A stretch of 64,000 nt of DNA from Tubulanus polymorphus (taxonomy: Eukaryota > Animalia > Nemertea). A model generated the notes under the pieces. It searched no databases and was not told the DNA's origin. It saw nothing but the letters and a program-made list of their open reading frames with translations. Every line of letters starts with the position of its first letter. Within the stretch, counting starts at the first letter, position 1. This document shows positions 1 through 64,000 of the stretch, piece by piece. Made by a program: the position numbers and the translations under genes. Location of the stretch: NCBI RefSeq assembly GCF_964204645.1, contig NC_134025.1:16157101-16221100 (forward strand), in the 5' to 3' direction.

Positions 1-200
1 GATGTTTATTGCCCGACAGTGCTTTTGTAACGTTGATTCTTCAAAACACGCATGGAGTATTTGTAGATTGAAGTGAGCTAAATGATATCAGACATATTGT
101 ATCAGCAACAGCTGTAATATAAAAAAGCCTATGTAAAAAGCCAATGATAATAATAATAATAAATATAGCTGCAAAACATCGATAACAGGTTTCTGCCGTT
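1..200 (+). repeat. Interspersed repeat (copies at ~29027-29240, ~26145-26180, inverted ~55415-55455)
   Basis: Shared gattgaagtgagct, gctgcaaa(g)ca(g)cgataac(a/g)ggttt. Confidence 0.65.
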
Positions 201-1748
201 CTGGATTGAATTTCGTACAATGATTTTGTCAAATCCAGTTATACAGAACGGACAGCTTTTCTTAAGGAGTGCCACCTAGGAGCTAACTGATATACATGAT
301 ATGCAGGGCTAATTTATTTAAATGTACTGATGAACCAACTTTTGGGGAAAAAGCCTCGATTACAACGAAGATATCGATGAAATTGCGTTTCCAGTGATTT
401 ATGATGGTGCTACTGGAAAACCAAACCATGGAGTCTGACAGGGCTGGTTTTTGGGCTGAAGATGTGTCTAGGGTACACACATGTGTAACCCAAAATGGGA
501 ATCGGAATGGTTTTATTGTAGACACGGACCAAGTTACTGTAAGCTTTTGGATAGTTGTTATTTGAAAATTGCAGTGTCTTAACGGAATCAATCATCATGT
601 TGATAATTGCTAGATTACTTATCGGATTGTGTGGAAATGATTTTGCATAGAAAAATTTACAGCTGAAACGTGACTAACTCGAGTGACTTCAGATGAAGAG
701 AAGCGAACACGAAAATAAATAAGAGCCACGATTTTTCTTTTTAAAATAATAAAGTCATTAAGCAAGATTAAAGGGTAACTGACACTTTTTTAATTTCAAA
801 ATATGATGTAATCTATTGATCCATACACTCATCTTCAACCGTTCTGTTCCAAAATGTTTAGTTTACGTGCAATTTGTGATTTTGTAACTAGATTTTTGAA
901 CTCATTTCATTGTTCGCTTACTGTTCAGCGTCGACTAAATCAGCAGGTGCGCGCTGCAACGTCATTAAAGGCAGAACTGAGAAATAGCGTCTATAGAAAC
1001 GCGTTGAATTTTGAGGAAACTGCGTGTATTTTCTGTTATATCTCAATGCCAGATTGTTTTACAGCTTTGTAACTGGCCAGGGAGGTAAAAGGATCTATTG
1101 TCTATTGCATAAACCTATTTCAAAGAATCAATGAGTAACATGAATAGGCTAAATCGATCAAATTGAAGATGCAGATTTCAATCCGCTGCTATGAAGCTAT
1201 TAAAGTACACTATGCTAAGCTCTCAGCACTGTTACTGCTGCTCCATAGTTGACCTTTAGTTCAGCACCACAAGCATACTATACAGTGTCTTATAAGGGTG
1301 TATCACCAAGAATCTAAAAGTAACTGTGTTCGTGCCTTGTAGATTCCGGTTCCAAATACATGTTCTGTGTGTCTTCCAGAGATCCACAAGATTTCTCCAA
1401 ATCAATTTGAGATCTTTCAATACCAATTAACAAATTCACTCCGCAATGTAATACATTGGAATATATGCGCTGTATATGCGCAACAGCAGTGGGAAGGCGT
1501 ACCACTCGGTATCCGGGTTATACATGTTTGCGAGCGAGTCTATAAAAAGCACTTAGGCACCCATTGTATATTTTACCTCCCGCCAATAAAATTGCTCGCA
1601 GGTCATGTGTTGATTTTTTCTTTGAGAAAGACATCGACCTACATAATCAACTAAAAGCTTTTTTGGATATATCTAACAAATAATCAAATATGTTAATTTT
1701 CTTTTAAGCAGCACAATCATTTTCATTTTAATAAATGTCAACACTTAC

Positions 1749-2047
1749 ATGATACTCCATACAATGTAATTTATATCAAACATGATTGGAGATATCTTCC
1801 TGAAGATATTCATGCCCCGCTTTGTTGCTTGTGAATTAGCACTTAATCTGAAAAGTACTGCAAGTGCTGAAACGGTAGCAGTCACTCCTTTAAACAGGTA
1901 AACATTCGTCCACGTAATGCCGAAGTGAATATACCACATAGCATTAAAAGCAAATGCTATGCACGAAAACACAAAGTCCATGAGTTCAATCCAATTTTCT
2001 CTCAAAATACAACTGGTGGATCCAACCTGTCGCAAGATGCCTTCAAC
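1749..2047 (-). CDS. TPC-like gene exon: domain II S2-S3-S4-S5
   Basis: ttttttttctag|VEGILRQVGS...WIELMDFVFSCIAF...LAVLFRLSANSQATKRGMNIFRKISPIMFDINYIVWSI..|gtaagt; hydrophobic helices with S2 E..R and S3 D pattern; correct order on the same strand. Confidence 0.7.
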
Positions 2048-2507
2048 CTAGAAAAAAAATTCAACATGGACTGGATTTTGGTCAGGGTGAACTTTTTTAA
2101 TAGAACGGCATTCTTGAAAATCTCCGAACGATTAATCATGGAGAATTTAGATGACACTAATGTTCACAATGATCATAGATCCCAAGAGAGAATGACATTA
2201 ATTTAAACAACTCAAACTAACAGACAAATCTTAACATTCATGACCTGGCACATTAGTGTAAAATCCTAATCGTACCAGTACGCATTTTTTTGATTGAATT
2301 GAATTGGTCTGTTCCATAAGGCGGGTCATTACTAGAAAGCGTCAGGAAAATGTCAGCATCGGTGATAACTTGTTGTCGTCGACATTAAAGAGTCTAAAGT
2401 CAGTTTATACATCAAATACATTACAAATTGGAAATTACGTCAATTTGTGACTTGTAGTCCCCATTTGATCGCTTGACTCGTCGGACTGACTTGTCACTCC
2501 TCTACTA

Positions 2508-3006
2508 ATGTCTATTTCAACCTGACTTGAGAGCATTCCGGGTGGCCTAGCTAAGTAAGTTTTGGTAGTAAATACCTGATGAAAGTCTTATTAGGGCCAG
2601 AATGCAAAGCATTGGCAGCTTATCTAAAATATCGTTTTTTAATCCACTTCAAACTGTATTGAAGGATATCCAAAAAGTCTGCATTGAGAGGGGTTTTTGA
2701 GAGAAAAGAGACTCCATGATTTGAAAGTTAAACAATATGTCTCCATGCCTACCAACTCAAGTTTGGTAGGTAGGCATGGAAGTGTACTGTTAAACTTTAA
2801 GTCATGGAGTCACTTCTCTTCATTTAACCCCTTTCAGTGAAGACATTCTGGATATCCTTCAATACAGTTTCTAATGGATTAAAAAATGATGATTTAGGTC
2901 GACTGCCTGTCCTTTCTGATCCCATTAAGACCTTCATCAGGTATGCACTACAAAAATTAGCGAGCTATGCCATCGGAATGCTCTCGAGTCAGGTTGAAAT
3001 GGACAT
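2508..3006. repeat. ~500-bp foldback element (diverged ~250-bp inverted arms)
   Basis: atgtctatttcaacctgacttgagagcattccg vs cggaatgctctcgagtcaggttgaaatggacat; inner matches actgtattgaaggatatcc and ccatgcctacc. Confidence 0.75.
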
Positions 3007-3049
3007 CAGGCCTTCCCACCTGCACCCTATAATTTACACAATACAATGG

Positions 3050-4615
3050 TGTTTTCATAAGTAGCACTGACAGCGACTGGAGCAGACAGGAACAAATACC
3101 TCAGATAAATCTTTTCCCTTGGTCTTATTGATTTGAATGCGGAATAGCATTAACATATCTAAAATTTATTCAATAAAACAAAATTGAATTGGATTTGATG
3201 TTTTATTTGTTCAAAAAGCAAAAATGAATTTGATTTGATACTTTTTGCAGGATAAAATTTGATTGAATTTGCAGTTTGAGCACATGGCTAATTAGCATAT
3301 CAAGGTCATACATTCGTTTTGAGAAAAGGCTATATTTTCCCGGACGTTGCATAATTGTCAATGATATATTCTGTAGTGCAAATAAAAATATTCCTCCAAA
3401 AAACCAAATCAACTAAAGATTTCACAGAAAGCGATCTTGAAATACAATTTCATATCTTAAAATAAAACCCGGAAGAAAACGGTAGACGATACCGCGGGTT
3501 GACATGAACACCTGCTGATCTCTGCAACTAAGCCAATCATGGAGGAGTCTTTGCTTTCTGATTGGCTTTTTGAAACAGATACTTTTGTGTTAAGGTTTTT
3601 TCGCAAAAAAACCTCATATAAATTCTAGAGGCCCTTTTTCAAAATGCAGCTGCATCATGGGTTTGGAGAATGGATAATTCTTTAATGAATGATTTGTATG
3701 GATATATGCTCAGTTGCACAGTCAAGAGTCTTTGCTCTGGAAACCATGTCATTTAAATTCGCTCCATTTTTATAGTAATAGGCTCAGCCTACGGGGGGCC
3801 AATTATAACAAAAGCACCATTATCATCAAATTATAAATTGAAATGATCCTGGTCCTGGCCTGCTGTTGATACTTAAGGACTACCCAATCAATATTAAAAC
3901 AAGAGCCTAAAGGGGCACTATGGCCAGCCTGTCCGATTTTGCAAATGATCCATTCTGTGGGTTATATTTGTCAATATAAGCTCAGAGCTTATTTTCATAA
4001 GTAGCACAGACAGGAAGCTGGCAGGAAAACCAATACCACAGATTTGAATGCGGAATAGATTTTAATTGGATTTTTCTGATATTTGTTCGAAAGCTGAAAC
4101 AGATTTGATGTTTTATTTGTTCAATTAAGTAAAATTGCTTTGATTTAATATTTTTACCAAATAAAATTTGATTGAATTTGCAATTTGAGCAGAAGGGTAA
4201 ATAAAAATATTCCTCCCAAAAACCAAATCAACTAAACGTTTCACACAAATCGATCATGAAATACAATTTTAAATCTTAAATAAAAATCCCGAAGTGAAAC
4301 AGTAGACAACACGGCGGGTTCACGTGAACACCTGCTCATTTCTGCGGCTAAGCCAACCATAGATAGAGGAGTCATTGCTTTCTCATTGACTTTTTAAAAC
4401 TATATTTTTGCCCTTCGATCTTCGCGAAAAAGCTCATATATATTTCAACAAGGCCATTTTCAAATTCTGCCCCATAAGATGTGAGAATGGATAATGCTAT
4501 GATAAATCATTTTTCAATATATGCTCAGTAGCAGAGTCAAATTGTTATTCCTCTGGAAACCATGCCATTTATATTAGTTCCATTTGTAAAGCAATAGGCT
4601 CAGCTTACGGCTGGC
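3050..4615 (+). repeat. Two diverged direct copies of a ~620-750 bp repeat
   Basis: Both start ttttcataagtagcac (~3052, ~3992) and end aataggctcagc(c/t)tacgg (~3794, ~4610). Confidence 0.75.
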
Positions 4616-5102
4616 CTAAAAACAACGATGGACAACAAACCTATGAGTGTTTCTTAAAGTGAGTATGATCAAGCTCAAGCAAAAAACCATACGGCTGCAA
4701 TTAAACCACTTCAAATGCAATACGAATAGGCACCATGAAGGAGCTAGACATATGATATAAATGGATTAATTCAGTGTTGTTAGGAGTTTCTGTAATTTCA
4801 CATTGACAACATCATCCTCATAACATTACAGTTGTTTACATTTTACCAAAATTACTACATAACATAAACAGACGGACGAATCGAGCAACAGGCGAATAGG
4901 CAACAGAGAATACATACAGCCCATTAGGCTTAGTCCTGATTGGAATAAGATAAGAAAAGACGTAGAAGTTTCCGTAAATAGGCAGATTACAGAAAAATTA
5001 CCTGAATTCAGTCTTACACTTATAAAATGTATTGTGGAAGGTATACCGGTATGTACAATTTTGCGTTGAAAGATTTTACTTTTATACACGAAGGGCAACA
5101 AT

Positions 5103-5763
5103 AGCTGCGCTCACACTAGATTCAGGGCTAACGAAGTACCGTGCTTCGCTGGTGCCGACTTCACAAAAATACGGCGCTTATACAGCTATTTACGTTCACA
5201 CCACGAGTCAACTATTCAGCACTTAGTAAGCCCAGTATAGTAGTCACCCAGTGTGCCAATAGAGGGGAGTGTAATTAGTGCTAAGTGTTTTGTACTACGA
5301 GGATATGAATACGTGGCTAGCTAAGTGCCGAATCTGCATTCATACTACAGAAAACACGCGGCCAGCTCAATGCCGTACTGAGATCGGGTTTTCGGCGCGG
5401 AATAGCATTCCGCGTGTTGAATTAGAGTCTGTCATGACGGGAAAACTGACGAGTCACCGTCTATGTCTGCTGACATAGGATCAAGAAAGGAACTAAGAAA
5501 AACACGTCTTCTTTCTTTAACAACTACTCGTGAACTAAACCTTATTTACATCAGGTCAACATCTGGTTTCATGCACGTTACAGAGAAAGCGCGGGAAAAT
5601 ATCGCGCCAGTACTGTTCTATTAATAGTAGAGATCATCTCTCAACACCGCGCTTGATAAGCCACATATTTCAGTACGGAACTGAATAAGCCGCGAATAGG
5701 CCTCGAATAATTTCCTAGTGTGAACGCTTAGTACCGTACTGAAATCCTAGTGTGAACGCGGCT
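5103..5763. mobile_element. Harbinger-like MITE
   Basis: TIR AGCTGCGCTCACACTAG / CTAGTGTGAACGCGGCT with AAT on both sides. Confidence 0.7.
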
Positions 5764-8700
5764 AATTTATGGGACGGAGATTATAATAAGAAATAGGCTG
5801 ATATACATACCATAAATATACAAACAACCAGAGTTTTCAAGCTATGTATCACCAATTCAGTACTGGAATCGATACTATACCAATGAACCATAAAAAGAGT
5901 CCTAAAAAGTCACATAAATCAAGTGAGTTACAAGTTAGTTTATTCACCATAATCAAATGACATGATTGTGAATAAACACCGAAACTGTAGATAAAGAAAA
6001 CAATATATACAGGGTGTCCCATCAATTACTATACATAAAAAACTGCCTGTATCCTCCCTTCTTAATGAAATGTTTCGATTTTCCACCAAATGATAACGGT
6101 ACTTTTGATTGTTATCGTGGTTGCTATGGTAATTTGCTTAGTGATTTCCTAGCAACTGATTACATTCTTGTAGTGATTTTTTGTTATTCTGAATTAGAAT
6201 AGATCACTGTTAAATCATGTGTATGTCTCTGAAACAAAAAGCCAAGATGGTATACTGGTTTTAGGAAACCAAATCTGTCAGTCAGAACCATAGATTTTGG
6301 GGTTAAGAATCCCTATTTGATTGCAGAGAAGCTACTAAATGTCATCAAGTGAGCTGTCAGTTGTCTACGAGGTGTGATCTTTCGGATTGCCATGCAGTCG
6401 GTCATCCAGTGGGCCTATAATCTGACCATACTACAAAAAAGGAAATGCTGACTATGAATGGAGCCGGCTATCATTAGATGCCGATTCAGTACTCCATTAC
6501 AAAACTTCGTAGATGTCTAGACGAAGTCTCAATCCAGTGTGGTTGCAACAGAATGGTGCGCAATGTCTTTCAGCACGCAAAAGTATTGATGTTCTGCATA
6601 AACATTGTTTTATCTTGTAGTCATGATTCATTTATTTGGAATTTTGAAAGTTATTTTGAAAGCACTTGGTCAGATCTCATGTCAATATACTAAACCACAG
6701 GTGAGTCTACCTAACTCGGTTTTATTTGTAACTATTTGACTTCGTAACTTCTGTACTTAGTAAACCGAATACCGACTTAGAGAAAGGGGAATTTATAATT
6801 TTTAGATCATCAATAAAGTTCATTACATGTTAAATATACAACAATTTGCAGGTTTATTTTTTAGGTCAATTCAGTAGTTTAAAGGGATACGTTTTGTGGT
6901 TATTGGGACAGTAAGCTACAGGAGTAGCACATTTTCAGTACATACGCAGTGCAGAGAAAATCAACAGCAACTGGTTGATAATATTGATACATGGGTTTTT
7001 CATGATATTCGATTATTTTTAAGTGATCTTGCCACAAGTATTCTCTTTTTACTTTCAGAAGCCATTTCAGAGTCCTATTTTACAGCAATTATCGTTTAGA
7101 GTATATATTCGAAAAGATCACCAATTTTTTCTTTGTACTGGATGAACAACAACTACATTAGATTGGGTCAGAGGGAAAGTAGAGATATATTCCTGATATA
7201 TATAGCATATAACTAACTCCCAGATAGAGGCGCGCCTTCAAAAGGAGTGTACTACACTATTTCATTCGACACAAGGTTGGCTTAAAAATTAACTGAGTCA
7301 TGGATGAATTTGAGCAAAAAATCCACTGAGTAAAGTGGTTTACCCAGTAGAGCGGCGCCGAGTACGGCAGAGTCTACTACAATTTCAACAGAAGAGGGAA
7401 TATAATATTCCAAGGGCATTTGTCCGGTAAATCAGCCCAAATGAATAACTAGGTAACTTACGTGTGCAACATGATGAGCAGCAAAATAATTCTCAAGAAT
7501 ACATCACCAAATACAATGCTCGCGATATTTTCTTTGATCGGAGAACCGAAAATTTGCCTCTGAAAATAGATAATGAATCTTGTATTCGGGATTATTTCTC
7601 CACTTAATGAACAAGAAAATAAATTCATCAACACAAATTATACTATATTTCGAAATATAATTTATCCAGATATATTCTGATGTGGATAGGTAATTGTAAT
7701 ATGGCGTTTTCAGAGGAGGAGTAAGATACATACGTATTATAATTCAAGATATAATATCACCTAAATATAATTTCATAATAGATTGAATATTATCCAGATA
7801 TATATCAATAATAAATATCATATTTCTATAAATAATTTATACAGATGGATTGAATATTTCTAAATATAATTTATCAAATATAATATTCAGAAGAGATAAT
7901 TATTTAACGAAAAGATTATCTATACACGACTCTCGTAAAGATAGCGACACCGATCGATAATTTAGCCGTGACGTCATACGGTGAAAAATACTTCCGTGTT
8001 ATAATGGCGCTCGTTTCAAATATTGGTGAGTAATCAGGAGAAACATTTCGTTGTTTATCATCATTAAAGCACTCAAATCATGCATGTAAACGAATGAGAG
8101 AATCGTGAGTTTGTGCTGTTGTCCTGGCCTCAGTCCACAGGTGCCAGCACCTCCAGTAATTTTCAAAATGGCAGCTGTTGACTGGACGGAAATTTACTCT
8201 CACTTTACGGCCGATTTGCACATGGATTAAGATCGTCAGGTGAGGTGTTATAGGTATCAGACAAACTACGAATCTGTTGTGCGTCGATTACAGCAAAAAT
8301 TAGACGGATATCTTAAGAAATTGGCTGACGAAGATTTCATACAAAAATGACCTTCCCATTCCTGACTGTGGTTTGTGAAAATATCCGATCGTGAAACTAA
8401 ACCACAGACAGGTTACTGACTAGGCCGGGCCCGGGTCGTCAGTTAGGCCGAGTCAGAGAGACAGAGTCAGTCTGAGACTGATCTATTTAGAAATCCGCGC
8501 TTGGTTGTGACGGCCTCATTTTATGACCTAGACTGGATTAATATTTAGAATCCTGAATTACATATAACATTATAGGCCTGCAGGCGTATTGTAGGTCTAA
8601 TTAATACCTCTATACTTTTGAATCCTGAATTTCATCGACAGTCAGAGAGTCATCGTAACATGAATCATCACATAAATCAATATACCCACTTCACTTTTTA

Positions 8701-9121
8701 GGGGATGCTGCTTCTAGCACAGCTGATCATGGATATGCTGCAGCCAGCACACTTGTTGGTAATGGTAGGCCTACAGCTGACGTCTACGTTCTAGGTTACG
8801 ACAATTTCTGCACGTGCAATGAGGTAGGCCTTTAAGACCAAAAATTAAAAGATAGCTTATTCTTCATTTTTCTGGCTAATTCAACTACCAACATTCATTC
8901 GACTGTATTTTGGATGTATCTGTATTTTTACATAAAATAATAATTGGTAAATTGTGATAAATTTTCACCGCAGCCTAAATTTCTTTGTGATTGTCCAGAG
9001 ATAGTAATGATGTATACTACTAGTGTACCGGTCCTACTATGCATGTAGTTTTAATGGCCAAAAATGTACCCCTCGCCTTGTAGTTAATTCAATTGACTGA
9101 ACAGAATTTTTTCGATTTTAG

Positions 9122-11300
9122 TTAACGGCCAGTGATATACCAGGAGCGCTCCTACAGAAACCAGCTAAGGACTACAAGAAGGGTGAACTTCAATTCTGGT
9201 TGAAATGTCGTAATCTGAAGTACAGAGCTGCTGACACAAAAGCTGTCTTGGTGAATAGGTACTGAATTCAATTTTATGTTGTTTATGTTATGTTTAATTT
9301 TTAATAAACTATATTGATTTATTTAAAGTCGTATTTTACTGTCGAACTCTACGGAGTTACCAGGATTTCCAGTCCTCCTTTTCTTTCGCAGAACTTCGTG
9401 AACTACAGGATGACTGCAAATGTTTCATTTTTTAGGTTTGAATTTAGATTTTCATGCAGGATCATAGGCCCTACACTTTCACGGGTCATTTTAGATAACA
9501 TTGCACATTTTAGACAGAACACATTGCACACCTTAGAAACTGCACATTTTAGAAATGCACATTGCACATTTTCATTTCTAGGGTCGAAGAAAATACGAAG
9601 ATCTCGCATAAGATTGTAGACCCTGACCCTCATAAGTGCTACTCCAATTTGAAGAAATCGAAGTGCACCTCCTGCAGTAGTAGCACTAATCCAAGAAACT
9701 TTACTAATACTAGCAGTAATATCAATACATTTAGTTCCATCAGAGAATGGGGAAACTCTGTTGTAAATATTCCAAACATATCATATGTTACGATCAGACA
9801 ACACGTAGAGACATCAGGAAGGAGGATTACAGGAAGTACATATATTGAAAAGACCTTACACAAAGGATATAAGTTTTTCTATGAGAACTATATTCATAAT
9901 GTATTTTCTGCTCGGGATAATGAAAAGAATTTGTGCTTGATTAAATGTCAGAGTTTTAGATCTCAAAAGAAAAATGAAGAGCCCCACAGATTACAGTGTA
10001 CATTAAACGATACCGGGTTTGTAGCAAATGCAACATGTTCTTGTGTAGCTGGGCTTAATGGTCATTGTAACCATATTGTTGGTTTACTTTTCTATCTAAA
10101 CCATTGCAAGTTTATGGAACTGAAGGAGTTCCAAAAACCTGGAACTTGTACTGACGAACCCCAGCAGTGGCATAGACCAAGAACAGCTGGTGTCAATGCT
10201 GAGCCTATCATGGGGTATTGTGTGCTAAAACCTGAGTACGAAAAACAAAAAAAAGGAGTGAGCAGTACACTTTATGATGCTAGAGGCCTAGCAATTAGGA
10301 GCAATGATGGTGCTCAACTACTTTTAGAGGAAATGAAAAAACTAAATCCTCATTCAGGTATTTGTAAAAACCTCAATCTCAAATCGGTTGGAAAGGTTCG
10401 AACAAGAATGGGCTTTGAAACTCCAGTTTGGTCTACATTAGCACACCAATTAGCAATTACTGAAGGTGACATGACACTATATACTGCAGTCTGGAATTGG
10501 AAGCAGACAAATATTACCCATATACCAAACTAACATTTCCAGATTTACCGTTATCAAACCCAGATGGAAAACTTAGATGTAATTTTGTGTTGCCAGATAT
10601 TTTGATACACGAATTAGAACCGAAAATTACCAATTTCCAACTGACTTTGGATCAGTGCATTAGCTTAGAAAAATCTACAGTTGGACAAAATTCAAACCCC
10701 CTTTGGTCAGATGCAAGAAAAGGATTGATTACTAGCAGTAATTTCGGTAGAATTCTTAGAAGAAAATCATATTCCATAGATTTTGCCAAGTCCCTTATGG
10801 TGAAAAAAGATCTATCTCATGTTCCAGCCATAAAGTACGGCAGGGAATACGAATCGAAGGCTGTAGATAGATATGTTCAATATATGCAAAACATAGGTAA
10901 TCCTGTCACTTGTATCGAATCAGGACTGGTGGTACATCCATATGTCCCCTGGCTGGGTGCCTCCCCTGATCGCAAATGTATCGATAGTAAAGTAGGCTTA
11001 GGACTTCTCGAAGTCAAATGTCCCTATTCTTTTCGGGACATAAAACCACAGGGAGCTTGTTCCAATCCAACGTTTTGCTGCGAAGAAAAAGGGAACAAAT
11101 ATTTTCTTCGAAAAGACCATGATTACTATGCCCAGATTCAAGGCCAGTTGGCCTTGACTGGGTTAACTTGGTGTGACTTTCTGGTTTATACAAGTAAAGG
11201 CATGTTGATAATCCGTGTTCCATTCGATCTTGAATTTTGGAATGAGGCGGTTGCAAAATTAGCAAATTTCTTCATTAGATATTTCCTTCCTGCCATGAAT
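9122..11300 (+). pseudogene. SAP-like + SWIM zinc finger + YqaJ/lambda-exonuclease-like protein of the ISL2EU element
   Basis: Exon ~9122-9258 (DIPGALLQKP...LQFWLKCRNL, donor ag|gt) and exon from ~9582; SWIM CSCVAG...CNH; YqaJ motifs ITSSNFG, YGREYE, WLGASPD, LLEVKCP, YYAQIQGQL; frameshift near 10497-10533. Confidence 0.82.
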
Positions 11301-12348
11301 GAAAATTTCTGTACAATCAATTATTACTCTTGTATTGGGGTACTTATTTTTGAAGCTGACTGGCATCGATGCAACGATTTCTTTTTTAGAAGACCAAATT
11401 GGCAGAGCGCCAAGTCTAAGATAAACAAAATTAGCCCAGGTTATAATCAAACGGCTAACTATAGCAACTGAGATATCAAATCGGTCAGCTAGGTCTTGCT
11501 CTAATAGACCAAGTCGTATCCTAGTCAAAAACAGAAAAAACTGGTCCCTAGGAGACAAAGCAAATGGACGACCCTTTTTTATAACTGATGCAGAGGGTTC
11601 TGATTTAGCCACTATTAAATTTTCACCAAGTTCTCCCGGGTTTACAAATTTTAGCACTGAATTAAAAGTCTCTATATTTGGAAAACCTGTATAGAATGTT
11701 ATATTATCAACACTAAGTCTATCAATAGTAAATCTGTTTTCTGATTGCAAACTTTCCACCTGAGTCTGGAGCTTTTCATTTTCTAGTTCAAGGTTAGATA
11801 TCCTGTTTAAAAGTTCTGTGTAATCATTATGAGTTATTGTAGTACTACATGACATCAAGTCCATGCCATTATCAGTAACAGTTGTTTCAAGCAAATCCGG
11901 TCCATCGTCCTCGAACAAAGAAATTGGCTCACACGTGGGGGCAAATTCTGAAGTATCCTCCGTTGGAACTACTGATGTACATGTAGTTTGAAAGCGCGAA
12001 TCACATAAGTTAACAAGTTTATTTGGTTTCCTCAGTTTTTTTGGGTTCCAGTTCGTGACTTTTCCTTCCCAACAAGAAAACACAGACGGAATGGCGGTTG
12101 ACTTAAGATATCTACGTCCTGAATAACTGGATACATCACGATAATCGTCCTTTTTGAAATGCTGCGAGCACACAAATGTGTTTTTCGTTATTTTAAACAG
12201 GTCTCCTTCATCACGTTTAATGCGGGCCAACCACTGTTTTCTCAGCCCAAGTTCTGATGGGAAACTGAAATATGAAACTACACCGTGGCCTTCAACATGA
12301 TAATATCCGGATTTGGTGCAATAAGGGACGCAGCAGCTTCTCCGACTC
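11298..12348 (-). pseudogene. THAP-domain + HTH transposase (DDE_Tnp_4/ISL2EU type), truncated at the start of the catalytic domain
   Basis: THAP CCVPYC...FSFP...QWLARIKR...VCSQHF...AIPSVF; coiled coil; FYTGFP; HTH LSPRDQFFLFLTRIRLGL...DLADRFDIS; stops right after IIDCTEIFI; probable small upstream exons (12541-12627; donor near 13200-13210). Confidence 0.85.
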
Positions 12349-12706
12349 TAAAAAAAATTTAATCGATATTAATTATTGTTGCAAATTGTTCAATAAGGCA
12401 TTGTAAATTAATCATAACAGATAGGGGATAATTATCAGTCTTATGATAAATCTATGTACGTACGATTATTAGAATTTTATCAAGAAATCAAAAATATTTG
12501 CTCTTGAATATTAGGCATGTACAAATTAATTTTACTAACCGTAGAACCTTTCTTTCTCCTTGAATCTTCGTCACGGCTCTCGGTTTCATAATCCTTCAAT
12601 AAACTAAATGAATAGTTGTGATCATCCTAAAAAAATCAAAAGAATAAAATTGTATTAGTTGTTAGTATTATCTAGCCTGCTGTGTCTTAAGACAGTTAAG
12701 TAACAA

Positions 12707-12864
12707 GGGGTCATTCATTTATTACATACGCACTAGGGGAGGGGTAAGTGCAATTGCATACTGTAATGCTTAATGTATATGAAAAAACGGCCGATTTTGC
12801 GTACAGGGGGGGAGGGGGGGTTGAAAATTCAAATTTTATGCATACGTAATAAATGAATGATACC
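12707..12864. mobile_element. Small Harbinger-like MITE in the ISL2EU intron (second copy ~27599-27762)
   Basis: TIR TCATTCATTTATTAC / GTAATAAATGAATGA, CAA flanks, G-rich core; near-identical copy at 27.6 kb. Confidence 0.72.
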
Positions 12865-14803
12865 CAAGAAGGTTTTTATATACTGATTCACTAGAGGCTA
12901 GCCTAACAACAATATTTTGACTTCCGAAGCTGTTATTATTGAGTACAGGTACATAAGTGATTTATTAGCTGAGAGATCGTTTAATTTAACAGTTCAAAAA
13001 AAAAGATTCAAGGAAATGACTCAAATGTCTTATCTGTGGCAGTGCGGAGGAGGTGACCTACAAACCTCGCCGGAATTTTGTTAAGTAGTTCAAGTTGAAT
13101 CTCGGTCGATTTCTCGCCGATAAAGAGGTCATACACTGGCATTAATCGCACATTACATTACTGGTGATAACAATAATTGATATGGGTGATACTGCTTACC
13201 CATACTTACCATAATTCTAGCACTAGCAGCGATTAATATCACGAGATCACAGCGTAGAGTACCGCGCTCGCGGAAGTAAAATCGTTCACCGAATGACGTC
13301 ACTATTAGTTAGTTCTCGTTGCCGCCGCAACAAAGCGCCACGTTACGAGAAGGGTGTATAGTTCCACGAAAATATGTTTTTGAGAATGTTTTTGTCAATG
13401 AGAAACGCTTCAATCGATCAATATACTTGTTCGAATGAAAAACTTAATGTTCCGACACGAAAATTTTGTTTGAATGGAAATGATTCTGCTCGATCCAACA
13501 ATATAATTTTTTTCGAACGAAAAAGCTTTTGTTCTGGCAAAAAAATTTGTTCAAACGAAAATAATTTTGTTGCGACGAAAAAAAAAAATTTGTTCAAATG
13601 AAATGTTGTTTAAATGAAAAAAGATTTTTTCATCCGGGGTTCAGTAGTTACTTAAGTCATCTAGTGTTTACACAAGTTATATCTTTCAAAAAGTTATTTC
13701 AAATTTGAAACTACACCATTTTTCAGAAATTTTCTCCCTAATTATATATTCATAGAGGTACCTAGCCTACCATAAGTAGATGTAAACTTTTCCAATGCAC
13801 ATCCACTAGCTTTATGTATAGATTAAAACTACCGTATTTCAAATTCCTTTTTTAGATTCATGTTTTTGGTTATTTGCGTGATGATTATGAGAAAACACAA
13901 ATTTTGTGAAATTGCTCCGGAATTTGACTTTATCTATTTAAAAGGCAACACTAGTAGGTTTACATCTATCATATTGTTCATTTGAATGCTGGTTACCCTG
14001 CAGGTAACTCCTGTGCCACCATATTGTGCAGAAGTTGCCAAAATTTTCATCCTTATGCTGAATTTATTAAATCAACCCGTGTTGGCTGGGCTGCTTTGAG
14101 CAGGGGGTGGGCTGATTGGATTAGCCGTGAACTTTTTTTCTTTATGTTTGAATGTTTCTAACTTTCCTCTAGAGTTTAAAGTTACTCATTTTACCACTTA
14201 AATGCCCAATGAAGCATGTATTCACGACACTAAAGCTAAATCTGCTATAAAATTCTGTTAAGTCAAAATTCTGGAAAATTTCATGAATTTCATTTCTTTC
14301 AAAAAATTACACCCAACGACCTTCAGATCAATGTTTTGGGTTATAGTATCTATTGTGAATCTATACTAGATGGCAGTACTGCACAGGTATAAATACTATT
14401 GGTTTAACACCTCTAAAAGTAACTTAGAACACGTTGCTAAAGCCCGTTGCTATGGGCTTTGAGATTGGAGGGGTCTTGTTTGACCTCCAAAAACATGCCT
14501 TTGCCATTATCTGACCACTCCGAAAATTTTCGGAAAAATATAGTGTTCAATTACAGTACTTTTCAAAAAACTTGAAGTTTAAAGGACTACTGAACAGTAT
14601 TCCAATATGCATCATATTTTTCCACTATAATGTTGATTAAGTAACATGTATTCCATATTGATTCCTAAAAACATTTACATGAAGTTTTTTAACGAAAAAA
14701 ATAAACTTCTGTAAGATCTCTGCTGTTTTGTTTACTCTGACCACGTGTAATGAGCAGGTCACGTGAGTAAACGTCGGCGCGAGAAGTTACTTTGTAAACA
14801 AAC

Positions 14804-15913
14804 ATGGCGGATACATTTAACAACGTAAGCAACAGCGATGAAAGTTCAGAAGATCATTTGTCAGATAATAATTATATTGAAAAGGAAGACAGTGAGTCAG
14901 GCAGTGAATTATCTGTGGAGACTGTAAACGTGGCAGAACCAATTCTAGATCCATATTTATATGAGTCAGATGCATCCGACTCGGAAGAGGGCTACCGACC
15001 TGATGACAGGCCGGATAGACTGAATAGACGGAATCAAATATAAACCAAGCTGCACCATCTACATCAAGTAGAGAATACCTGTGTGAAATTACAGAATTGT
15101 CGGTCCACACAAAAAGCTTAAATCGTGCCATAAAGAAACATCCACAGACGGACAGACAGACAGACAGACATGACGACGATGCCATAGATGGGTTCGTCTG
15201 ATGACGAAACCAATCAAAAAACTATTCATAATAAGGCCAAATATTTTATTCACGGCACTCCTAAGAAAAAGTATTGTCTAACTAACCATACACTTTTATT
15301 GCAACGTGGTAGGCCTATTACTCACTGCTCACAATATGTTATTGTCATCGAACTCAACAATAGTTGTTGTAGTACGTTACTCGAGCGAGGCGTAGAATAC
15401 ATCTTTGTGTTAGCTAGTTTCTAGGGATGTTTAACTTTCAATTTGCAGACTGAACGTGGTAATTCAAAATCATTTTCTCTTTCCTAGGTGTCATTGCTCT
15501 CATTGCCAGATATTGGACACTGAGCCAGAGTGTATCTGCTGACATGAGGTTCCCGAGGTCAAAAATAAATAAGACCAGCTCAATGCAAGACCAGGAGACG
15601 ACCATTTCACTTGCATGACTGATACACCATCATTTCAGTCAGTGTGCTTGGATGTTTCGGTGCTGGAAACAGCCTGGTATGGGTTTCATTCGCAGTATGG
15701 CCGTAAAGCGTTTGAGGGACCCTTACCAGACAAATATAGGCACATTGCATAAAGACAGTGTGTTCGATGGTGCTGAGGATTCTGCAGCAAAAACAATAGA
15801 GTAATATTGCCTGCATGTATCGTGTCATGCATCAGGCACATTTCCCAAAAGAAGATGTTCTCGAAGAGGATCAGCAATTCAGAGGATTCCGTCTACCTCA
15901 ATTAGAAAACTAA
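14804..15913 (+). pseudogene. KolX / P2X7 ballast-domain-like Cys-rich protein of the Kolobok element
   Basis: Acidic exon 1 with PYLYE; exon 2 from 15488: CHCSHC...ECIC*HE...CMTDTPSFQSVCLD..VL...KYRHIA*RQCVRWC*GF...NRVILPACIVSCIR; four in-frame stops. Confidence 0.8.
15027..15220 (+). repeat. Helentron/HINE-like 3' fragment inserted in the KolX gene
   Basis: (CAGA)n microsatellite followed by a short hairpin (gttcgtc...gacgaaac) and an A-run. Confidence 0.45.
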
Positions 15914-16106
15914 AACGCAAATTTTAGTTGCAATGTATATTTTATTAATTTACAAGAATAAATGATTTGTATATATTTTGCATTAAAAAAGTTGTCAATC
16001 ATGTCATCTTGAGCCGAGTAACAATAAATTCAAATAACTACAATGATATTAACAGCAGCAAATAGTCAAGTGGTTATTTATTGTCAACCAAGTCACTTTC
16101 CAGAAC

Positions 16107-19100
16107 CTAGCGAATCACTTCATCAATAGATTCGGTGTTGACAGTCAGTTTTCGAAATCGCTTTTTAGGTTGAGTAGCGAGGACAGTTGAATTTGATTTT
16201 CCTTTTACCTTTTCGGTAACTTTCTTGAATCTTGATGTATGGTAGATTACCGCTTCATCCTTAACTACCCTTTTGCAACCCGCGATCAATGTGGCTGGTA
16301 CATTTATTTCAGAGGAATCATGCGGGCGTCTCTTTATGTTGTTAAAAACTTCTGCAAGGCATAACTTGACGTAATTTGAAAAGATTTTTTTTTTATGAAC
16401 CCAAGTAATTTTCAGTAAATAATATAACACTTTGTTAGGTTCATTCAGCCTACCATAAGTGGTTTTTGTCAGAATTTTTCTTAAAACGTGACCATCTTTA
16501 TACTTTGGATAGTCCACCTGCCATCGCTGATTACCAGTCTTCGTTTCAGCTTGAATTCGTTCAGAATTTTCGTTTCAGTGAAGTATTGCTATACAGATCC
16601 TAATGGAATTTGAAATAAAGATAGAATGATAATGTACCAGGTAGAATAATGATGTGATTTTCTAAATTCATATTTTTACATGTATTTACATACCTACTGA
16701 GCATTCCGATGTAAGAGAAATGTACCATCTTAGGGGCAAAATGATTTAAGATATTATGAAAGCATTCAATACTGCTGGTTTGTCCATAGCTAGACATATT
16801 GGATATCTGATTAACTGTCCGTGTGTTTGTTGCAAGATTCTCAAATTCAGATGCAACATTGGATCTTAAAAAATTTAAAGATCAATAAATCAAAATGAAA
16901 ACAATTATTTACACTTAATTATTTACCCGGGTAGCTATTAAATAGAGAATAGAAAAATATACCTGGATTTAACCATTTCTATTTTTTAGAATATGATGCG
17001 TGGAGACAGTTCTCATGATTATTTTGAACATGTTGTATGCATGTCAGCCATTTCTGTTTTATTGTCTCGTGGTCTCCTGATTCAGAGGATTGGGCACACC
17101 AGTACAAATGGACTTTGATATTGGGTATCCACTCTTTGATAACCTCCATGTCTTTTTGCTTTCCTAGGCGTTCGAGTTTTCTTGTGACCGCTTGACAGAT
17201 TAAATGATAAACAAAATGCAGATCTTTGTGAACAAGCCTTAAAAAACCATTTACAAAATTGTGTAACTTACGCACCTTTGACACAATGCAAGTATCATAG
17301 TAATGTGGAATTTTCCAAGTGTCGCGCGCCCATTTTCTTACGGACTAATGCATATCAGTTACGAGAGCTGTGATTTTGAATTTCTTCAGTTTTTCTGCGC
17401 ATCTTTTTAAGCCTTCTAGTTCCATCGCATTTGATGATGTCACTTCATTTGACTGAATTATACATTAAAAAAACAAAATACCTAAAAAGCGAATCCACAT
17501 TCATAAACCCTGAATAACTGTAAGGCATACTTACTTGGACTAACTCAGAAGTTATTATTTTATTGGTCTCCAGATTCATTATCGAGTATGAACAGTACTT
17601 TGCCGAGTGGCCAGGCGAGTCACAGCGTCCATCTCCTCCTATCAACAGTGGAGATGATTTGAGACTATCAAGCATACACTCGCGTTTCCTTTCCCAAACT
17701 TGTCGTATAGCGGCATGGATGTATTTCGAATGATGGTTATACACTGTTCGCGTTGAAAGGCACTGAATTTTTATGAAGCTGGATTGACAATGAATGTTTG
17801 AAATTATATATTGAAATGTAAAAAAATTTTTAAAAAGTCGATGAAAATTAAGGCACAATTTGATGACAAGCATTGGTTTCAACTTACTTAAACAACCTGA
17901 TCACCTTTTCTGTTAGGCTTCCTGACAGTAGTATTCCAACACTCAATAATATACTGGTAACGGGAATACCCTTGATGGATGGCTCACTCTTCCATGTGGT
18001 CCTGTGGTTACACAGCTTACACTGGGTTCTAACTGTCAAACACACTCTTCGAGACAAGATTTTCACCCTTACAAATACTGCAGAATTGAAATAGTATCAG
18101 CAGAGCAGACTGATAAATAATAAACTTGTTCTGACCCTGAAAATCAACGTCATCTTCATTCCTGCAAGTAAAAATACTTCTATAATTTCACAGATCTTAG
18201 TATTGATCTCTCGACAAAATCAAATGCAAATTTCTATGTCAAGATATCTAACTTGAGGGTAGGCTACATGTAATGATCATCTTACTTCATTTCTTCATAT
18301 TTCACACTTTCTTCTTGAAATTCATCATCCGATTCAGTCTCCGCGTCACACTCTGGACGATATTCTTCATCAGAATCTGTCTTGTTTGATGAGACACTGC
18401 TCTGACTAGCCTTTCTGTATCGCTTCTTGGGTCTTGTTTTGGGGGATAAAAGGGAACATTGAACCCCACGTGAGGCGCGTCTGATTTTGTAGCTGACTTT
18501 CAGTTTTGAATATTTTGGGAAATGTCGACGTTGACAAAAATACTTAGGTCTCCATTTGAGAGTTTCGATCGCTGAAAAAATATTTTTACATAATAATGAT
18601 TAAATTTGATTCAATTTCTATAATCAACAAATGAAATATAAAATTAAAAGTAGGTAGGCAAATATTTTATTCATGATTTCGAATGGATGTAATTACCTTT
18701 ACTAGATGTATTAGGTTCAGTTTGAACAGCTACAGTTTCCCACATTTTATCGAGATCGCCATCACCATCAATTTCAAAGTCAATACTTTGAGGCTCTGGT
18801 TCAGCTACACTTGGCTGAGTCGTATCATTGACCATCGCTAGCCTCCGTCTTTTTTCAAAAGCTGAACGTCCTTTTTGCATCTTCGGACTCAAGAAATCTG
18901 CTTTCTGAGGCGAATCAACAGAATTCGACACAACAGAATCACTGAGATGCAAAATTGGTACAGAATCTTTCTTTAATCGAAGACTGAAGTGATAAATGCA
19001 TCATAATAGTCAGTTGTTTCCAAACTAATTACAAGTCGCCTGATTATACACGACATTCTTAGGCCCAGGTCACTCGAAAGTGAATTGAATATGATTTGTT

Positions 19101-19372
19101 TCAAAAGCTGGAGAATCAAGGTATCAGTTTATTTTATGGGATTGATGTTTTTAATATACAAACCTATTAGCAAAACCAGCATTCAAGTAATTGTCGAAGG
19201 ACTCCGTTGTGAAATGTTTTCTACAGAGCACACTTGATGACGAAGGCTTCCATTGTGCTCGCTTTGTACTCACAAAAGCAGTCCATACTCTAGCAATATT
19301 TGGATCACGCGGCCATTTGAAAAACAAGGAATCTTGTGTACTACAATTGTAGTACACACAACGCCGTGGCAT
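16107..19372 (-). pseudogene. Kolobok THAP-DDE transposase, multi-exon, disrupted
   Basis: THAP MPRRCVYYNC...KWP...LCRKHF; GDGRCDSPGHSAKYCSY; SSNAMELEG; HLYWC; TSSIECFHNILNHFAPK; GT-AG introns; in-frame stops. Confidence 0.85.
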
Positions 19373-20646
19373 AGTTTAAAATTGTTTTAAAATCTTTTTA
19401 TAATCACTTTTTCTCCTGTTGTTATCGCTATCTGAACGAGGCTGATAATACTTCCGGGTTCTCAACATCTCGCGCTGACGTCACCACAGGGGATTACCCG
19501 AGATTGCTGAGCATCGCAACTACGTATATTTTGGTTTGCCGTAGCGAGAAAAAACCTCTTAAAAGTATTCGAAATGAAAACAAATATACCTAAGGTCATT
19601 AGATTATCATTTATTACATCTTAATGGATTGATTCAAGGGAAAAAACAAAATTGTTCAGTAGTCCTTTAAGATTTTCATCAGAAAATCAGAGAACAGGGA
19701 TTGGCTAGATGCCTGTTGATTTTCAACAACATCGGGCATCTGCTGCTTCAGATATTATTTAATCGTCAACCCTTCCAATGTCAAACACAAACCAAACTTT
19801 TACCCCCATGTCGCTATAAATAGAGTAAGGATGCTTCTACTTGTATCTGTGATTTTGTTCCTAGGGTATAAATCATTATGGATGGCTAGAGAGACCCTCT
19901 GCATCTTTTGTTATCTGTGTGCATTTGTGAACATTGTTTCGTTGTGAACATCAAACATCGCTGCAAATCTAATTACTCTGGAAAGTCACCAAGTACCCTC
20001 AATTCAACATGGAAATAATCAAACGATGATTTTAATCCAAAAAAATCTTGAAAATTTCCAAGAAAATAGAGTAATCTGCGCATGTAGAAAATCGACGGTC
20101 AACCACTCGCGCACGCTTTGTGCTTGACTCAACCAGTGGCCACGCGTGTTTCTATGAAGATATTTTTATGAATGCAGAATCAACAAAATCCTCAGATGAA
20201 ACTTTATTTTCAATGATAAATTCTAAATTGTATCTCAAAAAATGAAAAAATTACAGCCAATGCCACAAAATTACCAATTTTTTTGAGGCGCCTTCCTAAA
20301 AGTGACGTATCCTTTTTAAAACACTATCAGAAAATAGAAATTGTCAAATCTCTAAGATTCATCAGTTTAAATTTTGTGCCAAAAGATGAACTACAATTAA
20401 TCGCACTAGAGGTTTTAGTTTAAAAATTGTTAAAATCTGTCCAACAATGCAGGACCCGCGGGACCGCCTCAAAATGGTGCCTGGAAACTGGAAACTTTCC
20501 TATTGTGACCAATGATAAATCTTGGTAATATAGGTGATAATTTGTCTTTACTAACTAGTGACCTGTTTGATTTAGTTCAAAATTTGATGCTAAGACAAGC
20601 ACAGCCATTTAATCATGCTATTCTTATTTTTCCTGATGTGTATTAC

Positions 20647-20787
20647 CTGGGATGTTTCAGTTGACACATCTTCAAAGTTAAACAAAAGCGCGTCAGTTAA
20701 ACGTGTGCACCATTCATATGTTTCAATTTTACCATCACTATCTCCATCCAAATACATCATAATCACTTCAATATTTTCATCCTTAAG
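20647..20787 (-). CDS. TPC-like gene exon: EF-hand 2
   Basis: ccctttacag|LKDENIEVIMMYLDGDSDGKIETYEWCTRLTDALLFNFEDVSTETSQ|gtaata; phase 0 matches the 43499 donor; canonical EF loop DGDSDGKIETYE. Confidence 0.8.
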
Positions 20788-22594
20788 CTGTAAAGGGAAA
20801 AAATTGTTGTTAATTTCAGATGGATCACAAAGACTCAGTTCCATTATCTCAACTCAAAATTAAAGTCAACTCAAAGCTACATTTAAACCATGGAATTAAA
20901 TCAAGTTAACAAAGGGATAACTTTGTTGTAACCTTTATTCCCACTCTAGAGTCAACAATTCCAGACCAAGTTCTAAATCACTTGATCCTGCGTTTTCATA
21001 ATGAAAGGAGGGTGAACCTATTTTTTGATGTATGTGTCACACAAAATTTCCACCACAGCCCTTTAGGTGCATGAAATAGTCTATACTGTTTTATACTGAT
21101 TTTCTCGGCGTTGTCATATCGTGGAATGAAAGAATTGCAGAATTTTTTAAAAACACGGAATTTCATTATCAATGATATAGAGTTTCACTATCCACGGGGA
21201 TACCCGGTGTCGAATCGCAATTTTATCTGATTCTTTTATGATACCGTTCACTGGCTGCCAGTGGCAGTCAGAACGTAGTCGGACAAAGAGATTGGAACCA
21301 GAGCAAACACCGGTTATCGAAATTAATCGACCTTTTTGCGATCTTAGTAGATTTGAGCACGGTCGCTCTAGGTTGGGCCTTATGTAGTTTTAGATGGCTT
21401 TTATTACAGATTCTTCAATATTATAGTTTTAGCTCTTTCAGCACAAATACGCACAGCAGGTAACGGAATCCGCAAAGCATCAAATTTGGTAATCTTTTCT
21501 CCATCGTCCTCGTGTTTAGTTTGATTAAGTGTTTACAAACCAATGAAAGTTGAGAAAACTACAATGATATACTAATATAATGAATGCTCCGATTTGTTTA
21601 TTTAGATGTTAAATGATATATTTGCACCATTCTATTCAGGTTTTAGATTTGTTAAAAAAACGTTAACACACAAATGAATGAAACTTAATTGCGTTTCTAA
21701 AGTTCACATACATTAATTTAGTCTTAATACCACCTTTAAAACTAGGCAATCTGAATAAATAAATAAAACATCGTTTTTATATCTATTTTATGCTTCATTG
21801 AAGGATTTTGCTAAAACATCTTTTTTACCCAGTGTATCCATCTTCATATGTGTATTGTGTACGATCATATGTGCGTTACATCACTCGCTCTACTGTACTG
21901 TACTATTATATGAAGACCGTGTCTGTGGTAAACAGAACAACAGATAAGGCAACTTACATACAGCTGTTGGGGTATTTCACTAGGGGTGTAGATTTCGAAA
22001 ACTCATTCTAGCATCCGTTTTTCATGAGTAATTCTACCATTTTGTTATAGAAATCACAAAACCTGGTGCGAGTACATATAAATATGTATACATATAGTAT
22101 ATCAACTGGCAAAATTAGTTCATACAACTGCGTCTAGGGAAAGATGAAAACACTGTTTCTTCGTCATCCATGAAGTAATTGTACCTAAATTTGGTACTTA
22201 AGTACTTGGCACGTTGAAGCCCATGTGGCACAACAAATCCATGATATGAGGTAACCCCTAAGTGGTGCTCCTTCAATAAAGCGGTACGTTATGAACTGAT
22301 TTCGGTGAAATCTTAATCCAGCAAGGCAGAAAACTGTTACCACTGTTGCACCTTAATATAGCTGCAATCACTTCACAGAAAACCGTATTGATATTCACAT
22401 CACTGTTATTAGGGATTCTGCTGCTTTCGAAGTAAAACGATTGTAATCCTGCTGATTATCATTAGGGTTTTCTGTTTCTTGACAGAAAACCCTATTGCAT
22501 GATTATTATAATCAGTAGCAATAGGGTTTCTGCAAAAGCAGCAGAAACCCTATTGTTACTGATTATAAATATTATTATTGATATTAATTCATTA

Positions 22595-25500
22595 AGAGAT
22601 GTTTCCTTTGGCTTGGAAAATAGGGATATTAACAGTGATACATAAAAAGGGAGATAAATCTAATCCAAAAATTACAGACCTATTACGCTTCTATTACAGA
22701 CCTATTACAGACCCAGACGCTTCTAAATACTATGTCTGAAATGTTTGAAAGAGTTCAGTACGATCCAACTCTGAAACACCTATTAGCAAACAGTTTACTT
22801 TATGACAAGCAGTCAGGCTTTCTCCCCGGTCACAGCACCTCTGACCAATTGTTATCTATAATGTCATTCAATTTTGAGAAAAATATGGATGTTAGATCTA
22901 GTTACCTCGATATTTCCGCTGCTTTTGATAAAGTACTACATCATCTTTCATTGTATAAACTGAGGAAATATGGTATAGATGGTAAACTTTTTGAATTATT
23001 TCATCCAATCTTAAGAACAGAAGATTCCTAGTCAAAAGTGAAGGTATCATCTAAAACCCATCAAAAGAAAATTTTATAAATAGTTCAGTACCGCAAGGCT
23101 CAATTTTAGGACCACTTTTGTTCTTGATTTATATAAATAACCTCATTTTTTATCTATCACAAACCTTTTGGATGAACAAGCTACCCTCGACATTATTCAT
23201 AATCTCAATTCCCTAAACCTAACTGAATAATGTAATTTTCTTCTTTTTGGCAACCCAGCCTTGCTCGACTTTAACACTAATACTAAGATCATCACTCTCT
23301 CATCCAAATTCATTTGCAAAAATAGCGACCGCTTACCACTACCCTGATAGCATGTTCTCATTTTAATTTCCCCCAGCGTTTTTCTTTATTCGTTAGTTCT
23401 GTGTCACTCTGTTCATGTGTTTATGTATGTAATTATATGTTCAACCTGTCCAAATTCCCGCGTGACAGGTATCTTTCTTTTGTATCGTATGTCAGTTTGA
23501 TGTAAATAAATTGGATTATAAATTTAAACAAGAAAATCAATTTTAGAAAATTATTTGACGCCTGCGAAAAAAGATTTGGCGATTGGGTAGATGATACAGC
23601 GGGTCTTCGACTCTAGTAGTGGTTTAAATTTTTTTATTGAAAATTCTCAATAATTGATCGCGAGTCTTGAGTCTGGGTGGGTTGAAGTAGACGTTGTCAT
23701 TTAAAATAACATGCTTATGTTGTTCTGTATGAATTACCCGTGTGTCATGTATGTTGTATTAATTTATTTTAAAATTTCTATTTATTGAATTTGGGAATTT
23801 TATCCCGAAATTTCAATGTAATAAGGATCAATAAAGAATTGAATTGAATTGTCACCTAATACACATGCCATCAGAGGACGCGGAGCCGTATATGATTGCT
23901 ATGCTATTATAAATTGCTAATCTCACGAAACCTGCATACTCCTAATATCAAACATATTTTCTAAAACGTTTGAATATTGAAATTATATGTTTACACATTT
24001 TCATATTGACCGCTTGTAGCCGCTGATGAAATTCACGCCGGCCCTACACACATCGTAGATAGCTTCGTCATTCCACCGGCATGCCCACATCAGGGTCTGA
24101 CTTTTATATCGGACCTCCAAATCGTGTATACATCCGCCATTTAACCGAATAATCCGATTTACATTTCTATTTATCATTTCTATTAATCATTTCTATTTAT
24201 GCCTGCCGCTTCTGATATAATCATACATCCTTTACTATTACAATACGTCTTTTAATGATTTTCAATGCAATATAACATTTCGACGTTCAAATATAGGTCA
24301 TTATATAATCACAGGAAGCCATTCTACATCTATGTCAATAATATTTTGCCAGATAGCTTATTTGTGTACACATAGACCTGTGACGTTTTGCACATCCATT
24401 TACGGCTGTCGTTTGTAAAATGACGCTGAATGGTTAACATTGTTTAGGTTTCATAATGGTAACGTTTTATAAGGCGTCAAAAAAAAAATGTCCGGATCAA
24501 CTTAACATCAATGCATTCATATATGCTGATGATACATCTCTCTATATTCCCATCAACCGAGGAAATAAAGTACTTCAAGATGACCTTGATCAACTAGAAA
24601 ATTGGACCTCATTATGGTGTCTAGAATTCAATGCTAGTTAAAGCTGTGATGTTATTTTTACTAAAAGAGGTAATAAACTTTATAATCCTCTGTATATAAG
24701 TAACAATCCCATACCAACAGTAACTAAGCATAAGCATTTGGGCTTAGTTTTGGATAACAACCTGAGTTTTGATCAACATGTTCACTACCTGTATGAAAAA
24801 GTCTTAAAATGTTTACACTCTTTAAAGTCATTGTCATTTCGGCTCAAATCACTACATCTACTGTAAAAACTGGTGTATAAGTCTACGCGGCGTATAAGTC
24901 GAGGTCGATCTTTAGACCTACATTTCATGATTTTAGCATATATCCGGCTTATAAGTCGAGTCCCTTCTCTTAGAAGAATAATTACTATATTGAATAGTTA
25001 GTTTTGATAACGATGTGCGCCTTCACGCAAGCCGCCACGCGTCAGCCTGATTGCTGCTGTGCGTTAATCAATAGACTGTTACACACACACTCAGGTATAA
25101 TACACTATTATACAGTGATAGAGTAGTGTGAGTCACAGGCTATATATAGCCTAATGTATTAAGCGCTGCTATAAGCGCGCATATATGAATACATCGTTTT
25201 AAATGAAGCTATGTCAAAATGAAAGAAGTTTTTTTCATTAAATAACTTTATTTATCATGAATAATTATTCAAACTATCATAGCAGTAAGAAGATGAACAC
25301 TGTCTTTTTGTCTGGTAGAATCAATATTCCTTGTGACCTGAAAATACTTAGTAGAAAACTGTACTCGGCGTATAAGTCGAGGTCAATAATTTAGTGGTAA
25401 AATCAAGGGTTAAAAACTCGACTTATACGCCGGTTTTTACGGTAAGTTCTATATATACCTCTTTTGTGTATCCACATTATGAAAACTGTGACATCCTTTA

Positions 25501-26100
25501 TAATAATGCCTCAAGTCTCGTTAGAAAGGCTTCACTATAAAGCTGCACTGTTGGTATCGGGTTGTTTACACAGTTCAAACACTGCTAAAGTATTAGATAT
25601 ATTAAATTGGCAAACTTTAGCTGCCAGACGACACGACCGTCTTCAAATGTATATGTTTAAAGTGTCATGTGGTAAATCACCCCAATATGTTTTATCACTG
25701 TTTCATAAATTTACTTATAACCCAGAAAAGGTCCTAAGATCCCAACACCCATTTCGCATCCCAATTCCCTTATTGGGTAAATTCTATAATTCTCCCTTGA
25801 TGAAATTAATTCATTCCTGGAATATTACTAGTCCAAATATAAGAAATCTACCCACATTTTCTCAATTCAAATCAAAAGTTTTGCATAGTAAGACAAGTTT
25901 GTCCCATATATCTACTTTTATGTTACCAAACTTAAGTATTAAGTATTGAAGAGATCTACCTTAACTAAATCCGTGTCGATGTATTTCTTAGAGGTCAATT
26001 ATATCGTCATAACTTCACTGATGTAGTCTCTCCGTAATGCATTGAATGTAATGTTATTCTCAGTACTAAACACTCTCTCTTACAGTACCAGCAACCTGCC
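22595..26100 (+). mobile_element. Fragmented non-LTR (LINE, CR1/L2-like) reverse transcriptase, interrupted by later insertions
   Basis: WK...HKKGDKSNP, QSGFLPGHST, LDISAAFDKV, VPQGSILGPLLFLIYIN (~23085-23140), YADDT (~24520), KHLGL, then C-terminal region resuming at 25445. Confidence 0.8.
24861..25442. mobile_element. pogo/Tc1-mariner-type MITE
   Basis: TIR C(T/C)GTAAAAAC(T/C)GG(T/C)GTATAAGTC, TA on both sides; removing it rejoins the LINE reading frame. Confidence 0.82.
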
Positions 26101-27598
26101 CATTTATACAAAATTATCGAGCGCTATACAGACTTAAATCGAAATATAGCTGCCAAGCAGCGATGACGGGTTTTCTGCAAAGCCATTCAGAAAGATGGGA
26201 ACTGTAGTAAATTGAAATATCGATACATAGAATAAAATGCATTGACAGATTCGAACCTAATATGCTACCACTGTGTAAATATTAGGCTGTGTCAAATATG
26301 ATTCAGCTTTGAAACCGAACATACGCGGACGTACAATCAACAAATATTAATTTATTTGACCAGGCATTTATTTTGGCATTCAAACATCATGATACTGTAT
26401 TATCACCATGCTTAAAAATGGATCTGTCCTATTAAGAACTCATCTTAAGCACCTGCTGAGTCGATAGATTGAGTGAATTTACAGATAAGAACGTATTATG
26501 ATTTAGAAAAGATTTAAGAAGTTAATGTTTTTATTGAAATATTTGAATAAATACATATATTGTAGTGTAGATTCAATCAATAAAGTATGAATTGATCTGG
26601 TCTGGGTTTCCGGCTGATGTTGATTTTGGCTTTTATGGATTACAAATTCTATAGTGATAAACAATTGATACCTGCAACATGTGTGTAAATCAAACCTATT
26701 CCACTAGTTGCGTGTGTTTCCTAATAAACGGGAGAGTCACTCTTGATCTGAGTTATTAGAAAAATAATGTTCATTTAGTTATAGAAATTCATTGCCTTTT
26801 TGGAAATTCTGTAATAATATTTCTTCTGTCTTAATTTTTATTACTTTATGAACCAATGATATGCTTTGTAAATATGATGTAATAAAATAAATTTGAATTT
26901 GAATTAAATTTGAACATGAGAATCAAGCATAACTTGTGTTTTTTCAACTTGTCTTTTGTTAACAGTTCCAGAGTTTCAATGACAATCAAATCCAAATTGG
27001 CTAAAAAGTACATAGGACTTAATGAAATGAACCGTTAGTTACTGCAAACCTATTCCAGTGTTATGTTGATCGTGTTGAATCACTTTCCTTGAGTTGAAAG
27101 AATCAGATCTTCTATGGTGCAACATCAATCGAAGAGAGATATCTAGGTGTTGACTGTCCTTGACTATCTAACTGCATGCGTTTGACATTGGAATCAGCAT
27201 CATACCCATTTGAACTGCAAAATATTCATACATGAAAACCTACAGAACATGTATACAGTAATCAAACTTTCACCGATGTAGGATATTTGAATGAACGTTG
27301 GGCTTATTTCAGTATTCTAAAGTAGGAAATAATAAGCCCAATCAATAGGCCCTATTCCCATTGGAACAATTGTATGTATAATGCGTACAGCTGTACTGTA
27401 CACTTATCAGTCAAGAATGGAGAAATCGGTATACCAAACCTACGAACAGCAAAATGTACAGGCCTACAATGATTTCTGGTATACAAGCCGTGACCACATT
27501 GACTATTAAGGTCAGCAGGTCAGAGAAGGCCTGGCCAAATTTAATCACATGGCTCAAATCAATTAGCCTTTCAGCGTGTGAATACTTCAGTGTATTGT

Positions 27599-27762
27599 GG
27601 GATCATTCATTTATTACGTACGCATTAGGGGAGGGGAGGGGTCAGGGCAATTACGTACTGTAATGCTTAATGTACATGAAAAAATGGCAGATTTTGCGTA
27701 CAGAGGGGGAGGGGGGGGTTGAAATAATCAAATTTTATACGTACGTAATAAATGAATATTCC
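27599..27762. mobile_element. Second copy of the small MITE
   Basis: Direct similarity to 12707-12864. Confidence 0.7.
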
Positions 27763-27975
27763 TGTTTTAAAAATAGGGCTATCGAGTGAATTAGTACATA
27801 GACTGAATTAGACTTTAGGCTAGTCCTGGCCAAATCCTATCCATGTTACAATTGCACCAGTTATAGTAACATCATTGTAGGAGGATGACCGCCGACTAGA
27901 GGGAAAAAGTTGTGTTTGTAGTACATAGGCATGGTAGGCTTGTCGTACTCACTTAATACCCGGTACTTAAAACGC

Positions 27976-28445
27976 TGTTGTTACCTGTACGTGACTGTAC
28001 GGTGATTTCAACAGGTTAGCCGTATGTGAGTATGTTGACGCTCAGACTTGCAATATTGGGATTCGAAACCAAACGAAAAAAAAATCCAGTTGTAGTCCAG
28101 TGATTTACCCACTGTGCCACAGAACGTAACTGCAGGGTGGATGAAATTTGATTTACAAATAGCCTAGCCTCACCTAACCCAAACTCTATTCTTTCACGCA
28201 TGCACGTTTGCAGATTACAGGAACTCACTTACGGTCTTTTTAGGGAACTCACGTGCGGTTAACCTGTGGATATCACCGTACAGTCACTGGCACGTACGGG
28301 TAACAACTTCGTACTTAAAAAATGGTATTGGCTACTAGAAAAACTCATGTACGGCGTTTGTAGGGAACTCACGTACGGTTAACCTGTGGAGATCACCATA
28401 CAGTCACGTACGAGTAACAACTACGTACTTACTGGTATCGGCTAC
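27976..28445. repeat. Inverted-repeat element enclosing a tRNA-like fragment, with duplicated right arm
   Basis: gttgttacc.gtacgtgactgtacggtgat...gttagccgtatgtgagt inverted at ~28246-28308 and again at ~28366-28421; A/B-box-like sequence 28058-28125 on minus strand. Confidence 0.55.
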
Positions 28446-30633
28446 TACATAATAGGCCTATAGACAAATAAATACCCGTACTGCGGTAGGCTTTCTTAGC
28501 TTCCACACTTCACAACCGAACCAACGGACCAACCAGTATATTTATTCCCAGTACGCACCAACCGGCACAGGCCTAACTGTTGGTAAACTGTGTGTACCGT
28601 AGTAGGCTATCAATAATCACCGGATACTTTTCTGTTGTTTGTTTTCTCTCTGAGACGAACGTAATTCTAGCAGCTCTCCGCCACTCAACGACCTTGATTT
28701 AAACTTGATCAATTCAAGATCTGTTTATTGACGCTTTTGGTTACATGAACTGATCAGCAATATACTTAAATGAAATAACCGGAATAACAAGAAATCAAAA
28801 ATATTAAAGTGGTAACAAACAAATGCCCGTAAACCTGTCAGACACGCGAACGCCGGACTCGTAAACTCTTGGACTCGGACCCGCTGAGCAATAAATTCAT
28901 AAAATTGACTTTGAAATTGATTGTGGAGAAGAGAAGGAATAATTCGATAGCTCTTCCTTATAAAGAAGAGAGAAATTTCGGAAAGAAAACACAACATGGC
29001 TACTAATTGAACAGAGCCAAATTTCCGATGTTTACGGCTCGACAGTGCCTTTATAATGTGGATTTATCAAAATTCCCATGCAGTATCTGGAGATTGAAGT
29101 GAGCTGAAGGATATCATACGGATTGTATCGGCGACAGCGGTAAGGTAAGGAAGCCTTTACACTTTTAACAAAAACTATGTGGAAAAGAGAAAAAAAAAAA
29201 TAATAAATATTGCTGCAAAGCAGCGATAACGGGTTTTCTGAGCAGGCGTGCTATTCATAATTTGAAAAGTGGATAAAAGAAATATATCAATACGGGATAC
29301 GCATTTGATGTGTCAAGTCACACCAATGCGGTTTAACATAACATAATTTATAGTTATAGTCAAATTGGGGGTTACTCGGGTCGTTTAGTTGTCTGTGGAG
29401 TCGAGTAGATTGGTTACCCATCTGTAACATTGGTTAGGGAAACGACTCGTCAGCTTGATGAGTTGTATGTATTATGATTGTGCGCCACCTGCATTTTCCG
29501 AAATAATGTTCATATAATTATTTGAAGGGACGATTGAAGTCAATTATCAACGTACATCTGAATATGTAATAGTCCTTAGTAACTTTCTGTTGCAGAGGGC
29601 ATAGAAAAGATTTTGAAATTATTTAATTAAAATATAAATTTTATATACGAAAAATAAACTATTATGGTCAGTACAAATTGAAAATTCATAGTGTATTTTT
29701 AAGAACAAGCTTACATAGCTTACAGAATACATCACGTACATTTGAATTTTATAAGTGATGGATAAAAAATCAACGTGTGACAGAAAAAAATGTAGTTAAT
29801 TATTTAACAATATCGAAATATGTGCTCTCTTTTTAAACTAATGGAGTGATACGCAATTAATCACATGGCCTGTATTAAAAGATAGAACATACAAATTGGA
29901 TATTTATAAGTCGAAACATGTGAACAGAAACTAAAACTTTGATGTCAGTGACCAGTAGTATGGAATTACACAACGACAATTGGCTTTAAACTCAACAAAC
30001 ATTATTAAAGAATGTTTCAAACAAAATGCATTATACAACGACATGAATAAACTTGTTTTACAAAACAAGAAAGTACATTTTGAACTTTTGAATGGTCGAA
30101 TCCCATTTATTCACAGTAACCTGTGATGTGGCGATCCTCGGAGCCATCATTCTTGATGACGTCACTAACAAGTGGTCACGGCCGTCGCGTGCACTCATTT
30201 CTTTGAAAATCTAGCTTCCTCGCGGAGCGGGACCTGGTGACGCTGCGCCCCGCCCCCTTCGCGCTGAGAAATATCTTATTCCCAGTCAGCAAAGACAGGT
30301 TCTAAAGATCATAGAGTGCATCGCTGAAGGGTTTCCGATCCAATTTGAATTGGTGCGGTGGCGCTCTCAATGCAGAAGTTTTTGTGAATTTTTCAGTCGG
30401 CGACGGACGTTTATCGTTGTAAGTGATGTAATATGTAAAAAATGCAGGGAAACCTATCTCAATTTGTTTTTAGCGATGCAGCGGAACTAATAAGGAACAT
30501 TTTGATATATAACATGACTATAGTACACTATCCCTGATGGAATAATAAGCTCCACTCGACAAACTCGTTACCGTGCATTTTTATCTGTTAGTGTTTCAGC
30601 CACAGGGGCTCGTATCAGAGTTGTAGGTAATGT

Positions 30634-31927
30634 AACTAGGGGTCCAGGGACACCATGCCCACTTGGGAAGTGGTTTCAAATGCTCAACAATCTAACAATT
30701 TCAATATTCAACGCCCCCTGGTGACCATTTACAAAAACCAACGACCTCGAAACTCACCACAATCATAGAACATGTCATGAACTACAACTTTGTAATTGAT
30801 CATGGTAACAAAATATGCCTAGGTACCAATATAATAAGGAAATACTAAGTCATTCTACTATTCAATGCCCCCTGGTGACCATATTCAAAACCCAATGACC
30901 TCGAAACTCACCACAATCATAGAACATGTCATGAACTACAACTTTGCAATTGATCATGGTAACAAAATATGCCTATGTACCAATATAATAAGGAAATACT
31001 AAGTTATTCTACTATTCAACGCCCCCTGGTGACCATATAGAAAAACTAATGTCCTTAAAACTCGCAACAATCATAGATGATGTCATGAGCTACAACTTTC
31101 CAATTGATTGTGGTTACAAAATATGCGTAGGTACGAATATTATAAAGAAATGCTAAGATATTGTATTATTCAACGCCCCCTGGTGGCCATATACCAAATC
31201 CAATTACCTTGAAACTCACCACAATCATAGAACACGTTATGAGCTACAACTTTCTAATGAGCTACAACTTTCGATTGTGGTAGCAAAATACGCTTAGGTA
31301 TCAATATAATGTGGAAAAACTTTTTCCCACTTACAAATGAGTATTGGTGACACCAAGATGGCCGCCAATTGCGTCATAATTGGCTGATGAAAAATACATG
31401 TCTCAGGTATAAAACATCCCTTTCCAAAGAATACCCATCACAAATTGCAATGAAAAAAAATGGCAAACCAGTAGGAAGCTACAGGACTCAGAATTCGGGC
31501 AAAAATTAACATTTTTGGGCACTAAAAAGGTCATATGACGGCCATCTTGAGTCCGACCGACCCAATTTTTGTTATGTTGATTGGCCCTGGGGGGATTCAC
31601 ATATATCCGAAAGACCAAGGTAATTGATCAAAGCGTCTTCAAAATTTCCCTCAAAAAGTTCAAAAATGTGTAAAAAGTGCTGATTTTGGCGAACAACAAT
31701 GGCTGCTAGTCGGCCATCTTGATTCTGACAGGGCCAGTTTTTGGGCTGAAGATGTGTCTAGGGTAGATACATGTGTAACCCAAATATCAAGACATTACCT
31801 TGAAGCATCTTCAAAACTTCCCAAAATAACTGGATTCCGTCTACGGACGGATGGACGGACGAACGGACGACGGACGAAAAGTGAACACATTAGCCCGCTG
31901 GGACTAAAGTCCCAAGTGGGCTAAAAA
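30634..31927 (+). mobile_element. Helentron-associated (HINE/DINE-like) non-autonomous element with 154-bp internal tandem units
   Basis: AACTAG start, four units (30709, 30863, 31017, 31171), (ACGG)n microsatellite, 3' hairpin GGGACTAAAGTCCC, A-run. Confidence 0.72.
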
Positions 31928-34900
31928 CGAAAATCTGTTAATCCAATGTATATAGTATATATAAAATAACAAGGGGCTAACGACGCTCACAAACTACTTA
32001 ACTTCAGTCGCTTACTTTTTCGTTATTTTTCATCCGATTTTGATAATCCAGGCATGATATGAAAGCTAATACCTTCCTGCTTCTAACGAAACTAATCCCG
32101 TTAATTTCCGATGAATAGTTCGTGAATTATATGTCTTTGGACGCGAAATTAGGGCCGAAATCGCCTGGACCGAAAATGCTATGACGCCGGTTTTTGTCGA
32201 TTTCGAAATTTAAAACGTTGAGTTCGACACGAAATCCTTCACCGATTTTGATGATTGTAAAAGATAAGCATTAATCTATGTTAATGCTGTATCTTTATCA
32301 TGAAACCTAAGAAAGATTATTCTATTATTTAGGCCTATTCAAATTTTCTGTCCACTACCACGTGGAAATAATAAGACCCACTCAAAATTGTGCATCACGC
32401 TTTGACCAAGAAATTGGTTCTAGGCTATAAATTTTACGACTCAAACGAATCTTTTCCTCAACAAAGCCGCTTTTAGTTTGATGCAAAATGAAATTTGCTT
32501 TTAAAATGTGTAACTAGGCCTAATCAAAAGGATATTTCAAAAGCAAACTTTGCCGGGCCAAGAGCCATATTGAATTCAATTTTTTCCGAACCATTATGCC
32601 TCTTTCATCATAACATTATTTATCCTATTTCAAGATCTTAGGCCTACAAGTAGAGAGAGCGCCTACGTTGGGTTCAAATCGGAATTTTAAGATTTATTTC
32701 ATTTAATTCCAGGTTTTCACTGTAGATTATCAAAGACATGTGGCGTTGTGGGAGTTCATGGTTGTTTGATAATCCATTATTTGTAAGTGTAAGGCTATTT
32801 GAGGGATTCGAAACCGACATTTTTAAATTTTGTAGCTTTATTACGTCTAATTCCAGATGTTTATCATGGCATGTTTCATTTTGGAGGTTTGTCAGCGAGT
32901 TGGTATGCTGTCGGCAGAAGTAGTATGATAATTCGTTTCATGTAAGTAAACAGCTATTTGAAGGATTCGAAACCGAAATCTGTATTGTGAATTTTTTAGT
33001 GGTATTTTGTTTGATTCTAGGTGAATAGGACATGATTCATTTTGGGAGTTTGTCCGCGAGTTTGTATACTGTCAAATGAAGTTTCTTCATCAATTTGTCG
33101 TATGTAAGTATCAATCTATAGGTTTTATAGGCCCTATTAGGGGTTCGATACAGAAATTTGGTGAATTCCTCAGATTTATTTTAATTTATTCCAGGTTGTT
33201 ATCAGAAAAATATGTACTTTATTTCATAGGTTAGTCTTTGATTGAAAACTAAAAATGGATGATAGTTCTAAATTTGATGTTGATTCACATGACCAATCTA
33301 GTAAGTATGGCTCACTCGTCTTTTAGAATAAGAGACCTATTGCATTTATCCTTCAATTCAAGTTGCTATACAACCTTTTATACAGATATTTACCTTATCA
33401 ATATAAACATGTATTTGCCATTAGCCATACAATTCAGTAAAACTGTTCCCGTCCAGATTTTGAAACATCATTTGACTCAATTTTTCCTCCTAGAAAATTG
33501 CTTTAGCTCATTCCAATGTTCGCAGTAAAAGTGAATTGTAGCATGTATGATTCCCATCCATCAATTTTGTCTTGTTTCGTATTTTTAGCGAAAATCTCGA
33601 AAAAGTCTGACGTCGAGGCAGGTGGTGGCCAGACAAAGACATATTCTTAATATAAGACGCATGGCATGACTTATTGTTCACTTTTTCACTTTTTCCTATC
33701 CTTATTTCGAAATTGAAGTATTGTAATAAACTATTGATTTATTTTTGTTGATCAACGCAACTAGTTTTGTTGTTTTCTTTCTTAATTTACATTTGAATTG
33801 GATGGTCATCTTGCGTAGGAGTCAGTTTGTCATCGAAGCAATACAGTCTAACTTGTTGACATCTCAGATGCAGCGGGGCAGGGCGGTCATTATATTGTGG
33901 ACTTATCCAAATAACACTTACACAGCCCAACGTGTTACAGTGTGTAAACTCCGTCGTACTCGGCATTATAAGACAGTGCGGAATTGAGTTTTAGTCACCT
34001 GAGCCCTCGGCTTGATTCGACCAAAAAGATCTTAAATGACTTCACAGAATTTGATTATGAGTCAAGGATTTTCTAAATTTCTGAATGCTTTCTCTGGTTT
34101 TAAGATCAATTCAAATTCAATCTTCAAAATATTTTATTGAAAGAAATTCTACTGAAGACAGATTTTGAAATGAAGAATATATCCAGGCAAATAATTATAG
34201 CAAAATCAACTGATGATCATCAAGGTGAAGTTTTCATTCATCTTCGGCTAATTTGTCTACCCCTGATGATTGAAGCATTTTGGTTACTCGCGCCAATTAG
34301 TCAGCAACAGTCGATTTTCATGCCATCTGACCTCTTTCCATCTGTAATTAAGCAATCAAATGTAAGAATTACTTAGGTAAGGAGCGAAATAATATATAGA
34401 TATCTTAGGAGACTATTTGAAATCATGAGTTTGTTGTGAAAATCTATTACTACAGTCTCGTAGAGCATAGACACCAAGCCACGTGGCATTGGTATTTTTA
34501 AGGCTATTCAGTTTACTCCAAAACAAGTCAATGATTAACATTAAAAAAGCTTCATATCAAGGGTATGTCGCAGGACTCATGACGCCCATGAATTATCATC
34601 CCATAATTACAATGAATCCAATTCTGCATGTACGTTAGCACGACTGATTACTAATCCAAATATTGCATTACAAAAAAAAATTACGCAAAACGTCAAGTAC
34701 TTACAGCATCTGAGACAGTTGCGCTTAAGTTAGCGTGTTAAGTTACATCTTTGGCTGTCAATGTCGAAAAAGCCTAATTTGAAACATACATTTGCGCACT
34801 GTGGTTTAATATTCCTGCAAGAATCCGCAAAGGAATTGAAGACCGTAGTGCCCAGTTCATTCCACGAATAATAGCTGGAAAGAAAGTAATCAAAATAAAT

Positions 34901-35470
34901 TGTCATGCACATTCAGTGTAAACCAGGCCATAACTAGCTGCTATTAAGGCATTCCACTGACTGGCTCTACCCATTATATTTAGGGCCTAAATCTATTCTA
35001 GGCGCATCCCCCAAAAAAGCTAGGCATTAAGTAAGTAGCCAACAATGATCATTGCTTCACCGAGTAGGCCTACTCATTTGGTAGCATACTTATATTATTA
35101 AAGAAATCATTTAATACATTCCCTGGTTAACGGATTCTCACCTTAAAATACATAAACTCTGCTGTCGTTGTCATCGATCCAAGTCGTCAACTGAACGCGG
35201 AAGTAAAGTTCCGTGTGAAAATTCCTACAATTTCTGTCCATATCACGTTGATTTGACCCCGAAATCTTCAGGAAATGTAGCCAACGTAAATTGATTTACG
35301 AATAGAATTAATCAATTGACTCATTTTAGAAATCATGGTTTCGTGAAATTCATTTAAGTCCTAAAACTCGCGATAAATTTAAGCCGAAAATGATTTCAAC
35401 CATCCACCATGTTGTTTCATTAATAAAACAATTGTTGCGCGCCGGCGCTGCACTGTGATAATGCATGGTT

Positions 35471-35537
35471 TCACTAGGATTCGAACCCTCGACCTCTCAG
35501 TTGGGAGTCAAACACCTTATCCACCATGCCACAGGAC
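35471..35537 (-). repeat. tRNA-derived SINE-like head (Pol III A/B boxes)
   Basis: TGGCATGGTGG (A box) ... GGTTCGAATCC (B box); stems too poor for a real tRNA. Confidence 0.55.
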
Positions 35538-37119
35538 AGGACGCTGTTTTTATCGTTAGTGGGAGTACCCGACAGGGCGAGTCGCGATTGCTACTATCAT
35601 CCGGTGTTATCTTTCAGTACGTAATTTTAAGTTTAAAATAGGACGGAGAGTGCATAGGTATAATCTACACGGAGCGAATGCGTATTATATTACTATCAGA
35701 ATTCTACATTTCAATAGGGTTTTCTGTGAAGCAACAGAAAACCCTAATTAGACCATATCTCCAGGATTGCATTGAAACACCAGCTATCTGTTGATGATAA
35801 CCTACAATTCCTTAAAAACACAGCTCTTTTCCTCATTAAGAACCATTAAAACTTCAGATGAAAGTAAGATTTATAGTAAAATTAAGTTATCATTTATCAT
35901 TATCATAACCATAATCATTATTATTACCATTATCATCTTTACCATAATAATGTCTACTATTATTTAATTTATTTGTTATAAACATTTTTATCTACTATCA
36001 TTTATTATTCATTAAGTAATATAATCATAAGTGTAATTCTTATTATTAGTACCATTGTTATTTTCTGTTTCTTCACAGAAAACCCTATTGATATTCGCAT
36101 GATTATTAGGGTTTCCACTCCTTTCGCAGAAACCCTATTGTAATTGTACTGATTATTATTATCAAGATTCACTGCCCTTTTAGATTTCAACTCATTTTGT
36201 TTATTTAGCCAATCAGCGTGCATTAAAAAGTATTCAGCCCGGGCGATACTTGGTGGAGGCTTTCTCTAACGGCTTCTCTAACACATTTCATGGAGGTTCA
36301 TACGCGGAGAATATAGGCCGTAAAAATATTTCCTCAAACCACAAATTTTATTCAATTTCACGCATGGAACGTGTGCCATTTTACCATAAATAACCATCAT
36401 GTTTTTACCATCATGTCTGGGCCTACCCAACCAATGTTTTCTTCCGATGGGCCCGTTAGAAACCTGTTCATTGATCACAAGTGCGTCAACATGTATCACT
36501 GTACATATACATGTAATGACATGCACATGTTACAGGATAAAAACCATCATGTTACAGGATAAACACCACTCGCGGCGAAAAGATTGCTGTTTTTGCTAAT
36601 TTTGAGAATTGCATGGAAGCAGCTAATTGATTGATGTTATTGACTTCGGGCAAAACCTTTGTTGGAAGATTTAAAAGACTGCTAGTTTAAGATGATAATG
36701 CATATTTGAAATTAAACTCCTTTCGGCTGTCTTAACAGCAGCTAAGCGAAATTTCGCTGAGAGCATTTCATTTTGGTGCAAAGCTATTGCAATAGACAGC
36801 CCCTGAGGGGCTGTTGGCAGCAGAGCTACCGCTTAAAATTGCTGATTTCGACAGTCAGCCATCTTTATTCTGATCAGGTCAGTCTTTGGGTACAGGATAA
36901 CCGACGGCGCATTATTCCTGTTATATATGGGCATCATTTTGCTCATAGTAATTTGCTCTGATTAGAATCCCAGGACTCATTATGAAATTATGAAATGAGA
37001 TGACATTTTGAATGAAGTGAATTTGACGCGTCGTTATCAGATGCATTATGAAATGAGATGAAATTTTGAATAAAGTGAATTTGACACTTCGATTGACGCA
37101 TCATTGCTATTTTAATTTT

Positions 37120-37520
37120 GACAGTATTTCCATCCCATACAATAGTGCTCCAACAATGTCTTTTGAAAAATTAGACCGTCTACATGATAAAGCAGCACTA
37201 TTGGTATCGGGTTGTTTACAAGGTTCTAACACCTCAAAGGTTTTAAATATACTTAATAGGCAAACGCTTGCCTCAAGACGTGAAGAACGGCTTCAGCTAT
37301 TTATGTATAAAGTAAAATTAGGACATTGTCCATCCTATGTTCAAGAAATTTTTAGGAATTTCAGAGATAGCCTTAGAGAATGAACAACACGGATGCAATG
37401 TCTATTTGAATTCCGGCCGCTATATCTTCAAAAATTGCTAATTCTCCTTATTTTTGGTTAATGAAATCGTGGAATAATACACACATTGATATCAGGAGCT
37501 GCCCTACTTTTTCGCAATTC
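37120..37520 (+). mobile_element. Second fragment of the same LINE family
   Basis: KAALLVSGCL.GSNT.KVL.ILN.QTLA.RR..RLQ nearly matches the 25464 ORF. Confidence 0.75.
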
Positions 37521-37734
37521 CACTGGCTTGCTAAACTGGTGTGAAGTAGAAAATTAGTCACGAAGTACGCAGAAATTCATTTCAGAAAATTAAAACAGAA
37601 AAAATATATCAAAAAGGACTTAATTTTGGTCAATGATAACTGACATTTTAACAAAATGTAATCTCGAAAAATTGATTATGGGAATTTTTTTCATAATTTC
37701 AATTCATCCCTGGAATAACATATAAAACAACTAA

Positions 37735-39450
37735 AACTAAACAAGTCAACAATTGAGGCCTCTAGGCTGTTAACGTAGTTTTTCGGAGGCCATAACTTGA
37801 ATCAAATCGACCCAATTTTAAAAAGGGTTCTGGCCCAAGTGATATCCTACCTGTGTACTAAGTTTGAAATGAATCGGTCAACAATTCAGCCTCTAAGCTG
37901 TTAACATCATTTTTCATGTCAGCCTCCTGGTGGCCATGATTTGAATCAAATCAACCCAGTTTTAACCCTTTCAATACCACATAGTGTCTCCGCTGCTGTA
38001 CCGAGGGAATTTAGGGGTTTATAGGGGTATATTTGAGGCTTCATAGAATAGTTACCAAGTTATCTGACACAGAAAAATTATATAGCATGTTGTTGATAAC
38101 TTTTGGGCCAACAAAGTAGACATAAATAATGTGGGTATAAGTGAACTTGAGGTCAAGGTCACATACTCCAAGATGGCCGCCATGAAAAAATTCACAAAAA
38201 CGTTTCAGATAAACTGCTCTGTCTCCCAGTGAAATGTACTGATCCATTCAATTCCAACTGGAATTGTATGCCATATATCCTTACTTTATGTAGTAAAAAT
38301 TTCAAAGCAATAGAACAAATAAAAAAATTTATTTTTCCACTCATTTACCCACTTTTCCACCGATATGTCAGAAGGCCGGATGTAAGGGGTTTCATTGGGG
38401 TATAATTTTAGGCCTCAGAAAATTGTTACCTATGTATTTGACACTGATACATTGTATACCATGGTGTTGATAACCTTTGGGCTTACAAATAAGACAAATA
38501 ATTTGGATATATGCGACCTTGAGGATGGACAGTTTCTGGTTCTTCATAATTGTTATTGATGTCTGTTGCCATGACAACCATATCAACGGGGTCTAAAAAA
38601 TTGTCACTGATTTCATTTTCATCATCAAAATCATAACCGGCACTATAAACCTAATTTCTGACTAAGCCTCATCATCTGAACTGCTGCTGTCATATTCGTT
38701 GTCACTCTGTTCACTACCAAATTCCAAGTCACCTGATACTGATAGATATGCCCTTCTGGAAGAAGGGTTAAGCGATACCGTATCACATACAGTACGGGTA
38801 TGCTAGCTTGCCAATTTGTACCGTATACCATACGATAGTGGTATTGTAAGGGTTAAATAGGGTTCTTGCCAAGGTGATAACCTACTTGTGTACTAAGTTT
38901 GAAATGAATCGGTCTCCAATTGCGGCCTCTAGTCTGTTAACGTCGTTTTTCATGTCATCCCCTGGTGGCCATAATTTGAATTGAATCTACCCAATTTTTA
39001 ATAGGGTTCTGGCCCAAGTGATAGCCTACTTGTGTACTAAGTTTGAAATGAATCGGTCTCCAATTGCGGCCTCTAGTCTGTTAACACCGTTTTTCATGTC
39101 ATCCCCTGGTGGCCATAATTTGAATCGATTCGACCCAATTTTTAATAGGGTACTGGCCCAAGTGATATCCTACTTGTGTACTAAGTTTGAAATGAATCGG
39201 TCGCCAATTGCGGCATCTAGGCTGTTAACGTCGTTTTTCATTTCGGCCCCCTGGTGGCCATAATTTGAATCGAATCGACCCAATTTTGTATAGGGTTCTG
39301 GCCCAAGTGATATTCTACTTGTGTTCCAAGTTTGAAAACAATCGGTCAACAATTGCGGCCTCTTGGCGGTTAACGTCACTTGCGGCGGCGTACTCAGAGA
39401 GGGGCAAATCTATATGCCCCCTCTCAACTCAAGTTGAGCTAGCTGAAAGA
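37735..39450 (+). repeat. Related HINE-like element with 144-bp tandem units and 3' hairpins, interrupted by piggyBac
   Basis: gaaatgaatcgg at 38901, 39045, 39189; terminal hairpins gagagggg...cccctctc and ctcaactcaagttgag. Confidence 0.65.
37966..38852. mobile_element. Non-autonomous piggyBac element
   Basis: TTAA TSD; TIR CCCTTTCAATACCAC / GTGGTATTGTAAGGG (14/15); splits one unit of a 144-bp tandem repeat. Confidence 0.82.
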
Positions 39451-40128
39451 ACACATGTTGATCCCTGGGGAATTAATGTATTCACTTTCCGGCATTTTTC
39501 ACGAAAAAATACCGAACTTTGACTGCTAATTACTGCATAACTGGCACTAATCGCATAATGAAAGTATACGGTACAAAAGACGATTTTATGTGCACAGCAT
39601 TTTGTGAGAAATTGATTTCCAGAAAGGTCTCCAAAGCCATTATGAAGACACCGTCGACATATGACGAATAAATAGATTGCCCATGGGCAAAGTGTGGTTT
39701 ACCTTGAAAGCTTGAGGTTGTTTGGAGCAAGGGCATTGCTTGAAAAATCTTTTTAATTCGTGACTTCAAAGTTCTACAAGTTTATATCGTATTTTATCTT
39801 TCTTAAAGAATTATTTTGTAGTCAAATAAGACCAAAGACATAGGTTTGTTTATGGTCCACGTAAAACATTTCGTAGGGTACATGTAGGCGCGGCAGGGAA
39901 AGTATTTTATATTTTCAAAAAAATATTTTTCACAATATGAAAAAATATTCAAATAAAATTCATATGATGTCACATATCAGAGGGCAGCTGAATATTGAGT
40001 CTTGGAAACCACTTCCACTGTATGGCTGGGGAAGCTAAAATATGGGTACAGTAATAAATGGGCGTATTACATCGTTTCAAATCCTGGAATTTACCACTAC
40101 AATATTCAGACCTCGACCTATACCTATA

Positions 40129-43100
40129 CAAACTGCCAACCCCTGAAATCTATTTTGAGGGACAGAGATTCCTATTTTCAGGGACAGCAAACAATTTTCA
40201 GGGACATCCTAAAATTTCAGCATTTTAGTCCTTTAAGCTTATATCAAGCACTTATCTTGTGCCCAGGTGTCGAAACGAGCTAGACCATGAAAGAAAATTG
40301 AAAAGTTTAGAAAAATTCACAGAAAATTTATTCATAAAATCTAACCCAAAGAAGACAAAAAAATAACAAAGAATTACTTAATACGTATAATACTTGCAAT
40401 CATGTCAACATCATATACATTGAATCTACCTAAAACCTAAGAACAGTGTCACTAATGTATTTCTAGAAATTGTCATTTAATGGGGATTTTCAAGACCACG
40501 TTTAGTAGCAGACTTGCATCGCTTTAACAAATCTTTGGAAAATTTCCTCTTGTGGCATATTGTACCCTCTTGCTTTAATACAAGGAGTCAGCACACTCAT
40601 GCATGACCTAAAGTCGGTCTTATTTTTTCTCACTAGGCTGAAAACCCTTTCAGAAGTGGCATTGCTGTGTGGTATGCACATTATGGCTAACATTAGTCTA
40701 GACAGATTTTTATATTTCAGGGATCCTGTAATATCATCAATCAAGTTACCAATCATTTGCCACCCAATATCACCTCTATTCTCACTGAGAATTTTTTCAG
40801 GTAAATCTTCAACTAAATACAGAGTGAACTCTTTTTTAATTGTGTCAACATCACAACCAGCAGGTAGAACCTTTGTTTATCTCTGAATAAAATACCTAAT
40901 TCCAGAGAATTTGGCAACACATTGTTTACGCACATCAGCCACTTCAGCATTTTTTAGCAATGGATCATTCAATAGAAATTTTTTGATTATGTAAGAACAT
41001 GCTGCTTGCAAATACTTTACAACATTTTGGAAAAATTCGTAGAAATTTCTTCTTCTCTATATATTTCCTGACTTCATCTCCAACAACTATGTCACTATGG
41101 TTCTTGATACTGTAACTCAGCATGAATTTAAACTAGATCTTGGTGCTTGATGGCACATGGTTCGACAAACATAACCAACAAACTTTTCAATAATTGAAAC
41201 AGAATGGCTCTCTGTTTGTGAATGAGAGGTTTTTCACTTTGAAAGATATGGTTGACATCATTGAATTTCTTCAACACATACACAAGAAACATTAGATATA
41301 ACCTCATTGACTTAGAGTTTAGACTGTCATAAGCTTTCTTCTTTCTATCGGAACAGGATTTCTCAGAATCTGTTTACTGCTTATTGAATTTTTGTCACTT
41401 TCAATTTCTTTTTTGAAGAACTCTCCAAGTGCATGCCAATGCTCTAGGACGAATATAGCAGTTTGCTCTAGGGATAGCCACCTAGTGGCCACATGCTTTG
41501 GCACCTTATGTAAAATCTGTCATGTGAAATCTGCTCTTCTTCAAAATCTCGCAATCTATCAGCACTCTTCCCCATATAATATATATCATGGAAAAATCCG
41601 CATACATCCACTGGTAGTTAGTTGTTTGCCACCCCACTCAGCTGACAGGTGAAGTAAATGACAAGTTGGGTTGTACTTTTAGCAGTCTGCCATACACCCC
41701 CTTCCTGCAACCAACCATCACATTCACATTATCAGTACATAGGGCCATGCAGTTATTCATTGATGTACCCTTTGTGTCAAGAGCTCCTAAGATCATTTTG
41801 GTGATATTCTCACCATTTGAATGCCCTTCGCAGTCTAACATAGCTAACAGTTCAGTTTTCACACAATTTTCATTAGAAACAAGTGTAATAACAATCGGAT
41901 CCAGTTTTCCTTTTTTTCCTCTTTCGTGACCGACATCAGTTGACAGTGAAAAAGGTCCCATCTGTTCTACCAAAGATGCCTGCGTATGTTGCGCCAGTTC
42001 TCTAAGAATATACGTTGCCATGGTCTTTCCACAAGAAAATTTCTTGATCACTTGTGGCAGCAATGTTGGATTGTCTAGTGGCAACATCATGCGCAGTAGT
42101 TCTCCTGAAAGATGTAAATATGGAAGAATACATAAAAAGGTAGAAAAAGCCGAAATCCATTTAAGCTTTTATTGTATTATTGCGTTGGATTGGAGGCCTG
42201 CCACGCTTAAGAAACAAAAAATTATTTTTGGCTTACCATAAGCCTACGTAGCAAAAATCCAATTTTTTACATCAATGAAAATAAATTTAAAACGCCAGGT
42301 ATGGCTGTCAGCATACATGCGATCGTGGGCGACACAGTATCCGAACAAGAACAAGAACAAGACAGAACAAGAACAAGAAAGAACAAGAACAAGAACTAGA
42401 GTGTCCCTCTTTTTCGTATGTGACTATATTTATTCAAAGCTGTCTCTGTTCCAAAATCCTTGAAAAATGTGTAAAGTGTGTAAATCAAAACCTACCGAAA
42501 TGGTCACTTGCAGCGATTGGAATGTTATGTACGGCTAAGTAGCCACAGAAGACAGCTTCAGCTTTAACAACAAGATCATCTACTGCATCAAAAGCAAGAA
42601 ATGATGTCATTTTAGCGGAACTTCCAATAATTAATGCCATTGCCTTGTGTTTATCCATCTGATGATGACGTCTGATGTCATTTATTCCTCCATGGGAAAT
42701 CGATAAGTGAAAATCGCATGCCGTACAATATGCATAGTGTGCTGATTTGTTGGATATTTTTATGAATAATAATCTTTCGAGTATTTAATGTTAAACACGG
42801 TGAGCAGACGTTTTTTATTTGGAGGTTCATCCCGTACTAAGTACCGACTGCTAGCGCCACAGTGTTCACTTGCCACATTTCATTATTCCTTGAGTACTGA
42901 CTGCTAGCACCACAGTGTTCACTTGCCATATTACAATTAATTCCTTCCGACATCTTGGGACAAAAACAACTGCTAGCGAACAATCGCCAAATTTCCATTT
43001 AAAATATTTTAAGTTATAAAAACCGTGATATTTTCCGTGAATAAATTTCTTTGAAAATCCGTGACATATTAATGCTTCCCGGGACAGCGGGACAAACTAT

Positions 43101-43147
43101 GAAATTCTGAGACTGTCCCACAAAATGCGGGACGGTTGGCAGCTCTG
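40129..43147 (-). mobile_element. hAT transposon remnant with degraded transposase
   Basis: Termini CTGCCAACC / GGTTGGCAGCTCTG, CCTATA flanking both ends, subterminal GGGACA repeats; peptide remnants FSCGKTMAT, FSLSTD, CTDNVNVMVG, KHVATRWLSL, hATC motif IPHSNATSERVFSLV. Confidence 0.8.
42343..42396 (+). repeat. (GAACAA)n microsatellite at the end of a short repeat also seen at ~55345-55410
   Basis: Direct reading; shared gtcagcatac..gcgatcgtgg.cgacacagtatcc. Confidence 0.75.
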
Positions 43148-43498
43148 CCTATAGTTTGCTGCTTAGCATTTTTAGGTCACAAGAAATAACAATTTATTAC
43201 AAATTCTATCAAACAGAAAACACAGCGCTCATCTTCTGCTAAAATTATTCAGCCCATTTTCATGTCAAACGTGCACGCGCCAAGCGTACCGCGATTTTAC
43301 ATGAATTAGCTCAATTACAACTTTATATCGCTGACAAAAGTAAACCAAAAACCGTTAAGCAGAGTAACTTATTCCAATGGAAAATTTTCAGCCCCATTCC
43401 CCAATTTTTCAGGTAGTTAGGAATATCACTGATTGACATAAGCTACGACTTGTTAGCATCCAAGACATGATCATCAATACAAGAACACTAAAGTTTAC

Positions 43499-43649
43499 CT
43501 CGGGTTTCACAAGCCGTAAAACTTTCTCAATAGTTTCATCTTGTAGACTAATAAAACCGACCCCATTTGGATCAAGTATATTCCAGGCCTTTGCCAACTC
43601 AATACGATCACGTTTCCGTTCTTCTTTAACATGTCTTTTTGACAATTTC
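43499..43649 (-). CDS. TPC-like gene exon: inter-domain linker, EF-hand 1
   Basis: cttcacag|g completes TGG from the previous exon; KLSKRHVKEERKRDRIELAKAWNILDPNGVGFISLQDETIEKVLRLVKPE|gtaaac. Confidence 0.85.
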
Positions 43650-43853
43650 CTGTGAAGTAATAATTGACGAATTTCAACAAACTTTGGATCAAAGTAAAAG
43701 ATTAATTGGTTCCCGTGGACATGTGGCTGTCTATAAGACCAGTTATGAAAATGCATCATACAATTGAGCCGAAGCGTTACTACTGGCATAGTTTTCTTTG
43801 TATTCGTGGAGTCTTACGAGAAAAATTATGTTTGATCGATAATTGATACTTAC

Positions 43854-43975
43854 CAATAGTTATCAACTATAATTGCCAAGAGTATGGCCAGCAAGAAGAA
43901 TACTCCAGCATATAAGAAGATACCAAAAAAGAAGAAATTCAAGGTATTTGCCCCATATGCTGGCATCATGAAAGC
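43854..43975 (-). CDS. TPC-like gene exon: post-filter helix and domain I S6
   Basis: tttgtag|...tg|gtaagt; AFMMPAYGANTLNFFFFGIFLYAGVFFLLAILLAIIVDNYW (TPC 'MMPAY...LLAxxxD' pattern); 122 nt, phase 0 to 2. Confidence 0.88.
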
Positions 43976-45770
43976 CTACAAAAGCAAATGCATAATATAA
44001 GATTTATTTATGTCAAAAATGTGTTCTGAAAACACATTTTTTTCTGGAGAAACATGTTTCTAAGAACATATTTCCTTGTAGAAAATGTGTTTTAAAAAAC
44101 ACATCTTTATCCGAAAAAGACATGTTTTAAAAATACATTTTTTAAAACATGTTTAAAAAATATAGAAAACATGTTTTATTTTCATTAGGGCTCCCTGCTC
44201 AATATCATTTACATAGTACAATCATGTTACACAGACGTGGAGATGGCAGGAATATATATCTCAAATCATTCTTTTCCATTGGTCATGTTGATTTGAAATC
44301 AGCATTGGACTCGAAAGTATCCAACTTGTAACCATCATAACATCCAACATGATTCTAGCAAATGCTTACAGTCAAGGCAGAACATAGTAGCTTGTAACGA
44401 GGGGTCCAAGGACACGGCACCCACCTGCAAAGTGGTTTCAAATGCTGAACAAACATATTCAATATTCAACACCCCCTGGTGAACATATTAAAACCTATGA
44501 CCGTAAAACTCGCCTCAATAATAGAACATGTCACCAGCAACAGTTTTTCTAAATGTTGCGAAATATGCATTCAAACCAATACCATATGTAAAAAAAGCTT
44601 AGTTATTCAGCTATTCAACGCCCCTTGGTGACAATATACAAAAACCAATGACCTTGAACCTCACCAGACATAAAACAGAACAAATACTCAACAAATGTTT
44701 GACCACCAATTTGGGAATACTTCTACTTCAAATTATATCAAATTGAAGGAAAATTTATTTCGTACCTGTAAATAAGTTATGAACGGATCAAATATAAGCC
44801 AGAACACGGATAAGATTCATACGGTTATGTAGAATTTCTTCGTATACATTTTTAAGACACCGAAGTAAGAGAGATCTTTTTCTTTGAATAGGAGCAACAC
44901 CTAATATCAAAATCTGGTCACTCAATATGAAGAGAATTGTTTGAATCAAAATCTGGTCACTCAATATGAGAATTGTTTGAACCGTTCGAGTTTGTACGTT
45001 ATTCAGGAAAAATGTGTTCCTGGCCGAATGTTGCACAGGTCCTTGGATAGAAAATAAGTTTTGATTAAGGGTAACTCATACCCATACAAATTGTATTGTT
45101 AAGGGATACCTTAGTAGAGGATATAGATACAAAAGAATTGCATTAAAATGAAATTAATTCCAATATTCAATTCTCAGAAATTAAGCAATTTCATGAAGTT
45201 GCACAAGGACTATAGACAAATTGATTCTGTACGAGAAAATTCTCTGAATTTTGTGATGTTAGTTTTATAGACAAACTAGAAAGAAACTTTAAAACGGGAC
45301 GTTCGTTTGTGTTTAGCTTATGTAATAAATTTGACACAACTGGCTAGACTTCGAAAGTTACACAAATGGAGGAAAATTATTGCTGGCAGACTGTTACCAC
45401 ATTTACGAAATTCAAATTCATTTTGTTTCTCACATTATAAAAGAAGTGCAACATTGAGCGCCATCTATGAAGTTTTTAGGTTACTACGTGTGCATAGGAA
45501 GATTTGGGTTATTTTATGAAACCTCCAATTAACAAATTTCTCTCCTTCAGCTGCTATATGCACACATATTTAATGAATGGCCCCTGATAGGGAACAAAGT
45601 CCTCTTAAAAACAGAATGACAGGATAAGAAGTGGCATTTCTTAGAATGCTTGACTAGAAGGAATTTAAGAAAAGAAAGGTGATCATTTGTAGATATATAA
45701 GAATTTATTAGTTTGTTATCTTACAAACATCTGTATATAAAAATAAAACTTAACAATTGAGTAAAGGCAA

Positions 45771-45897
45771 GGACACAGTGGGCGATTTTATGACCGGTTT
45801 GATCCCCGACAGACCCGGACACAGTGGGCGATTTTATGACCGATTTGATCGCCGACAGACCCGGACACACTGGGCAATTTTACCCAGCGTGTCCGGG
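45771..45897 (+). repeat. ~47-bp tandem repeat, ~2.5 copies
   Basis: ggacacagtgggcgattttatgaccg.tttgatc.ccgacagaccc repeated. Confidence 0.85.
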
Positions 45898-46186
45898 CCT
45901 TAAGTGCTGCAAATTACAAGTATCTAACTTATGATGTATAAATCATGCGTCAAGGTGAATGCAATAATAGTAAATGTTTTCTTCCCCCAAAAATCATAGT
46001 ATGTACCATGAACTACATGACAACTGTTGGAGTTATTTACTTGAGTACATGGAGAAATGGAATAAATGGCGTTTTAGTCCATTTGAATAATATAGAGATG
46101 ATACAGCAGACTGAAGGATGAAAGCAGCATATGAAAACTGGATAAAGTTCAAAAAGGTTCAGAATTGTCAAGATGAAAATATTCGA

Positions 46187-47456
46187 AACTAGGGGTCCAG
46201 GGACACCATGCCCACTTGGGAAGTGGTTCCAAATGCTCAACAATCTAACAATTTCAATATTCAACGCCCCCTGGTGACCATATACAGAATCCAATGACCT
46301 TGAAACTCACCACAATCATAGAACATGGCAGCAGCTACGATTTTGTAATTGATTGTGATAACAAAATATGCCTCGTTACCACTTAAATATGGAAATACTA
46401 AGTTATTCTACTATTCAACGCCCCCTGGTGACCATATTCAAAACCCAATGACCTTGAAACTCACCACAATCATAGAACATGTCACAAACTATAACTTTGT
46501 AATTGATCATGGTAACAAAATATGCCTAGGTACCAATATAATAAGGAAATACTAAGTTATTCTACTATTCAACGCCCCCTGGTGACCATAAAGAATAACT
46601 AATGGCCTTAAAACTTGCCACAATCATAGATGATGTCATGAGCTACAACTTTGCAATTGATTGTGGTTACAAAATATGCATTGATACGAATATAATATAG
46701 AAATACTAAGATATTGCATTATTCAACGCCCCCTGGTGGCCATATACAAAAACCAATGACCTCGAAACTCACCACAATCATAGAACACGTTATGAGCTGC
46801 AACTTTCTAAATGATTGTGGTAACAAAATACGCTTAGGTATCAATATAATGTGGAAAAACTTTTTCCCACTTACGAATGAGTACTGCTGACACCAAGATG
46901 GCCGCCAATTGCGTCATAATTGGCATATGAAAAATACCTGTCTCAGATATAAAACATCCCTTTCCAAAGAATACCCATCACAAATTGCAATGAGAAATGA
47001 TAAACCAGTAGGAAGCTACAGGACTCAGAATTTGGGCCAAAATTAACGTTTTTGGGCACTAAAAAGGTCATAGGACGGCCATCTTGAATCCGATCGACCC
47101 AATTTTTGTTATGCTGATGGGCCCTGGGGGAATTCACATATATCCGAAAGATCAAGGTAATTGATCAAAGTGTCTTCAAAATTTCCCTCAAAAAGTTCAA
47201 AAATGTGTAAAAAGTGCTGATTTTGGCGAACAACAATGGCTGCCAGTCGGCCATCTTGAATCTGACAGGGCCAGTTTTTGGGCTGAAGATGTGTCTAGGG
47301 TAGATACATGTGTAACCCAAATATCAAGACATTACCTTGAAGCGTCTTCAAAACTTCCCAAAATAACTGGATTCCGTCTACGGACGGACGGACGGACGAC
47401 GGACGAAAAGTGAATGCAATAGCCCGCTGGGACTAAAGTCCCAAGTGGGCTAAAAA
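46187..47456 (+). mobile_element. Second near-identical copy of the HINE-like element
   Basis: Same termini and unit structure as 30634-31927; partial copies at ~44395-44670 and ~410-495. Confidence 0.72.
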
Positions 47457-47475
47457 TGATTAGGAAATATAATAC

Positions 47476-47628
47476 AAAATAAGACATCAGTGCCACTTAT
47501 ACACATACCCGAAATATTTGTGTCTGCTAGGACACAATTTGTAACCACAAAATAAGATACATCAGTGCCACTTATACATATAACCGAAATATTTGTGTCT
47601 GCTAGGACACATTTTGTAACCACAAAAT
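47476..47628 (+). repeat. ~74-bp tandem duplication
   Basis: catcagtgccacttatac...gaaatatttgtgtctgctaggacac..ttgtaaccacaaaat twice. Confidence 0.85.
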
Positions 47629-47923
47629 TTAGAATTATAAGATAATAATAAGCATGACAAAAATTACTGTACGTCGAGTGAAAAATACTGATTTTAGTAG
47701 ATTCACAGAAAACTTTTAATCACATTGGCGTAGTTTAAAATTGGTCGCTTATATGACCTGTTTTGCTTGTGACGACAAAATGTTTAAAAAAGGCAATTAA
47801 TGACAGAAGCATATGTCAAACATAACAATTTTACCCACGATTGGGGTGCTGAATGTTTTAATAATGTGAACTAAGAGCTTCATCCAATGCTGCCTCATGC
47901 TATGAAATTATGACTTCTCTTAC

Positions 47924-49641
47924 TTAATCAACCCAATCAAGAGCTTTTTTGACAGTTTTTTTGGAATAAGTTTTCCTTGGTGGGTCATCAGGAAATGCAG
48001 TTGAAGCAAGAGATTCAAATCGAGTTGAAGATTTAGTTGTTTTTTTTATATCTGATGCTGATTTGGCATCATTAGAGGTACAAGATTTGGCGGTATCCTG
48101 CTTGCATGAGGCAATTGGCTCTGCAGTACAATCTTTTATTGCCACTTTTAAGGTTAGTGGTAGAATTGGCACGATATCAGATGACTGAATTGTTGGTTGT
48201 TGTAGGTACTTGGCAAGGTCCTTTTTATACATTTTGACTGACGTGAAATCGTCGCAATCTTGATTATCTGAAGCACTGGTGAGGAATGCAATATAGTCGT
48301 CTGCCTCAACTTCTACAGCATTTAGAACAATATTCTTACGAATAGTACGAGGTTCAGTCTTCTACAAAGATGATCAAAAAGCATTTAAATCCAAGAAGTT
48401 AAGTTATAGCAATATTCAACAATTTTAGTATCAACCATCTTTCAATTTGCGATGCATAATTGCTATCTAGGGAACAGGGTAATTTCATAATGGCATTATC
48501 GGAGCTGGTAATGATTATGCAGATTGATAAAAGTTTGCACCGAATAGACTAATGCATTGGTTTTAGAAACCTAAGTTGCAGAGAAGAACGATACTTGTTC
48601 AATGTGTATACACCACACACTTGGATCTGTTGATCCAGGCCTAAGTTCAAATTGCCTATTTTGGCATTTGGAATTAACTGGTAATGGACTAAACTGGAAA
48701 GGGTTGACCTAGTGAAGCGGTCAGTGTGACAGAATATAAAGGGTATTGACGTCAGCGTTATGCATTGTCATTCACTAAGAACACAGAAATTCAAGTGGTG
48801 TTTAAAATTGAGACAATGATATACAGAATAGTTTTAGGATAACAAAATAAATTAAGTTAGAAAATATTTATTTTATGTATAAGTTACCCAAAACTTGGCT
48901 ATGTATGTGGCGAGGTTTAGTGTTCAATATGTATTTTACCCTGTAAGAGAAATATATGCTGTTAGGGATGAGATGCAAGATTCTGAAATTATTACATTGC
49001 CTATTTCTAAAACCCAGGATTTTTCAATTTTTTTTCATCCTCCCTTGGCAGGGATATGAACCTGATGGTATTGCTACTCTCAGCCATGACACAAAACCCT
49101 GTCACACTAGCCTAAATGTGCAGGTAAATGCAACTATGGGCTAGTGTGGCAGGGTTTCATACGATGGTGAGTCATGATGCCTCAGGTCCGAATTTCTGCC
49201 AGGAGGATGAATTTTTCATATTAATAACAAAATTTTTCACAAAGGACATATAAAATACTTACTGAGAAATGTTCACCTTTTTCACTGCATCTCATCCCTG
49301 AGCTCGAATCAATCTAACCTTCACCCGAATACGCGTTTATATACATACGTATATAAACGCGTATTCGCCAATGTCCACTCCCTTTAGTTAGTGACCTTTA
49401 GTCACAAGAGTAGAAAAATACTTACCTCAAATGATGAAGCTCCGGTAGTAGCTAGAACAGGTTTTTGGTCAAAAGAAGATACAGTAAGGTTTTTAAACAG
49501 AACATGATTTCCTGTCGCGATATCAGTCTTGGAAAATTGTCGCCATAATGCTACATCAACGTCTCCAGATTCATCTTGGATAGTTATGGTACAAATTGGT
49601 ATTTCAGAGGGGCCACACAAAACTGTACGTGGCAACTCATC
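47924..49641 (-). CDS. Two-exon remnant of an OB-fold (RPA-like) protein gene nested in the channel intron
   Basis: Exon 49426-49641 (ag|DELPRTV...ITIQDESGDVDVALWRQF...VLFKNLTVSSF...FE|gtaag) splices in frame to exon 47924-48361 ending in TAA; no first exon identified. Confidence 0.6.
49326..49367. repeat. Perfect 19-bp-arm palindrome
   Basis: cgaatacgcgtttatatac-atac-gtatataaacgcgtattcg. Confidence 0.9.
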
Positions 49642-49774
49642 CTATAAAACATATGAAAAAATAAGCATGGTTTGAATATGTATGTAACAAATGAACATAA
49701 GGTAACATGCAAACACTGTAAAATGTGTAGGCGCTATCTGTGGTTATTGTTGTTACGGTAAGCCACTCTATTAA

Positions 49775-51099
49775 CCCTTTAACCGGCAAGTATTTTTTGG
49801 CCTATGAGAGATTTTGGACCTTGCAAGGGGAAAACTGAATAACTCAGTAGATACGAGGGATAACCCCATACTGTATGTATTTTATGAAAGCTCTTTTCAC
49901 AAGTTTTCAAATGATACCATGTTTGCGAACTTTGGGGTTACCTTCAGGGTCTGACTCCAAGGTCACAGATCCCAAGGTCATCCAGATTTTTGGGCCACCC
50001 ATTATAAAAAACTGTCATGAGATTCATCCAAATACGAATTATCATCAAAATCTTTCATTACTATGTCCAAAATATCAGCCAAACTCACTAGAGAGCGTAT
50101 TTAGTGCATTGGCCATTACTACTAACGATATTCTCAATTTTGGAAATCTGACCCACGTGGTTTCCATACCCCTTCTACATGTCAAATGTATGAAATATCA
50201 CTTTCCTGCCTTGTTAGACATTGTAGGCCGTCTGGTGTCGCCATCTGCTGATAGGAAAATGAGTTAGAATGCCTCACTGAAATCAATACTTGACGATTCT
50301 ATTCACTATAGCTGGTATATTCAAATCGGTCACTAGCGACCGATTTGAATATACCAGCTATAGTGAATAGAATATATAGATTTTTATTTTTTCACGAGTA
50401 GTACTATATAGGTTCACTATTTATTTGAAGCACGAGCTTTCGCTACTAATGTATAAAAGCTTCAACAGGTAAATGAGTATAGTCAATGGAAAAACAACAG
50501 TATTTATAGTCTGGTAATTAGGCCAATACCGATCAGTGAGTCAGGTAGTTATAAATCATCATCACTCTGGTTTCCCTCTCATCAGTATCTAAATGTTGAA
50601 GCTGAAGAAATGTGTAAAACTATGATGTATTGTAACTAGGTCTCCAAATGTTTATAGAAAAACTATCTTAGTTATCAATAGGACCATTTTTTTGCCTGTT
50701 GAATAAGAGACTCGGACTCGGGTAAAAAATATAAGCCTTATTACAATTCAACAGTGACTAGACATAACAGACATGTCCAATGATTAATGGTAACATTGGG
50801 AGTAACATTTGGCAACAGGTTCAATTTATGTTCATTAGCACTAGTAGTAGCTCAGCTGTCAAAATATGTTAGCTCACAAGGCAGTCACATTCCGATAATA
50901 ATCCCTAAATTTCAAGACATAAAGATTGCAATCCAAACTTCCAAAGGCAATCTTCGTGTTAAATATCGATTTAAAAAACGTTTTATCGATGACTCATATT
51001 TTTTGTGCATTTTCTGCATTTTCCGGATGTTAGAACATAAACAATGAAAAAATGAAAATTTTCATGTGAGACACGTCATCCACGCGACCGGTATGACGG
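49775..51099. mobile_element. Possible non-autonomous piggyBac-like element
   Basis: TTAA|CCCTTTAACCGG left end and degenerate CCGGTATGACGG|TTAA right end. Confidence 0.4.
50296..50373. repeat. Perfect 36-bp-arm palindrome
   Basis: attctattcactatagctggtatattcaaatcggtc-actagc-gaccgatttgaatataccagctatagtgaatagaat. Confidence 0.95.
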
Positions 51100-52472
51100 T
51101 TAACTGATAACTTGAGGCTTGGGCTGAAACCTTAATTTCATTGGCCTTTTCAGACTTTTTGAGGTCAGGGTCTAGGGAAAAATATTTATCGACGAAGTAT
51201 TCGACAAAATTTAAAGGGAAGCACTCTTAAACGATTACACCACAAAAAATTATTATCTTCAAATACGACAGACATTAAGCTTGATTAAACGGTACACATT
51301 TGCCTCGATCACAAAAATTCGTGGAAAATATTGGGAGTAGCCTACATTTGCGACACATGTAAAATAATCTTAAAGTTGGCAGTAGGCCTAATCCAAATGC
51401 TTATAACTCGCAAACTACGACGCGCGTCTACATGGAATTTTCAACACTGTATAAGATGCCTATTATCTTTCTTCAAAAGTACAGTTAGAATAAATCGGAT
51501 GACATCTTTTGACAACCTACTTTCCCACTTTTGAAGTGGGAAACTGCATTGATACATCATGGCGGCCGCCGATACGTGCCACATGAATCAAAGCATGCAA
51601 CGGCCGGCCCACCTCATTCAACAGAGTTTCTCTGTTCATTAACACACGGAAAAGAGAAGCAAATGTAGAAACTAGGCCTAGACATAAATAGCGTGTCACA
51701 TAAGGCCTAATGAATATCATTCGAAGCCAAATTTAGCGGATATTTCTGTTCTTGCTCATTAATCCCCAACATCACTCACCTTTGACAATATGGCGCGTCC
51801 TGCTCACTGCGACTGCTTACTGCCGCGGATGAAGAATTTGTCATCAATATTTCTTGCGACTGTGATCGAAGCTCCCGTACTCGAGTAAATTCGAGTGATA
51901 TAATCGGGCGGAAATCTCAGCTGGCCACTTAATTTACCCTGTTTTTACGGTAAACAAAAGCGACCGTCTGAAACTGCAAAGAATGATCCGGCCTTATCCG
52001 AATTCCAAAAGTTCTATAGTTCACTGAGTAGTTGTGGCAGGAATTTGTTTCACAAGAATTTGTTTCCGCCATCTTGTTTGCAATGCATATGCTCCCTATT
52101 CTGTTTGTAAACACAATCCACACGTGTGCACTACACTCGCTACAGTATCAACGCTCGCGGCTATAAACCTACAAACAAATATGCATCAAATATACCCGCC
52201 AACCCAGGCATCTTTTCTACGATTTTACAATATGAAAAATTATGAAATTGACTTTCTGCCGCCGCCCTTAATTCATCCATAGTTCAACTATTAACTTGTA
52301 GCGGATTTAATTAAAGAAATATCGTTAAGCTTTCAACTGATCGCACATGTGTGCTTTGGAAATGGAAATGAGTATGATTGAAAATAAAGATCGAAATCTG
52401 AATCATTCTATTTTCTTTCAAAAAGGCTGCATTGGATGATGTGATTAGGGAATAAAAAGAATTTTCTATGCC

Positions 52473-53525
52473 TTAGTATTCCTCAAAATCTCCACCCTGA
52501 TGGCCCATCTGGTCATGCAACGAATGCAACACATCTTCCAATTTCGAGTCAGGCAAGAAAACACGATCCCTTACGACACCACGATCCATGATACGTCGAT
52601 ATATCACACCATCCTTTAACAACAACTTTGGTATCTGTCTTCGGAATTTCATCTCACCAGGTCCATCCATCTGAAACTTCCTACCTCCCGGCAAATCTAA
52701 CTTCAACCATTTTAACACAGGATCCGATTCCTGAAGTTCAATCAACCGACTCAGATCTATCAAACCAAAAACCAAATCATCGAACGTATCATCCTCAACG
52801 TCCAGTTTAGCATCAGAAAAAGCAGATTCAATGTCACACGACAAAGAATTACATGCGGTTCTAGATACATCGGCGTCTATCATTTCCTTCCCACTTTGAT
52901 ACATTATCTATATGTTGTACATCGAGATTGCCTGCAACCATCTGTGAGACAAAGCATCCAGTTTCGCAGACTTGAGAATGTAACTCAAAGGATTATAATC
53001 CATTTTGACTAACACTTTACTCAAAAAAATAAAATCGTGAATCTTCTCTAACGCCCACTTAAGCGCAAGAAACTACAATTTATGTACTTCATAATTCATC
53101 AGCTTGATTTAATGACCGATTGGCATAAGCGATAACATGCATCTTCCCATAGTCACCCGTTTGATACAGTACTGCCCGAAGCCCAATTTGAGATGCGTCG
53201 GTATGAAGCTTGAACAGTTTAGAATAATCGGCAAACTGAAGAACAGGTGGCGACGTTAAAAACTCGTGAATACCATCAAAGGATTTCTGTAGTTCCTTGT
53301 TCCATTCAACAGGTTCTTTCTTTCGACCTTTCTCAGTATATCCTACAAGTAAATCCGTCAATGGTTTAGCTAACCCAGCGAAGCCTTTGATAAATTTCCG
53401 ATAGTATCCGCTAAATCCAAGAAAACTCCTGACATCGGCTATAGTTTTCTGGAACCGGCCATTTCCTAATTGCTTCGACCTTAGCTGGATCGGGTTCCAA
53501 CCTGGCGGCAGACACTTTGTGACAT
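52473..53525 (-). mobile_element. Ty3/Gypsy LTR-retrotransposon pol fragment (RT C-terminus, RNase H, integrase zinc-binding start)
   Basis: RSFLGFSGYYRKFIKGF, PPVLQFADYSKLFKLHTDASQIGL..VLYQ..VIAYANRSL, LHDQMGHQG. Confidence 0.85.
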
Positions 53526-54791
53526 TTTACTTTTCAATATTACTTATTAAGATTTCATTCTATAGTTATATAAATTTCTGGAATGAAAAAAATCAAAGTT
53601 TGGAACTTAAAGATGGTGAGTCATCAGCACTTCTCCTTTGCAATGAAGGATTCAATCCGATGTTGATTCTACTTGCTCAAAGGGCACAGTCCAATTAATA
53701 AAATATCATGTCATACTTTTTCTATGAAGTATTATGTTCACAAATTATAAATATGCTACTGATTATCATTTCATTCATTTCCTGAAATACTAATATATTG
53801 GCAATTTCAGGACATGCTCACTGTTATCTAGATGTGTGCAGGTGCATGTTCCTGACATCATCTCCGTTGAAAGCTTACTGTTTACAGTTTCTACTCATTT
53901 CAAAGGGCTTTTTTGATGATTTTTTAAATTAATGAATTCTAATGTATCGTAAATATGTTGGTGCCATCGTATATGATATGATAAACATATATGTTAGTGG
54001 GTGCACCATATAGCCGTGATATTAGAGGGAACAAATTATGGCATATCAATTGTACATATGGGCTAGAGAGCGCACATCTGCTTAGGTTTATCGCCGAGAT
54101 ACCGTGAAAAAAGCAACAGTGGGTTTGGTGAACTACGTAAACAAAGTGAAGAATAAATGAACGATTTATTTGTAAGGCTAATTAGTAATTTTTTTTGATC
54201 AATAACATCTCAAGTAATTATTCCTGTAGGAAGTAAGCATTGTGTTGATCAATCACGAAAAAATACAATTCATTGGTCATGTGCCCAAAAGCAAAAGCAA
54301 GAGCTTCGATGGGCAGCAATCAAACCCAGGCAAATATGGCGCCAGAGAGGTGATCCGATGTTTATTGGACAGTGTCTATCATCGAGAGGATTTCCGAGGT
54401 TGCGAATTCTCAATCGAATATCAAATCAAAGGTATAATATGAACTGGGGTTTTCTTTTCAATATTCTTATCATGCTTTCCTCACATTGATTTCATTCGAA
54501 CAAAACTTTTTGAAAAAATCGCTCAATAACATCGATCAATAATATAGCTTTTTGATCAAAGAATTTTTTTGTCAGAACGAAAACTTTTCCGATCAAACAA
54601 AAGTATATTGTTCGATCAAACAGAATTGTTATCATTGGAACAAAATTTTCTTGTCGGAACATAAAGGTTTTCGTTCGAACAAGTATATTGTTCGATCGAA
54701 GAAAAATTATCGTGGAACTAAAAAGTCATTTACTTATAATGAGTATTTTTCATTCAAAAAAAAATAATCTCACTTGAACGATTGAGTTATC

Positions 54792-55330
54792 TTATGAACC
54801 TGGGTTTTCATTGTATCCAATATCCATATTATGCCTTTTCACGTTGAAGCTCATCTTCCATGTTTCTGACCATGTACGGGACACAGCTAGTTGAGGTCGC
54901 TTTGGAAATTTACTCGGTCCTGTACATTTCGGGTTACTTAGTAAATCATTTATCAGGACAGTGAAGAGAAGAAAACTTAGGATACTAGCTCGCATGACTC
55001 CACTTGTTAGATCTACTTATTTCCAAGATGAGACAGTACCGTTGATTTCTGCCACCCGTTTTTGATCGGAGAAAACTGCTGAGCCCATTTAAGTGACCCA
55101 TCATTGATACCGTTTCCTAATAGATCGTTAGTAATCGCTGATCACCTGAGTACCTAATCAAATGCTTTTTCGAAATTCATAAAGACTATAAGGCCTCACA
55201 GTCGATTTTCTGGAGTCAAATAACCATCTGGTCGAGTTAACCATGGTTTCAAGTAGGCCCAATTGACTGTTGGTAGACCTTCCTTTTGTAAAACCGTCTT
55301 GACCGTTGAACAGGATACCCTTCATTTTCA
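54792..55330 (-). mobile_element. Degraded LINE RT fragment
   Basis: FEKAFD-like motif, then LLFTVLINDL and WSETWKMSFNV. Confidence 0.55.
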
Positions 55331-57143
55331 ATAGCATGGTTCGGCTGTGTCAGCATACACGCGATCGTGGTCGACACAGTATCCAGACATTGAACAAGAA
55401 TACGAACAAGGCTGTGCAGAAAACCTGTTATCGCTGCTTTGCAGCTATATTTTCATATAATTATTTCCTGGGTTGTTAAAAGAAAATGAAGAAAGAAAAG
55501 TGACACAAATGTTATTCATGAACGTAGAAAAATAACAGTTTATATGGTTACGATGTAAATGGATGTAGTAATATGTCTGGTTAAGGGTTTGTTTGATTGA
55601 AGGTCAAAGTTTGAAAGGGAATGTAGAGAAAATAGTTAAATGTGTATGAAAGTAGGTGTATGCAGTGTGCACCAGGCGAAAGGATTAGATTGCAAGGTGG
55701 GAGTTTGACTTATAACGTTGTTTTCATTTCCCGGAATACATAAAACCCGGAATTAAATCATAAAACCTGGAATCTTAAGTAAAGACAAGTAATCATAAAT
55801 AAAACCTGGACCTGCGCGTGTTGCCAGTGCTGTTTGAGGTGTGGGACAGCATTCAAAGGGCGGGGTTTTGAACGTCGCCGAATCACCGAATTCAGCTGAA
55901 ATTCAGTTGGATACAATGATTAATTTGATTTATTAAATTTACTGGCGAGACATTTTTACCACTATAATGATGTTACTTCACAGTGCGTATTAAAGCACAT
56001 TGGTAAATTGATCCTCCACGGTATAGATTTCGTTTATCTGTTACTTGTAAGGACTAATATATCATATCCATGTATAAATATTAGTTTGCCCACAGAGTCC
56101 GATCTAAGGAATAAGAGCCAAATGCACGGAGGCAAGCATATCTGAAATTTTGCTTGCCCCCTCCAAAAGCTACTTGCCCTTCTTCACAGGCAGTCAGATT
56201 GGTGGCACTATCATCCATTGTATCTAGTGGGAAAAAAGCTTTGTGACATGAAATTGCACTAGCCCCGGAGAAAATAATTGTCCCGCGCAATCGGGGACAA
56301 GTGCTTCGATCGGACCCTGTGGCCATGCGACGGCCCAATTGGGCCATGTCCAGCCAGGAGAATCTTCCTTTACTTTAGGAATTTAGTCTTTTATAAATCA
56401 AGAAATCACTTAGACTGGACAAATGATCATTAAAGCAGCAAAACAACATTATCTAACCTCGTATCTAGTTTAAAAAGTCAATCGTCCTTTCATCTCAATT
56501 CAAGGAAATTCATATTTTGTATTTATTTTGCCTTCATTTGGAACGGCATGGGTTCCATGTTTTATTTTACGATTACAGGTCTTAACTCCAGGTTTTATGA
56601 TTCCATTCCATGTTTTATGTATTCCGAGGAATGAAAACAAGACTTATAAGGGATGGTTAGCTTACTCCAGGAGGATTAGAATGGAAGTAGCAGGGATTGA
56701 ACATACTAATTAGGGTAAGGTTAGAAGCGGGTGAGGTCATGGTTTAGGAATGTAAAAAATGTACAAATTGGTCGTTTTTGGGTAAGAGAGGGAGGGAGAG
56801 AAAGAATGTAACCATAGGCAGAAAAAAAAGAAACAGTGTGGTCATATAAGAAGACTTGTTATTACTTGTATTTACTTGAAAAGGAAGACCCAAATAAACA
56901 GGTCAGGTCACAGAGGAACCAACTAGAAAGAACATCCAGCGGTACAGCCAGTCACCAACAATGGCGGCGATTGTAGTCCCACGGTGGAAAACTTCATGAC
57001 ACAACAACTGGTGGAGAATTTAGTGGCATAAAAAGTTGTACAGATTCTTGAGTACAATTACAGCAAGAGCACTTGTAAATTAGCGATTATCAATAGACAC
57101 TGTACCGCAAATGTTTAAAAAAAAACTTGAATCAAAAACTTAC

Positions 57144-57210
57144 TGGATAGTTCTCTGTAGTGAGGAGAGCAAAGAGTCTTAAGATTCCGTAACCGACGTG
57201 ATCAAAATTC
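57144..57210 (-). CDS. Two-pore channel (TPC)-like gene exon: domain I pore helix/selectivity filter
   Basis: ttttttcag|g...cca|gtaagt; translates NFDHVGYGILRLFALLTTENYP (TPC pore motif LLTTxNxP); ends in phase 0, compatible with the next exon. Confidence 0.85.
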
Positions 57211-58857
57211 CTGAAAAAAATTCTGTGTATTTGAATAAATGTTGCATTTCATAACGAATAAAGGACGTAACAAAAGAATTATTTTCTTTGATCCAAAACC
57301 GCATATCTTTTCATCTACAAATTCAAGATGGCTACCCTAGCAGTTATATCTGATGGCTGATAATCTCTATTTTCGATAGGGCTGATAGCGAATGTCCCCT
57401 TTGGCATAGAATTATCATAGTGGGATAGGAAGATAATTATCTAAAGACACAAACGAGATCACCCCTTGTATTTGAAATATGGTTATTTTTTATAAATGGC
57501 CATCGGGCCTTTAATGAAAATCAGATGACATCATGCTCATTCCATTTTGATCAATAATTTGGCCGTTTCCAATGTGGCTACCGCCGCCATTATCAGAAAT
57601 CACATAATGAATCATTACTTGGAATCCATATTGAATTTTCAAAAAACACAGAATTTCTTCATTCTTACTATAAAAAGTAACCGTGTTTTTCCACGGGATA
57701 CCCCTTGTTGGACAAGGCAGCGGACGCATGTTACCATTATCGGTACCTGGTAGGCCTATGAGATAATCTTTGCTTAACAAATTAACGATACTTCCAAATT
57801 AGAAAATGAAGAACCTACATAGGCAATCGATACACATTATGCATATTCTTGCTTTGGATTTTAAATGCAACTCGTGCATCTAAATTGTGATTTATGTGTT
57901 GAGAAGAGTTAACTAGAGGACCAAAGGTCCTGTGCTCTCGAGGTAGGTTTTTATAATATCGATGAAAACATGTTACATCGCTCATTCTGCTACTCTTTAA
58001 ATTATGCAGATCTGTTTGCTTTACCGACTGCCCTGGGCACTATGGTGAGACTTGACGCCTCGGACAGTGGCAGGCAGGAACAAATACGTCAGATCAATTT
58101 GTTTTGCTTTAAGCGTTAGAGTGAAATATGGCCGGTTATATGACGATGACGATGCCCACACGAAGACGGGATCGCTACGGACAAGCCATGTCCTGATGAT
58201 GAATGGCGATTCTTATATCCTAAACAATACTAGTTCACCTGTTCGGTGTTTTCTATATGCAAATAAGTATTGCGTAAAATTCATCCGAATATTCATACAC
58301 GTTTTATTCACCAAAATAAGCACAAAAAATTATTCCAAAACATTTCCAAATTAATATTTCTATTTCATACAATATAGATTTAGAATACAACTTTGGCAAG
58401 GAACATGTGTTACTAAACAGTCTATCGACGGGATGGGACTCTGTAACAAATGCGTATAATGAGGAATCTCCAGACGACGACTGTTGCTACGCTAAACGTC
58501 TGCAGTAAATGAATAAAAGCACCCCACATTGCCATACAACTTGGCAATAATTTCAGTCTAACTGTAAAAATTTAAAGCTTTCAAGACCATTGTCTGCCAA
58601 CTTTTCAAATTCAAAGACTCCCACTGACTTTCCCAGCACAAAACAAGGAATTTAAGACCGCTACGGTACCCACCCTTGGTGCAAGGCGCCCGCTCACGCC
58701 AAGTGATGTAGTCATTTGCATATTAATTCACCTTGTAAAATAAATTCATCCGAATGAATTATTGTTAAAATAAGTAATATGAAAAGTGGGGTTTCATACC
58801 AGAGGTCGGAGGTCGAGACACCACTCATCACCACAAGTAATATTTTTTTCCTTATAA

Positions 58858-61800
58858 ATGGGGGAGAATAAAGCAGAACAAATTGATGTTAATGAAAATC
58901 AATATTATTGTACATATTGTAAAAAATACATAGATAAATCTCAAAAATCACGCCATGAAAAATTTAAAAATCATATGAAAAATGTTATAGATTTTGAAAC
59001 TCCAGAAAATTCCAATGAAAGAAAAGAACGATTAGAAAATATGAATGTGGATGAAAGAAAATGTAATGTTTGTAATGAATTTATAATAAAAAGGAATTAT
59101 AAAAGACATCTCGAATCACATAAACACAAACAAAATTTAAGTAATAATGTTTTAGGAATAGATTATTTTGATGATAAACCAACTTCAGAAACTAAATCCA
59201 TTTCAAATAAACCTTATATGGAAAATGTTAGAAATTATATCGATTCACTAGAAATAAAAGATACAATTGAAATTTTAAAAATATTAAGTAGTAAAATTGG
59301 TCCTGCATCTATTATATTTAGATTTTTTAAAGGTACAACAATAGAAGATTATAGTAAATTTATTGAAATCATGGAAAAAATTACTAGATTTGGTACCAGA
59401 TGTTGAATTTCCAAAAATTAGTATCTCTGGGAAAGTAAGTTTTATCAAATCAGAAAATAAAATGGATTATGATATTCAAACACTCTCTGAAAAAATAATT
59501 TCAAAAACGCAAATAAAAGAGAAGTTAGAAAAAATATTTAGTGAATTTAAACGACATATTGAAGAAAGATATTTTGAGGGTTCTGGTTTAACATTGAATG
59601 AAATTATATTTTTAGATTTAAATGTTTATAATACAAAAATGATTAAAACATCAAAAAGTAAAACAATGCCTAAAAATGATTCAAACTTAACAACAGAAGA
59701 GGATATTAAAGGATAGAGTTATATCAAATTACCATTTACAACAAAAGCAGTAATAAATGGTCAAAATGAAGATAATAAATGTTTTCTATGGTCAATTATT
59801 AGTTGCTTACACCCAACAGAAGATATTACACATAGTTTTAGAATAACAGAGTACCAAAAATATGAAACATTATATAAAATTGATCAATATCCAGTAACTA
59901 TAAAAATGATTCCTAAAATAGAAAAAGTTAATAATTTAAAAATAAATGTATTCGAATTAATACAATTACCAAAGACAAAAGGTGAAAATATCAAAGATTA
60001 TACATTAGAAGCTTTATATTTAACAGAATATTATGATGATGAAAATCCTATAGATTTGTTATATTACAAAAAAGATGAAAATGAACATTATATGTGGAAA
60101 ATTGATTTATTCTTAAGAACAGAAAGTGATCATCATCATAAAATTTATCTATGTAGAAAATGTTTATCTAAATTTATGACTGAGAATACATTACTAAAAC
60201 ATAAAGAATTATGTGATAATAAAGATTTTTGCAAATTAATAACGCCAACAGAAAAAGATTATAAATTGAAATTTACTAATTATAAATTTAAAAATAGAGT
60301 GCCGTTTGTAATTTATGGGGATTTTGAATCGTTGAATAAAGAATTAACTGATCAAGATAGAAAAGAAATATATAATAAAAAGCAAATTTTAAAAGCAAAG
60401 GATATAGGAAATGAATTAAATGAAGATATAATTCAAGATCAACCAATTATAAACACAATTAAAAAAGTTCATCAAAGAGCTGCTGCTTATGGAATTTATA
60501 TAAAATCAAATTATCCTGAATTATATGTAAATCAACATATTTCTTTTAGAGGTGAAGATGTAGATAATAATTTTTGTAACAAAATAATTAAATTAGAAAG
60601 TGATTTTGCAAAATGATTAAACGAAAATTAAAAAAAATAGTTATAACAAAAGAAGATGAAATTGATTTTAAATGTGCAACTCATTGTTATTACTGTGAAA
60701 AACGTTTTCATTCATTTGATAAAAAAGCTAGAGATCATGATCATTTAAATTCAAAATATCGTGGAGCTGCTCATGAAGATTGTAATTTACAAGCGAAGAA
60801 AGTTAATTTCGTACCAATATTATTTCATAATTTATCGGGCTATGATACCCATCTATTTATAAAACAATTATCAGGAAAATTGGGCACAATTAATCAAGAA
60901 ATAGAAGAATATAATGCTATAAATGGTGCAAATTTAAGAAAATATGATTTTAAACTATTGGCTAAATCATCTGAAAATTATATTTCATTTCAATTTGGTT
61001 GCATGAGATTTTTAGATTCTTATAGATTTCTAGCAAGTTCATTAGATAATTTAGCAAAAAGTTTAGTTGATAATGATTTTATAATAACTCGATATTATTA
61101 CCCAAATGAACAAGATTTTAAATTATTGAGATTTAAAGGTGCAATTCCTTAATCATTTTATAAAACACATGATGATTTTAATGTAACAGAATTATCAAAA
61201 GATCAATTTTATGATCAATTAAAAGAGGAGTATGTGAAAGATGAAGTATTTATTAGAACATTAAATATTTGGAATCACTTTAAGATAAAAAATCATGGTG
61301 AATTAGTAGATTTATACTTAAAATCAGATGTTATGATAACGGCTGATATATTTGAAAAATTTAGAGAAGTTAATTTGAATCATTTTAATGTTGATCCTTG
61401 TTATTGCTTGCTACTCTAGTCCCGGTTTAACCTGGCAATTTGGTTTAAAATATACAAATGTAGAATTGGATTTATTAAAAGAACCAGACATGGTTTTATT
61501 ATTTGAAAAATCAATTAGAGGTGGAATTAGTGGTGTTATGGGAGATAGACATTTTAAAGCAAATGATGAATATAAATTATTATACATTGACGCCAATAAT
61601 TTATATGGTTGGGCAATGATGCAACCTCAACCATATAAAAATTTTATATCAACAGTAGTTGAAAATGATGATAAAACTGATTGGGAAAGCGCAATTATTA
61701 GTTTAAAAGATGAAGCACCAATTGGTTATTTCTTTGTAGTTGATTTGGAATATCCTGATAACATAAAGTTTAAAACAACAAAACTTACCATATTGCCCAG

Positions 61801-63913
61801 AACATTTAACCGTAGATGATAGTTATTTAAGTGAATACCAGAAGAAAATAAATCCGAAAGATCATGTTTTTACAGAAAAATTAATACTTACTAAAATAAT
61901 AAATACAATTATATTGTTCATCATAGAATGTTAAAATTTTATCTAAAACAAGGAATGAAATTAAAGAAAGTACATAGATATATTGAATTTAATCAATCGA
62001 AGTGGTTAGAAAAATATATAGATTTCAATACTCAACAGAGAACAATATCAAAAACAGATTTTGAAAAAGATTTCTTCAAATTAATGAATAATAGTTTTTA
62101 TGGTAAAACATGTGAAAATATTAGAAATAGAAATGATATTGAATTAGTAAATAATTCTGAACGATTGAGACATTTACAATCAAGTCCTAGACATTTAGGA
62201 AATAAAAGATTTGAAGATTATTTAACAGCAGTTAAATTAAAAAGAACGTCAATGAAATTTAATAAACCTATATTCATTGGTTCAACTGATTTAGAAGTAT
62301 CAAAATTATTAATGTATAATTTTAGTTATAATGTTTTACAACCACTTTTTGGGGAAAAGCATATTGAAATATTATATTTTGATTCTGTAACAGCTGACAC
62401 CCCAATATTATTAAAATGTAATAATAATATATTAATTAGAAGAATTTCAGAAATAATTCCAAAACAAAATGAATGTTATATTTCGTATGGTGAAAAAGAA
62501 TTAATACAAATAAATGAATTAATAGATGTTTGGACAAGAAATGGATGGAAAAAATTAAAGAATATTATTAGGCATAAAACAAATAAGAAAATCTATAGAG
62601 TTAGAACTAAATTAGGGTTTGTAGATGTTACAGAAGATCATAGTTTAATTAAACGAAATGGTGATGAAATAAAACCAACTGATATAAAAATTGGAGATGA
62701 ATTATTACATAAAAGATTTTTCCAAAGAATGAATCATATGTCATTTGATGAAATAATTAATAATATTTATAATATAGAACCCGAAACATTAGAAGAAAAA
62801 GAATATTTTATCAAAGGATTTTTTATGGGAGATGGTTCAGCAGGTGTGTATAATTATGTTAGTGGAACTCAATATTGTTGGTATTTATGTAATCAAGATT
62901 TGAAAGTATTAGAAAGAATTAAGAAATTCTGTGAAGAAGTTTATTCACATAAAACATTTAAAATCATAGATGTTATGAAATCATCGCAATGTTATAGAAT
63001 ACACATGAATAATACTAAAGACTAAAGATTTTGCTATGAAATATAACGATGAATTCTATATTCATGCAATAGTTAAAAGTAATACTTCAACTAAAGAAAA
63101 GATAGTTCCAGATTATGTATTAAATGCAAAATATAATTTAAGAAAATGGTTCTTCATTGGATTCTATGCTGCAGATGGCACTAAAAAATTTACAAAACAG
63201 AAAACTATATCTTTAAACCAAAAAGGAAAAGTTGCTATATCAGGATTGAATCTATTATGCAGTTCATTAGGTTTTGATATGAATATTGGATTGATTAAAT
63301 CTAAACCAAATTGCTTTAATTTAAGCCATGTAGAAAAAGAATTAACTGAAGATTAAAGGTTAAGATTTATTCGAAATATATAACCCAACAGACTATGTTT
63401 ATGATTTATCAACAGATGATGGAACATTCAATTCTGGATTCCCATTAATCCTCAAAAATACTGACGCGTACATACTAAAAATCAAGACAAATGACATAAC
63501 AAAAGACTTAAAAACATTAAAACTTCATTTTGATTTTAGCATTTATCCCAAAGATCATGAACTATTTAGCAATGATAATACAAAGATTCCTGGTAAGTTT
63601 AAAGATGAATTAGGGGGCGATGAAATGATTGAATTTGTTGGGATAAGAAGTAAAATGTATAGTTATAGAACAAAAGATCATGAAGCTAAAAAATTATAAG
63701 GAATAACAAAACATGTGGTTGATAAACAGATAGAATTTCAAGATTATATTAAGTGTTTATAACTCAATTGTAATGAAACACAAAATGAATTGTTTAAGAT
63801 CAGAAGATCATGAGAGGTACATTAATGAAGTTGAAAAAACTAGTTTGAATCCATTTGATGATAAAAGGTGTATTTCAGATGATGGTATAAAAACATTACC
63901 TTATGGTTATTAA
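58858..63913 (+). pseudogene. Polinton/adintovirus-type protein-primed DNA polymerase B (pPolB) polyprotein gene, disrupted and intein-containing
   Basis: Intronless, very AT-rich. In order: two C2H2 fingers, vOTU-like region (NEDNKCFLWSII...EHY), ExoI FVIYGDFES, EndoVII/HNH-like insert CYYC...RDHDHLNSKYRGAAHEDCNL, ExoII FHNLSGYD, ExoIII YLKSDV, motif A LYIDANNLYGWAM, motif B KLMNNSFYGKT, motif C YFD|TDA, GKFKDE, RSKMYS, C-terminal DDKR...TLPYGY*. Multiple stops and frameshifts. Confidence 0.92.
62384..63459 (+). mobile_element. Intein with LAGLIDADG homing endonuclease inserted in pPolB motif C
   Basis: Starts SVTADTP (block A) after YFD; block B VDVTEDHSL; LAGLIDADG motifs FIKGFFMGDGS and FFIGFYAADGT; block F DYVYDLSTDDGTF; block G LILKN followed by +1 Thr (TDAY). 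Two frameshift regions (~63014-63027, ~63354-63363). Confidence 0.92.
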
Positions 63914-64000
63914 AATGGATCAATATCATCAAACTCGAAATCACTATTGGTTTCTTCTTTTTCATTTAATTGTTCTTGTATAATTTGTTTAGGTTCTTCC
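63910..64000 (-). CDS. 3' end of a convergent ORF of the virus-like element (runs off window)
   Basis: Open frame EEPKQIIQEQLNEKEETNSDFEFDDIDPF*; its stop overlaps the pol stop codon (shared TTAA). Confidence 0.55.
   Translation of the reverse strand, partial: EEPKQIIQEQLNEKEETNSDFEFDDIDPF

Follow-up and report, generated by a model that had tools for sequence, protein, structure and literature searches.

A broken pol-c-type intein in a Polinton-type DNA polymerase gene of a likely animal chromosome

Results

The window, by which we mean the whole analysed stretch of 64,000 nucleotides, changes composition towards its right end: GC content is 36.5% in the host flank and 23–27% from about 58.75 kb to the window end, where an AT-rich element carries a decayed DNA polymerase gene whose catalytic motif C is split by an intein (Table 1). 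About 1.6 kb to the left of the element lies a host exon with four matches, all of them calcium channels (weak, E 0.04), and an exon encoding an EF-hand near 43.5–43.7 kb (43409–43813, minus strand) has the same orientation. We take these two exons to resemble a two-pore channel; if the channel exon encodes the first pore of a two-repeat channel, earlier exons would lie to its right and the element would be intronic. A cluster-atlas search with the EF-hand exon returned EF-hand clusters only, all under 0.9, which we treat as a lead.

Table 1 Coordinates of the element, its polymerase gene and intein, and the neighbouring host exon (a slash in motifs marks the insertion point)
Feature	Position	Strand	Evidence and remarks
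Host exon, cation-channel pore helix	57144..57210	-	AG/GT ends; weak Cav3 pore-helix match, E 0.04
AT-rich multi-copy element	58750..64000	.	GC and depth step; left edge approximate, right end beyond the window
N-extein, Polinton-type protein-primed family B polymerase	58858..62383	+	Pfam; collinear with P0464-P0466; several stops and frame changes; ends IEILYFD at 62383
HNH/endonuclease-VII insert within N-extein	about 60664-60792	+	Pfam Endonuclease_7
LAGLIDADG intein, pol-c type, two-motif homing-endonuclease domain	62384..63459	+	Three frame pieces, broken; starts SVT at 62384
Intein frame pieces	62384-63025, 63009-63356, 63364-63459	+	64%, 65% and 61% identity to intact P0001
N-terminal splicing (Hint) region	62384..62700	+	Ser1; block B TEDH 62630-62641; TIGR01445; PI-PkoII match
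LAGLIDADG endonuclease region	62816..63353	+	Motif 1 GFFMGDG 62816-62836; motif 2 GFYAADG 63159-63179; fold of P0293 model
C-terminal splicing region	63364..63459	+	Block F YVYDL 63394-63408; terminal Lys-Asn, Asn ending at 63459; motifs, relatives
C-extein, broken	63460..63913	+	Begins with +1 Thr (63460-63462); identity to empty relatives

The flank also contains a nearly intact transposon with convergent genes of THAP/transposase-HTH and YqaJ type by Pfam (9553–12347), as well as hAT and reverse-transcriptase (retroelement) remnants. THAP is described as animal-restricted in the accessible part of 10.1101/2021.02.01.429122. The THAP transposon and the spliced channel exon indicate that the host of the element is likely an animal, as the original prediction had it, and integration and decay would suggest residence in the germline. 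Repeats occur elsewhere in the flank: a duplicated 1.3 kb repeat with 154-nt units (30634–31930 and 46187–47459, 92%), a 144-nt tandem repeat (38853–39377), a region moderately repeated in reads (57.6–58.8 kb) and a 19-nt stretch of the flank (58093–58111) that recurs inverted, at 95% identity, in the start of the polymerase gene (58869–58887).

The polymerase gene (58858–63913, plus strand) is split into 11 open pieces and shows about eight changes of frame along with three in-frame stops; it carries at least ten inactivating breaks, two of them within the intein. Its N-extein comprises N-terminal zinc fingers, the HNH/endonuclease-VII insert, and exonuclease and palm motifs. Pfam recognised zf-U1, Endonuclease_7 and DNA_pol_B_2 (PF03175) on the pieces, the latter two below cut-off (23 bits versus 25.8 for PF03175), and PF03175 scored above cut-off in the intact relatives P0001 and P0124 (proteins in our searches are cited by P number), supporting the predicted Polinton-type, protein-primed family B polymerase (pPolB). 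The proposed joining of the two exteins into a single pPolB also held: intact P0464–P0466 (1319–1365 aa) are collinear with the gene from 58882–58900 onwards and lack the stretch occupied by the intein, while P0463, contiguous through motif C, is 90% identical over 163 aa before the site and 80% over 79 aa after it. For the C-extein, identity is 73–77% to P0463, P0464 and P0466, all of them empty, and reaches 79% with P0465 over 101 aa. A profile search with the exteins matched no solved structure. Beyond the gene, the end of an acidic open frame converges on the polymerase (63914–64000, minus strand); it is likely the element's next gene and has no Pfam match.

A pPolB with an HNH insert is the Polinton polymerase type in the available portion of 10.1101/2023.08.22.554363, from which we also took the defining Polinton features, namely genes for a capsid, a protease, an integrase and a packaging ATPase, together with terminal inverted repeats and a target duplication of 5–8 bp. 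The element extends past the window end, and within the window this copy showed neither capsid or integrase genes nor a terminal repeat or target duplication. Read depth about doubles at 58817–59217, which is compatible with a terminal repeat; one end of the element lies in the window, where no partner was found. More distant pPolB relatives (33–37%) on 14–17 kb IMG/VR contigs are accompanied by an integrase and an A32 ATPase in all four loci examined and by a double-jelly-roll capsid gene in two of the four. By sequence, the window element is likely a Polinton.

The intein is inserted exactly between D and T of pPolB motif C (YFD/TD), and its boundaries are fixed because empty P0463 reads uninterrupted across this motif. 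The position matches the pol-c site, as had been proposed, defined as YGD/TDS in the accessible part of PMC549080, and trees place the insert with pol-c inteins. At 1076 nt, the insert is not a multiple of three; a frame change near 63010–63030 and a stop plus frame change near 63354–63364 distribute it over three reading frames, so the predicted length of ~356 aa holds only as an approximate size, close to the 354 aa of the intein in P0001. Class 1 inteins are characterized by an N-terminal Ser, Cys or Thr, block-B Thr/His, block-F Asp, a terminal Asn and a +1 Ser, Thr or Cys (PMC7765530, as far as available). The claim that all splicing blocks are present was right for Ser1, TEDH, YVYDL, the terminal Asn and the +1 Thr, but the penultimate residue is Lys instead of the usual, assisting His; among eight intact relatives this position is His in five, Lys in two and Ser in one. 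Ser1, the block-B His, the block-F Asp, the terminal Asn and the +1 Thr are kept in the window copy and in 8/8 intact relatives, in which the insertion is also in frame; the window copy's own frame is broken. Both predicted LAGLIDADG motifs were found, and their acidic residues are retained in all eight relatives checked.

Profile searches covered the window pieces and intact relatives. On the first window piece, the NCBIfam model TIGR01445 (intein_Nterm) scored 33.4 bits against a cut-off of 24.5, and the best PDB match of the window intein was itself an intein, PI-PkoII (E 5.6e-5). The Pfam models fell below cut-off on the window pieces (Intein_splicing, PF14890, 23.6 versus 35.8; LAGLIDADG_3, 12.8 and 16.0 versus 22.5; Hom_end, 16.7 versus 21.1), and the 32-aa C-terminal piece matched no HMM. 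In intact relatives, however, LAGLIDADG_3 scored above cut-off (P0001 30.1, P0003 34.2, P0434 41.8), as did Intein_splicing (P0003 42.4, P0419 38.9). The suggested scan for Hint and LAGLIDADG domains was positive for TIGR01445 on the window itself and for Pfam LAGLIDADG_3 and Intein_splicing in relatives alone.

A structure model of the intact relative P0293 (pLDDT 91, from a 48-row alignment) had endonuclease-bearing inteins as its top Foldseek matches, the best being the TliVMA intein-endonuclease 7qsu (E 1.7e-17, TM 0.62), and its LAGLIDADG part superposed on I-DmoI with 2.6 Å rmsd. The model and the intein profiles indicate a Hint fold, and the two LAGLIDADG helices with their acidic residues and I-DmoI-like fold are those of a predicted homing endonuclease. 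Taken at the level of sequence, the coordinates, motifs, TIGR01445 score and empty homologues confirm the claim of a real intein in motif C at the pol-c site; this copy can neither splice nor home.

Other identities for the insert were rejected: a chance motif match by the TIGR01445 score and the PI-PkoII E value, a Hedgehog-type Hint domain by the presence of both junctions and a nuclease in an insert that interrupts a catalytic motif, and a group I intron by the in-frame insertion in relatives. An insert that is retained, or that merely cleaves the polymerase in the manner of the HNH and VSR inserts of pPolB2, would agree with the tolerance of Polinton pPolBs for nuclease inserts (10.1101/2023.08.22.554363, available part) and with the missing penultimate His; the catalytic motif itself is split, however, and the five splicing residues persist in all eight intact relatives; we regard such a non-splicing domain as very improbable, the least likely of the alternatives weighed.

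Intact and intein-free forms, sought on the suggestion of the original prediction, were both found in other sequences. With the first window piece as query we obtained 211 proteins, the top match being P0001, a pPolB of 1693 aa whose frame is intact and in which the intein occupies the same position (64% identity); P0005, P0124, P0434, P0003 and P0419 are likewise intact pPolBs with inteins. We distinguish at least six lineages of intein-bearing pPolBs, the window's own and at least five others with intact members. The window lineage comprises P0001, P0306, P0324 and P0359 (61–81% identity on the intein pieces); the others are P0003 with many fragments, P0004/P0124 (a 121-member cluster), P0298/P0434, P0005, which is a distant polymerase type, and P0317/P0326, a separate lineage. 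P0003 was closest for 54 of 110 new rows, many of them on contigs of hundreds of kilobases.

Empty sites predominate among the best 120 of 5082 extein relatives, in which motif C is empty in 113, filled in one and irregular in four, two sequences ending before the site; the closest exteins in this set (90% and 78%) are empty, P0463 being the nearest. Filled P0124 and empty P0127 have exteins 99.5% and 98.3% identical, differing besides the intein at only 3/574 and 3/174 aligned residues. A search of 50%-cluster representatives gave 142 new matches in the best 150, none with a pPolB extein, and the family is therefore rare in that library. Viral contigs scanned with P0464, P0001 and P0434 gave no match; intein scans of viral contigs gave only 30–55% among the matches listed and no long open reading frame like empty P0127, and the long open reading frames of 24 pPolB loci held no intein signature.

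Several observations concern the wider family. In a cluster comprising P0293, P0405, P0407, P0412, P0447, P0448 and P0457, many predicted proteins begin 11 residues ahead of the intein, and the ends of P0293 and P0406 lie 4 residues beyond it; these nearly intein-only frames, whose flanks are unlike those of P0003, are possibly a derived or non-autonomous form, or belong to a different host gene. The intein family of the window is also represented in topoisomerase II, inserted at a D/T junction (P0157 has it in two places), and in PolB at a second site, N/S (proteins with these other sites are P0006, P0078, P0079, P0083, P0084 and P0157, and P0138–P0150); the related PolB inteins number up to three per polymerase. 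Two close pPolB relatives, P0467 and P0472, are labelled Bartonella sp. and Sulfurimonas sp. and are likely eukaryotic-element sequence in bacterial bins. A cluster-atlas search with P0001 gave pPolB clusters at 0.84, again a lead only.

Phylogenies, all of them quick trees, addressed the source of the intein. For the broad intein tree, 62 rows remained once inteins shorter than 300 aa, near-duplicates (80% identity) and representatives of lower rank had been dropped; the extein tree had 49 rows, 34 of them empty exteins (33 from the best 120 listed, plus P0127). The main pPolB inteins form one clade (5/5 rows in one tree; 10/12 in another, SH-aLRT 100), and its sister group is made up of PolB inteins that share the C-terminal block, several on IMG/VR giant-virus MAG contigs (support 89). 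The inteins of P0317 and P0326 nest among other PolB inteins, apart from the main clade; their exteins are typical of invertebrate-like pPolBs, and their pol-c intein belongs to a different giant-virus subgroup. A single origin of all pPolB inteins was rejected (p-AU 0.027, a modest result from an LG+G4 quick tree run after a similar tree had been seen), and P0317/P0326 likely represent a second, separate invasion. The trees support the kinship of the intein with giant-virus inteins; its probable source is the pol-c inteins carried by large DNA viruses, with at least two acquisitions likely.

Movement between polymerases is also likely. Compared with six other main-clade inteins, that of P0005 is 41–49% identical while the exteins share only 20–32%, which suggests transfer of the intein between polymerase lineages; this reading draws on identity alone, because a position of the P0005 intein as mere sister of the others was not rejected (AU p 0.55). 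We assumed the label VSR for P0005; no Pfam match at E 0.01 supported it. On these sequence comparisons the intein has likely moved between distant pPolB lineages. On the extein tree the intein state changes seven times, at least three of these changes being forced by strongly supported branches, with gain and precise loss indistinguishable.

The intein might instead be a passive passenger that made a single entry into the polymerase, during a free viral stage or within some other host, passed down with the element thereafter, disappeared precisely from many lineages, and does not home in animal nuclei. For the HNH-type polymerases, intein and extein distances are indeed similar (46–58% versus 34–58% identity), the nearest kin of the window intein (P0001, P0306 and P0324) fall in the window's own broad extein clade, and no intein-skipping joint, as expected of an empty allele in this organism, was seen among 15 of 154 joints listed. 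Nevertheless, the acidic LAGLIDADG motifs have stayed intact in every relative checked, the P0124/P0127 pair is about 99% identical yet differs in intein state amid a large majority of empty exteins, and the P0005 intein is far better conserved than its exteins; we regard a passive passenger as unlikely.

To gauge copy number we turned to reads. Four runs from a single study contain the stretch, and a second study provided raw DNA under the same species label (X5); copy numbers were read from X5, the contig depth sums of X1–X3 being left out, and X1 is possibly the source sample. In X5, single-copy-like flank bins have depths of 4–8, extein bins 244–304 and intein bins 232 and 130, placing intein and exteins at roughly 20–50 times single-copy depth, a value that by itself is no proof of chromosomal place. 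From the ratio of intein to extein depth, about half or more of the close copies bear the intein. The window copy departs from nearly all X5 reads at many positions of the element and is therefore a privately decayed member of its family.

These data also bear on whether the AT-rich segment is an artefact or contaminant, derived from a protist, a symbiont or a free virus and misjoined to animal DNA. The step in GC content is sharp, and several of the closest exteins (best 120 of 5082) come from short contigs of no known origin; X1 contigs (depth 43–48, 0–1 differences) tile the flank over 52112–58576, and none bridging flank and element appeared among 24 of 6297 pieces listed. Against this, the number of inactivating breaks is as expected for a neutrally decaying integrated copy, the family is at high depth in the independent X5 sample and in three runs of study P1 (two samples), the window copy is a private variant within that family, and the named animal sources of extein relatives among the best 120 of 5082 are scallop, pearl oyster and beetle, with the two bacterial labels as the exceptions. 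We consider a misjoin very improbable.

Discussion

We consider it probable that the window contains a broken Polinton-type polymerase gene in an animal chromosome, that the intein of its relatives would splice, and that its nuclease likely homes into intein-free genes. The closest known systems are the pol-c inteins of giant-virus and archaeal PolB, such as the Mimivirus PolB intein (PMC549080, available part), which share the D/T insertion point, the class 1 residues and LAGLIDADG motifs; identity between the window intein family and many PolB inteins is 35–44% among the matches listed. In contrast to these, the host here is a protein-primed polymerase (PF03175 rather than PF00136), the residue before the Asp varies among pPolBs (YFD, YGD, YMD, YSD, YLD and ASD), and the gene belongs to a multi-copy nuclear element of a likely animal. 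TliVMA (7qsu), PI-PkoII (2cw7), PI-PfuI, PI-SceI and I-DmoI have folds like the P0293 model but are only 12–22% identical and differ in host protein and target.

Polinton/Maverick pPolB2 polymerases with HNH or VSR inserts (10.1101/2023.08.22.554363 and PMC11071308) are of the same polymerase type and share the HNH/endonuclease-VII insert. In the accessible portions of both sources, however, the inserts are described as nuclease domains with no mention of a splicing domain, whereas here a complete Hint and LAGLIDADG unit splits the active site; the terms intein, LAGLIDADG and homing have no occurrence in the main text of the former, and the latter speculates, in its available part, that nuclease inserts in pPolB stem from intein invasions. 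Nuclear inteins of Anaeramoeba, fungi and algae, and viral inteins, offer another parallel, with a viral source and possible non-allelic spread proposed (PMC10710043 and PMC5784728); those covered in the available text are from unicellular eukaryotes, fungi, plastids and large DNA viruses including iridoviruses, and no animal genome or Polinton is among them. The word 'intein' does not occur in the portions available of PMC13215967 and PMC11131425. In the literature covered, which lies outside subscription journals, Repbase, InBase and supplements, we found a splicing intein described neither for Polinton or protein-primed polymerases nor for any animal genome, in keeping with the earlier expectation that this combination is not well described. 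Viral inteins are already known, and what is apparently new is the host class, along with the intein's residence in an element that a likely animal genome carries in many copies.

How might such an intein persist? In intact elements, Ser1 would undergo an N–O shift, the +1 Thr would attack and the terminal Asn would cyclise; the rejoined exteins would restore the catalytic Dx-TD motif and leave the element able to replicate, so that intact elements would pay little for carrying the intein. Other copies, whose motif C DNA is uninterrupted, would be cut there by the nuclease and converted when the break is repaired on the template of a filled copy. Since the Polinton family is probably dispersed, with tens of copies per nucleus, homing could take place between non-allelic copies and not only in co-infections; contact with giant viruses would be the supply of the intein. 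The whole of this scheme, in which Polinton polymerases captured a pol-c intein at least twice and the intein splices in animal cells and homes among dispersed copies in a metazoan germline, is one that we put forward tentatively, as a possibility of somewhat less than even standing.

An intein in a multi-copy nuclear element would be an exception to the statement, in the accessible part of PMC8529194, that inteins are absent from metazoan genomes, albeit one housed in a virus-like element instead of a host gene, and it would imply that the element's life cycle within its host includes protein splicing. PMC11071308 speculates, in its available text, on intein invasion of pPolB, of which this would be an actual example. 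The intein must have encountered the two genes within a single cell and would in that way link Polintons physically to giant viruses, which bears on the open question of a possible infectious stage and helper viruses of Polintons. Filled and empty copies in one genome, if present, would make non-allelic homing measurable from long-read assemblies.
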